Origin: Dehalococcoidia bacterium
GTDB lineage: Bacteria > Chloroflexota > Dehalococcoidia > Lucifugimonadales > JAGWBF01
Assembly (NCBI GenBank): GCA_963663025.1
Contig: OY760073.1
Location: 613,567-677,566, forward strand
Reading direction: 5' to 3'
DNA length: 64,000 nucleotides
Positions 1 through 64,000 of the stretch are shown in pieces. Positions within the stretch are counted from its first letter, which is position 1. Each line of letters begins with the position of its first letter. The notes beneath the pieces were generated by a model. That model saw only the letters and a list, made by a program, of their open reading frames with translations, was not told the origin of the DNA and searched no databases. Both the position numbers and the translations under genes were made by a program.

Positions 1-240
1 CATGGTGGTGAGCGGATAGCCTTTCTGGGAGACCTGGTGCCCACGCCTCACCACCTGGATATGTCTGCCATTTCGGCTTTCGACCGCTTCCCCGAGGAGA
101 CCCTGGTAATGAAGCGGGACATCCTGAATCAGGCCGAACGAGAGGGCTGGCTTCTCATTTTTGCCCACGGGCACGAACAGAAGGCCGGCTACCTGGAAAA
201 TCGTAGTGGGGAGACGTATCTGCGCCCTGTCGAACTGTAA
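1..240 (+). CDS. MBL-fold metallo-hydrolase, C-terminal fragment (5' end outside window)
   Basis: Reading frame is open from the window edge. Text HGGERIAFLGDLVPTPHHLD...LLIFAHGHE resembles the C-terminal His/Asp ligand region of MBL-fold hydrolases. Confidence 0.5.
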   Translation, partial: HGGERIAFLGDLVPTPHHLDMSAISAFDRFPEETLVMKRDILNQAEREGWLLIFAHGHEQKAGYLENRSGETYLRPVEL

Positions 241-345
241 TACTCCGCCAAAGACACTGCGGGAACGCCTGCCGGCGAACTGATCAAGGATGAAGGTTCA
301 CGGCAGGCGTTCTTCTTTTGAGTTGACGATGGCGCTGTGGCTTTG

Positions 346-1689
346 CTACACCTCGGCCAGGATGCTGTCGGCCTCAATGGTGAGAAGGGTCGCATCGGTG
401 ATGCAGTTGGCCAGGTCCCGGTCGCTGGCTGTGTGTACCCTGACGTAGTTGTCAGTCAGGCCCCGATAGATGGGACCGTCGCCAGTCAACGATCCAGATT
501 CCCACAATACTAGCCTCGTGGCGCCCAAGAGGTCAGATCGGTAGCTGGTTGACTGGCGCTGGGACAATGCTATGAGCTGACCTACCCTCGCCTTGGTGAC
601 TGCAGGGCTGACCTTGGCGTCGAAGTGGGCAGCGCTGGTGCCGGGCCTAGGGGAGTAGGGGAACACATGCATGTCGGCGAAATTCATGCTCTCTGCGAAG
701 GTGAAGCTCTCCTGGAACTCGTGATCGGTCTCGCCGGGGAAGCCTGCGATGATGTCGGCCGTGATGGCCACATCCTTCACAGCGCTGCGCACTTTCGCAG
801 CAGCGCTGGCATACTCGGCGCTGGTGTACTTGCGGCGCATCCGTCGGAGGGTGGCATCGCACCCGTTCTGCAGAGGCATGTGGAAGTGGGGACACAGGCG
901 TTCATCCGACCAGAGGTCCAGCAGGTCGGGAGAGATCTCCTGGGGCTGTAGAGAAGAAACCCTGATCCTCGGGACCGACGTCTGTTCCAGGATAGCCCTG
1001 AGAAGGTGGAAGAGGGATAATCCGGGCAGGTCGAACCCGTAGGTGCCCAACTGGGTCCCGGTGAGCACAACTTCCCTGCATCCCCTGTCCGATGCGGCGT
1101 TGATGCGGTCGATGATGTCCCGGGGCGGAATGCTGCGTTCCCTTCCACGCACCTTGGGGACGATGCAGTAGGCGCACACTTGGTCGCACCCCTCTTGTAT
1201 CTTGATCATCGAACGGGTCCTATGGGTGCTGGTCGGAGTACGGCTGCTAGGCCTGCTAGAGATTGACGTGGATCCGTCTGTCAAGGGATGGGGATGAGCG
1301 CCCCGGGAGTAGATGCCCAGCACCTTCTCTACCAGCCGGTCCTTATCCGGGTTGCTTACCACGAGCTGGCTGCTGCCCAGGCTTCCCACTTCAAGTGGCG
1401 CCAGGTGGGCGTAGCAGCCGGTTGCGACAACCAGGGCTTCGGGGTTGTTTCGCCGGGCGGAGCCCAGCGCCTGCCTGGCCTTGGCGTCGGCAGTGTGGGT
1501 AACCGTGCAGGTGTTGACCACGTAAACGTCGGGGGAATCAGCGGGATCCACTACGGCAAAGCCCGCTTCGAGGAAGCGTTGGGCCATGCTTTCGCTGTCG
1601 GCTTGGTTCAGCTTGCAGCCGTGGGTCTGGAACGCAACGGTGCCTATCCTGCGGCTACCGGTCTGCACAGCGCTCATGGGAGCAGGCAC
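346..1689 (-). CDS. mtaB: radical SAM methylthiotransferase, MtaB/MiaB-like tRNA modifying enzyme
   Basis: 447 aa. N-terminal MTTase text VAFQTHGCKLNQADSE, radical-SAM CxxxCxxC (CDQVCAYC), and a C-terminal TRAM-like region. Confidence 0.8.
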   Translation of the reverse strand: MPAPMSAVQTGSRRIGTVAFQTHGCKLNQADSESMAQRFLEAGFAVVDPADSPDVYVVNTCTVTHTADAKARQALGSARRNNPEALVVATGCYAHLAPLEVGSLGSSQLVVSNPDKDRLVEKVLGIYSRGAHPHPLTDGSTSISSRPSSRTPTSTHRTRSMIKIQEGCDQVCAYCIVPKVRGRERSIPPRDIIDRINAASDRGCREVVLTGTQLGTYGFDLPGLSLFHLLRAILEQTSVPRIRVSSLQPQEISPDLLDLWSDERLCPHFHMPLQNGCDATLRRMRRKYTSAEYASAAAKVRSAVKDVAITADIIAGFPGETDHEFQESFTFAESMNFADMHVFPYSPRPGTSAAHFDAKVSPAVTKARVGQLIALSQRQSTSYRSDLLGATRLVLWESGSLTGDGPIYRGLTDNYVRVHTASDRDLANCITDATLLTIEADSILAEV

Positions 1690-1713
1690 TCGCTGACCTG
1701 CGGTTGGGGCCCA

Positions 1714-2670
1714 CTAGGAGGGCCTTCGGGGGCTTCCGGATTGGTCTGTCAACGGAAAGGGGAACGTGTTGTCTCCGCAGGTCCTGAGGGACTCCCGATA
1801 CGCTGATTCTCTTCGAGAGAAATCTGAGGAGAATGGCTGATACCCATCATGTTGACTGGGTGACGAGTTTCTCAGGTGCTCGGCCGCCAGGGCGAATCGA
1901 TGCTTCGCCTGTACCAGCCAGAGGGGCTGTTCGGCGTTTACCTTGCGCGCGTAGGCGTAGATCGCAAAGGAGGCGGCGATGACAGCCCCGCCGCCTATGG
2001 CGTCCAGGATATAGTGGTTCCCGGTGATCGTTATTGCAAAGAAGGTTATCGTCGGGTAGATGATCCCAAAGGGTCTGATCCAGGGGTTGTTGGTCCTCAG
2101 GAACAGGACGCCAAACAGCACCGTCCAGGCGAAATGCAGGCTGGGCATGGCGGCGAAGGCGTTGTAGTACACTTGCATCTCCCGGCTTCCGTACCAGGTG
2201 GGCCCAAACCGCTGAATCGTGTCTATGAACCCTAGGTCGACGAGGTACCTGGGCGGCGCCAGCGGAAATGCCGCGTACAGGATGAGGGCAAGCACGAAGC
2301 TGATCAGGATGATGTTACGGTAGTAGATGTACCTGTCATGGTTGACGATATATAGGACTACCCCGGTGACGATGATGATCGGCCAGAAGGTGATGATGTA
2401 GGCCCAATTCAGAATGATGACCAATGCCTTCGCCGACTTTATTGCCCAAGATTGCCACTCCAGCTCCCACAGCAGCCCGAAGGCTCCCTCGATGGTTACT
2501 ACCTTGGCCGCGTTTTCGAAAGCTGTCAGTTCGATGTTGGGGATAAGGTACTTTCGGATAAACATGTAGAGGAAATATGCGCCTACCAGCAGGGCCAATT
2601 CCCGAAGATGCTTTGCGACTTCCCAGCGTTCCATCAGCGAAGCCGGGCTGGAGTTCCTAATCATCGCCAT
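1714..2670 (-). CDS. PAP2-superfamily polytopic membrane protein (lipid phosphatase / IPC-synthase-like)
   Basis: 318 aa with many hydrophobic segments. PAP2-type motifs PSLHFAW and GNHYILDAIGG. Its start overlaps the stop of the upstream rSAM gene by 14 nt. Confidence 0.7.
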   Translation of the reverse strand: MAMIRNSSPASLMERWEVAKHLRELALLVGAYFLYMFIRKYLIPNIELTAFENAAKVVTIEGAFGLLWELEWQSWAIKSAKALVIILNWAYIITFWPIIIVTGVVLYIVNHDRYIYYRNIILISFVLALILYAAFPLAPPRYLVDLGFIDTIQRFGPTWYGSREMQVYYNAFAAMPSLHFAWTVLFGVLFLRTNNPWIRPFGIIYPTITFFAITITGNHYILDAIGGGAVIAASFAIYAYARKVNAEQPLWLVQAKHRFALAAEHLRNSSPSQHDGYQPFSSDFSRRESAYRESLRTCGDNTFPFPLTDQSGSPRRPS

Positions 2671-3898
2671 GGCTCCGGGCGTGCTGCGGGGCCGCGTCGG
2701 AGGCTGCTATTTCCGGGTGACGGAAGCCGTTGGAAGGAGGTTGAGAAACGCAGGCGCTGGTGTAAGAAAGCTCTCGGCGGGCGGCGGCCTTGCTTCCCAG
2801 GTACACGCTGCAGGACAAGCACCCAACCTGTTGCTCGGGCAGGGGACCCTTTTTGAACAGCTTCCTGGCGGACAGATAGTGGCTGTTGTTCCATATGGTC
2901 TTGATTGAATTGTTCTTTACGCTTCCAAAGTCGTCGGAAGCATCGGTGAGGTAGCAGCAGGGAGCGTAGCCTCCATCCCAGTTCACTACGGCGCTGCGCC
3001 AGAGACGCCAGCAGCGGTCGCCATCCTCATGATAGGGTTTCTCCAAGGGGTTCTCCCTGTCCCTCCAGCCCTCTCCCACCGGAAGCCATTTCTTTGTCAG
3101 GGATTCGTCGTCTGCGCCGTGGGGGAAGTCCACCCGCTTGAATACGATGTTGTCTACTCCAAGGTCGGCGGCCATCTTCCTGGCATCTGGTATTTGGGCT
3201 TCGTTCTGCTTCATGACGATGTACTGCCACTCCAGGTAAGGTGTGGCGGAACCCAGCTCTCCGCGCTTTTCGATCAACAGCTTAAGATTGTCCAACACCC
3301 GATCCAAGTGGCCCCCGACCCGGTAAACCTCGTAAACATCCTGGGTTGTCCCATCCAGGGATATGATCAGCACATCCAGACCCGATCGGACCAGCTCTTC
3401 GGCCATAGAGGGAGTCAGAGGTTTGTTCAGGTTGGAGCTCATGATGGTGGCGATGTTGGCTTCGTGGGCACAGGCAACGAACTTTGCAATATCCTTATTC
3501 AGGAATGGCTCACCCCAGCTGTACAGGCTGAGCCAGATGCAGTAGTCCTTGATCTGCTGGATGATGTCGTGGTACATGGGGAAGGACATCACACCCTTGT
3601 CCCGGTGGACCGTCCCCAAGCCTGTATGGCAGAGGGGGCACTTAAGCTGGCAGATGTTGGTGGTGTCGATCTCCCACTCGTAGGGGTAGCCCCACACCTT
3701 GGCGCGGCCGAGGCGCAGCTGGGCCTCCACCCGGGCAAAGTTGAGCAGCTTGCGCCAGCTCCAGTAGCGAAGGGCCAGAGAGAACCTTTGATTGGCGCGC
3801 CCGGCGGCCATAGCGCCTATGACGGAGCGGTTTACCTGGAGAGCGCGCTCGGCAGCCCAAGCTGACCGTAGGAGCAGGGATTCAGCCAGCTTCAGCAT
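2657..3898 (-). CDS. radical SAM / SPASM-domain protein
   Basis: 413 aa. CxxxCxxC cluster motif (CQLKCPLC) after a long helical N-terminal extension. Cys-rich C-terminus (CCYLTD...CLSCSVY) typical of SPASM/twitch domains. Confidence 0.8.
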   Translation of the reverse strand: MLKLAESLLLRSAWAAERALQVNRSVIGAMAAGRANQRFSLALRYWSWRKLLNFARVEAQLRLGRAKVWGYPYEWEIDTTNICQLKCPLCHTGLGTVHRDKGVMSFPMYHDIIQQIKDYCIWLSLYSWGEPFLNKDIAKFVACAHEANIATIMSSNLNKPLTPSMAEELVRSGLDVLIISLDGTTQDVYEVYRVGGHLDRVLDNLKLLIEKRGELGSATPYLEWQYIVMKQNEAQIPDARKMAADLGVDNIVFKRVDFPHGADDESLTKKWLPVGEGWRDRENPLEKPYHEDGDRCWRLWRSAVVNWDGGYAPCCYLTDASDDFGSVKNNSIKTIWNNSHYLSARKLFKKGPLPEQQVGCLSCSVYLGSKAAARRELSYTSACVSQPPSNGFRHPEIAASDAAPQHARSHGDD

Positions 3899-4187
3899 TT
3901 TTCTCTAGAGAGTGCAGTGTTCCGGGAATGTGTCAATTCTAATCGGGGCCTATCGTTCTCCCACAAGACTATATTCACTGGGGGGAAAGGGCCTCCAAGC
4001 CGGGCCTTGGGGCTTTCCGATTCCCGATGGAGCGGAGATGGATTTTATATTGCGAGGTAGTGTACTTTGGCTTTGATTGGGGTGTCAACGGAAATGGTTC
4101 CTACCTGGGCAATTTCACCCCCTTGGAACCCTTTGGATATAATGGGACAAGGCTAAAACTGCTGCAAAAACTTGGTTGGAGGATGCA

Positions 4188-4574
4188 ATGGCAGTCGATG
4201 GAATAAAGCTGAACAGCGTCAACCATGTGGTTACCATGGTCTCGAACACCAAGCTAAGCATGGAGTTCTACTGCGATTTTCTGGGATTCAAGCACATACC
4301 CAGCCAGGTCGATAACCCGAACATCACGTGGCTCGTTCTCCCCAACGGGGTGATGCTGCACCTAATAGAGACGGAGGAGGCTCCGGCCAAGCCTGACAAT
4401 ATTCATCATGCCTTCGAGGTGGAGGACTTCGACAGCGCTGCAAGAGCTGTGGAAGGGCATGGCGTAGCCATAGAGCGGTCCGGAGTGCGCCACGACGGAC
4501 AGAAGTTCATGTTCTTCAGAGACCCCGACGGCAATCGAGTGGAGCTCTGCACTCCATCGGGATTCGGGCGCTAG
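4188..4574 (+). CDS. VOC (glyoxalase/bleomycin-resistance/dioxygenase) family protein
   Basis: About 128 aa. VNHVVTMV...HHAFEV...FRDPDGNRVEL pattern typical of the VOC fold. GGAGG lies 5 nt upstream of ATG 4188. The ORF track starts at TTG 4176. Confidence 0.75.
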   Translation: MAVDGIKLNSVNHVVTMVSNTKLSMEFYCDFLGFKHIPSQVDNPNITWLVLPNGVMLHLIETEEAPAKPDNIHHAFEVEDFDSAARAVEGHGVAIERSGVRHDGQKFMFFRDPDGNRVELCTPSGFGR

Positions 4575-4610
4575 ATAGTCCCAACTCACGGCTAGTCTAT
4601 ATTAGACATC

Positions 4611-4639
4611 TTGGCATCAACGAAACTTTATGCTATGAT
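4611..4639 (+). promoter_or_regulatory. candidate sigma70-type promoter of vapBC, bracketed by a 7-bp inverted repeat
   Basis: TTGGCA (4611-4616), 17-nt spacer, TATGAT (4634-4639), 6 nt before the vapB ATG (leaderless-like). AGACATC (4604-4610) and GATGTCT (4638-4644) form an inverted repeat around it. Confidence 0.35.
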
Positions 4640-4645
4640 GTCTTC

Positions 4646-4918
4646 ATGCGAACGACGTTGACCATAGATGACGACATAGCCGATGCCCTGAAGGAACAGT
4701 CTAGGCTCCTAGACCGTCCATTCAAGCAGGTAGTTAACGACATCCTGCGGCGGGGGCTGTCTCCGGCTTCGGTGAGGGAGCCAGCGCCCGAATACAGGAT
4801 CATCCCCAACCGCAGCCAGCTCGTGCCGGGAGTGGACCCCATGAAGCTCAACCAGCTTGACGACGAGCTGCAGGTTGGGGAGGTGACGTCAGGCAGGCCC
4901 GAGGGTGATAGTCCCTGA
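4646..4918 (+). CDS. vapB: type II antitoxin, VapB-like
   Basis: 90 aa. N-terminus MRTTLTIDDDIADALKE is typical of small VapB-family antitoxins. Overlaps the downstream PIN gene by 14 nt. Confidence 0.7.
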   Translation: MRTTLTIDDDIADALKEQSRLLDRPFKQVVNDILRRGLSPASVREPAPEYRIIPNRSQLVPGVDPMKLNQLDDELQVGEVTSGRPEGDSP

Positions 4919-5330
4919 CCTGAACCTCCTGGTCTATGCCCACAACACGGGGGCGCCCTTCCATGAGAGCGCCAAGAAGTGGTGGGAGGACCTGATCAAC
5001 GGACAGGAACGAGTCGGCGTACCTTGGGCTGTCCTGACGGGATTCGTCCGTCTCATGACCCACCCAAGGGTGCTCACCCGCCCCATGGCTGCTGATTCAG
5101 CTATGGACTACGTCGACGAGTGGTTCAGTTTCCCCCACGTTAGCCAGTTGAATCCCGGCAGCAATCACTTGGCGTATTTTCGTCAGAACCTGGCCGCCGC
5201 TGGCGTGGGAGGGAACTTGGTGACCGACTGCCACATAGCTGCCCTGGCCATGGAGTACCAGGCCGAACTGCACTCCAACGACACCGACTTCAGCCGGTTC
5301 TCCGGCCTGCGCTGGCACAACCCCATTTAA
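4905..5330 (+). CDS. vapC: type II toxin, PIN-domain VapC
   Basis: 141 aa. N-terminal acidic Asp (IVPDLNLLVY) and a C-terminal TDCHIAALA...SNDTDF pattern of PIN nucleases. Confidence 0.8.
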   Translation: MIVPDLNLLVYAHNTGAPFHESAKKWWEDLINGQERVGVPWAVLTGFVRLMTHPRVLTRPMAADSAMDYVDEWFSFPHVSQLNPGSNHLAYFRQNLAAAGVGGNLVTDCHIAALAMEYQAELHSNDTDFSRFSGLRWHNPI

Positions 5331-5342
5331 GCAGAGACTGGC

Positions 5343-6776
5343 TTAGTTCCATGACCAGAAAGCGATGCGCCCCGCTGCCAACTCCAGGGGCACCGCGCCT
5401 TCTACGGCTTCAAGAACGTACACCTTGTAGCCTTGAGGCGAGCCCCCGTTCACCCCGGAGGAGTGCCTCTGAAGGTTTCCTGTGAAGACGATGTGGCGGC
5501 TGTCCGGCGACCAAATGGAGTGGGAAAGGGCATACTGGTCAAAGAAGGTCAACGCCGTCAGAAGGTCTGCCGAAGGCAGAAACTCAGCTACCACAACCGG
5601 AGGGCCCCCATCCCGGTCAACCAGCTTCCAGGCGAAGGTGCGTCGCTCCGGGTCGAACACCACGTGGATGAGCTTTCGGCCATCTGGGGACCAGAAGAAG
5701 GCCAGCAAGGGCTCGTCCGATAGCATCCTGGGAGCGCCTCCATCAGTCCCCACCATGAACAGGCGGTCATACTGGCCACCCCCCGGCTGATCGGTGTCCG
5801 CAACGGCTAGCTCGTCACTCGTGGGCGAAAGCATAAAGGCGGCCAGAGCACCCACATCTGCCAGGTAGCGAGGCCTGGCTCCGCCATCCAGCTCAGAGGC
5901 GTAGAGGGCATTGCTCCCATCCCGAGAACTGGTGTAGTAGGCGATGCGTCCATCATGGGATAGGGCTGGCACACGGAAGCCCGAACCGGCTAAATCCAGG
6001 TCAACCGGACTCGGCATCTCCGATCCAACTTGGGTCCCGGGCAGGTGCAATAGGTCGTTTTGCCGGCGTATCAGCAGCGAGCCCGTATCCCGTGCCCACG
6101 AATAGTACGTGGGTGATCCTAAGGCGATGGGAGAAGGTGACGGTCCTCCCTGGGATGCTGCCAGGAACAGGGTCAGGTGCCGACCAGTAGTCGCAAGGAA
6201 GGCCAGGTATCGGCTGTCGGGGGACCAGTAGATATAGTGGGGCGCCCCCTGGGCAACCAGGATGGTGCCCGGTTCGTTTTCATAGACCTGCTTTGAGACT
6301 CCCGATGAGGCGTCGAAAATCTCCAGGGCAAGCTGGGCTGCATCTCCCCTCGAATTAACCCTTGACGCAGCTAGCCTGGAGCTGTCGGGAGACCAGGTCG
6401 GCCAAGTGTAGAAGGACTGGCTATCGGAAGCCTGGGCCAGAACATGTCCCGCGCCCCCAACCCGCGTCTCACTCCGGGTAAGGCTACGGGGTTCGCTGCC
6501 ATCGGGGTTGATGGTGGCGATGTTCCCGTCCTCGGTAACGTAGGCGATACGATTAACCATGGTTGGCTGGGGCTGTTCCACGGTTTCCGGTACTTCATGC
6601 TCCATTGGAGTAGCTTCGCTGTGGATGGTGCTGCCGGGGGCCGCTCCGTCCCCACACGCCGCAAGCAAGGCTACGACCCCGGCCAAGCCCAAGAGCCAGC
6701 CGGAGGCCCTTCCAGGCCCAGCCTTCTGCCGTTGGTTTCCTAAAGTACATCTCCACAGCCGGGGTGGGGGTTTCAC
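5343..6776 (-). CDS. PD40/TolB-like beta-propeller lipoprotein
   Basis: 477 aa. Signal/lipobox LLAACGDG. Repeated WSPD(S/G) PD40 motifs (TWSPDSSRL, YWSPDSRYL, FWSPDGRKL, IWSPDSRHI). Confidence 0.7.
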   Translation of the reverse strand: MKPPPRLWRCTLGNQRQKAGPGRASGWLLGLAGVVALLAACGDGAAPGSTIHSEATPMEHEVPETVEQPQPTMVNRIAYVTEDGNIATINPDGSEPRSLTRSETRVGGAGHVLAQASDSQSFYTWPTWSPDSSRLAASRVNSRGDAAQLALEIFDASSGVSKQVYENEPGTILVAQGAPHYIYWSPDSRYLAFLATTGRHLTLFLAASQGGPSPSPIALGSPTYYSWARDTGSLLIRRQNDLLHLPGTQVGSEMPSPVDLDLAGSGFRVPALSHDGRIAYYTSSRDGSNALYASELDGGARPRYLADVGALAAFMLSPTSDELAVADTDQPGGGQYDRLFMVGTDGGAPRMLSDEPLLAFFWSPDGRKLIHVVFDPERRTFAWKLVDRDGGPPVVVAEFLPSADLLTALTFFDQYALSHSIWSPDSRHIVFTGNLQRHSSGVNGGSPQGYKVYVLEAVEGAVPLELAAGRIAFWSWN

Positions 6777-6829
6777 GCCACAATCGACAAACGAGAGGGA
6801 ATCGCAGACCGGCTAAGCGCGTACGATGA

Positions 6830-7873
6830 TCAGAGGGGGAGGGCTATAGCCTCTCCCGTCTGGGCGCTCCGGGTTACCGCCTCGGTAAACTCCATGTAGT
6901 GCACGCCGGTCTCGAAGGTGGTGTGGGTTATCGGCTCAGTTCCGCGGATGGCGTTGATGAACTCTTCTTCCACTCGCCAGCCGCCCTGCTTCTCGGGAGG
7001 AATTTCGATCTTCGAAAGTTGGCTATCTCCGCGCCGACCCCCGTACAGCGTGAGGGGCGGCGGGCCATCCATCTTCAGAGTGCCCTCTGTGCCGAACAGC
7101 CAGATATCGATGCCGGGCCCATGTCCGGTCACTGAGCTGAAGCTCAATGTGGCTTGGGCTCCGCTGGCCATCTCGCACATGATGTTTACATGGTCGGGCA
7201 CTGTCACAGTGCGCACGACGCCGGATTCGTCCTTGCGGTTGCGAACGACCACGTTGGTCATAGCCATCACCTTGGAGGCTGGTCCCGTCCAGCGGATTAT
7301 CCCCTCGTACCATATGCCCATCTGCATGATGTTGTAGCCGCTCAGGTCCCGGTTCTGCCTCCAGTGGAGGGGGCTGTCGAAGTCGGCGAAGGCGCTGGGC
7401 CACATGCGCATGTTCACCGATATCAGGTCTCCCAGGTAGCCCTCGGCCATCATCTGCTGGATGGCGCTGTCCACCGATAGGGTCATGGGTGAGGGGACGA
7501 TCTGCTTGATCAGGTGGGGATGGTTGCGGGCAGCGTCAAGGAGCACGCGAGCTTCCTGGGCATCCATAGACATGCGGGCCTCGCAGAGCACGTGTTTGTT
7601 GTTCTCCAGGGCTGCTAGGATGATGGGATAGTGCATGTAGGGCCAGGTGCCGATGCAGATGGCATTGGTATCGTCGGCTTCCACCAGCTCCAGCCAGTTA
7701 TCGTAGACGGTCGGAATCTCGAACTCACCTGCGACCCGTTCGCTGGACTCTCTGCTGCGGTTGCATACCGAAACGATTTCCACCCCATTCTGTTCCCTCA
7801 GGCCGGGGATATGGCGGTCCCGGGTGTTTCCTCCGGCGCCCACGACCCCCACGCGGATAATCCCGTCATCCAT
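6830..7873 (-). CDS. Gfo/Idh/MocA family NAD(P)-dependent oxidoreductase
   Basis: Rossmann start IRVGVVGAGGNTRDRHIPGL. AAGGAG lies 7 nt upstream of ATG 7873. The ORF track extends to 7906. Confidence 0.8.
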   Translation of the reverse strand: MDDGIIRVGVVGAGGNTRDRHIPGLREQNGVEIVSVCNRSRESSERVAGEFEIPTVYDNWLELVEADDTNAICIGTWPYMHYPIILAALENNKHVLCEARMSMDAQEARVLLDAARNHPHLIKQIVPSPMTLSVDSAIQQMMAEGYLGDLISVNMRMWPSAFADFDSPLHWRQNRDLSGYNIMQMGIWYEGIIRWTGPASKVMAMTNVVVRNRKDESGVVRTVTVPDHVNIMCEMASGAQATLSFSSVTGHGPGIDIWLFGTEGTLKMDGPPPLTLYGGRRGDSQLSKIEIPPEKQGGWRVEEEFINAIRGTEPITHTTFETGVHYMEFTEAVTRSAQTGEAIALPL

Positions 7874-8006
7874 GTTGAAGCTCCTTGCAGTTTGAACTTG
7901 TGGCACCCCGATTATAGGAGGGACGGGCCGCCCAGTCCAGTTGAGGCCGCCGGTTGCCGTTCCCTGCTTTGACTCTTATATTTGGGGCAATGTCCCAAGC
8001 AGCGAA

Positions 8007-9143
8007 ATGGAAGGCAATGAAGTGGAAATAGAAACACGGGCTATACACGTGGGGCGCGATGTAGATGCCGCCACGGGGGCTGTCTCGTCACCCATCCACC
8101 TGTCCACCACATTCGAGAGGGCGCCCGACGGCAGTTTTCCCCAGGGCTACATCTACAGCCGGGCGGACAATCCCAACAGGGCTGCCCTCGAGGAGTGCAT
8201 GAGGGACCTGGAGGGCGGGCAGAGCGCCGCCGCCTTCTCCTCTGGTATGGCCGCCATTGCGGCTGTGTTCCAGGCCCTGTCCACGGGTGACCACGTAGTA
8301 GCGCCGCGGGATGTTTACCACGGCACCGGTCGTGTGCTGCGAGGGTTCATGTCCCGTTGGAACCTGGACGCCACATTTGTGGATATGGCGGACCGGGAGC
8401 ATGTGCGAGGGGCGATGCGCCCATCTACGCGAGCAGTCTTTGTCGAAACCCCGTCCAATCCCCTTCTGAAGATAACGGACATAGCGGCCGTGGCCCAGAT
8501 CGCCCACGAGAGAGGCGCTATATGTGTATGCGACAACACCTGGGCCACGCCGATGCTTCAGCGTCCCCTGGACCTGGGAGCGGACATCGTGGTGCATTCC
8601 AGCACAAAGTACCTGGGAGGTCACGGCGACGTGACCGGCGGGGTTGTGGTGGCGGCCGGGAGCGATGGCCTGTTCCCCAATATCCGGCAGGTGCAGCAGG
8701 ATGCGGGGCCGGTCCCCTCGCCTTTCGACTGCTGGCTCTTACTCAGGAGCATCAGGACCCTGCCGTACCGGATGCGCGCCCACTGCGAAAACGCTGGCAG
8801 GGTTGCCGCCTTTCTTGTTGGGCATCCGAAGGTGTTGGAAGTGTTCTACCCCGGCCTTCCCGATCACCCGGGCCACGAAGTGGCCTCCTCCCAGATGGCC
8901 ATGCCTGGAGGGATGCTGTCTGTGAGAATCGTGGGAGGCAGGGATGGGGCATTCGCGGTTGCGGCCAGGACAAAGCTCTTCACCAGGGCTACCAGCTTGG
9001 GGAGCTGCGAGAGCTTGATCGAACATCGCGCCTCGATAGAGAGACCTGAGAGCGAGACTCCCGACGACCTGCTGCGGATATCCGTCGGTCTGGAGAACGC
9101 CGACGACCTGATAGCGGACCTGGGGCGGGCCCTGGAAGATTAG
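8007..9143 (+). CDS. Cys/Met-metabolism PLP-dependent enzyme (cystathionine gamma-synthase / beta- or gamma-lyase family)
   Basis: TRAIHVG..., YSRADNPNR, and the PLP-lysine motif SSTKYLGGHGD. Start chosen at MEGNEVEIETRAIHVG. The ORF track begins at 7941. Confidence 0.8.
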   Translation: MEGNEVEIETRAIHVGRDVDAATGAVSSPIHLSTTFERAPDGSFPQGYIYSRADNPNRAALEECMRDLEGGQSAAAFSSGMAAIAAVFQALSTGDHVVAPRDVYHGTGRVLRGFMSRWNLDATFVDMADREHVRGAMRPSTRAVFVETPSNPLLKITDIAAVAQIAHERGAICVCDNTWATPMLQRPLDLGADIVVHSSTKYLGGHGDVTGGVVVAAGSDGLFPNIRQVQQDAGPVPSPFDCWLLLRSIRTLPYRMRAHCENAGRVAAFLVGHPKVLEVFYPGLPDHPGHEVASSQMAMPGGMLSVRIVGGRDGAFAVAARTKLFTRATSLGSCESLIEHRASIERPESETPDDLLRISVGLENADDLIADLGRALED

Positions 9144-9240
9144 GGCGCCAGGAGCTGACATTCTCAAATGCCCCTCATCGGACAGCGAGAGTTTAGAATG
9201 GTAGCGATACATCATAGGATAACGCTGAGGAGGATATCGA

Positions 9241-10317
9241 TTGGCTGAGTACAAGATTGCCTTAATCCCCGGTGATGGCGTCGGCTCGGAAGTGGTCGCA
9301 GAAGGCACCAAGGTGCTGGACGCCCTGGCCACCAGGGACGGGAGCTACAGCTTCGAATACTCCAGTTTCCCCTGGGGTTCCGACTACTACCGGGAGACGG
9401 GTCGAATGATGCCCGAGAGTGGATTGGAAGAGGTGGCGGCCCACGATGCCATCCTGTTCGGCGCTGTGGGAGATCCGAACATCCCCGACCACATCACCCT
9501 GCACGGCCTGATCCTGCCTATACGCCGGCAGTTCGACCAGGGTATCTGCCTGCGCCCCTCCCTCCTGTTCGACGGGGTCGAGTCGCCGTTGGCGGGAAAG
9601 GCCCCCGGGGACATAGACCTGGTGGTCTTTCGAGAAAACACCGAGGGAGAGTACGCCAACATGGGGGGTTTCATGTACCAGGGCACCCCCGAGGAGGTGT
9701 CCCTGCAGACCAGCGTATTCACCTACAGGGGGACCGAACGCATCATCCGCGCCGCCTTTGACTACGCCCAAAAGCGAAACAAAGCCAAAAAGGTGACCTC
9801 GGTTACCAAGTCCAACGCCATGCAGTATGGCATGGTGTTCTGGGACCGGGTGTTCGATGAGGTGGCCTCGGACTATCCCGACATCGAGACCGAGTCCCTG
9901 CTGGTTGACCGGGCCTGCATGGACTTGGTGCGCCGCCCCGAGTCCTTCGATGTGATGGTGGCATCCAACCTGTTCGGGGACATCATCACCGACATCGCGG
10001 CGATAGTTACGGGCAGCATGGGCTTGGCGCCCAGCGCCAACATAAATCCCTCCCGCGCATATCCGTCCATGTTCGAGCCGGTACACGGCGCGGCCTTCGA
10101 TATAGCAGGGCAGGGGCTCGCCAACCCCCTTGCCACCATCCTGGCGGCGGCGATGATGCTGGAGCACTTCGGCGAAGCTAAAGCTGCGTCGGATGTGGAG
10201 ACCGCGGTGAAGCGAAACCTGAGTGAGGGCTTGGTGCGCACAGCGGACTTGGGAGGCAGGGCAACGACCTCCCAGGTAGGCGATGAGATAGTGAGACTTC
10301 TGACCGCCGCCTCCTAA
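9241..10317 (+). CDS. tartrate dehydrogenase/decarboxylase-type member of the isocitrate/isopropylmalate dehydrogenase family
   Basis: 358 aa. KIALIPGDGVGSEV N-terminus and the NLFGDIITD motif. GAGGAGGA upstream of a TTG start. Confidence 0.8.
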   Translation: MAEYKIALIPGDGVGSEVVAEGTKVLDALATRDGSYSFEYSSFPWGSDYYRETGRMMPESGLEEVAAHDAILFGAVGDPNIPDHITLHGLILPIRRQFDQGICLRPSLLFDGVESPLAGKAPGDIDLVVFRENTEGEYANMGGFMYQGTPEEVSLQTSVFTYRGTERIIRAAFDYAQKRNKAKKVTSVTKSNAMQYGMVFWDRVFDEVASDYPDIETESLLVDRACMDLVRRPESFDVMVASNLFGDIITDIAAIVTGSMGLAPSANINPSRAYPSMFEPVHGAAFDIAGQGLANPLATILAAAMMLEHFGEAKAASDVETAVKRNLSEGLVRTADLGGRATTSQVGDEIVRLLTAAS

Positions 10318-10349
10318 CGCTAAGCATCACGGGCAGCTACGCAGGTCGA

Positions 10350-10378
10350 TTGACACACCCTATGGGCTGACGTAAAAT
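10350..10378 (+). promoter_or_regulatory. candidate sigma70-type promoter upstream of coxS-like gene
   Basis: TTGACA (10350-10355), 17-nt spacer, TAAAAT (10373-10378), about 80 nt upstream of the CDS. Confidence 0.4.
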
Positions 10379-10458
10379 CCCAACGTTCCAGGTGTCTTTA
10401 CAACGTGGTGCGAATAATCGCTGCAGTGGGCGCACCAACAATCCCAGGAGGTTGACCG

Positions 10459-10920
10459 GTGGCTACAGTTACGATGACCGTCAACGGCACCAGCTACACC
10501 AATGACGTCGAGCCCAGGCTGCTTCTTGTGCACTACATCAGGGATGTTCTGGGGCTCACCGGCACCCACGTGGGGTGTGACACCAGCCAGTGCGGGGCAT
10601 GCACTATCCGCCTTAATGGTCGTGCGGTGAAGTGCTGCACCATGTTCGCTGTGCAGGCCAACGGCGCCGAGATCACGACCATCGAAGGGATGGCCACCAA
10701 CGGGGAGCTGCACCCCATCCAGCAGGGCTTCTGGGATGAGCACGGCCTCCAGTGCGGCTTCTGCACCCCGGGTATGATCATGCTGGCCCAGCAACTCCTG
10801 GAGCGGAACCCCAACCCCACCGAGCAAGATATTCGCCGAGGCTTGGCTGGCAATCTATGCCGTTGCACCGGATACCACAACATCGTCAAGGCCATCCAGA
10901 ACGCGGCCAGCAAGGGCTAG
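10459..10920 (+). CDS. (2Fe-2S)-binding small subunit of a xanthine-dehydrogenase/CO-dehydrogenase-family enzyme (CoxS-like)
   Basis: 153 aa. Both 2Fe-2S motifs are present: [11 protein letters not shown] and CGFCTPG...CRCTGY. Confidence 0.85.
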
Positions 10921-10971
10921 ACTGCCTGGTCCCCTTAAACAGCATTTAGACCGCCAAAGGGAGGTCCGGAA

Positions 10972-11835
10972 ATGATTCCCAGCTCCTTCGAGTACTTTGC
11001 TCCTACAACCCTGGCCGAGGCCCAGACGTTGCTTCGTCGCTACGGAGGCGATGCCAAGGTTGTGGCAGGCGGGCACAGCCTTATCCCCCTGATGAAGATG
11101 CGCCTGTCCGAGCCCGGGTATCTCATAGACCTGGGGGGCGTCGAGGAGTTGTCCTACATCCGGGAGGACGACGGCGGACTGGCCATAGGGGCTATGACAA
11201 CCTACTACGACATTGAGAGCTCGCCCTTGGTCAAGAGCAGGTTCCCAGTGCTTGCCGAGGCTACGGCGCTGGTGGCCGACATCCAGGTGAGAAACAAGGG
11301 CACCATCGGTGGGTCCATGGCCCACGCCGACCCGTCGGCGGACCTGACGGCGGTGGTGCTGGCCTTGGAAGCCGAGATGCGTTCAGGCAGCTCCAGGGCA
11401 CAGCGGAGCATGCCGGCCCACAGGTTCTTCGTGGACACCTTCACGACCACCCTTCGAGAAAACGAGATACTCACGGAGATTAAGCTGCCGGCCGTTCCTG
11501 CGAAGACCGGCGGCGCCTACAGGAAGTTCGCCAACAAGGCATCCCACTTTGCCGAGGTGGGTGTGGCCGCCCTTGTCACCATCGACGGAGGCGTTTGCCA
11601 GAGGGTTAGAATCGGCATCACCGGCGCGGGCCCGATAGCTTCGAGGGCCAAGGCCGCCGAGCGTGCGTTGGAGGGCAAGGAACCCACCGCTCGGAACATC
11701 GCCACCGCGGCAGGCCGGGCGGGCAGGGGCATCGAGTTCCAGAGCAACATCCACGCCTCGGCCGAGTACAGGGCCCACCTGACGACGGTATTTGCCCGCA
11801 GGGCACTGGAAGAGGCTGTCAGCCGGGCAGGCTAG
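10972..11835 (+). CDS. FAD-binding medium subunit (CoxM / xanthine dehydrogenase subunit M-like)
   Basis: 287 aa. FEYFAPTTLAEA...AGGHSLIPLMK...GTIGGS pattern of PCMH-type FAD-binding subunits. Confidence 0.85.
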   Translation: MIPSSFEYFAPTTLAEAQTLLRRYGGDAKVVAGGHSLIPLMKMRLSEPGYLIDLGGVEELSYIREDDGGLAIGAMTTYYDIESSPLVKSRFPVLAEATALVADIQVRNKGTIGGSMAHADPSADLTAVVLALEAEMRSGSSRAQRSMPAHRFFVDTFTTTLRENEILTEIKLPAVPAKTGGAYRKFANKASHFAEVGVAALVTIDGGVCQRVRIGITGAGPIASRAKAAERALEGKEPTARNIATAAGRAGRGIEFQSNIHASAEYRAHLTTVFARRALEEAVSRAG

Positions 11836-12365
11836 CTCGCAGCGTCAACCAGGATCCCCGTCCCGTACCCCTCCCGCTTGTGGGCTTGAGCGTTGGTGAT
11901 GTAGCTCCTGGTCGGGGCTTCCAGGCGACGACGGTTCTCTGCCGATAGGGGACGCACCTCCGCTGGGACGCCAATCACCAGGGATTCGTCGGGGATGATG
12001 GACTTGGCCCGGATCACCGCTCCCGCCCCGACGAAGCAGAAGTTGCCGATCTCTGCTTCCTCCAGCAGGACCGCATTTATGCCGATCATCACGTTGTTGC
12101 CTACGCGATGGCCGTGCAGTACCGCTCCATGGGTCACGGAGACGTTGTCGCCGATATGCAGGTAGTCGTCGGTGTGCACCACGCAGGTGTCCTGGATGAC
12201 CGAGTTGCGCCCTATGGTGATGCGTCCGTAGTCGGCCCGGATCACGGCCCCCGGCCACACGCTGGAATTTTCCCCGATCTCCACGTCGCCGACGATGTAG
12301 CAGGCTTCGCTGATGAATGCTGAAGGATGAATCTTGGGTTCCTTCCCGCCGAATCCTCGGATCAT
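11832..12365 (-). CDS. gamma-carbonic-anhydrase-like / hexapeptide-repeat (left-handed beta-helix) protein
   Basis: Repeating hexapeptide text (VGDVEIGENSSVWPGAVIRAD...ITIGRNSVIQD). Start taken at MIRGFGGKEP. Its 3' end overlaps coxM convergently by 4 nt. Confidence 0.75.
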   Translation of the reverse strand: MIRGFGGKEPKIHPSAFISEACYIVGDVEIGENSSVWPGAVIRADYGRITIGRNSVIQDTCVVHTDDYLHIGDNVSVTHGAVLHGHRVGNNVMIGINAVLLEEAEIGNFCFVGAGAVIRAKSIIPDESLVIGVPAEVRPLSAENRRRLEAPTRSYITNAQAHKREGYGTGILVDAAS

Positions 12366-12514
12366 CTCTCCTCCTGTCCGAGGCAGCATTGGGGGCGCCC
12401 CGCCAAGCTTCGTTACATTCTACCACCGGTGCTCTTTCTCACATGACCCTGGGCACTGTGGGGAGAGTCCCCTATTCCCTGGTTGGAGAAAGTTGGCGTA
12501 GGGGGGGCAGGCCG

Positions 12515-12790
12515 CACCGTCATTGCGGCGGAGGCCTCAATCCAGGACGGAGCATTGCCGGAGTGCAGGTGAGTCACACCTGGGCCTTTGGCCCCAGTTC
12601 CCCTTCGATTTCCCCCTTCGAGAGCCTCAGGACAGGCTCAGGGCGAACGGGGGGAGTTAGTCATTCGTCACGGGCAAGCTGCCCAAGTGCCGCGGTTTCC
12701 TGGGTTGCGGCCTTCGCCGCAATGACGAAATGGGTGGACGTCTCCACTCCCGTCACTCCCGCGAAAGCGGGAACGACGATGCTAAGTAAG
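12515..12790. repeat. intergenic composite palindromic repeat element (copy A of a family also at ~36.0-36.2 kb and ~62.76-62.86 kb)
   Basis: 19-nt inverted pair CGTCATTGCGGCGGAGGCC (12518-12536) / GGCCTTCGCCGCAATGACG (12709-12727, 1 mismatch). The core at 12597-12650 is the reverse complement of the CCGTTCGCCCTGAG...GGAAATCGAAGGGGAAC core of the other copies. Hairpin TCCCGC-GAAA-GCGGGA at 12756-12771. GAACGACGA tail at 12771-12779. Confidence 0.5.
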
Positions 12791-12893
12791 GGACAGGCTT
12801 AGAGTGACGGAGAGCCTTAATTGACTACCGCAGGGTGGTGTGATACAAGGTAAATCGCCTCCCCAAGGAGAAACTGCTCAGTAATAGACAGCT

Positions 12894-13310
12894 ATGGCCG
12901 AATCCAAGAAACTCTACTCATTCGATGAGATACAGGTCGGAGATGCCCTGGGGTCCTACGAGTACGTATTGACCCAGGAGATGCTGGATATGTTCCGGGA
13001 ATCGGTGGACGATCCAGAGGCCCCCTTCCCAACCATCGCTATCAAGCACGATGCGACGGCTTTCGAGCTGGCGTACGAAGACCACACAGGCACTATCAAT
13101 GCAGCCAACGAAGTGGAGTTCCACGCCGCTCCGACCCCTGGCAAGATCATCAGGGTAACCGGCAGGGTTGCGAACAAGTATTTGCGAAAAGACCTGCCTT
13201 ACATCGTCCTGGAAGCCTCGGCCGTTGATGAAGATGGCAGGCTGCTGGAAAAGGTCAGGACCTATCAGTTGAAGAAACCCGATGAGCTGGGGAAGAAGTG
13301 GGAACCATGA
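12894..13310 (+). CDS. hotdog-fold protein, MaoC-dehydratase N-terminal-like subunit
   Basis: 138 aa of hotdog-like size and composition. Overlaps the following MaoC-like gene by 13 nt, suggesting a two-subunit dehydratase arrangement. Confidence 0.6.
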   Translation: MAESKKLYSFDEIQVGDALGSYEYVLTQEMLDMFRESVDDPEAPFPTIAIKHDATAFELAYEDHTGTINAANEVEFHAAPTPGKIIRVTGRVANKYLRKDLPYIVLEASAVDEDGRLLEKVRTYQLKKPDELGKKWEP

Positions 13311-13726
13311 GCGAGTATGCCGTGGGCGATAAGATGCCGTCCATCTCCCACCAGATAACCCAGGAAAAGATCAACCTGTTCGAGGCCTGCGCTATTGCCG
13401 AGAGGCAGAATGTTCACAACGATGCCGGTATAGCAGCCCAGCGTTTCGGCACTTCCCAGCCCATTGCCTCGGGAAGGATGAGCATAGCCTACGCCTCGGA
13501 AGCCCTTCGCAGGTTCCTTGGGGCCGAGGCGTTCAACACCACCGGCAAGGTCAACTTGAAGTTCCTTCGCCCTGTTAAGCAGGGCGACTCGGTGCTGGTA
13601 AGAGGTGAAGTTACCGAGGTGGCTGAGGAAGCCGGTGGCAGGCAGGTTACCGTTGAGGTCAGGTGTGAGAACCAAAACGGCGACCTTACGGCGGTGGGTC
13701 AAGGCAGCGCTCTGCTGCCCTCGTAA
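13298..13726 (+). CDS. MaoC-family (R)-specific enoyl-CoA hydratase/dehydratase subunit
   Basis: 142 aa. ...NVHNDAGIAAQRFG...IASGRM pattern resembles the MaoC hydratase motif. Confidence 0.7.
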   Translation: MGTMSEYAVGDKMPSISHQITQEKINLFEACAIAERQNVHNDAGIAAQRFGTSQPIASGRMSIAYASEALRRFLGAEAFNTTGKVNLKFLRPVKQGDSVLVRGEVTEVAEEAGGRQVTVEVRCENQNGDLTAVGQGSALLPS

Positions 13727-13768
13727 CGTCGTGCCCTAGACAAGGGCGGACGGCTGAAAGGCGGAGAT

Positions 13769-14644
13769 ATGATCGTAGATCTGATAAGGGTCGATACGGA
13801 CGACGGCATCAGCACCATCGGAGCCCTCTACCCTCCCAGGGCTGAGCCTCCGAAGGACCTGGCCGTGGACTGCATGCTCCTTATCCACGGCTCCGGGACG
13901 AACTTCTACGCGCCGCACGGCGCCGCTATGGCCGAAGACCTGAGCGCGGCGGGAATCCCGTCGCTGTCCCTCAATACCCGGGGACATGACATCATATGGC
14001 GCGACCCGGAGAACAGCGGATACTACGGCAACGCCTACGAGGTACTGCACGACTGCAACATCGACCTCAAGGCGGGAATGGACTACCTCTGGTCCCAGGG
14101 CTATCGGCACATCGGCATCCTCGGGCATAGCATGGGCGCCGTGAAGGTTGCCTATTACGCGGCTACTGCCCGGGATTCGAGGGTTCAGGTTGTGGTTCCT
14201 ATCTCCCCGGTCCGCCTGTCCTACAGCTACTACATGAAGTCCGAGGACCGCGATGAATTCGCAGGCATCATAGACCTGGCCCGCTCCTTGGAGGCCGAAG
14301 GCAAGGGAGACCAGGTGTTCAGGGTCGATTTCCCAATACCCCACATGTTCGGAGCATCGTCCTACCTGGACAAGCATGGCCCCGAAGAACGCTACAACCT
14401 TGTGCAGCTCGCCCCCAACATAGACATCCCCATGCTGGTGCTGGGCGGATCGCTGGAGACTCACACCAGGCTCCTGGACATCTGTACAGACCTGGCTGGG
14501 GCGGCGGTGAACAGCCCCCAAGCAGACCGCGTTATCATCGAAGGCGGCACCCACTCCTTGACTAACAAGCGAGAGGAGGCCGCCAAGGCAGTGGTGGACT
14601 GGCTGGCATCAGTCCGTGTCCCATCATCCCAGGCAGCCGATTAA
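13769..14644 (+). CDS. alpha/beta hydrolase
   Basis: 291 aa. Oxyanion region LLIHGSG and nucleophile elbow GHSMG. Confidence 0.7.
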   Translation: MIVDLIRVDTDDGISTIGALYPPRAEPPKDLAVDCMLLIHGSGTNFYAPHGAAMAEDLSAAGIPSLSLNTRGHDIIWRDPENSGYYGNAYEVLHDCNIDLKAGMDYLWSQGYRHIGILGHSMGAVKVAYYAATARDSRVQVVVPISPVRLSYSYYMKSEDRDEFAGIIDLARSLEAEGKGDQVFRVDFPIPHMFGASSYLDKHGPEERYNLVQLAPNIDIPMLVLGGSLETHTRLLDICTDLAGAAVNSPQADRVIIEGGTHSLTNKREEAAKAVVDWLASVRVPSSQAAD

Positions 14645-14684
14645 CACAACGCAGCCGGGCAAGGCCAGCGGGAGGTAGAGCTAG

Positions 14685-15674
14685 GTGAAACTCGCTTCTT
14701 TCCAGGTACAGACCAAGGTGGGGCGGTTCAATCGCATTGGGGCCGTCCAGGATGACAACACCCTCATCGACCTGACCTCGTCCTATGTTGCCCTGCTGGA
14801 GCACGAGGGGCGTGCCAACTGTTACGGGGCGGGAGAGGCCATCGTGCCGTCCGACATGAAGGCTTTCATCGAGGGCGGCGACTTCAGCCTGAAGGAAGCA
14901 GGGCGCGCTGTCGACTACGCCCTCCACGCGACCGACGGCGCATCTTCCCAGGGGCCCAGGGGTGAGTCCCTGGTCTTTGGTATGGGTGAAGTGGACCTTC
15001 AGCCTCCCCTGAGCCATCCCAACTCCTTGCGGGACTTCATCCTGTTCGAGAAGCATTTCCGCCGGGCCTACGATGCCATGGGAACCGAGCCTCCCGAGGC
15101 TTGGTACAAGATGCCTATCTACTACAAGGGCAACCCGTCAGCGATGATCGGCCATGGCCAGGAGCTGGAGTGGCCCGCCTACACCGAGAAGCTGGACTAC
15201 GAGCTGGAGATGACTTTGGTGGTTGGCCAGGAGGGGAGGAACATCTCTCAGAGCGATGCCATAAACCACATCTACGGCTTTTGCTGCATGAACGACTTCA
15301 GCGCCAGGGACATCCAGATGGACGAGATGAGCGTCCGGCTGGGTCCGGCCAAGGGCAAGGACTTTGCCACCTCCATCGGGCCCTGGATCGTGACTCTAGA
15401 CGAAGTTGGTGACTTCCACAGCCTGGAGATGTACGCCCGCGTCAATGGCGAAGTATGGTCCCAGGGCAACTGCCGCGAGATGTTCCATTCCTGGGAGCGG
15501 ATGATCGAACACGTCTCCTGGGAAGAGACCTTATATCCCACGGACATCATGGGGTCGGGCACGGCGAATCGGGGCTGTGGACTGGAAATAGACCGGTGGC
15601 TAAAGCCCGGCGACACAATCGAAATCGAGATTGAGAAACTCGGGATTCTCAGCAACAAGATAGTCCGCCGGTAG
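14685..15674 (+). CDS. fumarylacetoacetate hydrolase (FAH) family protein
   Basis: 329 aa. ELEWPAYTEKLDYELEMTLVVG...MNDFSARDIQ pattern of the FAH catalytic domain. Confidence 0.85.
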   Translation: MKLASFQVQTKVGRFNRIGAVQDDNTLIDLTSSYVALLEHEGRANCYGAGEAIVPSDMKAFIEGGDFSLKEAGRAVDYALHATDGASSQGPRGESLVFGMGEVDLQPPLSHPNSLRDFILFEKHFRRAYDAMGTEPPEAWYKMPIYYKGNPSAMIGHGQELEWPAYTEKLDYELEMTLVVGQEGRNISQSDAINHIYGFCCMNDFSARDIQMDEMSVRLGPAKGKDFATSIGPWIVTLDEVGDFHSLEMYARVNGEVWSQGNCREMFHSWERMIEHVSWEETLYPTDIMGSGTANRGCGLEIDRWLKPGDTIEIEIEKLGILSNKIVRR

Positions 15675-15730
15675 GAGCGCCCGCCATCTGGCTTCCCCTG
15701 GCCCTCCTCTTTCCCGCCCTCACGGGGGCG

Positions 15731-16597
15731 GTGAACATCCTCGACAAGTTCATCATCGACCGCCACGCCCCCAACGTTTACGTCTATGCTGCGTGGATTG
15801 GCGTTCTAGAGCTGATCATCGGCGTGGTCAGCTTGGCCGTCGTGGTCGGAATCCAGGGCGTATCGGCACCCTCCTTTGGCGGAGGCGCCGCTATCGGGGC
15901 CGTATCGGCCACCGGGCTGATGTTCCTGCTGGCCGCCCTCAAGTACGGGCAGGTAAACCGGGTTGTTCCCATCTGGTTTACATATCCGCTGCTTGTGGCC
16001 CCCGTCGCTGCGGTGTTTCTCGACGAGCAGCTATCGGCCATCGCCCTTGGGGCCATACTGCTGGCTGTGGTGGGGGCAATACTGGTCTCCTGGGAGGGAG
16101 AAAGCTCAAGTGGCCGCTTCGGCCATCCGGCAGCTCTGCTCCTGGCGTTGGGCGCGTCGGCGGGCTGGGCACTCTCCTTCATCCTGAGCAAACACTTCCT
16201 GGAAGGAGGCCACTTCTGGCAGGTGTTCGCATCCTACCGGCTGGGCTTCGCCCTGGTGATGCTCATGGGAGTAGGTTCCCGGCGAGTGCGCACCTCGGCC
16301 CTCAGGCTGACGCGGGACGCGACCTTCGTGTCGCTTATCCTACTTGCCGAACTGGTCATTACGGTGGTGGTGATAACCAGGTTCGCAGCGGTGTCACTGG
16401 GCCCTGACGTATCCATCATCGCAGCCATTAGCGCCGTTCAGCCGGCTTTGGTTTACCTCTACTCCCTCGTGCTGGCAGGGGTGTCACCGCTCATGTTCGG
16501 CTCCTGGGTAAACAGGGGCACGTTCTTTACCCAGTCGGGAGGCATCCTGGCCATTACCGCCGCCGTTGTCATCATTTCGCTGAAGGGCGAGGGTTGA
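15731..16597 (+). CDS. EamA/DMT-family transporter (start uncertain)
   Basis: 288 aa with about 9-10 hydrophobic helices. First canonical start is GTG 15731, but TM-like text (AIWLPLALLFPALTGA) is encoded in frame upstream with no ATG/GTG/TTG. Confidence 0.7.
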   Translation: MNILDKFIIDRHAPNVYVYAAWIGVLELIIGVVSLAVVVGIQGVSAPSFGGGAAIGAVSATGLMFLLAALKYGQVNRVVPIWFTYPLLVAPVAAVFLDEQLSAIALGAILLAVVGAILVSWEGESSSGRFGHPAALLLALGASAGWALSFILSKHFLEGGHFWQVFASYRLGFALVMLMGVGSRRVRTSALRLTRDATFVSLILLAELVITVVVITRFAAVSLGPDVSIIAAISAVQPALVYLYSLVLAGVSPLMFGSWVNRGTFFTQSGGILAITAAVVIISLKGEG

Positions 16598-16695
16598 GCT
16601 TGGCCTGGAGATGCAGAATATGGGTAGCACCAGTCGGCAGTTGTATGCGGTTGACCTGTAATTAACCAGACCTTATAGTTACGCCCGCATGGTGA

Positions 16696-17520
16696 GTGCC
16701 TCCAGACGATACACGGGTCTTCCGACGACCCCTTCCATACTGCAGGCGGCTGGTTAGCACGTTGGCCGACCTGTTGCTGGTCCATGACCTGGGGCATAGC
16801 TCGCGTTTCTGGGGGCCGGTCTGGGGCCACCTGACAGCACCCCGTGAACATCCACCCCGTCTGCACCAACAGCCCGCTGTAGGCAAGGTACATGCCATGG
16901 ACCTGCCCGAGCACGGCGATGCGCCCGCTTCGAACGGGCAGAGGCCCTCCTACCGGAACTACGTTTCTGCCATTATCGAGGAGGTGGAGCGCCAGGACCT
17001 GAGAGATGTGGTCCTGGTAGGCCACGGGTTCACCGCCCCGATGTTGCTGCAGGCTGCCGGGGAAATGGTCCAGCCCCCCAAGCAGATCATCCTGTTCGCG
17101 GGCGTAGTGCCCCACAGGGGAAGACCGGCGCCCAACCTGATTGACCGCAAGCTCAAGCTGATACTGATGCTGTCGGGCATGAGGACCATAGGTACGGGCA
17201 GGATCAAACTTCCCGGCCTTGCCGTAACCCGCTTTTACTGCAATGGTATGGACCCTTTCCAGATGGTACCGGTGCTGGGGCGATTCGAGCCCATGCCACT
17301 CAACATCTTCCGGGCAAAGGCGCGCCCTCCCGATCTCCGTGAGACGTGTCCCGTGGCGTATGTGCCTCTGTCCAGAAACAATGTGGTCTCGGTGAAAACC
17401 CAGGAGTTGATAGCATCCGCCATCCCCGGCGCAGCCCTTGCTCCCAGCCTGAACACTTGTCACGAGGCCATGATCGAGAAGCCCCTTGAGGTCGCAGAGG
17501 TCATTCTCAGCTACTGCTGA
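16696..17520 (+). CDS. alpha/beta hydrolase-fold protein (start uncertain)
   Basis: LLLVHDLGHSSRFW... and VLVGHGFTAP are consistent with the alpha/beta fold, but the usual GxSxG Ser is replaced (GHGFT). A TTG at 16762 is an alternative start. Confidence 0.55.
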   Translation: MPPDDTRVFRRPLPYCRRLVSTLADLLLVHDLGHSSRFWGPVWGHLTAPREHPPRLHQQPAVGKVHAMDLPEHGDAPASNGQRPSYRNYVSAIIEEVERQDLRDVVLVGHGFTAPMLLQAAGEMVQPPKQIILFAGVVPHRGRPAPNLIDRKLKLILMLSGMRTIGTGRIKLPGLAVTRFYCNGMDPFQMVPVLGRFEPMPLNIFRAKARPPDLRETCPVAYVPLSRNNVVSVKTQELIASAIPGAALAPSLNTCHEAMIEKPLEVAEVILSYC

Positions 17521-17620
17521 ATAGCGCCAGAGCCTGGGCCGATGTGGCAGTCCGGCTGTTCCGGCGTGATAGAATAGCTCATCAAGTCTAAATTCGCAGA
17601 ACTATATAGTTGGCGGGAGG

Positions 17621-18129
17621 TTGGCTGTGGCAAAGCTGTTGGGTGTTCGATCCATTGTACTTGTGGTTCTCTTGCTTTTGCTTGCGATGGTGGGTGCCTC
17701 AACCGCAGTAGCGCAGGGCGCGCGGACGAGAATGGCCCTTCGACATGGGAAGACGACGGTCAACTCAAAAACCATCCTAATCCCTATGGCTGTTGGGGAA
17801 CACTTTCTCCGGCGCACAAGTCAAAGCACGCAGAAGAGGGTCCAAGAGTCGTCGCCGTCGCGGAGACTCACTGTGACACAATCAGACCTAACTACATGGG
17901 TGTCAGAGTGACCATGTACAAGCAACGCTGTTTCTTGTGGTGGTGCAAATGGGTCCGCACTGGCAAAGTTGGCTACGAGGCGCTGCCCAACGTAAAGTTC
18001 GTGCAAGGTGTTGCTAAGGAGAAGTGCATCAACCGCAAGTACCTGACCAAGAGTTCCCACTGGTTCGTGGTCGGAAGCCAGTCCTACTCGTTCCGGTACG
18101 AGGAGGAGACTAGGGTCACACGCTGCTGA
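17621..18129 (+). pseudogene. secreted Cys-rich protein of unknown function with a broken frame (apparent -1 frameshift/indel near 17711-17725)
   Basis: Frame 2 (GGGAGG then TTG 17621 / GTG 17627) encodes a textbook signal peptide KLLGVRSIVLVVLLLLLAMVGASTAVAQGA, then becomes R/S/T-rich nonsense. From ~17725, frame 1 reads protein-like text (ADENGPSTWEDDGQLKNHPNPYGCWG...HCDT...RCFLWWCKW...KCINR...VTRC) to the stop at 18127-18129. Frame 1 has no canonical start before ATG 17896. Confidence 0.4.
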
Positions 18130-18356
18130 TGGAGAACATCAGGCTCGAACTCACAAAGCGTATCTCCGTGACCGATACGTTGTATATGTTCCGGTTCGAC
18201 TTGCCCGATGGCGGTTATGATGGGGAGATCAACATCCTCCTTCGACATGAGGAGTACCCGGACAAGAACGAACTGGAGAATCGGGCTTGGGACGGAGTTC
18301 TGATCTGCGTCGCTAAACTGCCCGACTTGGTGCAGAAGATGAGACCCCCAACTTAG
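18129..18356 (+). CDS. hypothetical 75-aa protein, translationally coupled to the Cys-rich ORF
   Basis: Its ATG overlaps the upstream stop (cTGATGg at 18127-18131). The sequence has no signal peptide and I recognise no family for it. Confidence 0.45.
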   Translation: MENIRLELTKRISVTDTLYMFRFDLPDGGYDGEINILLRHEEYPDKNELENRAWDGVLICVAKLPDLVQKMRPPT

Positions 18357-18560
18357 TTTCTGAGGAGTGGAATCCCCTATAATCATAGCAGAGGTGGAGC
18401 CTGTCTGAAGCCGATCGGTCAGATGAGCTGGTGCACTCTGAGACGACCCGGTGTGCCTGTTATCAAGCTACCACATTTCCAGGGCGGAATCTAGCGGGAA
18501 TTTACAGGGTAGTTTGAATAACTATATAAGTCGTAAATTCGGAACTATAGGAGGTCCCCC

Positions 18561-19037
18561 TTGGATGCTGATATGAAGAAAAAGGTGCTCAGGCAGATAA
18601 CCTACGGCCTGTACGTGGTCAGCGCCGCCCACGAAGGCCAGATGTCCGCAGGAACGGTTAACTGGCTGTCCCAAGCTTCCTTCGGGCCCCCGCTGGTCAT
18701 GATGGGAGTGAAGAAGGACAGCGGCCTTCACGAAACGGTGAAGAACTCCAACAGCTTTGTGGTGAATATTCTCTCGGCGGACCAGAAGCAGTTGGCCGAG
18801 GACTTCTTCCGCCCGTCGACGGTGGAAGGGAACATGGTCAACGGACATGCCTTCACCACAGGGAGTACCGGCGGCGCTGTGCTGGATGAGGTGTACAGCT
18901 ACTTCGAATGCAAAGTAACCGGCAGCGTGGAGCAGGGCGACCATTCAGTGTTCGTTGGCGAGGTGGTCGAGGTCGGCAGCCGCCGGGACGACAAGCCTCT
19001 GGAGATGTGGGACACCGGCTGGTTCTACGGAGGCTAG
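18561..19037 (+). CDS. flavin reductase-like FMN-binding domain protein
   Basis: 158 aa. ITYGLYVVSA...GTVNWLSQASFGPPLVMMGV...HSVFVGEVVEV pattern of the flavin reductase family. GGAGG lies 8 nt upstream of TTG 18561. Confidence 0.8.
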   Translation: MDADMKKKVLRQITYGLYVVSAAHEGQMSAGTVNWLSQASFGPPLVMMGVKKDSGLHETVKNSNSFVVNILSADQKQLAEDFFRPSTVEGNMVNGHAFTTGSTGGAVLDEVYSYFECKVTGSVEQGDHSVFVGEVVEVGSRRDDKPLEMWDTGWFYGG

Positions 19038-19091
19038 CAGCTTCCCTGGGGGGCATCACTTCGACCACCGATCTCAAACGCTGGGTACGCT

Positions 19092-19355
19092 ATGGACGAT
19101 CAGCAATTTCTGGACCGCATCAAGGCCAAGCTTGAGCGTCTGACGGACACCGAGATTCACCTGGATCTGGACACCGAGGATGCAGAGAAGCTACAGGTGA
19201 GCTTGCAGTCCGGAACAGCCTTCGTGACCCTGGGGTCCAACGTGCTGGAATACTCGGGATTTGCAAGGATGGCGGTGGAGTACGTGGTGGCGTCCATTCG
19301 CAGCGGACGGGAGTTGGAAACCCTGGAGTTCCAGATGCTGCTATCGAGGAACTAG
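19092..19355 (+). CDS. hypothetical 87-aa protein
   Basis: The ORF has coding-like composition, but I recognise no motif in it. Confidence 0.4.
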   Translation: MDDQQFLDRIKAKLERLTDTEIHLDLDTEDAEKLQVSLQSGTAFVTLGSNVLEYSGFARMAVEYVVASIRSGRELETLEFQMLLSRN

Positions 19356-19362
19356 CTGCGAG

Positions 19363-19824
19363 CTAAGTTGACAACACGATAGAGGCGCTGGCCCGGGCTA
19401 TGACCTGGTCCCGCTGGTTCACCCCGGTTATCTCACACTCCACGACGTTCTTCTCGTCCACCACTTGCTTGCCGGTCACCTGTCCAGTGAAGGTGACCGT
19501 ATCCCCGTCGCGGAATGGCTCGGTGGCCCGCATCTTCAGCGTGCTGCCCTTAGCGGTGACGTCCTTGATGGAGAATGCCTTCTCTAGCAGCTCGGCAACA
19601 TAGGCTACCGTTGCGACACCCATGTTGACTGTCCCGCCGAAGATGCCTTGGGAGGCGTACTCTTTGTCTGTGTGGAGGTTGCTCCAGCCAGCCTTTGGCG
19701 CAGATGATGCGTACTTGGCGTAGTTGTCAATGGTTGCCTGGTTCTCGTGCTTCACCAGGATGGGGAGGTCATCCCTCACCTGAACAGAGTCGAAGCTGAC
19801 GCTCTTGGCCCACAGGGTTGCCAT
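19363..19824 (-). CDS. MaoC-like/hotdog-fold dehydratase
   Basis: Start taken at MATLWAK (ATG 19824). The text upstream of this in the 234-aa track ORF is R/H/P-rich and overlaps the next gene. Hotdog-like C-terminus DGDTVTFTGQVTGK...VECEITGVNQRDQVIARASASIV. Confidence 0.65.
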   Translation of the reverse strand: MATLWAKSVSFDSVQVRDDLPILVKHENQATIDNYAKYASSAPKAGWSNLHTDKEYASQGIFGGTVNMGVATVAYVAELLEKAFSIKDVTAKGSTLKMRATEPFRDGDTVTFTGQVTGKQVVDEKNVVECEITGVNQRDQVIARASASIVLST

Positions 19825-19829
19825 TTCGT

Positions 19830-20276
19830 TTACTCTTCCGCCGCTGAGACATCCACCAACCCATAGTACAGGTCGTTGTCCAGAACCTTCTTCAGGGAAG
19901 AGGCGCTTATGTTCCTGGGGTTGGTGGGTGTGTACCACTTGTCGGTAACGGAGAAATGGAGCTGGTCTAGACCGATGGGCTGGTTGCCGACCGTCAGCAA
20001 CTCCCGGAAGACGATCTCCTGCATGGGCATATTGGCACGGATGAATCCTGATTTGGTGGCGCAGCACTCGGCGATCTCTTTGGCTTGGGTTGCTTCAGGT
20101 ACGTCGGCCCACTTGTCGCCGATGCGCTCCCGGCAGTCGGGGCAGCGCCGTTCCAGCAAGATGGCTGCCAGCGACCTGCGCAGGTCCCGGCTTCGGTCGG
20201 GATCGATCACATAGGCTGCGGTGATATCCGAGGGTTCGTCAGGCACCTGGTCCCTTAACCCATCCAAACTTGTCAA
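19830..20276 (-). CDS. hypothetical Cys-containing protein (CPDC...CC)
   Basis: 148 aa. TTG start overlaps the moeA stop (TTGA). Ends 5 nt before the hotdog gene. I recognise no family for it. Confidence 0.5.
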   Translation of the reverse strand: MTSLDGLRDQVPDEPSDITAAYVIDPDRSRDLRRSLAAILLERRCPDCRERIGDKWADVPEATQAKEIAECCATKSGFIRANMPMQEIVFRELLTVGNQPIGLDQLHFSVTDKWYTPTNPRNISASSLKKVLDNDLYYGLVDVSAAEE

Positions 20277-21592
20277 ACTTGCACCTCTTCATTCCAGTCG
20301 ATCATCTTTACGGTCACGCTCTCGCCCTGCTTCTTCACCTCAACATCTTCCGGGCAAATAGCCAGCCCGTTGGCCCGAGACATGGAAGTTAGGATATTTG
20401 AACCCTGGGGGCCTGTCGGGTTGGCGAAGTAACCTTCGTCCCTGCGGGTCACGTGGACCCTGGCAAACACCCTTCGCCCGTCGAAGTTGCGAATATCGCC
20501 TTCCAGCGTCGCCTGGACGCTGGGCCTCGCTAGGTTGGCCCTGCCCAGCATTCGCAGTATGGCCGGGCGCGCAAATTCCTCGAATGCAACCATGGCGCTT
20601 ACGGGATTCCCCGGAAGCCCTAGGTGGGGGACCAGCTTCCCGTTGGGCCCCATGATCCTGCCGAAAGCCAGGGGCTTGGCGGGGCGCATGCGCACCGACC
20701 AGAAATTCATCTCGCCCCGCTCCATCAGGACATCCTTCACCATGTCGTAGTCGCCCTTGGAGACCCCAGCGGAAGTTATGAGCATATCCGCATCCAGACC
20801 CTCATCCAGGCGGGCGTTCATATCCTCAAGGGTGTCCCGGGCTATTCCCAGCAGCTTGGGGATCCCACCGCACTCCAGCACCGACGCAGCCACGGTGAAC
20901 CTGTTGCTGTCGTATATCTTGCCTGGCTCGATGGGCTGACCGGGGTCCAGGAGCTCATCGCCCGTGGAGATGATAGCGACCACGGGACGGCGAATAGCCT
21001 TTACCTTTTCGAGGCCCAGGGAGGCCAGAACGCCGATCTCCGACGACCGCAGTGCCGTGCCCGAAGCGAGCACCAATTCTCCCTCCCGGACATCCTCTCC
21101 CGACGGGCGGATGTTGGAGCCCATGGGAAGCTCTGCCCGGATGCTGATCCAGTCCAGGCCCTTGCCGGCATTCTTCCGTTCCACCTCGTCGGTCTCTTCG
21201 AAGGGAACTATCGTATCGGCGCCTTCGGGTACGGGAGCGCCGGTCATTATGCGTATGGCTGTCCCCGGCGCAACAGCGGTGTCGGGCACATGCCCGGCGG
21301 CGACGTGGGCAATCACCTGCAGGTCTTTCCCTATGTCAGGGCCTGCGCCAAGGATATCCTCATGTCGAAGGGCGTAGCCGTCCATGGCCGAATTGTCCAG
21401 AGGGGGCAGCGCCAATGGCGACGTCACATCTTCTGCCAGTACCTGTCCCTGGGCTTGGAGTAGGGGTGTGTCCTGGGCCTCCAGGGGGCCGAAGAAGGCC
21501 ATTATGCGTTCATAAGCGTCTTCGACGCTCAGCATATCTTCGTCCCGGTGGATGTGCTCTGGGATTGGCCTGGTGCTATCGGAAGTCGTCAT
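20273..21592 (-). CDS. moeA: molybdopterin molybdotransferase MoeA
   Basis: 439 aa. SPLALPPLDNSAMDGYA, MTGAPVP and ITSAGVSKGDYD motifs typical of MoeA. Confidence 0.85.
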   Translation of the reverse strand: MTTSDSTRPIPEHIHRDEDMLSVEDAYERIMAFFGPLEAQDTPLLQAQGQVLAEDVTSPLALPPLDNSAMDGYALRHEDILGAGPDIGKDLQVIAHVAAGHVPDTAVAPGTAIRIMTGAPVPEGADTIVPFEETDEVERKNAGKGLDWISIRAELPMGSNIRPSGEDVREGELVLASGTALRSSEIGVLASLGLEKVKAIRRPVVAIISTGDELLDPGQPIEPGKIYDSNRFTVAASVLECGGIPKLLGIARDTLEDMNARLDEGLDADMLITSAGVSKGDYDMVKDVLMERGEMNFWSVRMRPAKPLAFGRIMGPNGKLVPHLGLPGNPVSAMVAFEEFARPAILRMLGRANLARPSVQATLEGDIRNFDGRRVFARVHVTRRDEGYFANPTGPQGSNILTSMSRANGLAICPEDVEVKKQGESVTVKMIDWNEEVQV

Positions 21593-21691
21593 TCGCTGTT
21601 TTCTGGTTGCTCGGCTACGGCTGGCAAATTACTCTACCAGTTTTGCCTTCATTAGTACATTGCCTAGCATCCCTATGGTAAGAATGCAAAA

Positions 21692-24094
21692 CTAGGCCCG
21701 GAGCTCGGCCTTCACCTGATGTTCCAGGGACCGGATGATGCCCTTGAAGGCCTTTTGCACCTCGTCGGAGGTGAGGGTGCGGTCAGGTGCCTGGAAGTAT
21801 ATGTGGTATGCCAGCGAACGCCTGCCCGCCGGTATATTCTCGCCTTCATAGACGTCGAAAAGCTGGACTCTCTCCACCAAGCGCTGCCTTTCGATTGTCT
21901 CCTGCACCTCGGCCGAGGGTACGCATTGCTCCACGACTACAGACAGATCGCGCACCGCTGCGGGGAATCGGGAGATGGGCTTGTAGGCGTGCTTGATGGC
22001 CGGAGCCGCGTTTACGATGGCTTCCACATCCAGCTCGAAAAATGCCAGGGGATAGCCCTCTATCTCGAATGAGGCTGCTGTGGCGGGGTCCGCCTCCCCC
22101 AGGATGCCTACGGGTGTGGCGCCGATGCTGATTCCCGCGCAGGTACCCGGGGATAGCATCGAATCTTGAGACGTCTGGAAGGTGGCAGTGGTGCCCAGGC
22201 CATCGAAGAGCCTCTCCAGGACCCCCTTGGCATCCAGATACCCCATCGGTTCATTTTCACCGAGCCAGTGGGCTTCTCCCCTGGGACCGCAGAGGACCCC
22301 GGCGATCATCTCGCGTTCGGCGGGCAGGTCTCCGTCCCGGGGAAGGTAAACGTGGCCCGACTCGAAAATCGCCACGGCAGCGGCGCCTTGGGACAAGTTG
22401 TCCCCGGCCGTGCGCAGCAGCCCGCTGCGAAGGGTGGTCCGCAGATGCTCCTGCTGAGAGCTCAACGGGTTCGCTACCTTCAGGGGTTGCGTCTCCCCCT
22501 CCAGGGCGTGGGCTTTCGATAGCTCCTCCAGGTTGGTTAGCGAATAAGTGATGACCTCCTGCATCCCCAGCGCAACCAAGTGGTCCTTTATCCCTTCCCG
22601 GACCTGCTGCGTCGGCTGGGGCAGATATGCCGGGATGGGTGTGGACAGCATGGTGGTGGGAATCGCATCGTAGCCCACGATGCGGGCCACCTCCTCCACA
22701 AGGTCGTCCTCTATGGTGATGTCTCCCCTCCAGTATGGGGCCCTGGCCGATAGGGAGGTCTCTCCTTCTGCCTCGACCTCGAACCCCAGGGCGACCAGCA
22801 CATCCACAACCTGTTTCATGGGGAAGCTCACGCCCAGCACCTTTTCCAGGCGGCTCATCCGAAGCCTCAGAGGGCTGGGGGCTGAGTCCCTGGCTGGGAA
22901 TACATCCAGTATTCCCTTGGCGACCGTCCCCCCTGCAATCTGCTGTATGAGCTGGGTGGCCCGCTTAAGGCCCAGGGGCGCTAGTTCGGGCTTCAGTCCC
23001 TTCTCGAACCTGGCCGACGCCTCGGTGGGCATTCCAAGAGCTTGGCTGGTGCGCCGATTGTTGCCGGCATCGAAGGTGGCCGACTCCAGGAACACGTCGG
23101 TGGTAGCGTCGGTCATCTCGCTGTTGGCGCCCCCCATGACCCCGGCAAGCCCCACCGGTCCACAGGGATCGGCTATCACCAGCATGTCTGTAGTAAGCTT
23201 GCGCTCGGTCCCATCCAGGGAGACCAGCAACTCTCCTTGCTTTGCCCGGCGGACGATGATCCTGCCGTCGGCAACCTTGTCGAAGTCGAAGGCGTGAAGG
23301 GGCTGGTTGTATTCCAGCATGACGTAGTTCGTGATATCGACGACGTTGTTGATGGGGCGCATTCCCGCTTTGCTCAGGCGCTCCTGGAGCCATTGGGGGG
23401 AAGGCCCGATGGTGATTCCCCGAATCAGGGTAGCGGTGTACCTGGGGCATAGGTCCGGGTCGGCCACTTCCACCGATGCCTGGTCTTCCACGGGACCGCC
23501 ATCTTCCGGGTAGGTCAGACCAGGCTCCCTGACCCGACGCCCGGTTATAGCGGCCACCTCGTGGGCAACTCCAAGGACCGACATGCAATCGAAACGATTG
23601 GGAGTCAGCTCCAGCTCCAGGATTTCGTCCCCCATGTACTCGCTGAGGTTCATGCCCACGGGAGCATCCTCGGGGAGCACCAGGATACCTGTATGCTCGT
23701 TGCTCAGGCCCAGCTCCAGCTCCGAGCAGATCATCCCCTGGGAGGTGACGCCCCTGATGCGGGCGGCCTTGAGGGTCTCCGTTTTGCCGCTGTGGGGATT
23801 AAATAATCTTGCCCCGATGCCCGCGTAGGCAATCCGCTGCCCAGCGGCAACGTTGGGGGCGCCGCACACCACCTGGACATCGCCAGAGCCCGGGTTCACG
23901 GTGCACAGGGTCAGGCGGTCGGCGTCGGGCACAGGCTCCACCTTCTCCACGTGGCCGACGACGCAGTTGGTCCATCCTCCGACGACGGTTACTTCACCCA
24001 CCTCGATGCCCGCCATGGTCAGCCTGTGGGCCAACTCCTTGGAGGACAGGTCGATGTCGACATACTCTCTAAGCCATGACAAAGGTATTTTCAT
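21692..24094 (-). CDS. pheT: phenylalanine--tRNA ligase beta subunit
   Basis: 800 aa. MKIPLSWLREYVD N-terminus, B3/4 and B5 regions, and a C-terminal FDVYEG...SLAY anticodon-binding-like domain. Confidence 0.95.
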   Translation of the reverse strand: MKIPLSWLREYVDIDLSSKELAHRLTMAGIEVGEVTVVGGWTNCVVGHVEKVEPVPDADRLTLCTVNPGSGDVQVVCGAPNVAAGQRIAYAGIGARLFNPHSGKTETLKAARIRGVTSQGMICSELELGLSNEHTGILVLPEDAPVGMNLSEYMGDEILELELTPNRFDCMSVLGVAHEVAAITGRRVREPGLTYPEDGGPVEDQASVEVADPDLCPRYTATLIRGITIGPSPQWLQERLSKAGMRPINNVVDITNYVMLEYNQPLHAFDFDKVADGRIIVRRAKQGELLVSLDGTERKLTTDMLVIADPCGPVGLAGVMGGANSEMTDATTDVFLESATFDAGNNRRTSQALGMPTEASARFEKGLKPELAPLGLKRATQLIQQIAGGTVAKGILDVFPARDSAPSPLRLRMSRLEKVLGVSFPMKQVVDVLVALGFEVEAEGETSLSARAPYWRGDITIEDDLVEEVARIVGYDAIPTTMLSTPIPAYLPQPTQQVREGIKDHLVALGMQEVITYSLTNLEELSKAHALEGETQPLKVANPLSSQQEHLRTTLRSGLLRTAGDNLSQGAAAVAIFESGHVYLPRDGDLPAEREMIAGVLCGPRGEAHWLGENEPMGYLDAKGVLERLFDGLGTTATFQTSQDSMLSPGTCAGISIGATPVGILGEADPATAASFEIEGYPLAFFELDVEAIVNAAPAIKHAYKPISRFPAAVRDLSVVVEQCVPSAEVQETIERQRLVERVQLFDVYEGENIPAGRRSLAYHIYFQAPDRTLTSDEVQKAFKGIIRSLEHQVKAELRA

Positions 24095-24100
24095 GTTGTT

Positions 24101-24478
24101 TCAGGCACTCGCTGAACTTCTCACACTCATCAACATGGCCCGCATGGGCTGGAGAGTGCGGTTGAAGGGATTCAAGACAAGCCCTAGTATCTCCAGGGTC
24201 ACAACGCCAAGCAGCCCTTCGTCGCCGGGTTCTCCCAGTATCACGGGCGTGTGTCCCTGTCCATGTTCGAGGCTTAGATGGCACTCCGACACCTGACGCA
24301 TCACCTGTGTGCCGTCGGCCAAGGTGAAGCTCATCTCCCTCTGGGCCGTCAGCTCGATGGCTTGCCACACCTGTTCAGGGAGCAGAGAGTAGCTTAACCC
24401 GCTGTCTACCAGGAGGCGCACTGCTCGGCGGATTCCCGAAGGCCCACTTGCTTCAGCGTCAACGTAGGTGATACCCAT
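24101..24478 (-). CDS. retropepsin-like (clan AA) aspartic protease family protein
   Basis: 125 aa with LLVDSGLSYSLLP (D-S-G active-site triad context) and a size typical of single-lobe bacterial retropepsin-like proteins. Packed between pheS (9 nt away) and pheT (6 nt away). Confidence 0.6.
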   Translation of the reverse strand: MGITYVDAEASGPSGIRRAVRLLVDSGLSYSLLPEQVWQAIELTAQREMSFTLADGTQVMRQVSECHLSLEHGQGHTPVILGEPGDEGLLGVVTLEILGLVLNPFNRTLQPMRAMLMSVRSSASA

Positions 24479-24487
24479 ATCGACTTC

Positions 24488-25543
24488 CTAGAACTGCCTC
24501 AGGAAACGCAGGTCGTTTCCGTAGAAGAGGCGTATGTCGTCGATCCCGTACTTGAGCATGGCGATCCTCTCGGGCCCCATGCCGAAGGCAAATCCGGTGT
24601 AAACTTCCGGGTCGTAGCCTACGCCTTCCAGTACCTTCGGATGCACCATGCCGGCTCCCATTATCTCAAGCCAACCCGTGTCGGCGCACAGGCGGCATCC
24701 CTCACCCCGGCAGGCAAAGCAGTCCACCGACATGTCCACTCCCGGTTCCACGAAGGGGAAGTAGTCGCACCGGAACCTCACTTTGCGATCGGGCCCGAAG
24801 ATACGCCGAGCAAACTCGTACAGTGTGCCCTTCAGATTGGCGAGGGTTATGCCCTCATCTACCGCCAGCCCCTCCACCTGGTAGAAGTGCCATTCGTGGG
24901 TGGCGTCGGTCGCTTCGTAGCGGTAGCACTTGCCTGGGACGATGAGCCGAATGGGGGGCTTGGTCTGCTCCATGATGCGCGCCTGCATGGGGGATGTGTG
25001 GGTGCGCAGGAGCATGGACAGGCGTCCGGCGCCATCCTTCTGGTCGATCCACAGGCTGTTCCACATATCCCGAGCCGGATGGTCCCGGGGTATGTTCAAC
25101 ATCTCGAAGTTGTACTTATCCCACTCGACCTCTGGGCCTTCTACGATCTGGAAGCCCATGGCTGTGAAGGAGCTGCAGATCTCCCGAAGTATCTGGGTGG
25201 TGGGGTGGAGCCTTCCATGGGGAAGGGGCCGCCCTGGCAGGGTAACATCGATGGCCCGCTTGCCGGTGCGCCTCTTGGTCTCCAGATCCCGGATATCTTC
25301 GGACCTTCTGGCCTGCTGATCTTCGAGGCGAGTCTTGACTTGGTTTCCTGCGGCGCCGACGCTGCGACGAAGGTCGGGTGATAGCGTACCCACGCTGCGA
25401 AGGATGGTGGTCAGCTTGCCCCGGCGGCCGAGGTAGGCCACCCTCCAGGTCTCCAGGCTTTCGATGTCCTCTAAGGCGCCAAGCTCCCTGAGAGCTTCTT
25501 CTTCCAGAGACCGCAGGGTCTCCAGAACAGTCCCGCTTTCCAT
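24488..25543 (-). CDS. pheS: phenylalanine--tRNA ligase alpha subunit
   Basis: 351 aa. HPARDMWNS, FRCDYFPFVEPG and GMVHP...GFAFGMGPERIAML class II motifs. Confidence 0.95.
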   Translation of the reverse strand: MESGTVLETLRSLEEEALRELGALEDIESLETWRVAYLGRRGKLTTILRSVGTLSPDLRRSVGAAGNQVKTRLEDQQARRSEDIRDLETKRRTGKRAIDVTLPGRPLPHGRLHPTTQILREICSSFTAMGFQIVEGPEVEWDKYNFEMLNIPRDHPARDMWNSLWIDQKDGAGRLSMLLRTHTSPMQARIMEQTKPPIRLIVPGKCYRYEATDATHEWHFYQVEGLAVDEGITLANLKGTLYEFARRIFGPDRKVRFRCDYFPFVEPGVDMSVDCFACRGEGCRLCADTGWLEIMGAGMVHPKVLEGVGYDPEVYTGFAFGMGPERIAMLKYGIDDIRLFYGNDLRFLRQF

Positions 25544-25674
25544 GCTCCGCCCTCAGGTTAGATAATGGGTGCCGTCACGATCATCGTATGAACGAGGACG
25601 ACCGTAGGTCGTCAAGTAGTCCATTATAGGAAGGCCCCCTGCCATGGTCAAGGAAGGAGGTAGGACTCTGAGCG

Positions 25675-26190
25675 TCACGCATTTGTTGCCACATTCAAGT
25701 TGCCGTGCTGAGCTACGATGTATGCGGCCACAGGTGCCGTCCTGCCGATACCGGCGCTACAATGCACAAGCACCGGTTTGGACAATTGGTCGAAAGCTTC
25801 CAAGGCCTTCTTCATATCGTTTTCGGAAGGCCTTTGATAGTCGGTCATTGAGATATGAAGAAATCCAAACCCTTTCGAACGATAATAACCGAACAGCCCA
25901 TCAGGATGCAGGTTGAGACGTCCTCTGATGTAGTACTTTTCGTGCTGCTTTCCCTCGAGCAGACTCATAATCGAGCGTATTCCTGATGACTTTACTTGCT
26001 CGACCCAATTTACAACAAGGGGCTTTGCCTCAGGAGGCAATGGTTTACGCCCACCGAAATGCGGATGGTTTCTAAGTGGCCGTTGTGAACACGCTAACCT
26101 TCCGTCCAGTAGCCAAATGAGAATTTCCGAATCGTTCCCAGCTTTAACCTGGGTTCTTATCCTGTGGAGTTCTGCTTTGATCTCTTGCAT
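25675..26190 (-). CDS. dual-specificity / tyrosine protein phosphatase-like protein
   Basis: 171 aa with the C(X)5R signature VLVHCSAGIGRT. Noticeably lower GC than its flanks. The 5' end overlaps the upstream ORF by 47 nt, so the true start is uncertain. Confidence 0.7.
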   Translation of the reverse strand: MQEIKAELHRIRTQVKAGNDSEILIWLLDGRLACSQRPLRNHPHFGGRKPLPPEAKPLVVNWVEQVKSSGIRSIMSLLEGKQHEKYYIRGRLNLHPDGLFGYYRSKGFGFLHISMTDYQRPSENDMKKALEAFDQLSKPVLVHCSAGIGRTAPVAAYIVAQHGNLNVATNA

Positions 26191-26902
26191 CGACCCAAGA
26201 TCTGGAGGGTTCGGCTTGGGACAGATTAGCGATGGGGCTCGGAGGCATCTTAGATTTGATGCGCTGTTCTAGTGATCTGGTGATAGCCTCCCATCTCGAA
26301 CCGCTGATTCCATAGTGGCTCGGAATGCTGGAGTCCCTAATGATGGCTCTATCCTGTTTGGCAGCCGTTCTTGCTGCGTCCAACATTTTCTTCGCTACTT
26401 TGAACCTGCCGCAGCACGCATGCATATGTGAGAGCACAAACCATAATTCAGCCACGCCGTCTCCGCTATACACCGCTGAGCTCTGGAAGCTAGCCAGCTT
26501 AGCTAGTGCTTTGAAGCATGATTGGGCAGCTGCGACGAGCTTCCCGTCTCCGTACCTTGAATAAGATGCATGCTTTAAGCCCTTCATGTAATAGTAGAAT
26601 TTGGTTTCGGTCCACAAAGCGGTGTGTAAGAGATCCGTCTCTTCGTCTGCCTCAGTGTTGGATTTGTTCTGTTTTCTTAATTCGGAAAGAAAATCAACCA
26701 ACCTCCCGTCTGATGCCCACTGATACTTTTTATTGTCAATCGCTTCAATTTCATTATCGTAGAATTCGCGAAGACTGCTTTCTACTGCTGTCTGCTCATC
26801 CTCGTCCAGTTCAATAGAATCGCCTTCGGCGGGCAATGAGAATAAAGGCTCTTCTTCGGAACCAATGCGGAGCCAGCTCTTGAAGGATGCTATAGGGTTC
26901 AT
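26144..26902 (-). CDS. hypothetical 252-aa protein (acidic N-terminus, helical C-terminal part)
   Basis: Long ORF in the low-GC island directly upstream of the phosphatase gene. I recognise no motif in it. Confidence 0.5.
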   Translation of the reverse strand: MNPIASFKSWLRIGSEEEPLFSLPAEGDSIELDEDEQTAVESSLREFYDNEIEAIDNKKYQWASDGRLVDFLSELRKQNKSNTEADEETDLLHTALWTETKFYYYMKGLKHASYSRYGDGKLVAAAQSCFKALAKLASFQSSAVYSGDGVAELWFVLSHMHACCGRFKVAKKMLDAARTAAKQDRAIIRDSSIPSHYGISGSRWEAITRSLEQRIKSKMPPSPIANLSQAEPSRSWVDARDQSRTPQDKNPG

Positions 26903-27018
26903 TCCAAGTCCATGTGTAGTTGAACTAAACAGAATCTACCATTAGCGGTGAACATCACTCTCTGCAAGTCTCTGCTTCTCTGTTGCGGACCATATCTACA
27001 GTTATTGGCATATCGATC

Positions 27019-27954
27019 TCAGCCAGGGTCTGTCCCAGCGTAGCTACCCTCCCTACGTTCGCCCACCAACTCCCAATCTTCAGCCAGCATGGCTTGGACG
27101 GTGTCGCCGATGTCGGCGGGGGTTGGGATGATGGTCGCCCCCGCCTCCCGGAGGGCGCGGGTCTTGGCGGCGGAGGTGGCCGATTCGCCGGTGATGACCG
27201 CCCCGGCGTGGCCCATCCTCTTGCCGGGGGGCGCCGTCGCGCCTGCGATAAGGGATGCTATGGGCTTCTTAAAATGCTCCCCAATATAGCGGGCCGCATC
27301 CTGCTCCATGGTCCCGCCGATCTCGCCGATCATCACCACGAAGTCGGTATCCGGGTCGTCGTTGAACATCTCCAGCACATCCACGAAGGATGTGCCGATG
27401 AGCTGGTCGCCTCCGATGCCCACGCAGCTCGACTGGCCTATGCCAAGGCCGGTGAGCTGTCCCACCGCCTCGTAGGTCAAGGTGCCGCTCCGGGACACCA
27501 CCCCCGCCCTCCCCGGCTGGTGGATGTTGCCTGGCATGATTCCCAGCTTGCAGCTCTCCCCGGGGGAGATAAGACCCGGGCAGTTGGGGCCGATAAGGCG
27601 TATGGGGCGACCCTCCAGGTGCCTGAGCACCCGCACAGTGTCCATCACGGGAACACCTTCGGTTATGCATATGATCAGGCTGATGCCGGCGTCGGCCGCC
27701 TCGGCGATGGCGTCGGCGGCAAAGGGGGCCGGGACGAAGATAAGGGATGTGTCCGCCGAGGTCTCCCGGACGGCTTGGTTCATGGTATCGAAGACAGGGA
27801 CCTGGTCGTCGAAAAGCTGACCCCCCCGTCCGGGCGTAACTCCCGCTACCACGTTGGTGCCGTAGCGTATGCAGGATCGAGCGTGGAAACTTCCCTCGCC
27901 GCCGGTTATTCCTTGGACAATGGCCCGTGTGTTTGAATTTACCAGGATGCTCAA
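27019..27954 (-). CDS. sucD: succinate--CoA ligase subunit alpha
   Basis: [19 protein letters not shown], and SRSGTLTYE...GHAGA phosphohistidine region. Confidence 0.95.
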
Positions 27955-27988
27955 GAAATGGTCTCCCGATTCTGAGATTATGCTAGTT

Positions 27989-29146
27989 CTATCGTAGCGA
28001 GGCCTGCAGGGCCTCGGACACCTCGATCAGGGTATCGGCGAAGGTGACGTCCAAGCCCGAAGCCCTGAGAATGTCCTTTCCTTCGTCCACGTTTGTTCCT
28101 CTCATGCGCACCAGCATGGGAAGCTGGGAGTTGCTGTCCCGCCACGCTTTCACGATACCTCCTGCGGCGATGTCGCACCGCAGGATGCCGCCAAACACGT
28201 TGACCAGCACCTGGGTCACCTCGGGGTCCGACAGCATGATGGACACAGCCAAGGCAACCTTGTCTTCGCTGGCGCCGCCTCCTACGTCCAGGAAGTTGGC
28301 AGGCTTCGCGCCCGCGTTCTGGATCACATCCATGGTTGCCATGGCCAAGCCTGCACCATTCACGAGGCAGCCCACGAACCCATCTAGCTTGACATAAGCT
28401 ATGTTGTTCTCAAGGGCTTGGGCTTCCAGCTCATCCTCCTGCTCCCGGTCCCGGAGGGACAGCAGGTCATGGTGGCGGAACGTGGCATCATCTTCCAAAT
28501 CCACCTTGGCATCCAGGGCGACGAGCTTGCCCCCGGCATCTATGGCCAAGGGATTGATCTCCAGCAGGGAGCAGTCGTTCTCGACAAAGATGTCGTAGAG
28601 AGACAGCATGATCTGGCTTGCCGGACGTACCAGCTCCTGGGGGAGGCCCAGACCATAGGCCAAGCGCCGTCCCTGGAAGGGTTGGAGACCCAGCACCGGG
28701 TCGATGCCCTCTTTCAGGATGCGCTCCGGGGCGGTCGCAGCCACCTCCTCTATATCCATGCCCCCCGATGCGCTGGCGATTACGACGGGGCCGCGGACCT
28801 CCCGGTCAATCATCAGGGCGACGTAGAGCTCCTGGCTCACATCGGTGGCTTCTTCCACCAGGACCTTGTGCACCGGCGCGCCTTCTGGGCCCGTCTGGTG
28901 GGTCACGAGGCGGCTGCCCAGGAGGGCCTCTGTAGCATCACCCACTTCGTCGTGGGTTGAGACGACCTTGATACCGCCGGCTTTGCCCCGACCTCCGGCG
29001 TGCACCTGGGCTTTGACCACCCAGGGCCCGTCCAGATTCCGGGACGCTTCTATGGCTTCTTCCCGATTCGCCGCCGCTATTCCCAGGGGGACGGGGATGC
29101 CGTACCGGGAAAACATCTCTTTAGCTTGGTATTCGTGGAGCTTCAC
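27989..29146 (-). CDS. sucC: succinate--CoA ligase subunit beta (ADP-forming)
   Basis: [10 protein letters not shown]...[16 protein letters not shown]...NIFGGI-like [11 protein letters not shown]. Confidence 0.95.
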
Positions 29147-29152
29147 CTGACC

Positions 29153-30058
29153 TCACTTGTTCCCGTCGGATTTCTTGATCTCGACGTTCGCCATATATTC
29201 AACGTGGCGGACGATGGCAGAGTGGTCGCACTCCGCCATGTCCCGGTTCATCAATGCACCCAGCATCTGCTGGACGAGGCTGGTCACCGGCAGAGGCACT
29301 CCCAGGTCCTTTCCCGTCAGCAGGGCGTTCTGAAGGTCCTTCTGGTGCAGCCGTATGCGGAAGCCGGGATTGAAGTTGCGGTCCATTATCATGGGGGCCT
29401 TGGCTTCCAAAGCGTTGCTGCCTGCTAGCCCTGCCCGGATGGCCCCGAAGACGAGATCGGGGTCGATTCCTGCCTTCTGGGATAGGGAGAAGGCTTCGCC
29501 GATGGCTTCGATGTTGGCGGCTACCATTATCTGGTTGGCCAGCTTCACCACGTTGCCCGCCCCCACGTCCCCGACCAGAACGACGCTTCTGCCCATGACG
29601 TTCAGGATGGGCAGGCACCGCTCGAAGGTGTCCTGTTTGCCGCCGACCATTATCGCCAGGGTGCCGGCGATTGCTCCCGGCTCACCCCCGCTTACAGGGG
29701 CATCCAGCATGTCGATACCCTTCTCGCCGGCGGCGCGGGCGATCTTCTGCGACACCAGCGGGGCGATGGAGCTCATGTCGATGATGGTGCATCCAGCTTC
29801 GGCGCCTTCCAGGATCCCTCCTTCGCCCATGATGACCAGCTCGGAGTCAGGAGAGTCGGGCAGCATGGTGATGACAACATCGGAACACTGCGCCACTTCC
29901 CTGCCCGACCAAGCGACGGCCGCTCCCTCGCCAGCCAGCTCATCCACCGATGCCCGGCTGCGGTTGTGCAGCGTCAGCTCGTAGCCGGCCTTCATGAGGT
30001 TCCTGGCCATGGGTTTGCCCATGATGCCCAAGCCAATAAAGCCGATTCTTGGCTCCAT
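29153..30058 (-). CDS. 2-hydroxy-3-oxopropionate (tartronate semialdehyde) reductase / 3-hydroxyisobutyrate dehydrogenase family
   Basis: IGFIGLGIMGKPMARNL Rossmann start. 301 aa. Conserved DAPVSGG and K...N catalytic region. Confidence 0.85.
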   Translation of the reverse strand: MEPRIGFIGLGIMGKPMARNLMKAGYELTLHNRSRASVDELAGEGAAVAWSGREVAQCSDVVITMLPDSPDSELVIMGEGGILEGAEAGCTIIDMSSIAPLVSQKIARAAGEKGIDMLDAPVSGGEPGAIAGTLAIMVGGKQDTFERCLPILNVMGRSVVLVGDVGAGNVVKLANQIMVAANIEAIGEAFSLSQKAGIDPDLVFGAIRAGLAGSNALEAKAPMIMDRNFNPGFRIRLHQKDLQNALLTGKDLGVPLPVTSLVQQMLGALMNRDMAECDHSAIVRHVEYMANVEIKKSDGNK

Positions 30059-30080
30059 CCAGACTTCCTTGCTTCAGTAT

Positions 30081-30608
30081 TCAGGCGGGGCCGGGAGACC
30101 GGTGGTTCCCGTCCCGGCGACTCTTCCAGGTTTCCAGTATCTGCCTGTCCCTGGGAAATGCCAGGGGCGGCAGATCGGCAAGATCGAAAAAGGAGGCGTC
30201 GGTGGCCTCGGGTCCGGGCTTTAGCTCTCCACCGATGAACCTGGAGTCGTAGGAGACCAGGATAACCTGATTTCCCGGTTCCGAGGAAACAGCCAGCACG
30301 TCCGTTGCCTCGATCTCCAGGGAGGTCTCCTCGGCAACCTCGCGCTCCACGGCCCGCTCCACCACCTCGCCCCGGTCCACGTACCCGCCGGGCAAACTCC
30401 ACAGGCCTGTGCCTGGCTCCAACGCTCTCTGTACCATCAACACCTTGCCATCACGTTCGACCACCGCAACCGCACTTACCTTGGGGTCGTGATAGATGAT
30501 CTTCCCGCAGCTGACGCAGACCGGTCGGTTCACTCCTTCGATGTTCTTTGCTTCCAGGATGCCCGAACACCGGGAACAGTACACATCGTCGGAGAGCATC
30601 GCAGGCAT
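30081..30608 (-). CDS. NUDIX hydrolase with N-terminal zinc ribbon
   Basis: Nudix box GGYVDRGEVVERAVEREVAEETSL. N-terminal CSRC...CVSC. Confidence 0.8.
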   Translation of the reverse strand: MPAMLSDDVYCSRCSGILEAKNIEGVNRPVCVSCGKIIYHDPKVSAVAVVERDGKVLMVQRALEPGTGLWSLPGGYVDRGEVVERAVEREVAEETSLEIEATDVLAVSSEPGNQVILVSYDSRFIGGELKPGPEATDASFFDLADLPPLAFPRDRQILETWKSRRDGNHRSPGPA

Positions 30609-30730
30609 AGGATACCATGAGTAGGCGCTTGGGCGGAATTGGCTGTGTTGAAGCTACCGCACCTTTCAGATAAAGTAGTCCTGCTTTCGTCTCCTTTGTT
30701 TCCCACCCCAGGCGCTGGAGGCTTCCACCT

Positions 30731-33643
30731 ATGGCAAGTTCAGCCCGCAACAGGATCATGGCTACCGAAGGCGAAGAGCTGGCCCAAGAGCTTCGTAAGC
30801 GAGTATCCGGGGAAGTGCGGTTCGACGCCTACTCCCGCCTGCTGTACAGCACTGATGCGTCGATCTACCAGATGGACCCGGTGGGTGTGGTTATACCCCG
30901 CAACTCCGAAGATGTGCTTGCGGTCATGGAAGTGGCGGCGCAGAACAGGGTGCCTGTGCTCCCCCGGTGTGGTGGGACGAGCCTGGCGGGCCAGACGGTG
31001 AACCATGCCATCGTCATGGACTTCAGCAAGTACATGCACCAGGTCTTGGAGATAAACGAGGAGGAGCGATGGGCGCGGGTGCAGCCGGGTATCGTTCTGG
31101 ATATCCTGAACCGCCAGCTTTCCTCGATGAGACTGCAGTACGCCCCGGACCCTACAACGTCCAACCGGGCGTGCGTGGGAGGCGGAATCGGCAACAACAC
31201 CTGTGGTTCCCATTCCGTCATCTATGGCAAGACCGTCGACCATATCCAGGAGGTATCGGTGGTGCTCACCGATGGCTCCCAAGCCCGGTTCGGCCCCCTG
31301 GATGCCGATGAGCTTCAACGAAAGATGGCAGCGACGTCCTTCGAGGGCCAAGTTTACAGGGATGTCATGCGTATCGCGGAGGAGAACAGGGATGAGGTGG
31401 CTGCCCGGTACCCCAAGATCATGCGCCGGGTCAGCGGCTACAATCTGGATGAACCCCTGAACGTGGGTGCCGGGAATCCCTTCAACATGGCCCGGATGGT
31501 GGTAGGTTCCGAGGGCACCTTCTGCGTTGTCACCGAGGCGAAGGTCAACCTGGTGCCTGTCCCTCCCAAGAAGGGACTGGCCGTCTTGCATTTTCAGGAT
31601 ATGGTGCGCTCCTGCGAAGCGACATGGGAGATCCTGAAACACAAGCCCGACACCATCGAGCTCATCGGCAGGATGATCCTGGACCGGTGTCGCGAGTCCC
31701 TGGGCTTCAACCGGCTGCTGGCGCCTATAGAAGGTGAGCCTGATGCGCTGCTGGTCGTGGAGTTCAGCGGGGAAAGCGATGCCGAGGTTGCTAACAAGAT
31801 CGAGAAGCTCAAGAACGACATGGTCCGCAGGGACCTGGCCTACGCCTGCGTGCAGCTCACGGAGCCCCGAGACCAGTCGAACATCTGGGCATTGCGAGCG
31901 GCCGGTCTGGGCCTGTTAATGAGCACCCGGGGCGACTCCAAGCCTCTCCCATACGTGGAAGATACGGCCGTCGACCCTGAACACCTGGGAGAGTTCATCG
32001 CCAGGTTCGACCAGATAGTGAAGGCCCACGACACTCAAGCAGGCTACTACGGCCACGCCAGCGTAGGGTGCATGCATATCCGCCCCCTGGTGAACCTCAA
32101 AACCCCCGAGGGCATCCGGCGCATGGTCTCCATCGCATCAGACATCAGCGATTTGGTGCTGGAGTACGGCGGTTCCCTGAGCGGCGAGCACGGGGATGGC
32201 ATCGTCAGGGGGGTGTGGACCGAGAAGATGTTCGGCCCCACCATCTACAAGGCCTTCCAGGATCTCAAGCAGACCTTCGACCCCGCCGGCATAATGAACC
32301 CGGGGAAGATCATAGATACTCCTCCCATGACTGAGAATCTAAGGTTTGGGACTGGGTACGCAACGGACCCCCTGCAGACGACCCTGGATTTCTCTGCTGA
32401 TGAAGGCTACGCGGGCGCCGTCGAGATGTGCAACGGCATGGGGGCGTGCCGCAAGATGACCGGAAGCATGTGTCCCTCCTACATGGCCACCAGGGAGGAG
32501 GAGCACTCCACGAGGGGACGGGCAAACCTGCTGAGGGCCGTCCTGTCGGGGACCCTGCCCGAAGACACCATGGCAAGCAAACGGCTCCATGATGCCCTGG
32601 ACCTTTGCCTGGAGTGCAAAGCCTGCAAGGCTGAGTGCCAGACAGGCGTGGATATGGCCAAGCTGAAGTACGAGTTCCTGGACCATTTCCAGAGAAGCCA
32701 CGGGGTGCCTGTCAGGTCCAGGCTATTCGCCAACATTAGGCGCCTCAGCTCGCTGGCATCCAAGCTCGGTCCCTTCTCCAACATAGCGGTGAACAACCCC
32801 CTGGCCCGTCTTTTCCTTCACCGAGTAGTGGGCATCCACCCCAGCAGGAGCTTGCCGCCCCAGGCCTCCCAGACCTTCCCCAGGTGGTTCCGGTCCAGGC
32901 CGACCACACGCGAAAAGGCAGCAAAGCAGGTTGTCCTCTTCAACGACACCTTCATGAACTACAACTACCCCCAGGTCGGGAAAGCCGCCGTGGCCATACT
33001 GGAGCAGGCTGGCTATAGCGTGACGCTGGCCGACTCCCTGTGCTGTGGTCGCCCGATGATCTCCAAGGGCCTGCTTTACCAGGCGGCGTCGAACGCCCGG
33101 CGCAACGTTGAGCAGCTTTACAGCTATGCGGAGCAGGGCATACCCATCGTCGGGTGCGAGCCAAGCTGCCTGCTAACGCTAAAGGACGAATACCCCGACT
33201 TGGCCCGCGACGACAAAGCCAAGGCTGTGGCCGAAGACAGTTACATGATCGATGAGTTCCTGATGCTTCTTCACGAGAAAGGGGAGCTGGAGCTTAGCTT
33301 CTCTGATTTAGAGAAAAATGTGGTGTTCCATGGGCATTGCCACCAGAAGGCCCTGGTGGGCACCCGTCACTCGATGGAGCTGCTGAGGTTGCCCCCAGGC
33401 TACAATGTCGAAGAGATCAACGCAGGCTGCTGCGGGATGGCAGGGTCTTTCGGCTACGAGGCGGAGCACTACGATGTGTCCATGGACATCGGCCGGCTGC
33501 AGCTGTTCCCGGCGGTGGCAGCTAAGGACAGCGGCTGGGAGGTTGCTGTGATGGGTGTCTCATGCCGCCAGCAGATCGAGCACGGCACAGGGAGAAGAAG
33601 TCGTCACGTCGTTGAGGTCCTGCAGGACGCCCTTGCTGGATGA
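30731..33643 (+). CDS. fused FAD-linked oxidase / 4Fe-4S / CCG-domain oxidoreductase (GlcD-GlcF-like, 2-hydroxyacid dehydrogenase type)
   Basis: 970 aa. N-terminal FAD_binding_4-like region (PRCGGTSLAGQ), ferredoxin motif CLECKACKAEC, and two CCG motifs (LCCGRP, GCCGMAGSFG). Confidence 0.85.
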   Translation: MASSARNRIMATEGEELAQELRKRVSGEVRFDAYSRLLYSTDASIYQMDPVGVVIPRNSEDVLAVMEVAAQNRVPVLPRCGGTSLAGQTVNHAIVMDFSKYMHQVLEINEEERWARVQPGIVLDILNRQLSSMRLQYAPDPTTSNRACVGGGIGNNTCGSHSVIYGKTVDHIQEVSVVLTDGSQARFGPLDADELQRKMAATSFEGQVYRDVMRIAEENRDEVAARYPKIMRRVSGYNLDEPLNVGAGNPFNMARMVVGSEGTFCVVTEAKVNLVPVPPKKGLAVLHFQDMVRSCEATWEILKHKPDTIELIGRMILDRCRESLGFNRLLAPIEGEPDALLVVEFSGESDAEVANKIEKLKNDMVRRDLAYACVQLTEPRDQSNIWALRAAGLGLLMSTRGDSKPLPYVEDTAVDPEHLGEFIARFDQIVKAHDTQAGYYGHASVGCMHIRPLVNLKTPEGIRRMVSIASDISDLVLEYGGSLSGEHGDGIVRGVWTEKMFGPTIYKAFQDLKQTFDPAGIMNPGKIIDTPPMTENLRFGTGYATDPLQTTLDFSADEGYAGAVEMCNGMGACRKMTGSMCPSYMATREEEHSTRGRANLLRAVLSGTLPEDTMASKRLHDALDLCLECKACKAECQTGVDMAKLKYEFLDHFQRSHGVPVRSRLFANIRRLSSLASKLGPFSNIAVNNPLARLFLHRVVGIHPSRSLPPQASQTFPRWFRSRPTTREKAAKQVVLFNDTFMNYNYPQVGKAAVAILEQAGYSVTLADSLCCGRPMISKGLLYQAASNARRNVEQLYSYAEQGIPIVGCEPSCLLTLKDEYPDLARDDKAKAVAEDSYMIDEFLMLLHEKGELELSFSDLEKNVVFHGHCHQKALVGTRHSMELLRLPPGYNVEEINAGCCGMAGSFGYEAEHYDVSMDIGRLQLFPAVAAKDSGWEVAVMGVSCRQQIEHGTGRRSRHVVEVLQDALAG

Positions 33644-33655
33644 TTTAGAGGCGCT

Positions 33656-34057
33656 TCAGGCCGGGAGAGTGGCTGCAATAAGGCGGACTGCTCGCCTTAC
33701 CAGGCCGGAGAAGGCTGAAATCAGACCGGACCCGTGGTTTCGACGATAACGCATGCTGTAGTGCACAGCTTCGCCACGGCTGTGGTCTCTCCTGGATGTG
33801 CTAAGGTCGGCCTGGTACCTTTCGGCATCGTACTTGGCGCGCTGAATGGGATCGGAGAGGGTCTCGTATGCGCGATTTAACGCTGCCATCTTCAGCTCGG
33901 CGTCACCGTCTGCGGGATTGTGGTCGGGATGAACCTGCTGGGCCTTCTTAAGGTAAGCTTTTCGAATGCCTGACATCGAGGTATGTCGGGCCACACCCAG
34001 GACTAGATAGTAGTCCTCAACTGTCTCCGTCAAGGTCTGTTTCCTCTCCGAGGCCAA
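33656..34057 (-). CDS. J-domain (DnaJ-like) protein
   Basis: DYYLVLGV...KAYLKKAQQVHPDHNP with the HPD tripeptide. 133 aa with no Zn-finger or C-terminal DnaJ domains. Confidence 0.7.
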   Translation of the reverse strand: MASERKQTLTETVEDYYLVLGVARHTSMSGIRKAYLKKAQQVHPDHNPADGDAELKMAALNRAYETLSDPIQRAKYDAERYQADLSTSRRDHSRGEAVHYSMRYRRNHGSGLISAFSGLVRRAVRLIAATLPA

Positions 34058-34226
34058 CTCCCGTTCGTCTCACTCTGAATCGACCCACGCCTACAGAATC
34101 GAGAGTCCCCGGCACACTTAAGCCTGTGCTGAGCTGCCCCCCGTTAGGGCATGGTACAATGTATCCCCACATATCCTGCTGGTCAAGCCCTGCTCCGGCG
34201 CATGGTGTTGAGGGCGACGGCGCCCT

Positions 34227-34820
34227 TTGAAAGAGGGAGAATTGCCTCAGAAACTGGTCTGCTTTCTGCTGTTGGTCTTCCTTGCCATGGTCCCGGTGGT
34301 GGTCGCCTGCGGCGGTAGTGGCGCTTCGGGCCCTACGGAGGCAGAGCGGGACAGCTCATCAGCCCTGGCAGTTGCCCCGGACTTCACTGCCCAGAAGGCG
34401 TCTGGAGGCGAGGTTACACTATCCGAGGCCCTCCAGGAGTCCGAAATCGCTGTGCTGGTCTTCTACCGAGGGGTGTTTTGACCATACTGCCGTCAGCAGC
34501 TCGGCGGGCTGCAAGAAGGATATGCGGAGTTCAGGGAGTTCGATGCAGAGGTGCTGGCCATCAGCACCGATAGCGTCCAGGGGGCATCGGAAATGAAGAG
34601 CCGGGTGGGGGCAGAGTTCCCGATATTGGCTGACCCCGGCGCCCAGGTGGCGAAAGCCTACGGCGTGTTCGACGTGCTTCATGATGGGCTCGCAGCTCCG
34701 GCAGCCTTCATCATAGACAAAGACCGGAACATCCTGTGGAGCTTCGTGGGCTCACGGGTAAACGATAGGGCGAGGCCCCCGACGCTGCTTACTGCCCTAG
34801 GCGAACTGGAGGGCCTGTAA
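34227..34820 (+). CDS. PRX-like (AhpC/TSA, thioredoxin-fold) lipoprotein; putative selenoprotein with in-frame UGA at 34479-34481
   Basis: The track ORFs 34227-34481 and 34551-34820 share one frame and are separated only by one TGA. Read-through gives VLVFYRGVF-U-PYCRQQL...LAISTDS...FPILADP, and the TGA sits where family members carry the first Cys of (W)CPxC. N-terminal lipobox VVVACGG. Confidence 0.6.
34487..34512 (+). promoter_or_regulatory. candidate bacterial SECIS-like hairpin(s) downstream of the in-frame UGA
   Basis: GCAGCUC-GGC-GGGCUGC (34496-34512, 7 bp including one G.U) begins 15 nt after the UGA. An alternative is CUGCCG-9 nt-CGGCGG (34487-34507). Not validated against a SECIS model. 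Confidence 0.35.
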
Positions 34821-35376
34821 AGGACTGCCTGAACGTGTGAAGGTTTACCTCCGGCTCGATGGGGCTGACTGGCAGCGGCTCCACATCCTCGATCTTCGCA
34901 ACGATGAACCACGGGCCGTCGGATGCCAGGGCTTCCTTGAAGACCGTTTCCAATTCCTCTTCGGTGGATACCGTTGTGGACTTGGGAATGTTGCAGCTCC
35001 GGGCCACACCCTCGAGGTCCGTCCCCGTCGCTGTGTGGCTGGGCTGGTGCCCGGTCTGCGACCACTGCTCGTTGTCCCATACCACCACGACGAGGTTCGC
35101 CGGCTGCTCTCGCCCTATGGTGCCCAGGGTGCCTAGATTCATGAGCAGGGAGCCGTCCCCGTCCAGGGAGACTACCTTCTCGTTGGTGGAGAGGGCGACG
35201 CCAAGGGCGATGGACGAGCATAGGCCCATTCCGCCGTAGGTGTAGAAGTTGCGGCTGCGGTCACCCAGGTGCCATAGCTCATCAGTGGTGGGCCCCAGGT
35301 TGCTGACTATGGGCTGCTCGCCTAGGTAGCTGAGCAACAGCTTAGTGGCATCTTGTCTACGCACGCTTCCCTCCAT
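34789..35376 (-). CDS. comE: sulfopyruvate/phosphonopyruvate decarboxylase-like ThDP enzyme, beta subunit
   Basis: 195 aa. ThDP-binding motif region GGMGLCSSIALG...LDGDGSLLMN. Overlaps the alpha-subunit gene by 20 nt. Confidence 0.7.
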   Translation of the reverse strand: MEGSVRRQDATKLLLSYLGEQPIVSNLGPTTDELWHLGDRSRNFYTYGGMGLCSSIALGVALSTNEKVVSLDGDGSLLMNLGTLGTIGREQPANLVVVVWDNEQWSQTGHQPSHTATGTDLEGVARSCNIPKSTTVSTEEELETVFKEALASDGPWFIVAKIEDVEPLPVSPIEPEVNLHTFRQSFTGPPVRLGQ

Positions 35377-35866
35377 GCAGCTGGGCGGTGAGGCATATCC
35401 CTACAATAGATCTGCTGGCGTAGCACAGCTTTATCGCTCCCTTCACCACCGATTCGACCTCATCCTCGTTGGTAAGGGTGAAATGGGGAATTCCGAGGAC
35501 ATCCAGAATCGGCTTGGTCCCCCGGCCCAGCGGCACCTGGGCTATGTTGAACTCGCCCACCCCTCCCCGCAGATTGATGAAAAAGGGCAGGGGAATGCGA
35601 TGGGGAAGGCACAGGCTGCCGATGGCGTTAAGGCAATTTCCGAAGCCGCTGGACTGCATGAAGACTGCCGAGTTGCGACCGGCCGCGTAACCACCCGCAG
35701 CGATGCCTATGGCCTCCTCTTCCCGGCTGGCTGACACCAGGTGGAAGTAGGGGTCGGCATTCACCAGCTGGGTAGCTTGGTGGATATTGATGTCGGGGAC
35801 GTAGGTGACGAGGGATATATCGCTTTCCTTCAGGGTCTGCACGATGCGTTCGGCCCAGATTGGCAT
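35357..35866 (-). CDS. comD: sulfopyruvate/phosphonopyruvate decarboxylase-like ThDP enzyme, alpha subunit
   Basis: 169 aa. N-terminal pyrimidine-binding domain text (IVQTLKESDISLVTYVPD...SREEEAIGIAAG). Confidence 0.7.
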   Translation of the reverse strand: MPIWAERIVQTLKESDISLVTYVPDINIHQATQLVNADPYFHLVSASREEEAIGIAAGGYAAGRNSAVFMQSSGFGNCLNAIGSLCLPHRIPLPFFINLRGGVGEFNIAQVPLGRGTKPILDVLGIPHFTLTNEDEVESVVKGAIKLCYASRSIVGICLTAQLHGGKRA

Positions 35867-35954
35867 TTCATCCTCACGAATTGGGTATGTCGCACCTCTA
35901 ACAGCGGGGCTGGCTTGGTGCGGGCAACACTATAGCAACGGCCTTGGGGAAAGT

Positions 35955-36200
35955 CAAAGCGCAGGCCCGGGCTCTAAGCACAACTAAGCTTCCTTGTCCT
36001 CAAGGGTAGAAGGCTAGGACGAAGGGAAAATCACCCAGGACAGCGTTACTATCGCGGAGGCGGTAGTCTATGTCCCTCGAGGCTGAAAGGCGCAGGCCCG
36101 GGCTGTCCGTTTGTCCTGAGGGAAATCGAAGGAGAACGGACAGCCTTTCTGTAGGCCGGGTTAGGTCCCGCTTTCGTGAGAACGACGAAGAATGGGGCGG
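35955..36200. repeat. intergenic repeat element, copy B
   Basis: Hairpin CTGTCCGTT...AACGGACAG (36103-36143) with loop TGTCCTGAGGGAAATCGAAGGAG. 39 nt match the 62.76-kb copy with 4 mismatches. GCGCAGGCCCGGGCT occurs twice (35959-35973 and 36090-36104). GAACGACGAA tail at 36181. Confidence 0.5.
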
Positions 36201-36263
36201 TGACGACGGTGGGGGAACGGGGACCAAGCAGCTTGCTCCCAGATTTCCCCCAAGGAAGTGGGG

Positions 36264-36653
36264 CTAAAGCGCGTCGATCCCCGCCTGGGCGCACTCCTCA
36301 TCCTGCTCCGACGTTCCGCCGCCCACGCCGCAGCCGCCTTCGATCATGCCGTTGCGGATGATGGGGAGCCCTCCCTGGCTGGGAATCATGTGGTCGCCCT
36401 CGGCCCTGGTTATGCCCTGGACGATGGCCCTGGTCGGGTCGATTATCCCGCTGGGGCGCGCAAAGGCTGCCGAGGCGACGGCCTTGCCTTGGGAGCCGTA
36501 AGCGCCGGCAAAGAAGGCCCCGTCCATGCGATTGAAGGCCATCAGCCTGCCTCCTGCATCGCACACCGCAACGCTGATCTTGATGTTCATCTCCTCAGCC
36601 TTGGCGAGGGCTGCCGCCACCACCCGGTTTGCTTCTGCCAAGGTTAACGCCAT
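36264..36653 (-). CDS. GlcG/HbpS-like heme-binding protein (DUF336)
   Basis: MALTLAEANRVVAAALAKAEEMNIKISVAVCDAGGRLMAF...GGLPI pattern. Start chosen at MALTL. The track ORF extends to 36701. Confidence 0.75.
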   Translation of the reverse strand: MALTLAEANRVVAAALAKAEEMNIKISVAVCDAGGRLMAFNRMDGAFFAGAYGSQGKAVASAAFARPSGIIDPTRAIVQGITRAEGDHMIPSQGGLPIIRNGMIEGGCGVGGGTSEQDEECAQAGIDAL

Positions 36654-36887
36654 ATCTGTTCCTCCTCTGAAGTCTGTACGAATCCTGACGCGGGACGACA
36701 TGGTTGGCTTGAGCGACTACGCAGTCGGCGCCGACATCGGGATGTACTTGGATAAGCACCTACAGGCCCAGATGTAGAATCTCGCCCTGAATACCTCCGG
36801 GCAAACCCAAGGCGACCTGTCTTATTGAAAGAGCAAGCCCCGTACAGAAGAAGTCGCCTCGAGATTCAGACGAGCACCCGAATCGGG

Positions 36888-37007
36888 CTATTTCTTGGGG
36901 GGATTGTTGCCTCTGTCGCCACCCGAAGGGTTCCCGGTTTTACTTGGCCAGTTTCCCCCGCCTTTTGAGCCGCCCCCCTTGCCCTCCTTCATCGTTACAT
37001 TCTTCAT
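36888..37007 (-). CDS. candidate small Gly-rich basic protein (39 aa), not in ORF track
   Basis: AGGAG lies 7 nt upstream of the ATG at 37007. Translation is MKNVTMKEGKGGGSKGGGNWPSKTGNPSGGDRGNNPPKK. It lies in an otherwise empty ~500-bp gap. The 64-aa Pro-rich track ORF on the + strand is its antisense shadow. Confidence 0.3.
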   Translation of the reverse strand: MKNVTMKEGKGGGSKGGGNWPSKTGNPSGGDRGNNPPKK

Positions 37008-37158
37008 TCACCATCTCCTTTCGGGTTCCGGGCCATGGACCATCAACTGGATTGCCCCCTGTGGGTCCGAAGTTGTATCTACAACATAATTATTGTCGAT
37101 ATACATGCTCAACGGTGTCAAGAGAATGTTCTAAAGACGTTGATCCGGAGGGACTGCC

Positions 37159-37593
37159 CTAGGTGACCGCCGCTGTGACCTGCACTGCCACGCTGCGGCC
37201 CACTGCCTTGAGCGCTTTTTGCACCTGGCTCATGTGGGAGCGGTGGTCCGGGTTGGTCAGCTTGCGCGCGGCGGCTTCGCTTATCCCGAGCCTATTGGCA
37301 AGTTCCACCTTGGTGATGCGCTGACTCCGCATCGCCGAGTACAAAGCAAGCTTGGCGGCCACCACTGTCGGGACGGGGACCGACACCTGCTCGTTCTTCA
37401 GCATAGTGGGAGAGGGAATGTCGCGTTTCTCATGTACGTATCCCGCAAGCGCAGTGGCCAATGCGTCCTCGGCCAGCGCAAGCGTCTCTACCCGGTCTTT
37501 GCCACCCGTAATAGCCTCGGGCACATCGGGGAAGGTGGCTACCACTCCTCCATCTTTGTCGGGCGTTAGCGCGCATGGATATGCGTACATCAT
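37159..37593 (-). CDS. hicB: type II antitoxin HicB with C-terminal XRE-type HTH
   Basis: YAYPCALTPDKDGGVVATFPDVPEAITGG N-terminal HicB fold text. C-terminal ITKVELANRLGISEAAARKL helix-turn-helix. Confidence 0.8.
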   Translation of the reverse strand: MMYAYPCALTPDKDGGVVATFPDVPEAITGGKDRVETLALAEDALATALAGYVHEKRDIPSPTMLKNEQVSVPVPTVVAAKLALYSAMRSQRITKVELANRLGISEAAARKLTNPDHRSHMSQVQKALKAVGRSVAVQVTAAVT

Positions 37594-37596
37594 GTC

Positions 37597-37803
37597 TCAG
37601 AACTCCCTTTGGTCGATGTCGAGCTGCCGTAGCATCGCGGCCAATAGACCCTTGGACAGCTCGCCTTGTTTCACTGTCGTAAATCGGGAGCCAACGTATA
37701 GTCTGCCGTGGCTGCCTCTGCCGCGGGCTGGATTGAAATGGAAGGCTTGCCTATTCCTGCGAGCGTAGTCCCTAGCCCGCCGGATAAACTCGCGGCTGTT
37801 CAC
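37597..37803 (-). CDS. hicA: type II toxin HicA-like mRNA interferase
   Basis: 68 aa. GSHGRLYVG...TTV...LSKGLLAAMLRQLDI resembles the HicA/YcfA family. Lies 3 nt upstream of hicB. Confidence 0.7.
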   Translation of the reverse strand: MNSREFIRRARDYARRNRQAFHFNPARGRGSHGRLYVGSRFTTVKQGELSKGLLAAMLRQLDIDQREF

Positions 37804-37886
37804 GAAAGAATTATCGTACTTTTAGGTACGAATGTCAACCAGGGGTGGTTGTGGAAGAGCGGCAATTGGCCAGTTTTCCCTTGCCC

Positions 37887-37916
37887 TTGACAGCCTATTG
37901 GGGGGCCGCCTAAAAT
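37887..37916 (+). promoter_or_regulatory. candidate sigma70-type promoter driving the cobalamin riboswitch
   Basis: TTGACA (37887-37892), 18-nt spacer, TAAAAT (37911-37916), about 25 nt upstream of the riboswitch P1 helix. Confidence 0.5.
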
Positions 37917-37942
37917 CCGGCCTGAAACAACATAAGCCACTG

Positions 37943-38208
37943 TCCGTTCAGGTGCCCACCCAGGGAGAATAGGGAAGGCGGTAAGAGTCCGCCGCGGTAG
38001 CGCCACTGTAAGCGGGTCTAGGTGCCGGAGCCCACTGTCGATAGGCCGATGGGAAGGGCCCGATGAAGGAAACCACCCGTGAGCCAGGAGACCTGCCTGA
38101 ACGGAGGGTGACCACTCTCCGCACCAGAGAGGGTCCCTTATCCCCCGGCAAGAGTTCCGGGCAGAAGGATAGACCTCCAGCGGGGAGCCGCCGGAGGTCT
38201 TTTTGTTT
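37943..38208 (+). promoter_or_regulatory. cobalamin (B12) riboswitch with terminator expression platform
   Basis: 10-bp P1 helix: TCCGTTCAGG (37943-37952) pairs with CCTGAACGGA (38096-38105). Conserved core AAUAGGGAAGGCGGUAAGAGUCCGCC. B12 box GCCACUG (38002-38008). 3' core GAGCCAGGAGACCUGCC. Followed by an intrinsic terminator and B12-salvage genes. Confidence 0.85.
38171..38208 (+). terminator. intrinsic terminator (riboswitch expression platform)
   Basis: AGACCTCC (38171-38178) pairs with GGAGGTCT (38193-38200). Inner GCGG-GGAG-CCGC stem-loop. Followed by TTTTTGTTT. Confidence 0.7.
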
Positions 38209-38316
38209 GAGGTTGTGGAGCAATCCAGCATGGGCACCTACCGGCAGTCCTTCGTAACCACTGGGCTATCGATGGCTGCAGTCCTAGCAAAGCTTAGACT
38301 TCCTGAGTAGCCAGAT

Positions 38317-39138
38317 ATGAACTGCGCCAGAGAGCAAGGGATATCGGTAGAAGGCCTGACGTGGGAGATCGATGCCAGGAGGATCCTGGACGGTGTGGGC
38401 CTGCATGCCGGCCGGGGCCAGTTCGTTGGCTTGGTCGGACCGAACGGCGCCGGCAAGTCCACACTGCTGAGAGCCATCTCCGGGATCCTTTCCCATGTGG
38501 AAGGCTCGGTGCATCTGGATGGGGAGGACATCAGGTCCCTGTCCTCGCGAAAGGTCGCAGCAAACCTCGCCCTCGTTCCGCAGATTGCGCCCTACACCTA
38601 CGGGTTTACCAGCTTAGAGCTTGTGCTAATGGGTAGGTACCCCCATCTTGGGCGCTTCCAGATCGAGGGCAATAATGACCACCGGATCGCTATGGATGCG
38701 ATGGAGCTCACCGAAACCGGAGAGTTCGCCGAAAGGACGATGGACACATTGTCGGGAGGAGAACGCCAGAGGGTCCTGGTGGCGAGGGCGCTGGCCCAGC
38801 AGCCCCGCGTACTGCTGCTGGACGAACCCACATCGAACCTGGACATCCTGCACCAGCTCAAGGTGCTGGATGTGGTGCGACAACTGGTGGACGATGGCCT
38901 TGCTGCCATCGCTGCCATCCACGATCTGAATATGGCTGCACGCTACTGCGACAGGCTGGTTCTGCTGCAAGAGGGACGGGTAGTCGTAGAGGGGTTTGCA
39001 GAGGATGTCCTGACGCCGGAGACCATCGAGTCCGCCTTTGGGGTAAGAGCCGCTGTGTACCGTGACCCCATCACAGAATGTTTGGCCATAAGCCTCATCG
39101 GCCCGGCAGACACGAGAGGTAACGGCACTAGCACCTAG
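38317..39138 (+). CDS. ABC transporter ATP-binding protein, FepC/BtuD/HmuV (iron-siderophore/cobalamin/heme) type
   Basis: Walker A GPNGAGKST, signature LSGGERQR, Walker B LLLDEPTS. MGRYPH motif typical of the FecE/BtuD clade. Confidence 0.85.
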   Translation: MNCAREQGISVEGLTWEIDARRILDGVGLHAGRGQFVGLVGPNGAGKSTLLRAISGILSHVEGSVHLDGEDIRSLSSRKVAANLALVPQIAPYTYGFTSLELVLMGRYPHLGRFQIEGNNDHRIAMDAMELTETGEFAERTMDTLSGGERQRVLVARALAQQPRVLLLDEPTSNLDILHQLKVLDVVRQLVDDGLAAIAAIHDLNMAARYCDRLVLLQEGRVVVEGFAEDVLTPETIESAFGVRAAVYRDPITECLAISLIGPADTRGNGTST

Positions 39139-39192
39139 GGATGGGGCCAGGCTAGTAGCCCCGCTAGAGACTAGACCCATGGAGAATAGGCC

Positions 39193-40272
39193 ATGGCCTT
39201 GGAAGATGTGGTTGGTCGAATCGGAAGGGCGGACAGCCGGGCAATGGGAGAAGCTGAGCTCCGGCAAGGACGCTTAACCAAACCGCCTAGCAGCCTTGGA
39301 CGCCTGGAAGGCCTGTCAGTTCAGCTGGCCGGAATATTCGGCACCAAACGCCCGGCAATCAGGGGCAAGGCCCTTATCGTGGCGGCTGCCGATCATGGCG
39401 TGGTGGCCCAGAATGTGACTTCATATCCCCAAGCGGTAACCGCCCAGATGGTACTGAACTTCCTCGAGGGCGGCGCCGCGGTAAATGTCATGGCTCGCAA
39501 GGCAGGGGTGGACCTGGTCATCGTGGATGCAGGCGTTGTTGCCCCGCTGCCTACCCATCCTAAGCTGAGGGTGATTGGCGTCGGCGGCGGCACAGGCGAC
39601 ATCACCCGGGGGCCGGCCATGTCGCGTGAGCAGGCCGAAACCTGCGTCTTGGCGGGAGTCGGGCTTGCTTTGGAAGCTGCTGAGAAGGGCGCGGACATGA
39701 TCGGCGGTGGCGATATGGGAATTGGCAACACCACCGCATCCAGCGCCATAGCGTCAGCCTTGACGGGAAAGACGGCCGAGGAAACGACGGGTAGGGGCAC
39801 GGGCCGCACCGACCAGCAGTTGGAGCACAAGGTCCAGGTTGTCCAACAGGCCCTTGAAGTGAATCGCCCTGATCCCGGCGATGGTCTGGATGTCCTGGCC
39901 AAGGTAGGTGGATTCGAGATTGGCGTGCTGGCCGGTGTCGTACTTGGGGGCGCCATGGCCCGCCGGGTGGCGGTTCTCGACGGCTTTATCTCCGGGGCCG
40001 CCGGACTGATAGCCCAGGCCCTGTGTCCGCAGGTCAGGGACTACATGGTGGCCTCCCATCTGTCCGCAGAAGGAGGGCATCGAGTCGTTCTGTCGCACCT
40101 GGGACTGGAGCCCCTGCTGGACCTGGGGATGCGCCTGGGGGAGGGCACCGGGGCTGTGCTGGCGATGGGCCTGATCGAAGCAGCCGCTGCTTGCCTCGCT
40201 GAGATGGCGACCTTCGAAGGGGCGGGGGTCTCCGATAGGGAAGGGAACGGAGAACCAGAGGGGGCTAGTTGA
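39193..40272 (+). CDS. cobT: nicotinate-nucleotide--dimethylbenzimidazole phosphoribosyltransferase
   Basis: 359 aa. LTKPPSSLGRLE, AADHGV, GDMGIGNTT and LGEGTGA motifs. Confidence 0.9.
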   Translation: MALEDVVGRIGRADSRAMGEAELRQGRLTKPPSSLGRLEGLSVQLAGIFGTKRPAIRGKALIVAAADHGVVAQNVTSYPQAVTAQMVLNFLEGGAAVNVMARKAGVDLVIVDAGVVAPLPTHPKLRVIGVGGGTGDITRGPAMSREQAETCVLAGVGLALEAAEKGADMIGGGDMGIGNTTASSAIASALTGKTAEETTGRGTGRTDQQLEHKVQVVQQALEVNRPDPGDGLDVLAKVGGFEIGVLAGVVLGGAMARRVAVLDGFISGAAGLIAQALCPQVRDYMVASHLSAEGGHRVVLSHLGLEPLLDLGMRLGEGTGAVLAMGLIEAAAACLAEMATFEGAGVSDREGNGEPEGAS

Positions 40273-41030
40273 AGGGCCTCGGGGCCGCCATTAGCTTTCT
40301 GACCATATTCCCTGTTCCCAGGGGGTACAGGGCTTCGATGGTCCATGCCCCGGCATGGTTTCCGCTTGTGGGACTCGGCCTTGGGGGGATCCTTGCAGGG
40401 TTAGACTACGCAGCGGGCCTGGCGTTGCCTACGCTGGTCGTGGGAGCGCTGTTGCTTGCGGCGCTGCTGGTCCTGACGCGGGCGTTGCACACCGAGGGGT
40501 TCCTGGACTCCTGCGATGGGTTGCTGGGAGGTTTCACGCGCCAAAGGCGTCTGGAGATCATGCGAGACCCCCACGTGGGAGCCTTTGCGGTGATCGGGTG
40601 CGCGGCTTTACTCCTGCTCAAGTGGAGCCTGCTTGTAGCCATCCCGGCCGGCGTGCGGACATTTCTGCTGATCGTGTTCCCTTGTTTCTCCCGGCTGGGC
40701 ATCCTGTCCACCATGACGCTCTTCAGGTACGCCAGGGAGGAAGGAATGGGTGCGGCTTTCCAGGCGGGAGGCGGCTGGTGGAGGGTGGCCTTCGGCTCTG
40801 CCACTGCGGTGTCGGCAGGAATCCTGTTCCTCTGGACCGCCGGGCCGGTAATGCTTGCGGCAGCCGTCCTCGTATCCCTGGGATTCGGTTGGTGGAGCTC
40901 GCGCCTGTTGCGGGGAATGACGGGCGATACCTACGGTGCGGCCAATGAGACAGGAGAGGTGGCTGTGCTGCTGGCGGGGATCATCCTGTATGATGCAGTA
41001 CCCAACATGTTCGAGGCTCCCTTCTGGTAG
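40269..41030 (+). CDS. cobS: adenosylcobinamide-GDP ribazoletransferase (cobalamin synthase)
   Basis: 253-aa polytopic membrane protein. FLTIFPVP N-terminus and HTEGFLDSCDG motif. Overlaps the cobT stop by 4 nt. Confidence 0.85.
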   Translation: MKGLGAAISFLTIFPVPRGYRASMVHAPAWFPLVGLGLGGILAGLDYAAGLALPTLVVGALLLAALLVLTRALHTEGFLDSCDGLLGGFTRQRRLEIMRDPHVGAFAVIGCAALLLLKWSLLVAIPAGVRTFLLIVFPCFSRLGILSTMTLFRYAREEGMGAAFQAGGGWWRVAFGSATAVSAGILFLWTAGPVMLAAAVLVSLGFGWWSSRLLRGMTGDTYGAANETGEVAVLLAGIILYDAVPNMFEAPFW

Positions 41031-41074
41031 ATCCCTAGCGGAAGGGACAACCCTGTGGGTCAGGATGTAGGACG

Positions 41075-41713
41075 ATGGGAAGCTGGTACCTGGTACGACA
41101 CGGCGAGACCGACTGGAACCGGGATGGCATGATTCAGGGCCATCGGGACCCTCCCCTGAACGAACGCGGCGTAGAGGCCACCCAATCGCTGGCCAGGAGG
41201 GTTGCTCCTTATGGACTCGCGGCCGCCTACTCCAGCGACCTTGCCCGGGCCGAAGAAACGACGAAGGTCATCCTAGAGGGTAGACCAGTGCCGGCTGGGA
41301 CCGACAGGGACCTTCGCGAGTTCTCCTATGGTAAGTGGGAGGGTATGACCATGGATGAAGCCAGGTCGCTGGAGCCCGGAGTGTTCGACAGGCAGCTTGG
41401 CTTGGGAAACGGCGAATTCGCGGCCCCGGGAGGGGAGACGACCGCCCAGCTTCTGGGGCGGGTGAGGCGGTTCTATGCCCGGACAATCGAGCGCCATGAT
41501 CCTGACGAAAACCTTCTCGTCGTGACCCACGGTGGGCCGGTCCGCGCCCTCCTGGTGCTTCTGTTGGGCTTGCCCCGGGAGTATTTCTGGCGGTTCCGGG
41601 TTGATCTAGGGAGCCTTTCTGTCGTTAGCAATCAAAGCGGCGGCCGTGTGTTGGAGGTCTGGAACGACACCGGCCATCTGCCTCGCAGGTCTCGGGAGCC
41701 AGGCGTTGGGTAG
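41075..41713 (+). CDS. cobC: histidine phosphatase family protein, alpha-ribazole phosphatase-like
   Basis: The RHGETDWN phosphohistidine motif, a length of 212 aa, and a position between cobS and cobU all fit cobC. Confidence 0.75.
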   Translation: MGSWYLVRHGETDWNRDGMIQGHRDPPLNERGVEATQSLARRVAPYGLAAAYSSDLARAEETTKVILEGRPVPAGTDRDLREFSYGKWEGMTMDEARSLEPGVFDRQLGLGNGEFAAPGGETTAQLLGRVRRFYARTIERHDPDENLLVVTHGGPVRALLVLLLGLPREYFWRFRVDLGSLSVVSNQSGGRVLEVWNDTGHLPRRSREPGVG

Positions 41714-42248
41714 GACCCTCACGTTGGTGCTGGGAGGATCGCGGGCAGGAAAGAGCAACTATGCCCAACACCTGGCGGCCGGGGGAGAGCGGGTGTTGTT
41801 CGTGGCGACGGCGGAGGTGGGCGACGAGGAAATGAGGGAGCGGATCGAGGCCCACCGACTTGCCCGGCCCAGGGACTGGGACACCCTCGAAGAGCCCATA
41901 GACCTTGCGGGCGCGCTGGCTCCCGTCGCGGATCGCTACGACACGATTCTCCTGGACTGCCTCACCATGTGGGTCAGCAACCTGCTCTTAAGGGGCCAGG
42001 ATGCGGGAACGGCGCGGGAGAGTGTTCTTCCCGAAGTCCGGAAGCTGCTGGACGCCTACAGGAGCAGCAGCGTTTCCTGGATCGTGGTCAGCAACGAGGT
42101 GGGCATGGGTGTTGTCCCACCATCGGAGCTGGGACGCATCTATGCCGATAAACTTGGACGGGTAAACCAGTACTTCGCCGCGGAGGCTGATGCTGTGTAT
42201 CTCATGGTCGCGGGCATCCCAATGCCCATCAAAAAGCCCGGCGCGTAA
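41706..42248 (+). CDS. cobU: bifunctional adenosylcobinamide kinase / adenosylcobinamide-phosphate guanylyltransferase
   Basis: P-loop LVLGGSRAGKS near the N-terminus. Start set at TTG 41706 (TTG 41724 and GTG 27 are alternatives). The track ORF start at 41646 lies inside cobC. Confidence 0.8.
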   Translation: MGRTLTLVLGGSRAGKSNYAQHLAAGGERVLFVATAEVGDEEMRERIEAHRLARPRDWDTLEEPIDLAGALAPVADRYDTILLDCLTMWVSNLLLRGQDAGTARESVLPEVRKLLDAYRSSSVSWIVVSNEVGMGVVPPSELGRIYADKLGRVNQYFAAEADAVYLMVAGIPMPIKKPGA

Positions 42249-42309
42249 GGCTGCCCTCACGCCTGGAACATTCTCCACTGGGGAGAACCCTTACCTGACC
42301 AGCCGTTTC

Positions 42310-42645
42310 TTATTCCATCATCAACGCGTCTACGGTGGTGTCCAAGGCATTAGCTATGCGGAACAAGGCTAAGGCAGAACCAGCCTTGCGACCGCTTTCG
42401 ATTTCAGACAGGTAGCTCACTGAGACCCCCGCCTTCAGGGACAGTTGGCGCAGGGTGATGCCCCTGTGCTCCCTGTAGGCTCGGATTGGACTCTTGCCGT
42501 CGAAGATGGCAAGGGCCACCTGGTGAGGAACCCTTACGCCGTTGTCAGCATCCATAGCGGCCAGTCTATCCTCCAGTTCGCTACAACGCTCCACAAGGGC
42601 GTCGTATTCTGCCTGAGGTAGGGTGATTGTAGTTGTGCTAGTCAT
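42310..42645 (-). CDS. XRE-family HTH antitoxin
   Basis: 111 aa. C-terminal HTH ITLRQLSLKAGVSVSYLSEIESGRK. Overlaps the upstream RelE/ParE gene by 8 nt. Confidence 0.7.
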   Translation of the reverse strand: MTSTTTITLPQAEYDALVERCSELEDRLAAMDADNGVRVPHQVALAIFDGKSPIRAYREHRGITLRQLSLKAGVSVSYLSEIESGRKAGSALALFRIANALDTTVDALMME

Positions 42646-42907
42646 AGGCTTCTCTCCTGTGTCTAACTCTCAGGACTACCATTTCCGGTGACTGATCACC
42701 TTCAAGACTGAATATGACCCGGTGGTCGCCCACCCTTAACCGCATATAGGCGCTGCCGGTCAACGTGATCACCTGCCGGGCAAGGGAGGCGGGATCCCCG
42801 GCATATTGTTCTATCTTGGCAAGAACCCGGTTCCTGTCACGTGGGGTGAGCCGGCGGACGACTCTAATGGCCTTAACGGTCCACTGGATCGACATTGGCT
42901 CCCGCAC
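42638..42907 (-). CDS. relE: RelE/ParE-family type II toxin
   Basis: 89 aa. ...YMRLRVGDHRVIFSLEGD...VVLRVRHRREAY is the characteristic RelE/ParE C-terminal pattern. Toxin-first (HigBA-like) gene order. Confidence 0.75.
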   Translation of the reverse strand: MREPMSIQWTVKAIRVVRRLTPRDRNRVLAKIEQYAGDPASLARQVITLTGSAYMRLRVGDHRVIFSLEGDQSPEMVVLRVRHRREAYD

Positions 42908-42976
42908 ATCAGTATGTTCGCAAATAGCGAAAGCACTGTCAAGGCGGGTCGGTCCTTGAGATCGGTGAGTCTGCCC

Positions 42977-43420
42977 TTAGAACTGGCGGCTGATGTTGTC
43001 AGCGAACTCCCGGAGGATGGAGTCTGCCTTTTTGCGGATGATGGGCTGGCCCAGCTCTCCCAGCTTGCCCATGAAGGAGATGTCGCTGATGACTACCACC
43101 TCGGTCTCCGAATCGGAAAGATCGACCAGGTTGACTATCATGTCACCAGTCACACCTCCGCCCAAGCGCCGGTCCGCACCTTCCACCCTCATGGTAGCCT
43201 GCCACAGGTCCTTGTCCATGCCAGTGACCACCATGGTGCCGGTGATGTTAAGGCTGACGGGGCCGACCCTGACCTGCATGGTGCCCTTGTAGCTCTGGTC
43301 GCCGTCGGCCTCTACCTCTTTGACGCCGGGGAAACACTTCCCGACTCGGGGCATATCCAACATCAGGTCCCACACCTGTTCCCGGTTGGCCGGGGCGGCG
43401 AATCGATGCTCCGTCTTCAT
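42977..43420 (-). CDS. SRPBCC-fold CoxG-like carbon monoxide dehydrogenase subunit G family protein
   Basis: 147 aa. EQVWDLMLDMPRVGKCFPGV...GTMQVRVGPVSL pattern. Overlaps the coxM-like stop by 4 nt. Confidence 0.75.
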   Translation of the reverse strand: MKTEHRFAAPANREQVWDLMLDMPRVGKCFPGVKEVEADGDQSYKGTMQVRVGPVSLNITGTMVVTGMDKDLWQATMRVEGADRRLGGGVTGDMIVNLVDLSDSETEVVVISDISFMGKLGELGQPIIRKKADSILREFADNISRQF

Positions 43421-44295
43421 GCGGGCACCGCCGGGACCTTGGCCAACGCTGCTTCCAGGGCGCGCCTGGCAAACACCTGGGCCATCTGGCGTTTGTAGCC
43501 CGAGGAGCCCCGGAAGTCATCCAGGGGGTCCACCTCGTCCTGCACCAGGTCGGCGGCTTCCCGCAACAGGGATGGGGTCAGCTCCCGGCCCCGCAGTGCA
43601 TCCTCCACATTGCGAGCCCGGATGGGCGTGGTAGCCACGGATCCCAGGGCGATCCGGACTTCCCGGCAGTTCTTTCCCCCGTCTTCGAGGGTAACGACTG
43701 CGGCTGCCGAGACGGTGGCGTAGTCGTCGGCAGTGCGAGGGAGGAATTTGATGAAGGCGCCCCCGGATTTAGGGGATGGCAGGGGAACCTCCAGCTCAGT
43801 GACTATCTCCCCGTCGCGAATATCGGTCTCGAAGTAGTCGGTGAAGAACTCATCCATCGGAACGGTGCGCCGGCCTGAAGCTGAGGAGAGCACCACCGAG
43901 GCACCCAGTGCGATGAGGCTGGGAGGAGGGTCCTGGTTAGGGTCGCCATGGGAAAGCCCGCCCCCAATGGTTGCCATGTTCCGAATCTTCACCGATGCCA
44001 CGTGGCGATAGGTCTCGCCGAGGAGGGGAAGCACCTCCCGGAGCTGGGGCGAGGTTTCGATTTGATGCATGGTGCACATTGCCCCGATGTGAGCTGTGCC
44101 GTCTTCTACCCGGATGTAGTCCAAGCCGGGAATGGAGCGCAGGCTGATGAGATGGCCCGGTTGGACCATGCGCTGCTTCATGAACAGGACCAGTCCGGTG
44201 CCTCCGGCAATGATGTTGGCATCGTCGCCGTGAGTCGCCAGGAGGCTGTAGGCTTCGTCCAGGGAGGCCGGCGTGTGAAACTCGAAGGTGTTCAT
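43417..44295 (-). CDS. FAD-binding medium subunit (CoxM-like), second copy
   Basis: 292 aa. FEFHTPASLDEA...AGGTGLVLFMK...ATIGGG pattern. Confidence 0.85.
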   Translation of the reverse strand: MNTFEFHTPASLDEAYSLLATHGDDANIIAGGTGLVLFMKQRMVQPGHLISLRSIPGLDYIRVEDGTAHIGAMCTMHQIETSPQLREVLPLLGETYRHVASVKIRNMATIGGGLSHGDPNQDPPPSLIALGASVVLSSASGRRTVPMDEFFTDYFETDIRDGEIVTELEVPLPSPKSGGAFIKFLPRTADDYATVSAAAVVTLEDGGKNCREVRIALGSVATTPIRARNVEDALRGRELTPSLLREAADLVQDEVDPLDDFRGSSGYKRQMAQVFARRALEAALAKVPAVPA

Positions 44296-44771
44296 TGGGC
44301 GCTGCCCTTTGCCTCAGCTATTGCGTGGGTGATGGACTCCAGGATCTTGTAGTAGCCTGTGCAGCGGCACAGGTTTCCCATCATCCAGTCCTTGATCTCA
44401 TCTTCGGTGGGGTCCGGGTTCTCGTCCAGTAGGGACTTTGCGGCCATAATCTGGCCGGGAGTGCATATGCCACACTGGAAGCCCCCGTGGTCGATGAAGC
44501 TCTGCTGGACGGGGTGTAGGCGCCGGTCGTCCGCCAAACCCTCGATGGTCGTAATCTCTGCCCCGTCGGCCGCCACGGCCAGGGAGATGCAGGAGGCAAC
44601 TATCTTGCCGTTCAGCAGCACGGTGCATGCTCCACACACACCGACGCTGCAGCTCTCCTTGGTGCCCGTTAGGCCCAGATCGTATCTCAGGCAGTCCACC
44701 AGCAGACGCTGCGCCGGCACGCTGAGGTCGTAGTTCTTGCCGTTGACCTTCAGGTGGATGGTCTTGTCCAT
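44292..44771 (-). CDS. (2Fe-2S)-binding small subunit (CoxS-like), second copy
   Basis: 159 aa. CSVGVCGACTV and CGICTPG...CRCTGY motifs. Confidence 0.9.
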   Translation of the reverse strand: MDKTIHLKVNGKNYDLSVPAQRLLVDCLRYDLGLTGTKESCSVGVCGACTVLLNGKIVASCISLAVAADGAEITTIEGLADDRRLHPVQQSFIDHGGFQCGICTPGQIMAAKSLLDENPDPTEDEIKDWMMGNLCRCTGYYKILESITHAIAEAKGSAQ

Positions 44772-44879
44772 TTACGTACCTTTGTGTTGGTTTCGAGCGG
44801 GTGATGGGCATGGGCTATGCCCGCCACGATACTATAACGGGCAGGGGGCTTTGACAAGGGGAGGATAGGCGGGATCCCC

Positions 44880-45332
44880 TTATGCCAGAGGCTTTCGCAT
44901 AAGGAGGTGCTCTATGCCCACTTCCAGGAAAGGTGGTCCCTCGGGGACGTAGCCGTGGGCTGCGTAGAAGTCTTTGACATAAGTCTGGGCATGCAGGGTT
45001 ATGTAACTGGCGCCATTTTCCCGGGCGGATGCCTCCAGGGTTTGAAGAATGCGGGCTCCCAGCCCCTTGCGCCGCCATGCCCTCAGCACAGCCATCCGGC
45101 CGATGCGGGCCTCACTGACGGCGCCTCCAGTCTCCTCGCCAAATACAAGGCGTCCGGTCCCAACGGCTATGCCTCCCACGTAAGCGATAGCGTGAGTGGC
45201 CGTGGGGTCCTCCGAGTCCATCTCCTCTGTCAGGGGAACGCGCTGCTCGAGGACGAACACCTGGGCGCGGATAGCATAGGCCTGCAGGCGTTCGGCCTCG
45301 GTCTGCGCCAGCCTGACCGTCACATCAGACAT
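44880..45332 (-). CDS. GNAT family N-acetyltransferase
   Basis: 150 aa. Acetyl-CoA motif A RMAVLRAWRRKGLGARIL. Confidence 0.8.
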   Translation of the reverse strand: MSDVTVRLAQTEAERLQAYAIRAQVFVLEQRVPLTEEMDSEDPTATHAIAYVGGIAVGTGRLVFGEETGGAVSEARIGRMAVLRAWRRKGLGARILQTLEASARENGASYITLHAQTYVKDFYAAHGYVPEGPPFLEVGIEHLLMRKPLA

Positions 45333-45372
45333 GTGGTTTGCTCTCGACGATGACCAGGCGTGAATAGTCCCC

Positions 45373-46467
45373 TTACGGGAACATTATGACGCCGCGCCCG
45401 ATGCCGATGTTGTCAAGGTCGTCGTATGCTTCGTTGATGTCGTCCAGGGAGTAGCGGCGGGTCACTATTTCGTCGATGTTGAGCTTACCCGACTGGTACA
45501 TATCGACGATTCTGGGCATATCGACGTGGCACCGAGCGGAGCCGTAGTAGGTGCCCTTGAGCGCCTTCTCGCTGCGCACCAGGGTCACAGCTTCGATGTT
45601 TGCCTGGTCGCCCAGAGGAGCGATGCCCACCACGGTGCAGGTCCCGCCTTTCCTGGCCATGGCATAGGCTGTCTCGACGGTCTCGCCGGAGCCGTACACC
45701 TCAAAGGTGAAGTCCGCGCCCTGGCCTCCGGTCAGCTCCTTCACCTTGGCGACGGGGTCTTCGTGCTTGGCATTTACGGAGTCGGTTGCCCCGAACTTGG
45801 TTGCGAACTCGAGAGCGCCTTCGTTGATGTCCACAGCGATGACCTTGGATGCGTTCATAAGGCGAGAGCCCTGGATGACGTTCAAGCCAACGCCCCCGCA
45901 TCCCACTACGGCGACGGTGCTACCCGGCGACACCTGGGCGTTCAATACGGCGGCGCCCACTCCAGTGGTAACGCTGCACCCGATAAGGCAGCACACCTCC
46001 ATGGGCACATCGTCGGACACGGGGATGCAGCCTGCCTCGGGAACGACCATCTGCTCGGCAAAGCATGCCACCTTGCCGAAGTGGGAGATGCGCTGTTCAC
46101 CCTTGTGTAGGCGCATGGTGCCGTCGAACAGGGTGCCCGCCGTGGCGGCGTGCAGGTCGCACAGGTTCGGTCTGCCGGTAGCGCAGTACTGGCAGCGGCC
46201 GCAGTTGGGAACGAAGGAGAGGATGATGCGGTCCCCCGGCTTCACAGAGGAAACCCCTTCCCCGACGGCCTCCACGGTGCCCGAGGCTTCATGGCCCAGC
46301 ACCGCCGGAAGGATGGTCCGCGCCTGCCCCTTCATGAAGTGCAGGTCGCTGCGGCAGATGCCGGCTGCGCCGGTCTTCACTTGGACCTCTCCCGCTTTGG
46401 GAGGATCGAGCTCCACCTCTTCTATAACCAGGGGTTCGTTGTATTCGTAGAGCACAGCAGCTTTCAT
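45373..46467 (-). CDS. zinc-dependent alcohol dehydrogenase (class III-like)
   Basis: MKAAVLYEY..., GHEASGTVEAVGEGV, structural-Zn Cys cluster CGRCQYC, and GCGGVGL Rossmann motif. GGGAGG lies 6 nt upstream of ATG 46467. Confidence 0.85.
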   Translation of the reverse strand: MKAAVLYEYNEPLVIEEVELDPPKAGEVQVKTGAAGICRSDLHFMKGQARTILPAVLGHEASGTVEAVGEGVSSVKPGDRIILSFVPNCGRCQYCATGRPNLCDLHAATAGTLFDGTMRLHKGEQRISHFGKVACFAEQMVVPEAGCIPVSDDVPMEVCCLIGCSVTTGVGAAVLNAQVSPGSTVAVVGCGGVGLNVIQGSRLMNASKVIAVDINEGALEFATKFGATDSVNAKHEDPVAKVKELTGGQGADFTFEVYGSGETVETAYAMARKGGTCTVVGIAPLGDQANIEAVTLVRSEKALKGTYYGSARCHVDMPRIVDMYQSGKLNIDEIVTRRYSLDDINEAYDDLDNIGIGRGVIMFP

Positions 46468-46550
46468 GGTTGTCCTCCCGTCGGTATCAAAAGTAATGAT
46501 GGCGTCGTCATGGGCCTGTGTCAATTCGGGCCGCGGGCGAGGAGTTTGTC

Positions 46551-47216
46551 CTAAGCGTTGAACTCGATTAGGTTGTCGGGGATGATCAAGGTTGCGCCCG
46601 TCTGCGCCTGGACATCTTCCGTGGTGTAGCCGGGGGCTATCTCCTTCAGCTCAAAGCCCTGGGGAGTAACCTCGAACAGTCCCAAGGTGGTCACAACCTT
46701 GGTTACCACGCCCACGGCCGTAACCGGCAGGTTGCATCTTTGCAGCAGTCGGGGTTCTCCTTCGCGTGTGGTGTGCTCCATCGCTATGAACACCTGCTTG
46801 GCCCCCACGGCCAAGTCCATCGCCCCGCCGATTCCTCCGCCTTTCCGGCCAGCCGTCTTGTAGTTGGCAAAGTCGCCATTCTCCGCCACCTCGTAGGCCC
46901 CCAGAACTGTGGCATCCAGATGGCCTCCCCGGATTATGGCGAAGGAGTCGGCATGGTGGACGATGGCCGCTCCTGTGGCGATGGTCACGTACTGGCTGCT
47001 TGCATTCACAAGGTGCAGGTCCTCTTCGCCCTCGACCGCAAGGGGGCCGTACCCGATGACCCCGTTCTCCGAGTGGAAAATTATCTGCTTGTCGCCAAAG
47101 TCGTAGTTTGAGCACAGGGTGGGCATGCCGATGCCCAGGTTGATGACCCACCCGTCCTGGAACTCCCTGGCCAGCCTGTTGCACATTACTTGACGGTCGA
47201 GAGGGGTCTTTTCCAT
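46551..47216 (-). CDS. 3-oxoacid CoA-transferase subunit B
   Basis: NLGIGMPT and SENG motifs (FHSENGVIG). Start chosen at MEKTPLDRQ. The track ORF extends to 47279. Confidence 0.85.
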   Translation of the reverse strand: MEKTPLDRQVMCNRLAREFQDGWVINLGIGMPTLCSNYDFGDKQIIFHSENGVIGYGPLAVEGEEDLHLVNASSQYVTIATGAAIVHHADSFAIIRGGHLDATVLGAYEVAENGDFANYKTAGRKGGGIGGAMDLAVGAKQVFIAMEHTTREGEPRLLQRCNLPVTAVGVVTKVVTTLGLFEVTPQGFELKEIAPGYTTEDVQAQTGATLIIPDNLIEFNA

Positions 47217-47247
47217 GTTGAGGCTCCTGGGTGAAGTAAAGGTCCGG

Positions 47248-47967
47248 CTAGGTGCGAATGGGTGTATCCCAGATACCATCTGGGGCAGGCGGAATCCTCA
47301 CCATGCGGTCCACGAAGATGCAAGGTGTGTGCACCTGGTCTGGATCTATCTGCCCAGGTTCCAGGATATCTTCCTCCACCTCGACGATGGTGGTGGTTGC
47401 GGCTTGTGCCATCAAAGGATTGAAGTTTCTCTGGGAAAGGCGGTATTGGAGATTGCCCATCTTGTCCGCCCGGCGTGCCCTGATCAGGGCGTAGTCGGCC
47501 TTCAGGGGGTACTCCAGGATATGCATCCGGCCATCGATTTCGCGGTGCTCCTTGCCCTCGGCCACCTCGGTGCCTACGCCGGTGGGGGTGTAGAAGGCCC
47601 CGATGCCTGCTCCTCCGGCCCGAATGCGCTCGGCCAGCGTACCCTGTGGGACGAGCTCAGCCTCGATCTTGCCTTCTTCGTACAGGGCCTCGAAGGCCAG
47701 CTTGCGTGAAGGGTGGGGGGCGGCTGTGAAGGCGCACACCCACTTGACCACTCTCTCTGTCTCGATGAGCCGACCCACATCCATTAGGTTGCCCAGCGCC
47801 CCATGGTTGTTGCATATGCCTATGAGGTCCTTGGCGCCCTGCCGTATGAGGGCAGCGATCAGGTTGCGGGGAATGCCCGGCGGTCCGAAGCCGGGGAACA
47901 TTATAGTTGCACCATCAGGAATGTCGGCAACCGCTTCGTCGAAGGACGAGTACACCTTGTTCTTCAT
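47248..47967 (-). CDS. 3-oxoacid CoA-transferase subunit A
   Basis: MKNKVYSSFDEAVADIPDGATIMFPGFG... is the canonical subunit A N-terminus. Confidence 0.85.
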   Translation of the reverse strand: MKNKVYSSFDEAVADIPDGATIMFPGFGPPGIPRNLIAALIRQGAKDLIGICNNHGALGNLMDVGRLIETERVVKWVCAFTAAPHPSRKLAFEALYEEGKIEAELVPQGTLAERIRAGGAGIGAFYTPTGVGTEVAEGKEHREIDGRMHILEYPLKADYALIRARRADKMGNLQYRLSQRNFNPLMAQAATTTIVEVEEDILEPGQIDPDQVHTPCIFVDRMVRIPPAPDGIWDTPIRT

Positions 47968-48104
47968 TGGCCCCCAATCCTGACGCTGGGTTGTAGCACC
48001 TTACATACTACCGCACCTTAACAGGCTGCGCTAGGGTTAGGCACTTGGGTGGTCCTGAAGGGGCAGCGACCCGGGCTACCGCACCTCGGGAGGCTGCGAT
48101 AGGG

Positions 48105-48719
48105 TCAAGAATCTAGGTGGTCTTTGAAGAAGCCCTGAACCAGGTCCTTTAGCTGTGCCCAATGGTCGTCAACCTTGGCCAGCTCTCCGATATCAAGCCG
48201 GTTGTAGGTCGTGCCGAACCTGGGAATGTGCCAGAGTGGGAATACCCAGAAGCCAGATTCGGGCACATCCGAAGGAAGCTCGTCCAGCAGCACACCCTCA
48301 GCGCCTGTGACCTCCCACGATGCCACGCATCGCCCATCTCTCGCCAGGGCCAGGGCTTCCACCCAGGTCGCCCGGCGCTCCTCCCCTTTGAACGGATCCA
48401 TCACATAGAGCAGTGCCCGGGCCCTCTCCCGATTGGTTACACCCTCGCCGGCAAACCTACCGGTGGTCAAGCTGCTCCATGAACTGCCCAGGGCGGCAAT
48501 GTGGAGTCCACCGTCGGTTGCGATGGCGGGGAGGGACGCGATGCGAGACCATTCCAAGGCCTTGTTGCGGGCGATGGCCTCGTGGGATTCGCCGCGCTCC
48601 GGGGGGCCAATGTCCGGGGGGACTGACAGCTGGGAAGGCTCCACAGCCTCGATGGGTAGACCCTCCAAGAGCCAACGAAGGCGGTCCAGCTTGTCAGGGT
48701 TGGTTGTAGCCAGGAGCAT
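48105..48719 (-). CDS. Ham1/ITPase-like non-canonical purine NTP pyrophosphatase family protein (tentative)
   Basis: The N-terminus LLATTNPDKLDRL resembles the Ham1 family start (xATxNxxK). The rest of the protein is divergent from that family. Confidence 0.45.
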   Translation of the reverse strand: MLLATTNPDKLDRLRWLLEGLPIEAVEPSQLSVPPDIGPPERGESHEAIARNKALEWSRIASLPAIATDGGLHIAALGSSWSSLTTGRFAGEGVTNRERARALLYVMDPFKGEERRATWVEALALARDGRCVASWEVTGAEGVLLDELPSDVPESGFWVFPLWHIPRFGTTYNRLDIGELAKVDDHWAQLKDLVQGFFKDHLDS

Positions 48720-48775
48720 GGGAGAGAAGCCCATGAACGTCCACCTATGCGCAGGTGAGCAAGGGGAGCTGCCCG

Positions 48776-49939
48776 TCAGTCTCCCTGTGTATCGATCATG
48801 GTCCGCAGCCTGACCGCCGAACGCGTGACGCCGTTGCCTGCGGAGGAGTCGGTTACCGGGGCTGAGGCCTTCGAGGACCTCCTGATGTAGGCGCTCACAT
48901 TGTTCAGGTGGCCCAGCACCTCTCCCCAGGACGATATGAGGCTCGTCTCGTGGTAGGGAACGTTTTTCTCCCGGCAGAAGCGACGGACGATGGGGCGCAC
49001 GGAGGCCAGCTTGTTGCGGGGGATGGTGGGGAACAGGTGGTGCTCAATCTGGTAGTTCAGACCCCCGTACAGGAAATCGACAAAGAAATTGCCCCGGATG
49101 TTGCGTGAGGTGAGAACCTGCCTGCGCAGGAAGTCCAACTGGGTCGAGCGGTCAACCAGGAGCATTCCCTTGTGATTGGGTGCGAAAACAGACCCCATGT
49201 AGACGCCGATCAAGGCCTGATGGGTCAGGACGAAGACCATGGCGCTCATGGGGTTCATAAACTGGAATACCAACCAGAAGTAGATGGCGAAGTGCCCCAC
49301 GATGGCCAGGGCTTCAGCCCAGCGGTACTTCACGTTCTTGCCACGGAGGATGAACTGGGCGCTGTCTGCTCGAATGCTCAGGGCCTCGACCAGGAGGAAC
49401 GGGAAGAAGAGGAAGGCCTGGTACTTCACTATGAGCCGCGCCACGCCTTTTTTCGAAACCGCCTGTTCCCTGTTGAAGGCGATGATGGGGAGGTTTATGT
49501 CCAGGTCCAAGTCTACATCGTTTGGGTTCACATGGTGGTTGTTGTGCTTGTCCAGCCACCAACTGGGGCTTAGCCCCATGAGGAATCCCACGCCCAGCAT
49601 GGCGAGGTAGTTGCGGTGCGGCGAACGGAAAATCTGGAGATGGCCGGCATCATGGGCGTAGAAGCCCAGCTGGGCGAAAACCACTGCCATGAAGGCCCCG
49701 TTCAGCACCTGCACCCACAGAAGGTGCAGGGTGGCTGCAACGTAGATGGACAGACCCATCATGGCCAGGAGAGTACCGGCCACACCCATGTAATAGGGGA
49801 CCTGCTTGTCGAGAAGGCCCGCCCGCTTCACCTGGGCCTTTAGCTCTGCGTAATCCGAGGAGGCTCTGCCCGAAGAAGATCCAATAGATGGAGGCAGCAG
49901 TTCAAAAACCGGTCTGATTTCTGTAGTGACTGAATTCAC
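48776..49939 (-). CDS. membrane fatty-acid desaturase
   Basis: Three His boxes HDAGH, HNNHH and QIEHHLFP, with hydrophobic segments. Confidence 0.85.
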   Translation of the reverse strand: MNSVTTEIRPVFELLPPSIGSSSGRASSDYAELKAQVKRAGLLDKQVPYYMGVAGTLLAMMGLSIYVAATLHLLWVQVLNGAFMAVVFAQLGFYAHDAGHLQIFRSPHRNYLAMLGVGFLMGLSPSWWLDKHNNHHVNPNDVDLDLDINLPIIAFNREQAVSKKGVARLIVKYQAFLFFPFLLVEALSIRADSAQFILRGKNVKYRWAEALAIVGHFAIYFWLVFQFMNPMSAMVFVLTHQALIGVYMGSVFAPNHKGMLLVDRSTQLDFLRRQVLTSRNIRGNFFVDFLYGGLNYQIEHHLFPTIPRNKLASVRPIVRRFCREKNVPYHETSLISSWGEVLGHLNNVSAYIRRSSKASAPVTDSSAGNGVTRSAVRLRTMIDTQGD

Positions 49940-50439
49940 ATACGGGAGTATATCGGTGTCTCAGAGGCAGGGTCAACTGGTGCGACCTCAATTCTGCATC
50001 GAAAGGATGTTGATCCCAGCCGGTCGGAATAGGCGAAATGCCAGCAAGAGCCATCTTTAATCCTTCGCCCGATTGTGCTAGCATAGGTGTTACAGCATCA
50101 AGTGTTATCAGGATGTACCAACATTCCCTCCCTTAGACCAAAGCTTCGCCACCGCGCCTCTTCTGTTGCGTTTAGATCTCTTCCAATACTTCGGAGGTTA
50201 TCCCTATCCTAAAGACTGTCATTCGCAAGTTACCCCTGCCCTTTGGCAAGAAGGAAACACTCCTCACCGCGCCTGAGATCCCCCAAGCTACCGTAGATGT
50301 CCCGGCGGTTTCTGAGAACGGCAAGCAGTCCCATCCCCCTGCAGCCCAGCCGAAACGTCCCAAGAAGCGCTCCTCGTCCTCCAAGCGACGCCCACTCCGG
50401 GAGGCAGTATCTCTGGAAACGGAGCCTCAGGACCACGAA

Positions 50440-51567
50440 GTGCACCAGTTTGGTCCCCTGCCAGTCGGGACCCCCGTTCACAGGGCATTAACGGCGTTAG
50501 GGTACGAGAATCCGACCCCGATCCAGGAGCAAGTCGTGCCCCTGGTGCGCTCCGGACAGGATGTGGTAGGGCAAGCCCAGACCGGCACTGGAAAGACAGC
50601 CGCCTTCGGCATTCCCCTCGTGGAGAAGATCGACGTAAAGGGCAGCGCCAAGGTGCAGGCGTTGGTATTGGTGCCCACCAGGGAGCTGGCCGTCCAGGTA
50701 ACGGGTGAGCTGACCAAGCTGGGGAAGTATGTTGGCATTCGAGCCGTTTCCGTATATGGCGGACGGCCAATGAAACCCCAGATAGAAGCCTTGGGCCGGG
50801 CTACTCACGTCGTGGTTGCCACACCCGGACGGCTCATGGACCACATGGAGCGGGGCACCGTCGACATCGGCCAAGTCAGGACTGTGGTGCTGGATGAGGC
50901 CGACCAGATGCTGGACATTGGGTTTGCCGATGCCATCGCCTACATCCTCCGCAGCACCCCCCGTTCCCGTCAGACCCTCCTGTTCTCTGCCACCATTCCC
51001 GGGCCTATCCGCAACTTGGCGAGGCGGTACCTGCGGGACCCCTTCTGGGTCCGCGTGGGTGGCGACGGTGAACCCGTCGAGCAGGTGCAGCAGGTGTATT
51101 ACGAGGTGGCTGACCTGGAGCGCCCCAAGGCCCTGGAACAGCTTCTGTCTCAGGGCCCCGTAATCACCCAGGCGCTTGTGTTCCGCAGGACGAAGATCGG
51201 GGTGGACTGGCTCGTATCCAAGCTCAAACAGCGTGGCTTCGATATCGAAGCCATTCATGGCGACATGCCACAGTCCCACCGGCAGGCGGTTATGGAGCGG
51301 TTCCGGGCGGGAAGCCTGCGAGTCCTGGTGGCGACCAACGTCGCAGCCCGGGGACTGGACATCCCCGAGGTTTCCCACGTCATTAACTACGATATCCCCG
51401 ACAACCTGGAAGAGTACGTCCATCGCATAGGCCGCACTGCCCGTATGGGAAGAGACGGGGTGGCCATCACCTTTGTGTCTGAGTGGGACTTCCCCATGCT
51501 GGACGCCATCCAGGCCCATGTCGGCGACGACCTGAAGCTGGAGCAGCTAGCCCCCCTGAAGCGCTAG
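50440..51567 (+). CDS. DEAD-box ATP-dependent RNA helicase
   Basis: Q motif/PTPIQ, AQTGTGKT, DEAD (VLDEADQM), SAT and HRIGRTAR. A GTG start is listed. About 260 nt upstream are in frame and stop-free. Confidence 0.9.
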   Translation: MHQFGPLPVGTPVHRALTALGYENPTPIQEQVVPLVRSGQDVVGQAQTGTGKTAAFGIPLVEKIDVKGSAKVQALVLVPTRELAVQVTGELTKLGKYVGIRAVSVYGGRPMKPQIEALGRATHVVVATPGRLMDHMERGTVDIGQVRTVVLDEADQMLDIGFADAIAYILRSTPRSRQTLLFSATIPGPIRNLARRYLRDPFWVRVGGDGEPVEQVQQVYYEVADLERPKALEQLLSQGPVITQALVFRRTKIGVDWLVSKLKQRGFDIEAIHGDMPQSHRQAVMERFRAGSLRVLVATNVAARGLDIPEVSHVINYDIPDNLEEYVHRIGRTARMGRDGVAITFVSEWDFPMLDAIQAHVGDDLKLEQLAPLKR

Positions 51568-51630
51568 CACGGGGTTCCGCACCGCTGACCTAAGCGGTTA
51601 TTGGGCGTGCGATGCCCGCGATTCCCCGGC

Positions 51631-52959
51631 CTACTCCAGGCCCAGGGAGTTATGCCAGGCATCTTCCAGGCTGTCCAGGTCGAGACCGTACACCTGCTCT
51701 ACCGCCGTCTCGTAGGCAGACCCCTGGGAGAACACACCCAGAAGTTCTTGCATCTTCGGCCAGCCGTAGGCGTCGATCATGTAGTTCACGAGACTGTAGC
51801 TGAGGGCGTAGGACAGGGTGGCGCCCGTGTCTGAAGCGGGAAAGCTGCTGTTGAGGCTCCGCAGGCTTATGAGCTCCTGGTTGTCTATGGCATCCTGGAG
51901 GGCAACGCGCTGGAAGTCAGGGAGCCCACCCTCGGCATAGACGGCTAACCCCTCGTCCAGCCACCTGGGCAGGTCGCCGAAACAGTTGAAGGTCACCTCG
52001 CCAACCAGCAGATGGGCCAGCTCATGTGCAACGATCCGTAGGTCATCTTCGAACGCTTCGGGGTCCACCGTGTTCAAGAGGATGTTCTGGGACGGGAAGG
52101 CGAGTCCCCCTGCCCATGTCTGGGCGAAAAGGATCGCACCTCGTACATCCGCCGACGTTTCGTAGATGAACGCCTGCACCGGGGCTTCCAGCTCCCTGCC
52201 AAGCTGAAGCACATCCAGCCGGTCCTCGACCGCCCTTGCCAGGCGCTGGCCGAAGTCGGGGCCCCCTGCATACCAGTGGAAGGTGATGTTATCCGAGGTG
52301 TGGCTCTGCCAGGAGAATCGGTCGTCGCCGTAAACTACAGACTCCATGGGAGTGCGAAGCTCCTGGCCCTGCTCATCAACCACCCTCCAGCGCCACCACA
52401 CCTCGGACCCAGGTGGGATTGAACCGGTACGGCGCATATCCCAAGTCCACGCAGCAGAGACCTCGCGCTCCCCTTCGAAGTCGGTGCGGGCGCTGGTGTA
52501 CGACGTGGAGGCACAGGAGAAGACCGACTCCGTTCCGAATTCCAGGTCGATAACCTCTATTGGCTGTTGCCCTAACCCTTCCATGCTGAAAGTGATGGAG
52601 TTGGGCGGGTCCAGGGATGCCTCACTAAGTGCCAGATCGAACCACTCCGGTACGGTGGTGGGCCGTTGGGTAGGTACAGGGATGGGAACTGGGGGCGCTT
52701 CCGGCGCCGGAGTGGCCGACGGCATAAGGGAAGGCGGTGTCGCCATGGCTGCTGCCGGGGTGGGGGAAGGGGGCGTTACGACGGTGGGCTTCGGCCCGGA
52801 GGTCGGCGCCACGGCTGGCGTGGGCTCAGGAGTTTTCGTTGGCTCGGACGTGGCCGTAGGTGACGGGTCAGGAGTAGGAGTGGGGGCTGCGGCACCGCAG
52901 GCCGCCATCACTAACATGGCTGTGGCCGCCAGCAACGTCAGGGCGATGACTCGGATCAT
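51631..52959 (-). CDS. secreted/lipoprotein zinc metallopeptidase (HExxH, MA-clan-like)
   Basis: Start at MIRVIALTLLAATAMLVMAACG (lipobox), overlapping the SBP stop as ATGA. Pro/Thr-rich linker. HELAHLL zinc motif. Confidence 0.6.
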   Translation of the reverse strand: MIRVIALTLLAATAMLVMAACGAAAPTPTPDPSPTATSEPTKTPEPTPAVAPTSGPKPTVVTPPSPTPAAAMATPPSLMPSATPAPEAPPVPIPVPTQRPTTVPEWFDLALSEASLDPPNSITFSMEGLGQQPIEVIDLEFGTESVFSCASTSYTSARTDFEGEREVSAAWTWDMRRTGSIPPGSEVWWRWRVVDEQGQELRTPMESVVYGDDRFSWQSHTSDNITFHWYAGGPDFGQRLARAVEDRLDVLQLGRELEAPVQAFIYETSADVRGAILFAQTWAGGLAFPSQNILLNTVDPEAFEDDLRIVAHELAHLLVGEVTFNCFGDLPRWLDEGLAVYAEGGLPDFQRVALQDAIDNQELISLRSLNSSFPASDTGATLSYALSYSLVNYMIDAYGWPKMQELLGVFSQGSAYETAVEQVYGLDLDSLEDAWHNSLGLE

Positions 52960-54992
52960 GGCCCGTGCTCGATGGACAGGTTTTGGAGCTGCTGAACGTC
53001 GATGGGCGTAACCTCGTACCCCTCCACGTAGGTTTGGACGAGGGAGTATTCGCGGTTGTGCCACAGGGGAACCACCACCCAATCATCCAAAATCATCCGT
53101 TCAGCCTGCTGGTAGAGCTTGGTGCGGCGGGACGTATCCCGCTCGACGGCGGCATCCCCCAGAAGAGCGTCGAGGTCTGGATTGCTGTAAGCGAAGTTGT
53201 TCGATTCGCTTTCACTCTGGAACAGCACATCCAGGAAGTTCTGCGGGTCGGGGTAGTCGGCGCACCAGCCCGCTATAAAGACGCCCAACTCCAGGGCGTC
53301 CATCCGATTCAACCGGTCGGAGAAGTCAAAAATGCCAATCGATTCAACTTCCAGTCCCAGGTGCTCACGCCATGCCCAGTGAATAGCCCCGCTGGAGGCG
53401 TAGGACCTGATGATCGGCAGATTGTCTGCCCCGCCGTAGCTGGACTCGTCGAGGAGCTGCCGGGCCGCCTCAGCATCGAAGGCGAAAGGATTCAGGCCTT
53501 CGTTGTGGGCCGGTATCCCAGGGGGCAGTATGCCCGCCGCCCTCTCGACCAGCCCTCTTCTTGAAACCTCCACAATCTTGTCCATCTCCAGAGCGAGGCC
53601 CAGGGCTTGGCGCACTTTCGGGTCATCAAAGGGGGGCTGATTGACGTTGAATCCCAGGTAGCTGGTGCAAAACTCGGTCCCTTCCCTAAGCTGGTCGTGG
53701 ATGGTGCTGGATGGGTCGCGAGCGCGGTCTATCTGGTACGAACCCAGGCTGACAAGGTCGATCTCCCCGTTCTCGTACATCTGGAAGGGGCTTCCGCCGA
53801 AGATCAGGTAGACCGAGTGGGCGAGGGCGGGAGTCCCCCCGTACCAGTCCTCGTTCCGCTCCAGGATGAGAAGCTCGTCCTTGGTCCAGACCTTCATCCT
53901 GAAAGGGCCGGTGCCGTTGGGCGTGTCGGTCCAGTTCTCTCCCGATTCCACGTTGGATTTGTCCAGCACGTAGGCGGTCGGGTACACCAGCTTGGATAGA
54001 AAGTAGGGGTAGGGAGCTTCGATGGTAACCCGGATAGTTTTGTCGTCCATGACCTCCACGCCGGAGAGCTCCCCCGTCACACCTTCGGCCACATCTTTGG
54101 CGCCGACGATATCCCCCAGGTAGGTGAGGGCGACGGGGGAATGGAGGGCCGGGTCTAGGGCCCGCTCCCATGCGTACTTGAAGTCGCCCGCCGTTACCTC
54201 GGCGCCGTCGTGGAATCTGACATCGCTTTTGAGGGCGAAGGTGTAGACCGTCCCATCGTCGGAGATGGTCCAGCTCTCGGCAATGTCCGCCACAAGGTCC
54301 AGGTTGGTGTCCAACTTGACCAAGCCGCTGAAGATTGCCCCGACGATGTCCGAGGGGCCGAAGCGGGAGAGGGCCGGGTCGAGGCTCACGATCTCTCCCC
54401 AGTACTGGAACAGGGAATCATCCCTGGATGCGCCAAAGGGAGCGGGGGTTTCCAAGACGAAGCTGTCCACGAGGGCGTCGGCTTGAGGGGCGATGGCATC
54501 CCAGGCATCTTGCGGGGCCTGCACCCGGAGCAGGAATATCTGGGACCCCCGTATGATCACTTGCCAGAGTTCTCGAACGAGGGATCCTCCCTCTCCCTCA
54601 TATCCAAATGTGGTTTGGTGGGCGGAAGAGGAGTCTGGGACCGATGCCGGGTCGCTGCTCATGACAGTTACATCGCCGAATCCTTCAATCTGTGAGTTGC
54701 CCCACTCTTCGGCTGAGGTGTCGTCGAGGCTACGAAATACCCACACCTGCCCGGCGAGGCCGATGTTCAAAGATGGGGCGCTGATTCGAAGAAGCGGGCG
54801 GCTGTTGTCTTGCTCTTCGCCCACCCATCCCTCGGGCAGGGTAAGAGTGAACCCTTCGGTGGTGTTGCGGTAGAGGCCAGTTACAGCCCCATCTTGGGGA
54901 GTCACCAGCCCTGGCGCCAGGGATAGGGTTGCCAGGCCGACCAGCAGCAGGGCGATGAGGGTAAATAGCTTAGGCACGGGGGCATTATACAT
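52956..54992 (-). CDS. ABC transporter substrate-binding protein, family 5 (peptide/nickel, OppA/DppA-like)
   Basis: 678 aa with an N-terminal signal anchor. Conserved family-5 text (FHDGAEVTAGDFKYAWERALDP...) follows an unusually long N-terminal extra domain. Confidence 0.8.
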   Translation of the reverse strand: MYNAPVPKLFTLIALLLVGLATLSLAPGLVTPQDGAVTGLYRNTTEGFTLTLPEGWVGEEQDNSRPLLRISAPSLNIGLAGQVWVFRSLDDTSAEEWGNSQIEGFGDVTVMSSDPASVPDSSSAHQTTFGYEGEGGSLVRELWQVIIRGSQIFLLRVQAPQDAWDAIAPQADALVDSFVLETPAPFGASRDDSLFQYWGEIVSLDPALSRFGPSDIVGAIFSGLVKLDTNLDLVADIAESWTISDDGTVYTFALKSDVRFHDGAEVTAGDFKYAWERALDPALHSPVALTYLGDIVGAKDVAEGVTGELSGVEVMDDKTIRVTIEAPYPYFLSKLVYPTAYVLDKSNVESGENWTDTPNGTGPFRMKVWTKDELLILERNEDWYGGTPALAHSVYLIFGGSPFQMYENGEIDLVSLGSYQIDRARDPSSTIHDQLREGTEFCTSYLGFNVNQPPFDDPKVRQALGLALEMDKIVEVSRRGLVERAAGILPPGIPAHNEGLNPFAFDAEAARQLLDESSYGGADNLPIIRSYASSGAIHWAWREHLGLEVESIGIFDFSDRLNRMDALELGVFIAGWCADYPDPQNFLDVLFQSESESNNFAYSNPDLDALLGDAAVERDTSRRTKLYQQAERMILDDWVVVPLWHNREYSLVQTYVEGYEVTPIDVQQLQNLSIEHGP

Positions 54993-55101
54993 GGAGACCC
55001 AGCAGCGGGAAGCCTCTGTAACGGAGATTCTTCAAAACCAACTTGCTTGCTACAAGGGCATTGATTGCAGCAGTCAGAGTGCAGGTTGCTCGACCCGGTC
55101 C

Positions 55102-57048
55102 CTATTCGTCGAGATTCTCAATTTCGACTGGTTTCAGATTGTCCGCAGGGTTGAATCCGAATATGCGTGAGTAAAACTGGAACTCGGCCGAAAGGCACCG
55201 TTTTATTGTCTCCGCCTTGCGAAAGCCGTGCTGCTCCCCCTCGAAGGCCAGGTATGCTGTGGGCACTCCGTTAGCCTTTAAGGCGTTGAACATCTCCTGG
55301 GACTGGGCTGCGGGAACGATGGTGTCATCAAGTCCTTGGAAAAAGATTACCGGGCGTGACGAATATCCTGGAAAGTTGATGGGTGAGCGCTCCACGTACC
55401 TGCGGCGGTGCAGGGGATACGGGCCGACCAGCCCGACAAGACTATAGGCGTCGAACTTGTGAATGTCGGTGAGCAAAGCTTCCAAATCGCTTACCCCGAA
55501 GTAGCTGGCGCCGGCCTTGAACACATCTCTGAAAGTCAAGGACGCCAGGGCGGTGAACCCCCCGGCACTGGCTCCGCTGATGGCGATTCGGTCGCCATCC
55601 ACATCCCCTCGCTGGACCATGTACAGGGCAGCGTTGACGCAGTCGTCCACATCCACCACGCCCCACTCGCCGATGAGGCGCTCCCGGTAGTCCCGCCCGT
55701 ACCCGGTGCTGCCCCCATAGTTTACGTCCAGGACCGCAAATCCCCGGCTGGTCCAGTACTGGACGGTGGGGTTGAGGTCCGTCTTTGCGGCGCTGTGTGG
55801 CCCGCCATGGCAGGTGACGAGCATGGGAGGCTTCTCACCTTCGGGGGCTGCAAAGTCCCGACTATACGGCGGATAGAAGAAGGCGTGGGCCGAAAGCCCA
55901 TCGAATGTCGGGAATTCGATGGCCTCGGGAACGGACATGCAGTCCGACGGTATCTCGTCGTCGCTTTCCGCCCTGAGGACAGCGACCTCTTCATCCTCGA
56001 TGCTGATCTCCACAAGGGACATGGGCCGCGTGGGGGATCCGGCGACCAGCGCAACACGGCCCTGGCTGGCCTGGAGGTCGCCGTGCCCCATTTCGGTGAA
56101 TGGGAACTCGATGGGTACCAGCCTTCCTTCATCCAGGAAGATGCGTCCCAGGCTCCAGGTTCCTTTTTGGACGTAGCTGCAGACCAGGGTGTTGGGAGAG
56201 TCGAACCCGTAGGAGCACATCCCGACCCACCAGTTGGCCTTGGAAAACTCGGCCTCCATAAGGAGCACGGGCTCCACCCAGCCGTGTCGCCACCTATACA
56301 GGTTGGCCCAGCCGGTCCGGTCAGAGATGAAATACAGGTCGCCGGAGGGGGACCATTCGGGCTGTATAACAGCCTCATCCACGCTGCCGGCTACCAGGGT
56401 TGGTTCTCCCAGCTGTCCGTTGTTCTGGAAGGGCGCTGTCCAGAGGTGGGTGCCGTCCCAGGGCATATTGGGATGGTCCCAGGTGAGCCATGCCAGCCGT
56501 GCGCCGTCGGGGCTAACGCAGGGGGAGCTGTGAAAGTCATTGTCGGTCAAGAGTACCCTGGGGTCCCGCCTCCCCGCGGTATCCAGAGAGACGATTTCGC
56601 TAAGGGGATGGTCCGAATCGGGGTTGCTGTGGTTCTCGCGGATGCAGACCAGCCTGCCTTGACCAGGATGAAACACCTTGCTGCCGTACCGGAAGTTCCC
56701 TTCAGGAGTGATCGGCGCAGGCGCGCTGCCGGGAAGCTGGCGGTAAACCCGATGGTCTGCGCTGTTCGAAAAGTAGATGACCTCATCAGCCACGGTGAAG
56801 CCCCTGGTCCCGTATTCATTGACCATGCTTCCCACGCTGAAACCCGGGGAAGTGACGTCCTCCATCCCACCTTGCCGGTTTCGCTTGACTATTACCGTCC
56901 GTCCGCCCTCGGCGGGGCGGACCTCGGCCCAGTAGGTGTCCGGTCCGTCCAACGAGATGCGAAGAAGACTGATGGCGCCGTGGGCGACCATGTCCAGCGA
57001 AACGGGAGACTTCCAGGACCCGAATGCTGCGACTATAGGAAGGGTCAT
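55102..57048 (-). CDS. S9 family serine peptidase (prolyl oligopeptidase / acylaminoacyl-peptidase type)
   Basis: N-terminal beta-propeller region. C-terminal alpha/beta domain with nucleophile elbow GASAGG and a D...H pair (GLDDTIV...EGEQHGF). Confidence 0.85.
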   Translation of the reverse strand: MTLPIVAAFGSWKSPVSLDMVAHGAISLLRISLDGPDTYWAEVRPAEGGRTVIVKRNRQGGMEDVTSPGFSVGSMVNEYGTRGFTVADEVIYFSNSADHRVYRQLPGSAPAPITPEGNFRYGSKVFHPGQGRLVCIRENHSNPDSDHPLSEIVSLDTAGRRDPRVLLTDNDFHSSPCVSPDGARLAWLTWDHPNMPWDGTHLWTAPFQNNGQLGEPTLVAGSVDEAVIQPEWSPSGDLYFISDRTGWANLYRWRHGWVEPVLLMEAEFSKANWWVGMCSYGFDSPNTLVCSYVQKGTWSLGRIFLDEGRLVPIEFPFTEMGHGDLQASQGRVALVAGSPTRPMSLVEISIEDEEVAVLRAESDDEIPSDCMSVPEAIEFPTFDGLSAHAFFYPPYSRDFAAPEGEKPPMLVTCHGGPHSAAKTDLNPTVQYWTSRGFAVLDVNYGGSTGYGRDYRERLIGEWGVVDVDDCVNAALYMVQRGDVDGDRIAISGASAGGFTALASLTFRDVFKAGASYFGVSDLEALLTDIHKFDAYSLVGLVGPYPLHRRRYVERSPINFPGYSSRPVIFFQGLDDTIVPAAQSQEMFNALKANGVPTAYLAFEGEQHGFRKAETIKRCLSAEFQFYSRIFGFNPADNLKPVEIENLDE

Positions 57049-57119
57049 GCGAAAAGCCTGCCTTAGGGGTATATCTAAAGGAAATGGCCTCATAAAGCGT
57101 ACCAGAATGCCACTTCTCC

Positions 57120-57130
57120 TGCTATATAAT
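57120..57130 (+). promoter_or_regulatory. candidate extended -10 promoter element upstream of small ORF/ATP-grasp
   Basis: TGcTATATAAT (57120-57130). I saw no convincing -35 element. Confidence 0.3.
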
Positions 57131-57149
57131 TGGCGGCGTCCACGATTGG

Positions 57150-57257
57150 ATGGAAAGTGAAAGAAACTACTTGACGCGGCCTTGGGCCATTCAACCAGAC
57201 GTGACGCGGCGAATTTGGAATGAATTGGAGCACTTTAATTCGGAGGAAACCCATTAA
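57150..57257 (+). CDS. candidate 35-aa peptide ORF translationally coupled to the ATP-grasp gene (not in ORF track)
   Basis: The ATG at 57150 gives MESERNYLTRPWAIQPDVTRRIWNELEHFNSEETH. Its TAA stop overlaps the ATP-grasp ATG (TAATG, 57255-57259). The Shine-Dalgarno sequence is weak or absent. Confidence 0.3.
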   Translation: MESERNYLTRPWAIQPDVTRRIWNELEHFNSEETH

Positions 57258-58252
57258 TGCCTGAAACTTATGACGTAGTTATTTCGAGCCCATTCCCCAA
57301 TTACGATTTCTTCTCCCAGCGAATGATGGAGTTGTGCGGCCAGATGGGACTCAGCTTCTTCTTCGTAAATGATGTTTGGGTAAAGGAGTTCACGGAAAAG
57401 CTGACGAACAAAGAGGTGTCTGCCAGGGTGCTCCTGGACCTGTCCGCCTCCCAAACTGAGGAAGACGACCCATACACGATACTGGCCAAGGAGGTCAAGA
57501 GACAGAAAGGGTACATTATCGACGACCCGGACGTCACCGCAAGGGTGGCCCACAAAGGACACTTTCACAAGGTTCTCCAGCAAAACAACGTCCCGGTGCC
57601 CGAGACGATTATCGTCCAAAGAGACGATCTGTATAGTTTCGAAGTTACCGATGAGGTGGCCAGCAGGGTGGGCACACCCTTCGTGGTCAAGCCGGCATGG
57701 GGGGATTCGGGCGTAGGGGTTGTCGTTGGGGCCACTTCCAAGAAGGACCTTCTGCAATCGGCGGAGGAAACACCTCTCTCGGACGCATTCCTGCTCCAGA
57801 GCTTGGTCACGCCCAAACGGCTTGGACGCTACTTGGGATGGTTCCGCCTGTACTACATATGCGGCGAGGTCATTCCATGCTGGTGGGACCCCTCCACCCA
57901 TGAATACCACTTGGTCGCACCCAGCGAGATGCGCCGTTACCACCTGTCCCCCCTGCGGCGCATCGTGCGGGGGATAGCCCAGGTATCCAAGATGAAGAAG
58001 TTCAGCTGCGAGGTCTGCCTGGACGAGGACGGGAAGTTCTATGCGGTTGACTACGTGAACGCCGACCCGGACATGAATCCCCAGTCATACTACGACAACG
58101 GGGTCCCCGATGAGGTGGTGCGCCACATCGTTTGGCTGCTCTTCATCGATGCTATGCGGGTCGTCAAGCGAGGTCATGGATTCTTCGATGAGGAGCTTGA
58201 AGAGGCCCAAGCGGACTGGCTCGAGCAGCGCCGCCTGCAGCAGGGCAAGTAG
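57257..58252 (+). CDS. ATP-grasp fold protein (RimK-like / peptide-ligase-like), family unassigned
   Basis: 331 aa. ATP-grasp-like blocks HKGHFHKVLQQNNVPVPETI, GTPFVVKPAWGDSGVGVVV, FLLQSLV and FSCEVCLDEDGKFYAVDYVN. Lower GC than its flanks at the 5' end. Confidence 0.6.
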   Translation: MPETYDVVISSPFPNYDFFSQRMMELCGQMGLSFFFVNDVWVKEFTEKLTNKEVSARVLLDLSASQTEEDDPYTILAKEVKRQKGYIIDDPDVTARVAHKGHFHKVLQQNNVPVPETIIVQRDDLYSFEVTDEVASRVGTPFVVKPAWGDSGVGVVVGATSKKDLLQSAEETPLSDAFLLQSLVTPKRLGRYLGWFRLYYICGEVIPCWWDPSTHEYHLVAPSEMRRYHLSPLRRIVRGIAQVSKMKKFSCEVCLDEDGKFYAVDYVNADPDMNPQSYYDNGVPDEVVRHIVWLLFIDAMRVVKRGHGFFDEELEEAQADWLEQRRLQQGK

Positions 58253-58307
58253 CAACCCTAGACGCAGGAATCTCAGCCAATAAACCCAACCTACATGCGC
58301 AGGACCC

Positions 58308-59684
58308 TCACACGATGAGGCTCAGCGCCAGGCTGGCCGACCCCAGGTACAAGAGGAAGCCAAGGACATCTGTGAAGGTGGTTACGATCACTGCGGATGC
58401 AACGGCCGGGTCTATGCCCATCCTCCGGAGAAACAGGGGTACTCCAGCCCCCGTTGCTCCCGCAACCACCATGTTTCCAACCATAGCTACCGCAAGCACC
58501 AGGGCCACACCCACATTACCTGTCCACAGGAGACCGACGGCCCCTACCAGGACGCCCAGGAGCACTCCGTGCAGCAGTCCCAAGGTGATTTCCCGCCTCA
58601 AAAGGCGTCCCTGCTGAACGCTCACCAGCTCTCCCAGGGCGATGGACCTAACTATCATGGTCAGGGTCTGAGTGCCTCCTATTCCGCCTTGGCCTGCTAT
58701 GACGGGCAGAAAGGCCGCCAATATTACCGCCTGGGCCAGGACGGAGTCGAAGAGGCTGATCGTAGCCGCCGAAAGGAAGGTGGTCACAAGGTTGATCGCC
58801 AGCCAGGGCAGCCGGGTACGCACAGCATCTGCAATCGACTCCGGGCCGGGCTCGGCCAACACGGCTCCCATCTTGAGCATCTGCTTCGTATGCTCTTCAA
58901 CGACCGCGGTCTCGAGAAAATCCAAGGGCACAACACCTATCAGCTTCTCCTCGGACACCACGGGAAGCTGCACTATGTTGTAGTGGTTCCGCAGCCGGAC
59001 GCACTCGGACTGGGGGGTGTCCTCACTCACAGTTACCGGCGCCGGTAGAGTTGCATCGGAGATGGGGACCTCCTCGGGGAGCTTGGCTAGGTCGGCCATG
59101 GTCACCTGTCCTATCAACTCTCCTTCATCCCCCACCACGTAAACCCGGTTGAACTCGTAGAGAGGCTCTCCCATCTCTCGGAGACCTGCTCGGGCATCGG
59201 AGATCGTTGCTCCGGCTCTGACTGTTGGGTACACCGGCACCATAAGGGCCCCCGCCGTACCTGAGGGGCCCTCCAGGATCTGGGTGTCGGGTATGGGTTG
59301 CTCCAGGGTTTTGGCTACTTGGCGCGCCTGGGTCTTCGGTAGCCTTAGGAGCGTGTCCAGGGCCACAATGGGATTCACCTGGGTCAGCACACCGGAAACC
59401 AGCCGGGACCCCAGCCGGGTGACTATTCGCCCGGCCAGCAGGGGATTCATCTGCCGGAGCATCCAAGTTACGGTTTCGGGCCCCATCAGCGCCAGGAGGC
59501 CATCTCGGCTGGCCTTGGGAAGGGCGATGAGGATGGCGCCGATGTCGGCGGGGTGGAGCCAGGTCAGGCGGGCCAGGGCGGAGTCCTGGTCTCCGGCTTT
59601 CATGAGTTCTCGGACCTCATCGGCAATGGCCGACGCCTCTTCAGGCGATATAGCGTGGGTCAGTTCTGGTTGGGCAATTTCCAT
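58308..59684 (-). CDS. mgtE: magnesium transporter MgtE
   Basis: 458 aa with an N-terminal MgtE-N region, tandem CBS-like region, and a C-terminal 5-TM domain (...GGIGGTQTLT...DPAVASAVIVTTFTD). Confidence 0.9.
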   Translation of the reverse strand: MEIAQPELTHAISPEEASAIADEVRELMKAGDQDSALARLTWLHPADIGAILIALPKASRDGLLALMGPETVTWMLRQMNPLLAGRIVTRLGSRLVSGVLTQVNPIVALDTLLRLPKTQARQVAKTLEQPIPDTQILEGPSGTAGALMVPVYPTVRAGATISDARAGLREMGEPLYEFNRVYVVGDEGELIGQVTMADLAKLPEEVPISDATLPAPVTVSEDTPQSECVRLRNHYNIVQLPVVSEEKLIGVVPLDFLETAVVEEHTKQMLKMGAVLAEPGPESIADAVRTRLPWLAINLVTTFLSAATISLFDSVLAQAVILAAFLPVIAGQGGIGGTQTLTMIVRSIALGELVSVQQGRLLRREITLGLLHGVLLGVLVGAVGLLWTGNVGVALVLAVAMVGNMVVAGATGAGVPLFLRRMGIDPAVASAVIVTTFTDVLGFLLYLGSASLALSLIV

Positions 59685-60362
59685 AGGTCAATCTCCGGGC
59701 ATGATTGGATTCAGCACATGGCCGGCAGCGGAGGAATGGCGAAGGTGAGCTGCCGTACCTAGCTACTGCGAAAAGGTACAGTGGTGCCTTAAACCGGAAA
59801 GGCCAGCCGGGATTCCGTGCCGCCTTTGTGTCCCCGCCATCGCTGTCAGAAAGTGGTCGGACTACGGCCCCTGCTCTCTACTGTATGACCCGCGTCACAA
59901 CGCGCCATGGCTGAGCGTCTGGTCCGGATCTTGAAGGATAGCGTTCCGGGGCTAGTGTTGGTGCGGATGCGAATGATGGCCCCCGCCGGGGGCCTCCGGG
60001 GCATCCACTCAGCAGCCGGGATGGCCTGGCCGTCCACAGCAGAGGCGCCTCGTCCGAATTCTGATGAACAGGCTCTGGACCATTAGCCCCAGTCGAGTGG
60101 GCCACGGATCGGGCGCAGTCCATATTATTCTCACGGACCGGAGCATTGCGCGGATCATGCCCAGAGTATATCAGGGATGGTTTCCGTTTACCTGTTGCGC
60201 TTCAGGCCCGCAGCCAGACCCAGATACCGGGAAACCGTGTTGCGACGCGCCCCGTCAAGTGGATGACCAACAGGGCCTTCGAAGCTGTTAGCAAGGCTGA
60301 GCCTTCCCGGGGGTAGTCCCGTTGGCTGGCTGTCCCTCGAATCTAATCCCTGTCTCGTCCCG

Positions 60363-60629
60363 CTATCGCTCTTGGTGGAAAAAGTGGTAGAGGTACCAGG
60401 TGGTATCTTCGGGGCCATCGGTGGGTGGAGCAATCTCGCAGCCGTGGGCCTTAGCGAAAAGGGTCTCGCACTCCTGGGCTTTGGCCTTGCTTGTGTACTC
60501 CTCGAGCACCTCCTCGCGGTGCATCGAGTGAAACTTCCCCAAGCGCCATTCCGTCAGGCGGTCCTGGGGCTTCATCGAAATTCCAACTCTACATTGCATT
60601 GTTATCCCCCTCTGTGCCAATTGCATCAA
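60363..60629 (-). CDS. hypothetical small protein
   Basis: 88-aa ORF, possibly starting at MQCRVGISM (60599). Protein-like text ...SKAKAQECETLFAKAHGCE...TWYLYHF. I cannot name a family with confidence. Confidence 0.4.
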   Translation of the reverse strand: MMQLAQRGITMQCRVGISMKPQDRLTEWRLGKFHSMHREEVLEEYTSKAKAQECETLFAKAHGCEIAPPTDGPEDTTWYLYHFFHQER

Positions 60630-60946
60630 TTTGAGTTAGGTGAGTCCTGACCAGTGTAAGCCTTCCAATTACGAAGGCTTCGGAGAATGGCCGTACCGAC
60701 CTGCAAGCAACCATCTATTCGTCCAGTTAGCCTCCGCCTAGGTAGGTCTGCCCAAGCTGCCCAGAGCGAGCACGCTCCAGCTGACCCTTATCAAGCTTAT
60801 GAGAGGACCGGGACGACGGCTCCAGCTTTCTCCATGCACGATGCACTATATCATCGGACTGGCGTGGATAGCCCAAGGTTTTGGCAACCGTTAATAGCCA
60901 ATTTCACGCCCAAGGGCTGATCCCTCGATTCGCTTCCCTGTGCCCT

Positions 60947-61363
60947 TTATGGCGACGTATTTCCGGTATTCTCCATCAAGATTGCTCCCGGCATCCTCGC
61001 TAGACCGCGGTCGAAGGTGTAGAGGGGCGTTGCTCCCGCCCGCTCCGCCGCTGTAAGGATCATCAAGTCCGAGAATCCGGTGCCTCCCTGCCGATAGCGA
61101 TGGGCAACTGCGGCCACGTCATCGGAATTCTCGACGACGAGAGTGTCGGAAGCCGTTAGGTCCATCAATGCCTCCGCAACCTGGGTGCGCGGGAAGCGGT
61201 AGCTGCGTTCCAGCACCCAGGCGATCTCAACGATGACCTCTCGACAAATGAATCCCGGATTGTCGGGTGTCAACCCTTCGAGCAATGAGCGTGCCGCTTC
61301 GGTATGTTCAGCGTTGTCCCCCACCAGGTAGCGTACGATCACATTCGTGTCCAGGGCGGTCAT
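60947..61363 (-). CDS. vapC: type II toxin, PIN-domain VapC (second module)
   Basis: MTALDTNVIVRYL (catalytic Asp5) ...SDLMILTAAERAG. Confidence 0.8.
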   Translation of the reverse strand: MTALDTNVIVRYLVGDNAEHTEAARSLLEGLTPDNPGFICREVIVEIAWVLERSYRFPRTQVAEALMDLTASDTLVVENSDDVAAVAHRYRQGGTGFSDLMILTAAERAGATPLYTFDRGLARMPGAILMENTGNTSP

Positions 61364-61593
61364 TCCTTAGTCGCTCCCTCCGCGACGGCCTGGTTCATGT
61401 CTTCCAAGCTCACCGGCGGGCCGTCATACCTGAGGCTGCCGAACAGCCGGCTGGTGGACCGGACGGGCATTATCAGCACGCCCTCGTCCAGGATGACATA
61501 TCGGACCCTGTCCCCTGCCTTTACTGCCAGCGAGTCCCTGACGGCTTTGGGCAATGTGGTCTGGCCTTTCACGGTTATGCTGGATTCGAACAT
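61360..61593 (-). CDS. vapB: AbrB/MazE/SpoVT-family antitoxin (VapB)
   Basis: 77 aa. ITVKGQTTLPKAVRDSLAVKAGDRVRY swapped-hairpin motif. Overlaps vapC by 4 nt. Confidence 0.8.
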   Translation of the reverse strand: MFESSITVKGQTTLPKAVRDSLAVKAGDRVRYVILDEGVLIMPVRSTSRLFGSLRYDGPPVSLEDMNQAVAEGATKE

Positions 61594-61785
61594 TTAAGGC
61601 GCTCCTGTATTTGAAAGAGTATCTGTTGGCCTTACATTATGGATTAAAGTAATGACAACCGCAAGAATGTCAGCCTGTGGTGGTGCGAGCGAGCGGCGCG
61701 GTTAGAACAATGGAGGGAGAGTTGGTGTTCAGAGAGTCTATTGGGTTGCCCTGAGAATTGGCGGCAAGTTTCTTGATTTAGACAT

Positions 61786-62442
61786 TCAACAGGACGACTG
61801 CAATATGACGGCCTCTCTACGCCGCCAAGGCTTCCAGTTCAGGTCCAGACGACGACGACCCCCAGACATCTCGCGGGCGCAGCGACGATCAACATGAGAC
61901 CAACTTAGTTCCTCCGATGAGTTTCGCTTCTCGCTAAGGGGGCAGAAACTCGCTTCCACCTGAACAGGACTTTTGAAGGAAATGATGGGGATATTGATAT
62001 TGACCACCTCGCGAAACCCCCCAGCGGTTACGTCGTTGACCCTTTCTTCGAGCCGTTCGATCTCCCCTTTTGCTGACTCATCGCAGGCATCGCAGCCGCA
62101 TCTTGGATAAGTCTCGTGGAACCATCGCCCAAATCGGACATTGAGGCCGGGGAAGGTCGTGAATGTCACTACGATAGGGGCGGCGTCAGGATCCTTGGGA
62201 GTTAGTCTGACATCCGGACTGGCAATGCCAAAGTCGGCACGCTCGAGGCCATATCCTTCGGTGCGGTCAACCTCGAACCGTTCTTCCAGCCGCCCGATTA
62301 CTTCCAGCGCTGCGGAGTGCAACGGGCGAAATCGCTCAAGATTGGTCAGCCGGCCTAAAGCTTCCTCAGGAGGCGACACCACAGGCAGGCCCCATGATGA
62401 ATCCTCCGTCTCCGACCTATTTGATTTAAACCACTTAGGCAT
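61786..62442 (-). CDS. hypothetical protein with CGCDACDE motif
   Basis: About 218 aa from MPKWFKSNR. YPRCGCDACDES motif. From memory it resembles an uncharacterised DUF family seen in Actinobacteria, which I have not verified. Lies adjacent to the tRNA-Val 3' side. Confidence 0.5.
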   Translation of the reverse strand: MPKWFKSNRSETEDSSWGLPVVSPPEEALGRLTNLERFRPLHSAALEVIGRLEERFEVDRTEGYGLERADFGIASPDVRLTPKDPDAAPIVVTFTTFPGLNVRFGRWFHETYPRCGCDACDESAKGEIERLEERVNDVTAGGFREVVNINIPIISFKSPVQVEASFCPLSEKRNSSEELSWSHVDRRCAREMSGGRRRLDLNWKPWRRREAVILQSSC

Positions 62443-62573
62443 CGGTCTAGGTCCTCTTGGACTCCCGAACACTCGATCACAGGCCAGCTAGCCGCAGGTA
62501 AGAAAAACTGGGACTGAGTGGGCCTACAACTCCCGAAGAAAGATCAGGGAGAGGCTCTTGGCTTTAACAGGCA

Positions 62574-62650
62574 TGGTGGGCGGTAGTGGACTTGAACCAC
62601 TGACCTCTGCGATGTCAACGCAGTACTCTAACCAGCTGAGCTAACCGCCC
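62574..62650 (-). tRNA. tRNA-Val (anticodon GAC), CCA encoded
   Basis: The reverse complement GGGCGGTTAGCTCAGCTGGTTAGAGTACTGCGTTGACATCGCAGAGGTCAGTGGTTCAAGTCCACTACCGCCCACCA folds as a cloverleaf. It has a 7-bp acceptor stem, anticodon stem CTGCG/CGCAG with loop TTGACAT, and T-arm AGTGG-TTCAAGT-CCACT. Confidence 0.9.
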
Positions 62651-62754
62651 ACAGGGGTGCCGTACCTGCCAGTTTACCGCAATGGGGGATGGGCTTCAAC
62701 ACGTCCAGCTTCCACGGCGAAGGGGAGCCGCGTGGGTCGGAGTGCCACGCCCTT

Positions 62755-62862
62755 GCTGAGGTTGTCCGTTCGCCCTGAGGGAAAACGAAGGGGAACGGAC
62801 AACCTGGCCCAGGTTACCCAAGGGTCTTGATTGGCGGGGAACGACGAATAGAGCGCCGCAGT
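62755..62862. repeat. intergenic repeat element, copy C
   Basis: Perfect 10-bp hairpin TTGTCCGTTC / GAACGGACAA (62762-62771 and 62793-62802) around GCCCTGAGGGAAAACGAAGGG. GGGGAACGACGAATA tail at 62836-62850. Aligns with the 36.1-kb copy and, inverted, with the 12.6-kb copy. Confidence 0.5.
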
Positions 62863-62907
62863 GTCGGGGGAAGCCGCAGTTCAGAGGGCTAGACGGGTGG
62901 AGAGAAG

Positions 62908-63963
62908 CTAGGCGGGCCAGGCGGCGCCGAAGAGCTCGGATATGTGCCCGATGCCGTGCTCGCCTATGTAGGCGTAGAGGCCGTCGAGGACCGCCAGGGG
63001 TGCCCAGAAGTCGGCCAGGTTGGCTGAACCTACCTGCACCGCCGTGGCCCCGGCGTACAGGAACTCCAGCGCATCATCGGATTTGAACACGCCGCCCACC
63101 CCGATCACCGGGACATTCACAGCCTGTGATGCCCTATAGACCAGGGCAAGAGAGATGGGCTTCAAGGCAGGGCCGGAAATGCCCCCGGTTATCCCGCCCA
63201 GGATGGGGCGGCGGGAGTCTAGGTCTATGACCATGGCGGGGACGGTGTTGACCAGGGTTATGGCGTCGGCGCCAGCGCCTTCCACCGCCCTGGCTATGGG
63301 AACGATGTCGGGAACGTTGGGGCTGAGCTTGGCGATCACGGGAAAGGAGGTCGAGTCTTTGACCTTCTGCACCGTCTCGGCCGCCAGCTCCGCGCTATGG
63401 CTGTAAACAGCCCCGTTGTCCACGTTGGGACAGCTGAGGTTCAGCTCCAAGCCGACGATCCCCGGTGTCTCGTCGGCCATGGAAGCCATGTCGCCGAACT
63501 CCTGGACCGTCTCTCCCGCCAAGCTGAGGATAACCGGCACATCCCAGTGTTCCCAGTAGGGTGCGTGCTGAGAGAGGATGTTGTGGATGCCCGGGTTGGT
63601 CAGTCCGATGGAGTTCAGGTAGATGTCCTCGCCCGCTTCCTGGGCCCTGCGCCAACTCTGGGGATGCCACCTGGGTTCGGGGTTCCCCTCCCGGGGCTTC
63701 ATGGTCACGGTCTTGGCCACCACAGCGCCCAGGCGCTCGAAGTCTATTCTGCCCGACTCTTCGGGAGGTTCGACCAGGGGAAGCTGCCTGCCTCGGGAAA
63801 CGGGATGAACGATCTGTCCGCGGAGGTCCTGGCCGACCAATGCCCTGCCATAGCCGTCCCATCCAAAGGTTCCTGATGCGATCATCACCGGGTTTCGAAG
63901 CTTGAGCCCGGCGGGATGGGACGGCGCCAGATCTACGGCTAGGGACGATTCTTCGGCAGACAA
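62908..63963 (-). CDS. pyrD: dihydroorotate dehydrogenase, class 1B-like catalytic subunit
   Basis: LKLRNPVMIASGTFG, KTVTMKPREGNPEPR, NSIGLTNPG, ELNLSCPN, and IGVGGV...GATAVQVGSA. TTG start 12 nt after AAGGAGGA. Two insertions relative to my memory of typical PyrD. Confidence 0.8.
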   Translation of the reverse strand: MSAEESSLAVDLAPSHPAGLKLRNPVMIASGTFGWDGYGRALVGQDLRGQIVHPVSRGRQLPLVEPPEESGRIDFERLGAVVAKTVTMKPREGNPEPRWHPQSWRRAQEAGEDIYLNSIGLTNPGIHNILSQHAPYWEHWDVPVILSLAGETVQEFGDMASMADETPGIVGLELNLSCPNVDNGAVYSHSAELAAETVQKVKDSTSFPVIAKLSPNVPDIVPIARAVEGAGADAITLVNTVPAMVIDLDSRRPILGGITGGISGPALKPISLALVYRASQAVNVPVIGVGGVFKSDDALEFLYAGATAVQVGSANLADFWAPLAVLDGLYAYIGEHGIGHISELFGAAWPA

Positions 63964-64000
63964 GGCCTAGCTGGGGTCCTCCTTACTCTTCGGGTGTCTC

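What the first reader, a model, noticed from the sequence alone, without database searches (positions are those of the whole stretch)
34227..34820. Candidate selenocysteine (UGA) at the redox centre of an exported PRX-like thioredoxin-fold lipoprotein
The two ORFs called separately (84 aa and 89 aa) are in the same frame with only one stop between them, the TGA at 34479-34481. Read-through produces a continuous 197-aa AhpC/TSA PRX-like protein. The TGA falls exactly in VLVFYRGVF-[UGA]-PYCRQQL, where this family carries the first Cys of the (W)C-P-x-C redox motif. That placement is the hallmark of Cys/Sec pairs. A GC-rich hairpin (34496-34512) begins 15 nt downstream, as expected for a bacterial SECIS. 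The N-terminus has a lipobox (VVVACGG). Sec-containing thioredoxin-fold/Prx-like proteins have been reported in bacterial and marine selenoproteome surveys, so the class is not new. An automatic annotator would nonetheless miss or split this gene. An exported Sec lipoprotein in this lineage deserves checking.
Basis: partly seen in the sequence, partly recalled or inferred. Interest (0 to 1): 0.6.

Follow-up and report, generated by a model that had tools for sequence, protein, structure and literature searches.

The report
Selenocysteine Prx-like lipoprotein gene, known family
The in-frame TGA is almost certainly a selenocysteine codon in an exported thioredoxin-fold redox lipoprotein, but the gene belongs to a selenoprotein family described since 2004-2005, so it is a correct call and not a new kind of thing.

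Summary
Window 34227-34820 (+) is one reading frame with a single stop, TGA at 34479-34481, in VLVFYRGVF-[TGA]-PYCRQQL. With the TGA read through, the product matches Pfam AhpC-TSA (2.7e-31) across the TGA.

A codon-pattern scan of one genome per species found at least 119 loci with TGA at this same column. All that are not cut by a contig end stay open about 100 aa further. One is a syntenic orthologue in a Dehalococcoidia chromosome (82-90% nt identity). Cys homologues carry WCPYC there.

The hairpin at 34496-34512 is conserved in the family:
- 83% of its cells are paired, against 28-40% for slid controls and 41% in Cys forms.
- It shows compensatory synonymous changes.

TGA is a normal stop elsewhere in the window.

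The protein fits the published "Prx-like thiol:disulfide oxidoreductase" selenoprotein family (pfam00578, UxxC). It lacks the peroxiredoxin Pro, Thr and Arg and has a Trx-type Pro instead. Its lipoprotein signal is conserved.

The window holds no selA, selB, selD or tRNA-Sec, so Sec machinery could only be supported at lineage level.

The likelier start codon is TTG 34242, not 34227.

The parts
34242..34820 (+). Full selenoprotein gene (192 codons including UGA, plus stop TAA at 34818-34820).
   Evidence: Single frame with one internal TGA. Pfam AhpC-TSA 2.7e-31 spans the TGA. TTG 34242 is conserved in orthologue L045 whereas 34227 is TGG there. Synonymous and nonsynonymous differences to L045 are similar on both sides of the TGA.
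34231..34238 (+). Shine-Dalgarno-like AGAGGGAG ahead of TTG 34242
   Evidence: Read from the sequence. AAGGAA sits at the same place in L045. Function is inferred.
34242..34310 (+). Lipoprotein signal peptide ending in the lipobox V-V-A-C (34299-34310). The lipidated Cys codon is 34308-34310.
   Evidence: Translation MPQKLVCFLLLVFLAMVPVVVAC. L045 has LLLLVFLAMIPVVAACGG. 99 of 116 evaluable family members have a hydrophobic N-terminal segment and 39 have a lipobox-like motif. Pattern match only; no signal-peptide predictor was available.
34479..34481 (+). UGA read as selenocysteine (U85 in the 197-aa numbering, U80 from the 34242 start); N-terminal residue of the UxxC redox motif
   Evidence: Aligned with the first Cys of CxxC in homologues. 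TGA is at the same column in at least 119 genome loci and in L001-L003. It is conserved in syntenic L045.
34488..34490 (+). TGC, the resolving Cys of UxxC (C88); aligns with the peroxidatic Cys of true peroxiredoxins
   Evidence: Nearly invariant column C88 in alignment A1. It aligns with the Cys of the SPVC motif (the TxxC-type peroxidatic position) in PDB 2cx3 BCP.
34496..34512 (+). SECIS-type hairpin: 7-bp stem GCAGCUC/GGGCUGC with apical loop GGC, inside the coding sequence for QQLGGLQ
   Evidence: Folded (-12.7 kcal/mol for the +10..+42 segment). Across 121 sequences the helix has 83.2% of cells paired against 28-40% when slid, and a covariation score of 0.300 against 0.177 shuffled, 0/500. 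Cys forms are 40.8% paired.
34698..34700 (+). CCG, Pro158, at the position of the catalytic Arg of peroxiredoxins; the position expected for the Trx-fold cis-Pro
   Evidence: In alignment A1 the query reads GLAAPAAF where Prx homologues read GIATRGTF. All CxxC/UxxC members have Pro and all T/SxxC members have Arg. The cis conformation is inferred.

Best explanation
This is one gene for an exported, lipid-anchored thioredoxin-fold oxidoreductase. Its nucleophilic active-site residue is selenocysteine, encoded by UGA 34479-34481.

Proposed sequence of events:
1. During translation, the hairpin at 34496-34512 lies 14 nt past the UGA and has a small G-rich apical loop. It recruits SelB carrying Sec-tRNA(Sec), so the ribosome inserts Sec instead of terminating.
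2. The N-terminal signal peptide with lipobox VVAC sends the protein through the general secretion pathway. It is lipidated on Cys28 and tethered to the outer face of the cytoplasmic membrane.
3. There the U85-P-Y-C88 pair cycles between selenol/thiol and selenenylsulfide. It acts as a thiol:disulfide reductase, or a Sec-based hydroperoxide reductase, for extracytoplasmic substrates.

Shown here:
- frame continuity;
- Cys/Sec alignment;
- family-wide TGA conservation;
- the conserved, covarying hairpin;
- the conserved signal/lipobox pattern;
- loss of the Prx catalytic triad, with Pro at the Arg position.

Inferred, not shown:
- actual Sec insertion;
- presence of selA, selB, selC and selD in this genome;
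- lipidation;
- substrate and electron donor.
For: Frame and domain:
- One frame, one TGA.
- AhpC-TSA 2.7e-31 spans the TGA.

TGA is not reassigned:
- 26 of 67 crude ORF calls end in TGA.
- At least 11 of those are Pfam-supported genes.

Family-wide TGA:
- The pattern VxVFYRxx[W/F]-TGA-xYC found at least 119 genome loci where my own information-content estimate expected about one chance match.
- Apart from loci cut by a contig end, all continue about 100 aa or more after the TGA, with conserved QLxEL...AISxD.
- L045 is a syntenic orthologue in a Dehalococcoidia chromosome at 82-90% nt identity.
- L045 keeps the TGA. Differences are 23 synonymous and 17 nonsynonymous over 110 downstream codons, against 19 and 15 over 82 upstream codons.

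Cys homologues:
- They have WCPYC or CxxC at the site.

Hairpin:
- 83.2% of cells paired, against 28-40% for slid controls.
- The pair at columns 18-34 is GC in 63 sequences, UA in 24 and CG in 8.
- Gln CAA always co-occurs with Leu TTG, 8 of 8.
- Synonymous resampling gives 64.6% paired (maximum 68.1%) against 83.2% observed.
- Cys forms are 40.8% paired. Their mean MFE is -5.7 against -10.9 kcal/mol, p = 5e-25.
- Column 25, the first loop base, is G in over 90% of sequences. [quoted passage not shown]

Selenium use in carriers:
- selD lies within about 4 kb of the gene in three Longimicrobiales loci.
- Dehalococcoidia MAGs are among the ten most selenoprotein-rich bacteria in BSepDB (PMC13326102).

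Fold:
- An AlphaFold model of Cys homologue P0006 (pLDDT 87) puts the first Cys at the N-cap of helix 83-94.
- Its fold matches BCP/PrxQ and ResA structures.
Against: - No tRNA-Sec, SelA, SelB or SelD is in the 64-kb window or in the Dehalococcoidia loci fetched. The decoding machinery of this organism is unverified.
- The hairpin of this one sequence is not significant on its own: z = 0.25, and 8.5% of synonymous re-codings are as stable.
- Part of its conservation comes from the conserved peptide QLxEL, which gives 64.6% pairing from protein constraint alone.
- The Cys control set is mostly a sister subfamily (CPYCN[LI]xL) with lower GC (0.56 against 0.62), so it is an imperfect control.
- No Rfam family covers bacterial SECIS elements, so no curated model could be applied.
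- No conserved neighbour such as CcdA/DsbD or Msr points to a partner or substrate.
- No member of this family has been biochemically characterised. Reviews list it as "predicted".
Confidence: 0.88

Rival explanations
1. The product is a Sec-dependent peroxidase and not a disulfide reductase. Sec85 is oxidised by hydroperoxide to selenenic acid, Cys88 resolves it to a selenenylsulfide, and an external thiol recycles it. This rival concerns function only and shares the Sec reading.
For: - The nearest sequence and structure relatives are peroxiredoxins: BCP/PrxQ, AhpE and AhpC.
- NCBIfam hits include PrxU and AhpC.
- From general knowledge, not tested here: Sec reacts fast with peroxides without much activation, as in GPx.
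Against: - The Prx catalytic Pro, Thr and Arg are all replaced: FYR for FYP, U for T, and Pro158 for Arg.
- The residue at the Prx peroxidatic position is the second residue of a Trx-type UxxC motif.
- ResA- and DsbE-type oxidoreductases match nearly as well.
- The literature names the family a thiol:disulfide oxidoreductase, by prediction only.
Confidence: 0.3
2. The TGA is a true stop. The locus is a pseudogene, a sequencing or assembly error, or two separate small ORFs.
For: - Gene callers list two ORFs.
- Databases hold only fragments of homologues, such as P0032.
- No Sec machinery is visible in the window.
Against: - TGA sits at the identical column in at least 119 species-level genomes and in 3 metagenome contigs. 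The downstream frames are open and conserved.
- The orthologue at 85% nt identity keeps the TGA, has no frameshift or extra stop, and shows similar constraint on both sides.
- The Pfam domain needs both halves.
- The second ORF's GTG start would give a protein lacking the active site.
Confidence: 0.03
3. The UGA is read through, but not as Sec. The inserted residue could be Trp or Cys through near-cognate or suppressor tRNA, or the organism could have a reassigned code.
For: - JGI's pipeline translated the homologue P0001 with W at this codon.
- Sec machinery is unverified for this genome.
Against: - TGA terminates many Pfam-supported genes in the window, so there is no global reassignment.
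- The codon sits exactly at a redox Cys position.
- It is followed by a covarying hairpin at SECIS distance that Cys forms largely lack.
- selD is adjacent in some carriers.
- The W in P0001 does not come from a TGG codon: the DNA reads TGA.
Confidence: 0.05

Closest known systems
Prx-like thiol:disulfide oxidoreductase selenoprotein family ("Prx-like 1", pfam00578, UxxC/UxxU). Reviews cite their reference 12 for it; I take that to be Kryukov & Gladyshev 2004 (from memory, reference list not checked). Also Sargasso Sea 2005, GOS 2008; reference protein WP_010940744.1.
   Same: - Same Pfam domain (AhpC-TSA).
- Same UxxC motif, with Sec at the Thr position of the Prx TxxC and Cys at the peroxidatic position.
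- Same kind of SECIS: a small G-containing apical loop just downstream of the UGA.
- The function is likewise predicted only.
   Different: Nothing essential differs. This copy is from a Dehalococcoidia (Chloroflexota) genome and carries a lipoprotein signal. I could not fetch WP_010940744.1 to measure identity. Subfamily placement within "Prx-like 1/2/3" rests on the Pfam hit and the motif.
TlpA/ResA/CcmG(DsbE)-type extracytoplasmic thiol-disulfide oxidoreductases (e.g. B. subtilis ResA, PDB 1st9/1su9)
   Same: - Membrane-tethered, outward-facing Trx-fold proteins with a (W)CxxC motif at a helix N-terminus.
- Pro at the cis-Pro position.
- Structures and NCBIfam models match.
- This is what the protein most probably works like.
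   Different: - Sec replaces the nucleophilic Cys.
- Sequence is closer to BCP/AhpE peroxiredoxins.
- NCBIfam ResA scores 46 bits (cutoff 170) and DsbE 20 bits (cutoff 123).
- No cytochrome-maturation or CcdA genes are nearby.
BCP/PrxQ and AhpE peroxiredoxins (PDB 2cx3, 3hjp, 3drn, 1xvw)
   Same: Best sequence and fold matches: E = 3.6e-13 to 2cx3, and Foldseek TM about 0.9 normalised to the target. Cys88 aligns with their peroxidatic Cys.
   Different: The defining PxxxTxxC...R catalytic set is absent: R81, U85 and P158 occupy those positions. It is not a canonical peroxiredoxin.
SelL / SelL-related redox proteins (NCBIfam NF040769; eukaryotic SelL is called a Prx-like selenoprotein in PMC2398784. 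That it carries a UxxU motif is from my own knowledge, not checked here.)
   Same: Best NCBIfam hit (2e-16, 60 bits), covering the active-site half of the domain. It is likewise a Prx-like scaffold with a Trx-type motif containing Sec.
   Different: The score is half the curated cutoff of 120 bits, and only profile positions 3-99 of 173 match. The motif is UxxC, not UxxU. The protein is a relative, not a member.

Membership tests
Bacterial selenoprotein gene (UGA decoded as Sec) | In-frame UGA aligned with Cys in homologues | tested here: met
   Cys homologues read GQWCPYC, GFWCPYC and GRFCGTC. 109 metagenome Cys forms read WC[PA]YC.
Bacterial selenoprotein gene (UGA decoded as Sec) | Coding conservation continues downstream of the UGA | tested here: met
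   At least 119 loci have open, conserved frames after the TGA. The orthologue L045 has 23 synonymous and 17 nonsynonymous differences over 110 downstream codons, with no stops or frameshifts. Codon-usage scores are coding-like on both sides.
Bacterial selenoprotein gene (UGA decoded as Sec) | SECIS stem-loop immediately downstream with a small apical loop containing G | tested here: met
   The hairpin is at 34496-34512 with loop GGC. At family level 83.2% of cells are paired, the covariation score is 0.300 against 0.177 (0/500), slid controls give 28-40%, and Cys forms 40.8%. The window sequence alone is not significant. No curated Rfam model exists.
Bacterial selenoprotein gene (UGA decoded as Sec) | Genome encodes selA, selB, selD and tRNA-Sec | not testable with these tools
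   None is in the window. Lineage-level support only: Dehalococcoidia MAGs have 46-49 selenoproteins (PMC13326102), and selD lies beside the gene in Longimicrobiales.
Bacterial selenoprotein gene (UGA decoded as Sec) | Selenium demonstrated in the protein | not testable with these tools
   Needs 75Se labelling or mass spectrometry.
Prx-like thiol:disulfide oxidoreductase selenoprotein (pfam00578, UxxC) | AhpC-TSA (PF00578) domain | tested here: met
   2.7e-31, 108.5 bits against a cutoff of 26.
Prx-like thiol:disulfide oxidoreductase selenoprotein (pfam00578, UxxC) | [quoted passage not shown] | tested here: met
   The motif is U85-P-Y-C88. U is at the Thr/Ser column and C88 at the peroxidatic Cys column. 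The family definition is quoted.
Canonical peroxiredoxin (PxxxTxxC plus catalytic Arg) | Conserved Pro and Thr of PxxxT/SxxC | tested here: not met
   FYRGVFUPYC against FYPLSFTSVC: Arg replaces Pro and Sec replaces Thr.
Canonical peroxiredoxin (PxxxTxxC plus catalytic Arg) | Catalytic Arg before the beta strand (R116 of M. tuberculosis AhpE) | tested here: not met
   GLAAPAAF against GIATRGTF: Pro158 replaces Arg.
NCBIfam NF040769 SelL-related redox protein | Score at or above the curated cutoff (120 bits) | tested here: not met
   60.1 bits, profile positions 3-99 of 173.
TlpA/ResA/DsbE-type oxidoreductases | Family model score at or above cutoff | tested here: not met
   ResA NF002854 scores 46.1 bits against 170. 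DsbE TIGR00385 scores 20.3 against 123.15.
TlpA/ResA/DsbE-type oxidoreductases | Extracytoplasmic location, CxxC at a helix N-terminus, cis-Pro | tested here: inconclusive
   Signal peptide and lipobox are pattern matches. In the model of Cys homologue P0006 the first Cys is at the helix N-cap. Pro is at the expected column. The cis geometry and the location were not shown.
Bacterial lipoprotein (SPase II substrate) | n-region, hydrophobic core and lipobox [LVI][ASTVI][GAS]C | tested here: met
   (M)PQK-LVCFLLLVFLAMVPV-VVAC-GG, conserved in L045. Pattern inspection only; no dedicated predictor was available, and lgt/lsp were not looked for.

The most novel reading that the evidence does not exclude
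The most novel reading still open has two parts. First, this UGA might be decoded in a Dehalococcoidia genome that lacks canonical selA/selB, i.e. by non-canonical recoding. Second, the family might use two interchangeable hairpin registers as distinct SECIS classes: columns 18-34 in most lineages, columns 13-31 in Pyrinomonadaceae and Thermoanaerobaculia. A milder version: the protein is a surface-tethered selenoenzyme of a probably single-membrane (my assumption, not tested) bacterium with an extracellular peroxide- or disulfide-reducing role that nobody has characterised.
Probability: 0.04. Interest if true: 0.65.

Novelty: new member of a known kind. Interest (0 to 1): 0.2.

Why it matters
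In practice this is an annotation fix. The two fragments 34227-34481 and 34551-34820 should be merged into one selenoprotein gene with transl_except at 34479-34481. The same error is widespread in public data: the homologue P0001 is stored with Trp at the UGA, and P0032 exists only as a C-terminal fragment.

Biologically, it adds a Chloroflexota (Dehalococcoidia) example to a selenoprotein family that is common in metagenomes. According to the reviews read here, no member of the family has been characterised experimentally. The 121-sequence set assembled here shows synonymous-site covariation in the SECIS hairpin and a clear Sec-versus-Cys contrast. That makes it a clean test case for SECIS models, though it does not change what is known about selenoproteins.

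Tried and rejected
1. Source genome. Exact-protein look-ups for two window proteins found nothing, so the genome could not be inspected for sel genes.
2. Sec machinery nearby. ARAGORN and tblastn with E. coli SelA, SelB and SelD were run on the window and 122 loci. There was no tRNA-Sec, SelA or SelB anywhere, and SelD only in three Longimicrobiales loci.
3. Single-sequence folding of 34479-34540 was not significant, z = 0.25. The SECIS case rests on comparative data.
4. Rfam at a permissive threshold gave only a chance hit at E = 1.7. No bacterial SECIS family matched (I know of none in Rfam).
5. Other selenoprotein genes in the window. A codon-usage screen of all TGA-bridged ORF pairs found only this gene and an ordinary gene boundary at 29155.
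6. Conserved operon partners. Clustering ORFs within 3.5 kb either side across the family loci gave no shared neighbour. The top clusters are fragments of the gene itself and a shadow ORF.
The Cys homologue P0006 was modelled instead, so active-site geometry is by proxy.
8. Global TGA reassignment was rejected, because TGA ends many Pfam-supported genes.
9. Canonical peroxiredoxin membership was rejected, because the catalytic Pro, Thr and Arg are absent.
10. A second large protein search for Dehalococcoidia SelB or SelD was considered and not run. It would give only lineage-level evidence, which BSepDB already provides.
Full report
**What is in the sequence**

Window 34227-34820 on the + strand is a single reading frame. 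It is interrupted only by TGA at 34479-34481, in the context VLVFYRGVF-[TGA]-PYCRQQL.

With the TGA written as Cys, the 197-aa product hits Pfam AhpC-TSA at 2.7e-31 over residues 50-170 and Redoxin at 2.6e-22. A single domain therefore spans the stop.

TGA is not reassigned in this genome. It ends 26 of 67 crude ORF calls, and at least eleven of those have full Pfam domain support. I also screened every in-frame TGA that has ORFs on both sides, using a codon-usage score. Only this site and a trivial gene boundary at 29155 look coding on both sides.

**Related sequences**

The closest database proteins are only about 48% identical. They show how annotation pipelines treat this family:
- P0001 (JGI) is stored with Trp at the critical position, but its DNA reads TGA: VLVFYRAFW-TGA-PYCRRQL.
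- P0032 (ENA) is just the C-terminal fragment of a gene whose upstream part reads VVVFYRAFW-TGA-VYCRAQL.

Cys-containing homologues have GQWCPYC, GFWCPYC or GRFCGTC at the same place.

I then scanned one genome per species (GTDB set) for the codon pattern V-x-V-F-Y-R-x-x-[W/F]-TGA-x-Y-C.
- From the pattern's information content I expected about one chance match.
- In every locus not cut by a contig end, the frame stays open for about 100 aa or more after the TGA, with conserved QLxEL...AISxD.
- The carriers are Dehalococcoidia, Gemmatimonadota/Longimicrobiales, several Acidobacteriota orders, Myxococcota and scattered others, including cultured Polyangium strains.

Locus L045 comes from a complete Dehalococcoidia MAG chromosome (OZ220675.1).
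- It is syntenic with the window over its whole 8 kb at 82-90% nucleotide identity. The window therefore comes from a close relative.
- The orthologue keeps the TGA and has no frameshift or extra stop.
- It differs by 23 synonymous and 17 nonsynonymous codons downstream of the TGA (110 codons), against 19 and 15 upstream (82 codons).
- Both halves are thus under the same kind of constraint.

**The hairpin**

The stem-loop GCAGCUC-GGC-GGGCUGC lies at 34496-34512. That is columns 18-34 when the T of TGA is column 1.

On its own it is unremarkable. The 62-nt fold has z = 0.25, and 8.5% of synonymous re-codings of the same peptide are as stable.

Across 121 distinct family sequences, aligned without gaps, the picture is different:
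- The seven pairs are formed in 83.2% of cells. Sliding the 3' partner by 1-3 columns gives 28-40%.
- The covariation score is 0.300 against 0.177 in shuffles (0 of 500 reach it).
- 67 cells have changes on both sides, against 26 expected.
- The outer pair is G-C in 63 sequences, U-A in 24 and C-G in 8.
- Gln codon CAA (instead of CAG) occurs 8 times, always with Leu TTG (instead of CTG) opposite it. That is a purely synonymous compensatory change.
- Resampling synonymous codons while keeping every protein sequence gives 64.6% pairing (maximum 68.1% in 200 trials) against 83.2% observed. Selection therefore acts on the RNA beyond the conserved QLxEL peptide.
- The first loop base is G in more than 90% of sequences. 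[quoted passage not shown]

As a control I scanned metagenomes for the same pattern with TGY in place of TGA. This gave 109 usable Cys forms.
- At the same columns they pair in 40.8% of cells.
- Their +10..+42 segment folds at -5.7 kcal/mol on average, against -10.9 for the Sec forms (p = 5e-25).
- Shuffle z-scores are -0.19 against -1.38.
- The control is imperfect. Most Cys forms belong to a sister subfamily (CPYCN[LI]xL) and are slightly less GC-rich.

Some lineages (Pyrinomonadaceae, Thermoanaerobaculia) use a hairpin shifted five bases upstream, at columns 13-31.

**What kind of protein**

The best solved-structure relatives by sequence are BCP/PrxQ (2cx3, E = 3.6e-13), AhpE, AhpC, DsbE and ResA. 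An AlphaFold model of the Cys homologue P0006 (pLDDT 87) matches BCP structures at TM about 0.9 normalised to the target, with ResA close behind.

The alignment shows three departures from a true peroxiredoxin:
- Sec sits at the Thr/Ser position of the Prx PxxxT/SxxC motif, while Cys88 sits at the peroxidatic Cys position.
- The Prx Pro is Arg here (FYR).
- The catalytic Arg of peroxiredoxins is Pro here (GLAAPAAF against GIATRGTF).

All CxxC/UxxC members have that Pro, and all T/SxxC members have Arg. From established knowledge of the thioredoxin fold, this is the position of the cis-Pro of Trx-like oxidoreductases.

In the model the first Cys caps the N-terminus of the active-site helix, as the nucleophile of a CxxC motif does. 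So the scaffold is Prx-like but the catalytic apparatus is thioredoxin-like.

This is exactly how the literature defines the family:
- "Prx-like 1, pfam00578, UxxC", with 225 sequences in the Global Ocean Sampling data (PMC2398784).
- "Prx-like thiol:disulfide oxidoreductase, PF00578, UxxC/UxxU", listed as predicted, not experimentally verified (PMC9312934 and PMC13188914).

The best NCBIfam model is SelL-related redox protein, at 60 bits against a cutoff of 120. The protein is therefore a relative and not a member of that model.

**Export**

The N-terminus has a Lys-containing n-region, a hydrophobic core and the lipobox V-V-A-C. L045 has the same architecture.

TTG 34227 is TGG in L045. TTG 34242 is conserved and follows a Shine-Dalgarno-like AGGGAG, so the start is more likely 34242.

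In the family, 99 of 116 evaluable members have a strongly hydrophobic N-terminal segment and 39 have a lipobox-like motif. Dehalococcoidia members often add a long Pro/Thr-rich linker. Extracytoplasmic location is therefore a family trait, by pattern inspection only.

**What could not be shown**

The window contains no tRNA-Sec, SelA, SelB or SelD, and neither do the Dehalococcoidia loci. The source genome could not be located.

Support for Sec decoding in this lineage is indirect:
- SelD lies within about 4 kb of this gene in three Longimicrobiales genomes.
- Two Dehalococcoidia MAGs are among the ten bacteria with the most selenoprotein genes, 46 and 49, in BSepDB (PMC13326102).

No conserved neighbour gene suggests a redox partner or substrate. 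In the window the gene stands alone, between a divergent DnaJ-domain gene and a convergent TPP-enzyme gene that overlaps its last 32 bases.

**Verdict**

It is a selenocysteine-containing, exported Prx-like thiol:disulfide oxidoreductase with a coding-region SECIS hairpin.

It is a new member of a well-documented selenoprotein family, in a lineage already known to be rich in selenoproteins. Its value is correct annotation, not discovery.

I put 0.88 on the Sec-gene reading. Within it, I favour disulfide/selenenylsulfide exchange over peroxidase chemistry roughly two to one.

Noticed in passing
window 37933-38114 (+), with 38317-40272: Cobalamin riboswitch (Rfam RF00174, 105.5 bits). Downstream lie an ABC-transporter ATPase gene and a CobT-type phosphoribosyltransferase (DBI_PRT) gene, so this looks like a B12-regulated salvage or transport cluster.
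   Followed up: partly
L001/L002 (JGI 3300064085) and L003 (ENA scaffold_271535): Public protein databases mishandle this family. P0001 is stored with Trp at the TGA, as if translated with code 4. P0032 is only the C-terminal fragment of a split gene.
   Followed up: yes
L057 2994 and 4383; L077 3259 and 3932; L089 5498 and 6887: Three Dehalococcoidia genomes carry two copies of the TGA-containing gene side by side on the same strand. Both copies have lipoprotein-like N-termini.
   Followed up: no
L006 4128-5054, L117 335-1348, L120 4072-5001: A SelD (selenophosphate synthetase) homologue, 44-47% identical to E. coli SelD, lies within about 4 kb of the Prx-like Sec gene in three Longimicrobiales genomes.
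   Followed up: partly
Alignment A2, columns 13-31 versus 18-34: There are two hairpin registers after the UGA. Most lineages use columns 18-34. Pyrinomonadaceae and Thermoanaerobaculia use GCUCGGC-AGUUG-GCCGAGC five bases earlier. Some sequences could form either.
   Followed up: partly
L145 (metagenome contig Ga0055480_10004833): This is a Cys form (HWCPYCAGQLTELK) that otherwise looks like the Gemmatimonadota Sec forms. It keeps a partial hairpin CAGCUC-ACG-GAGCU (-9.4 kcal/mol). It may be a recent Sec-to-Cys conversion with a decaying SECIS.
   Followed up: no
window 34152-34160: TGGTACAAT, an extended -10-like promoter element about 80 nt upstream of the start, is identical in the orthologous region of L045 while the flanking bases differ. 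The consensus promoter scan did not report it.
   Followed up: no
window 34789-34820: The last 32 bases of the selenoprotein gene overlap the 3' end of the convergent TPP-enzyme gene (34789-35376, - strand). No intrinsic terminator-like site was found between them.
   Followed up: no
window 30731-33643 (+): A 970-aa fusion of a GlcD-type FAD-linked oxidase (FAD_binding_4 plus FAD-oxidase_C) with 4Fe-4S dicluster and CCG cysteine-rich domains lies immediately upstream of the divergent DnaJ-domain gene.
   Followed up: no
window 55102-57093 (-): A prolyl-oligopeptidase (S9) gene has 66-72% nucleotide matches in several Dehalococcoidia loci that were fetched only because they carry the Prx-like Sec gene (L044, L054, L062, L077, L089). 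In those genomes the two genes are neighbours, but here they are 20 kb apart.
   Followed up: no
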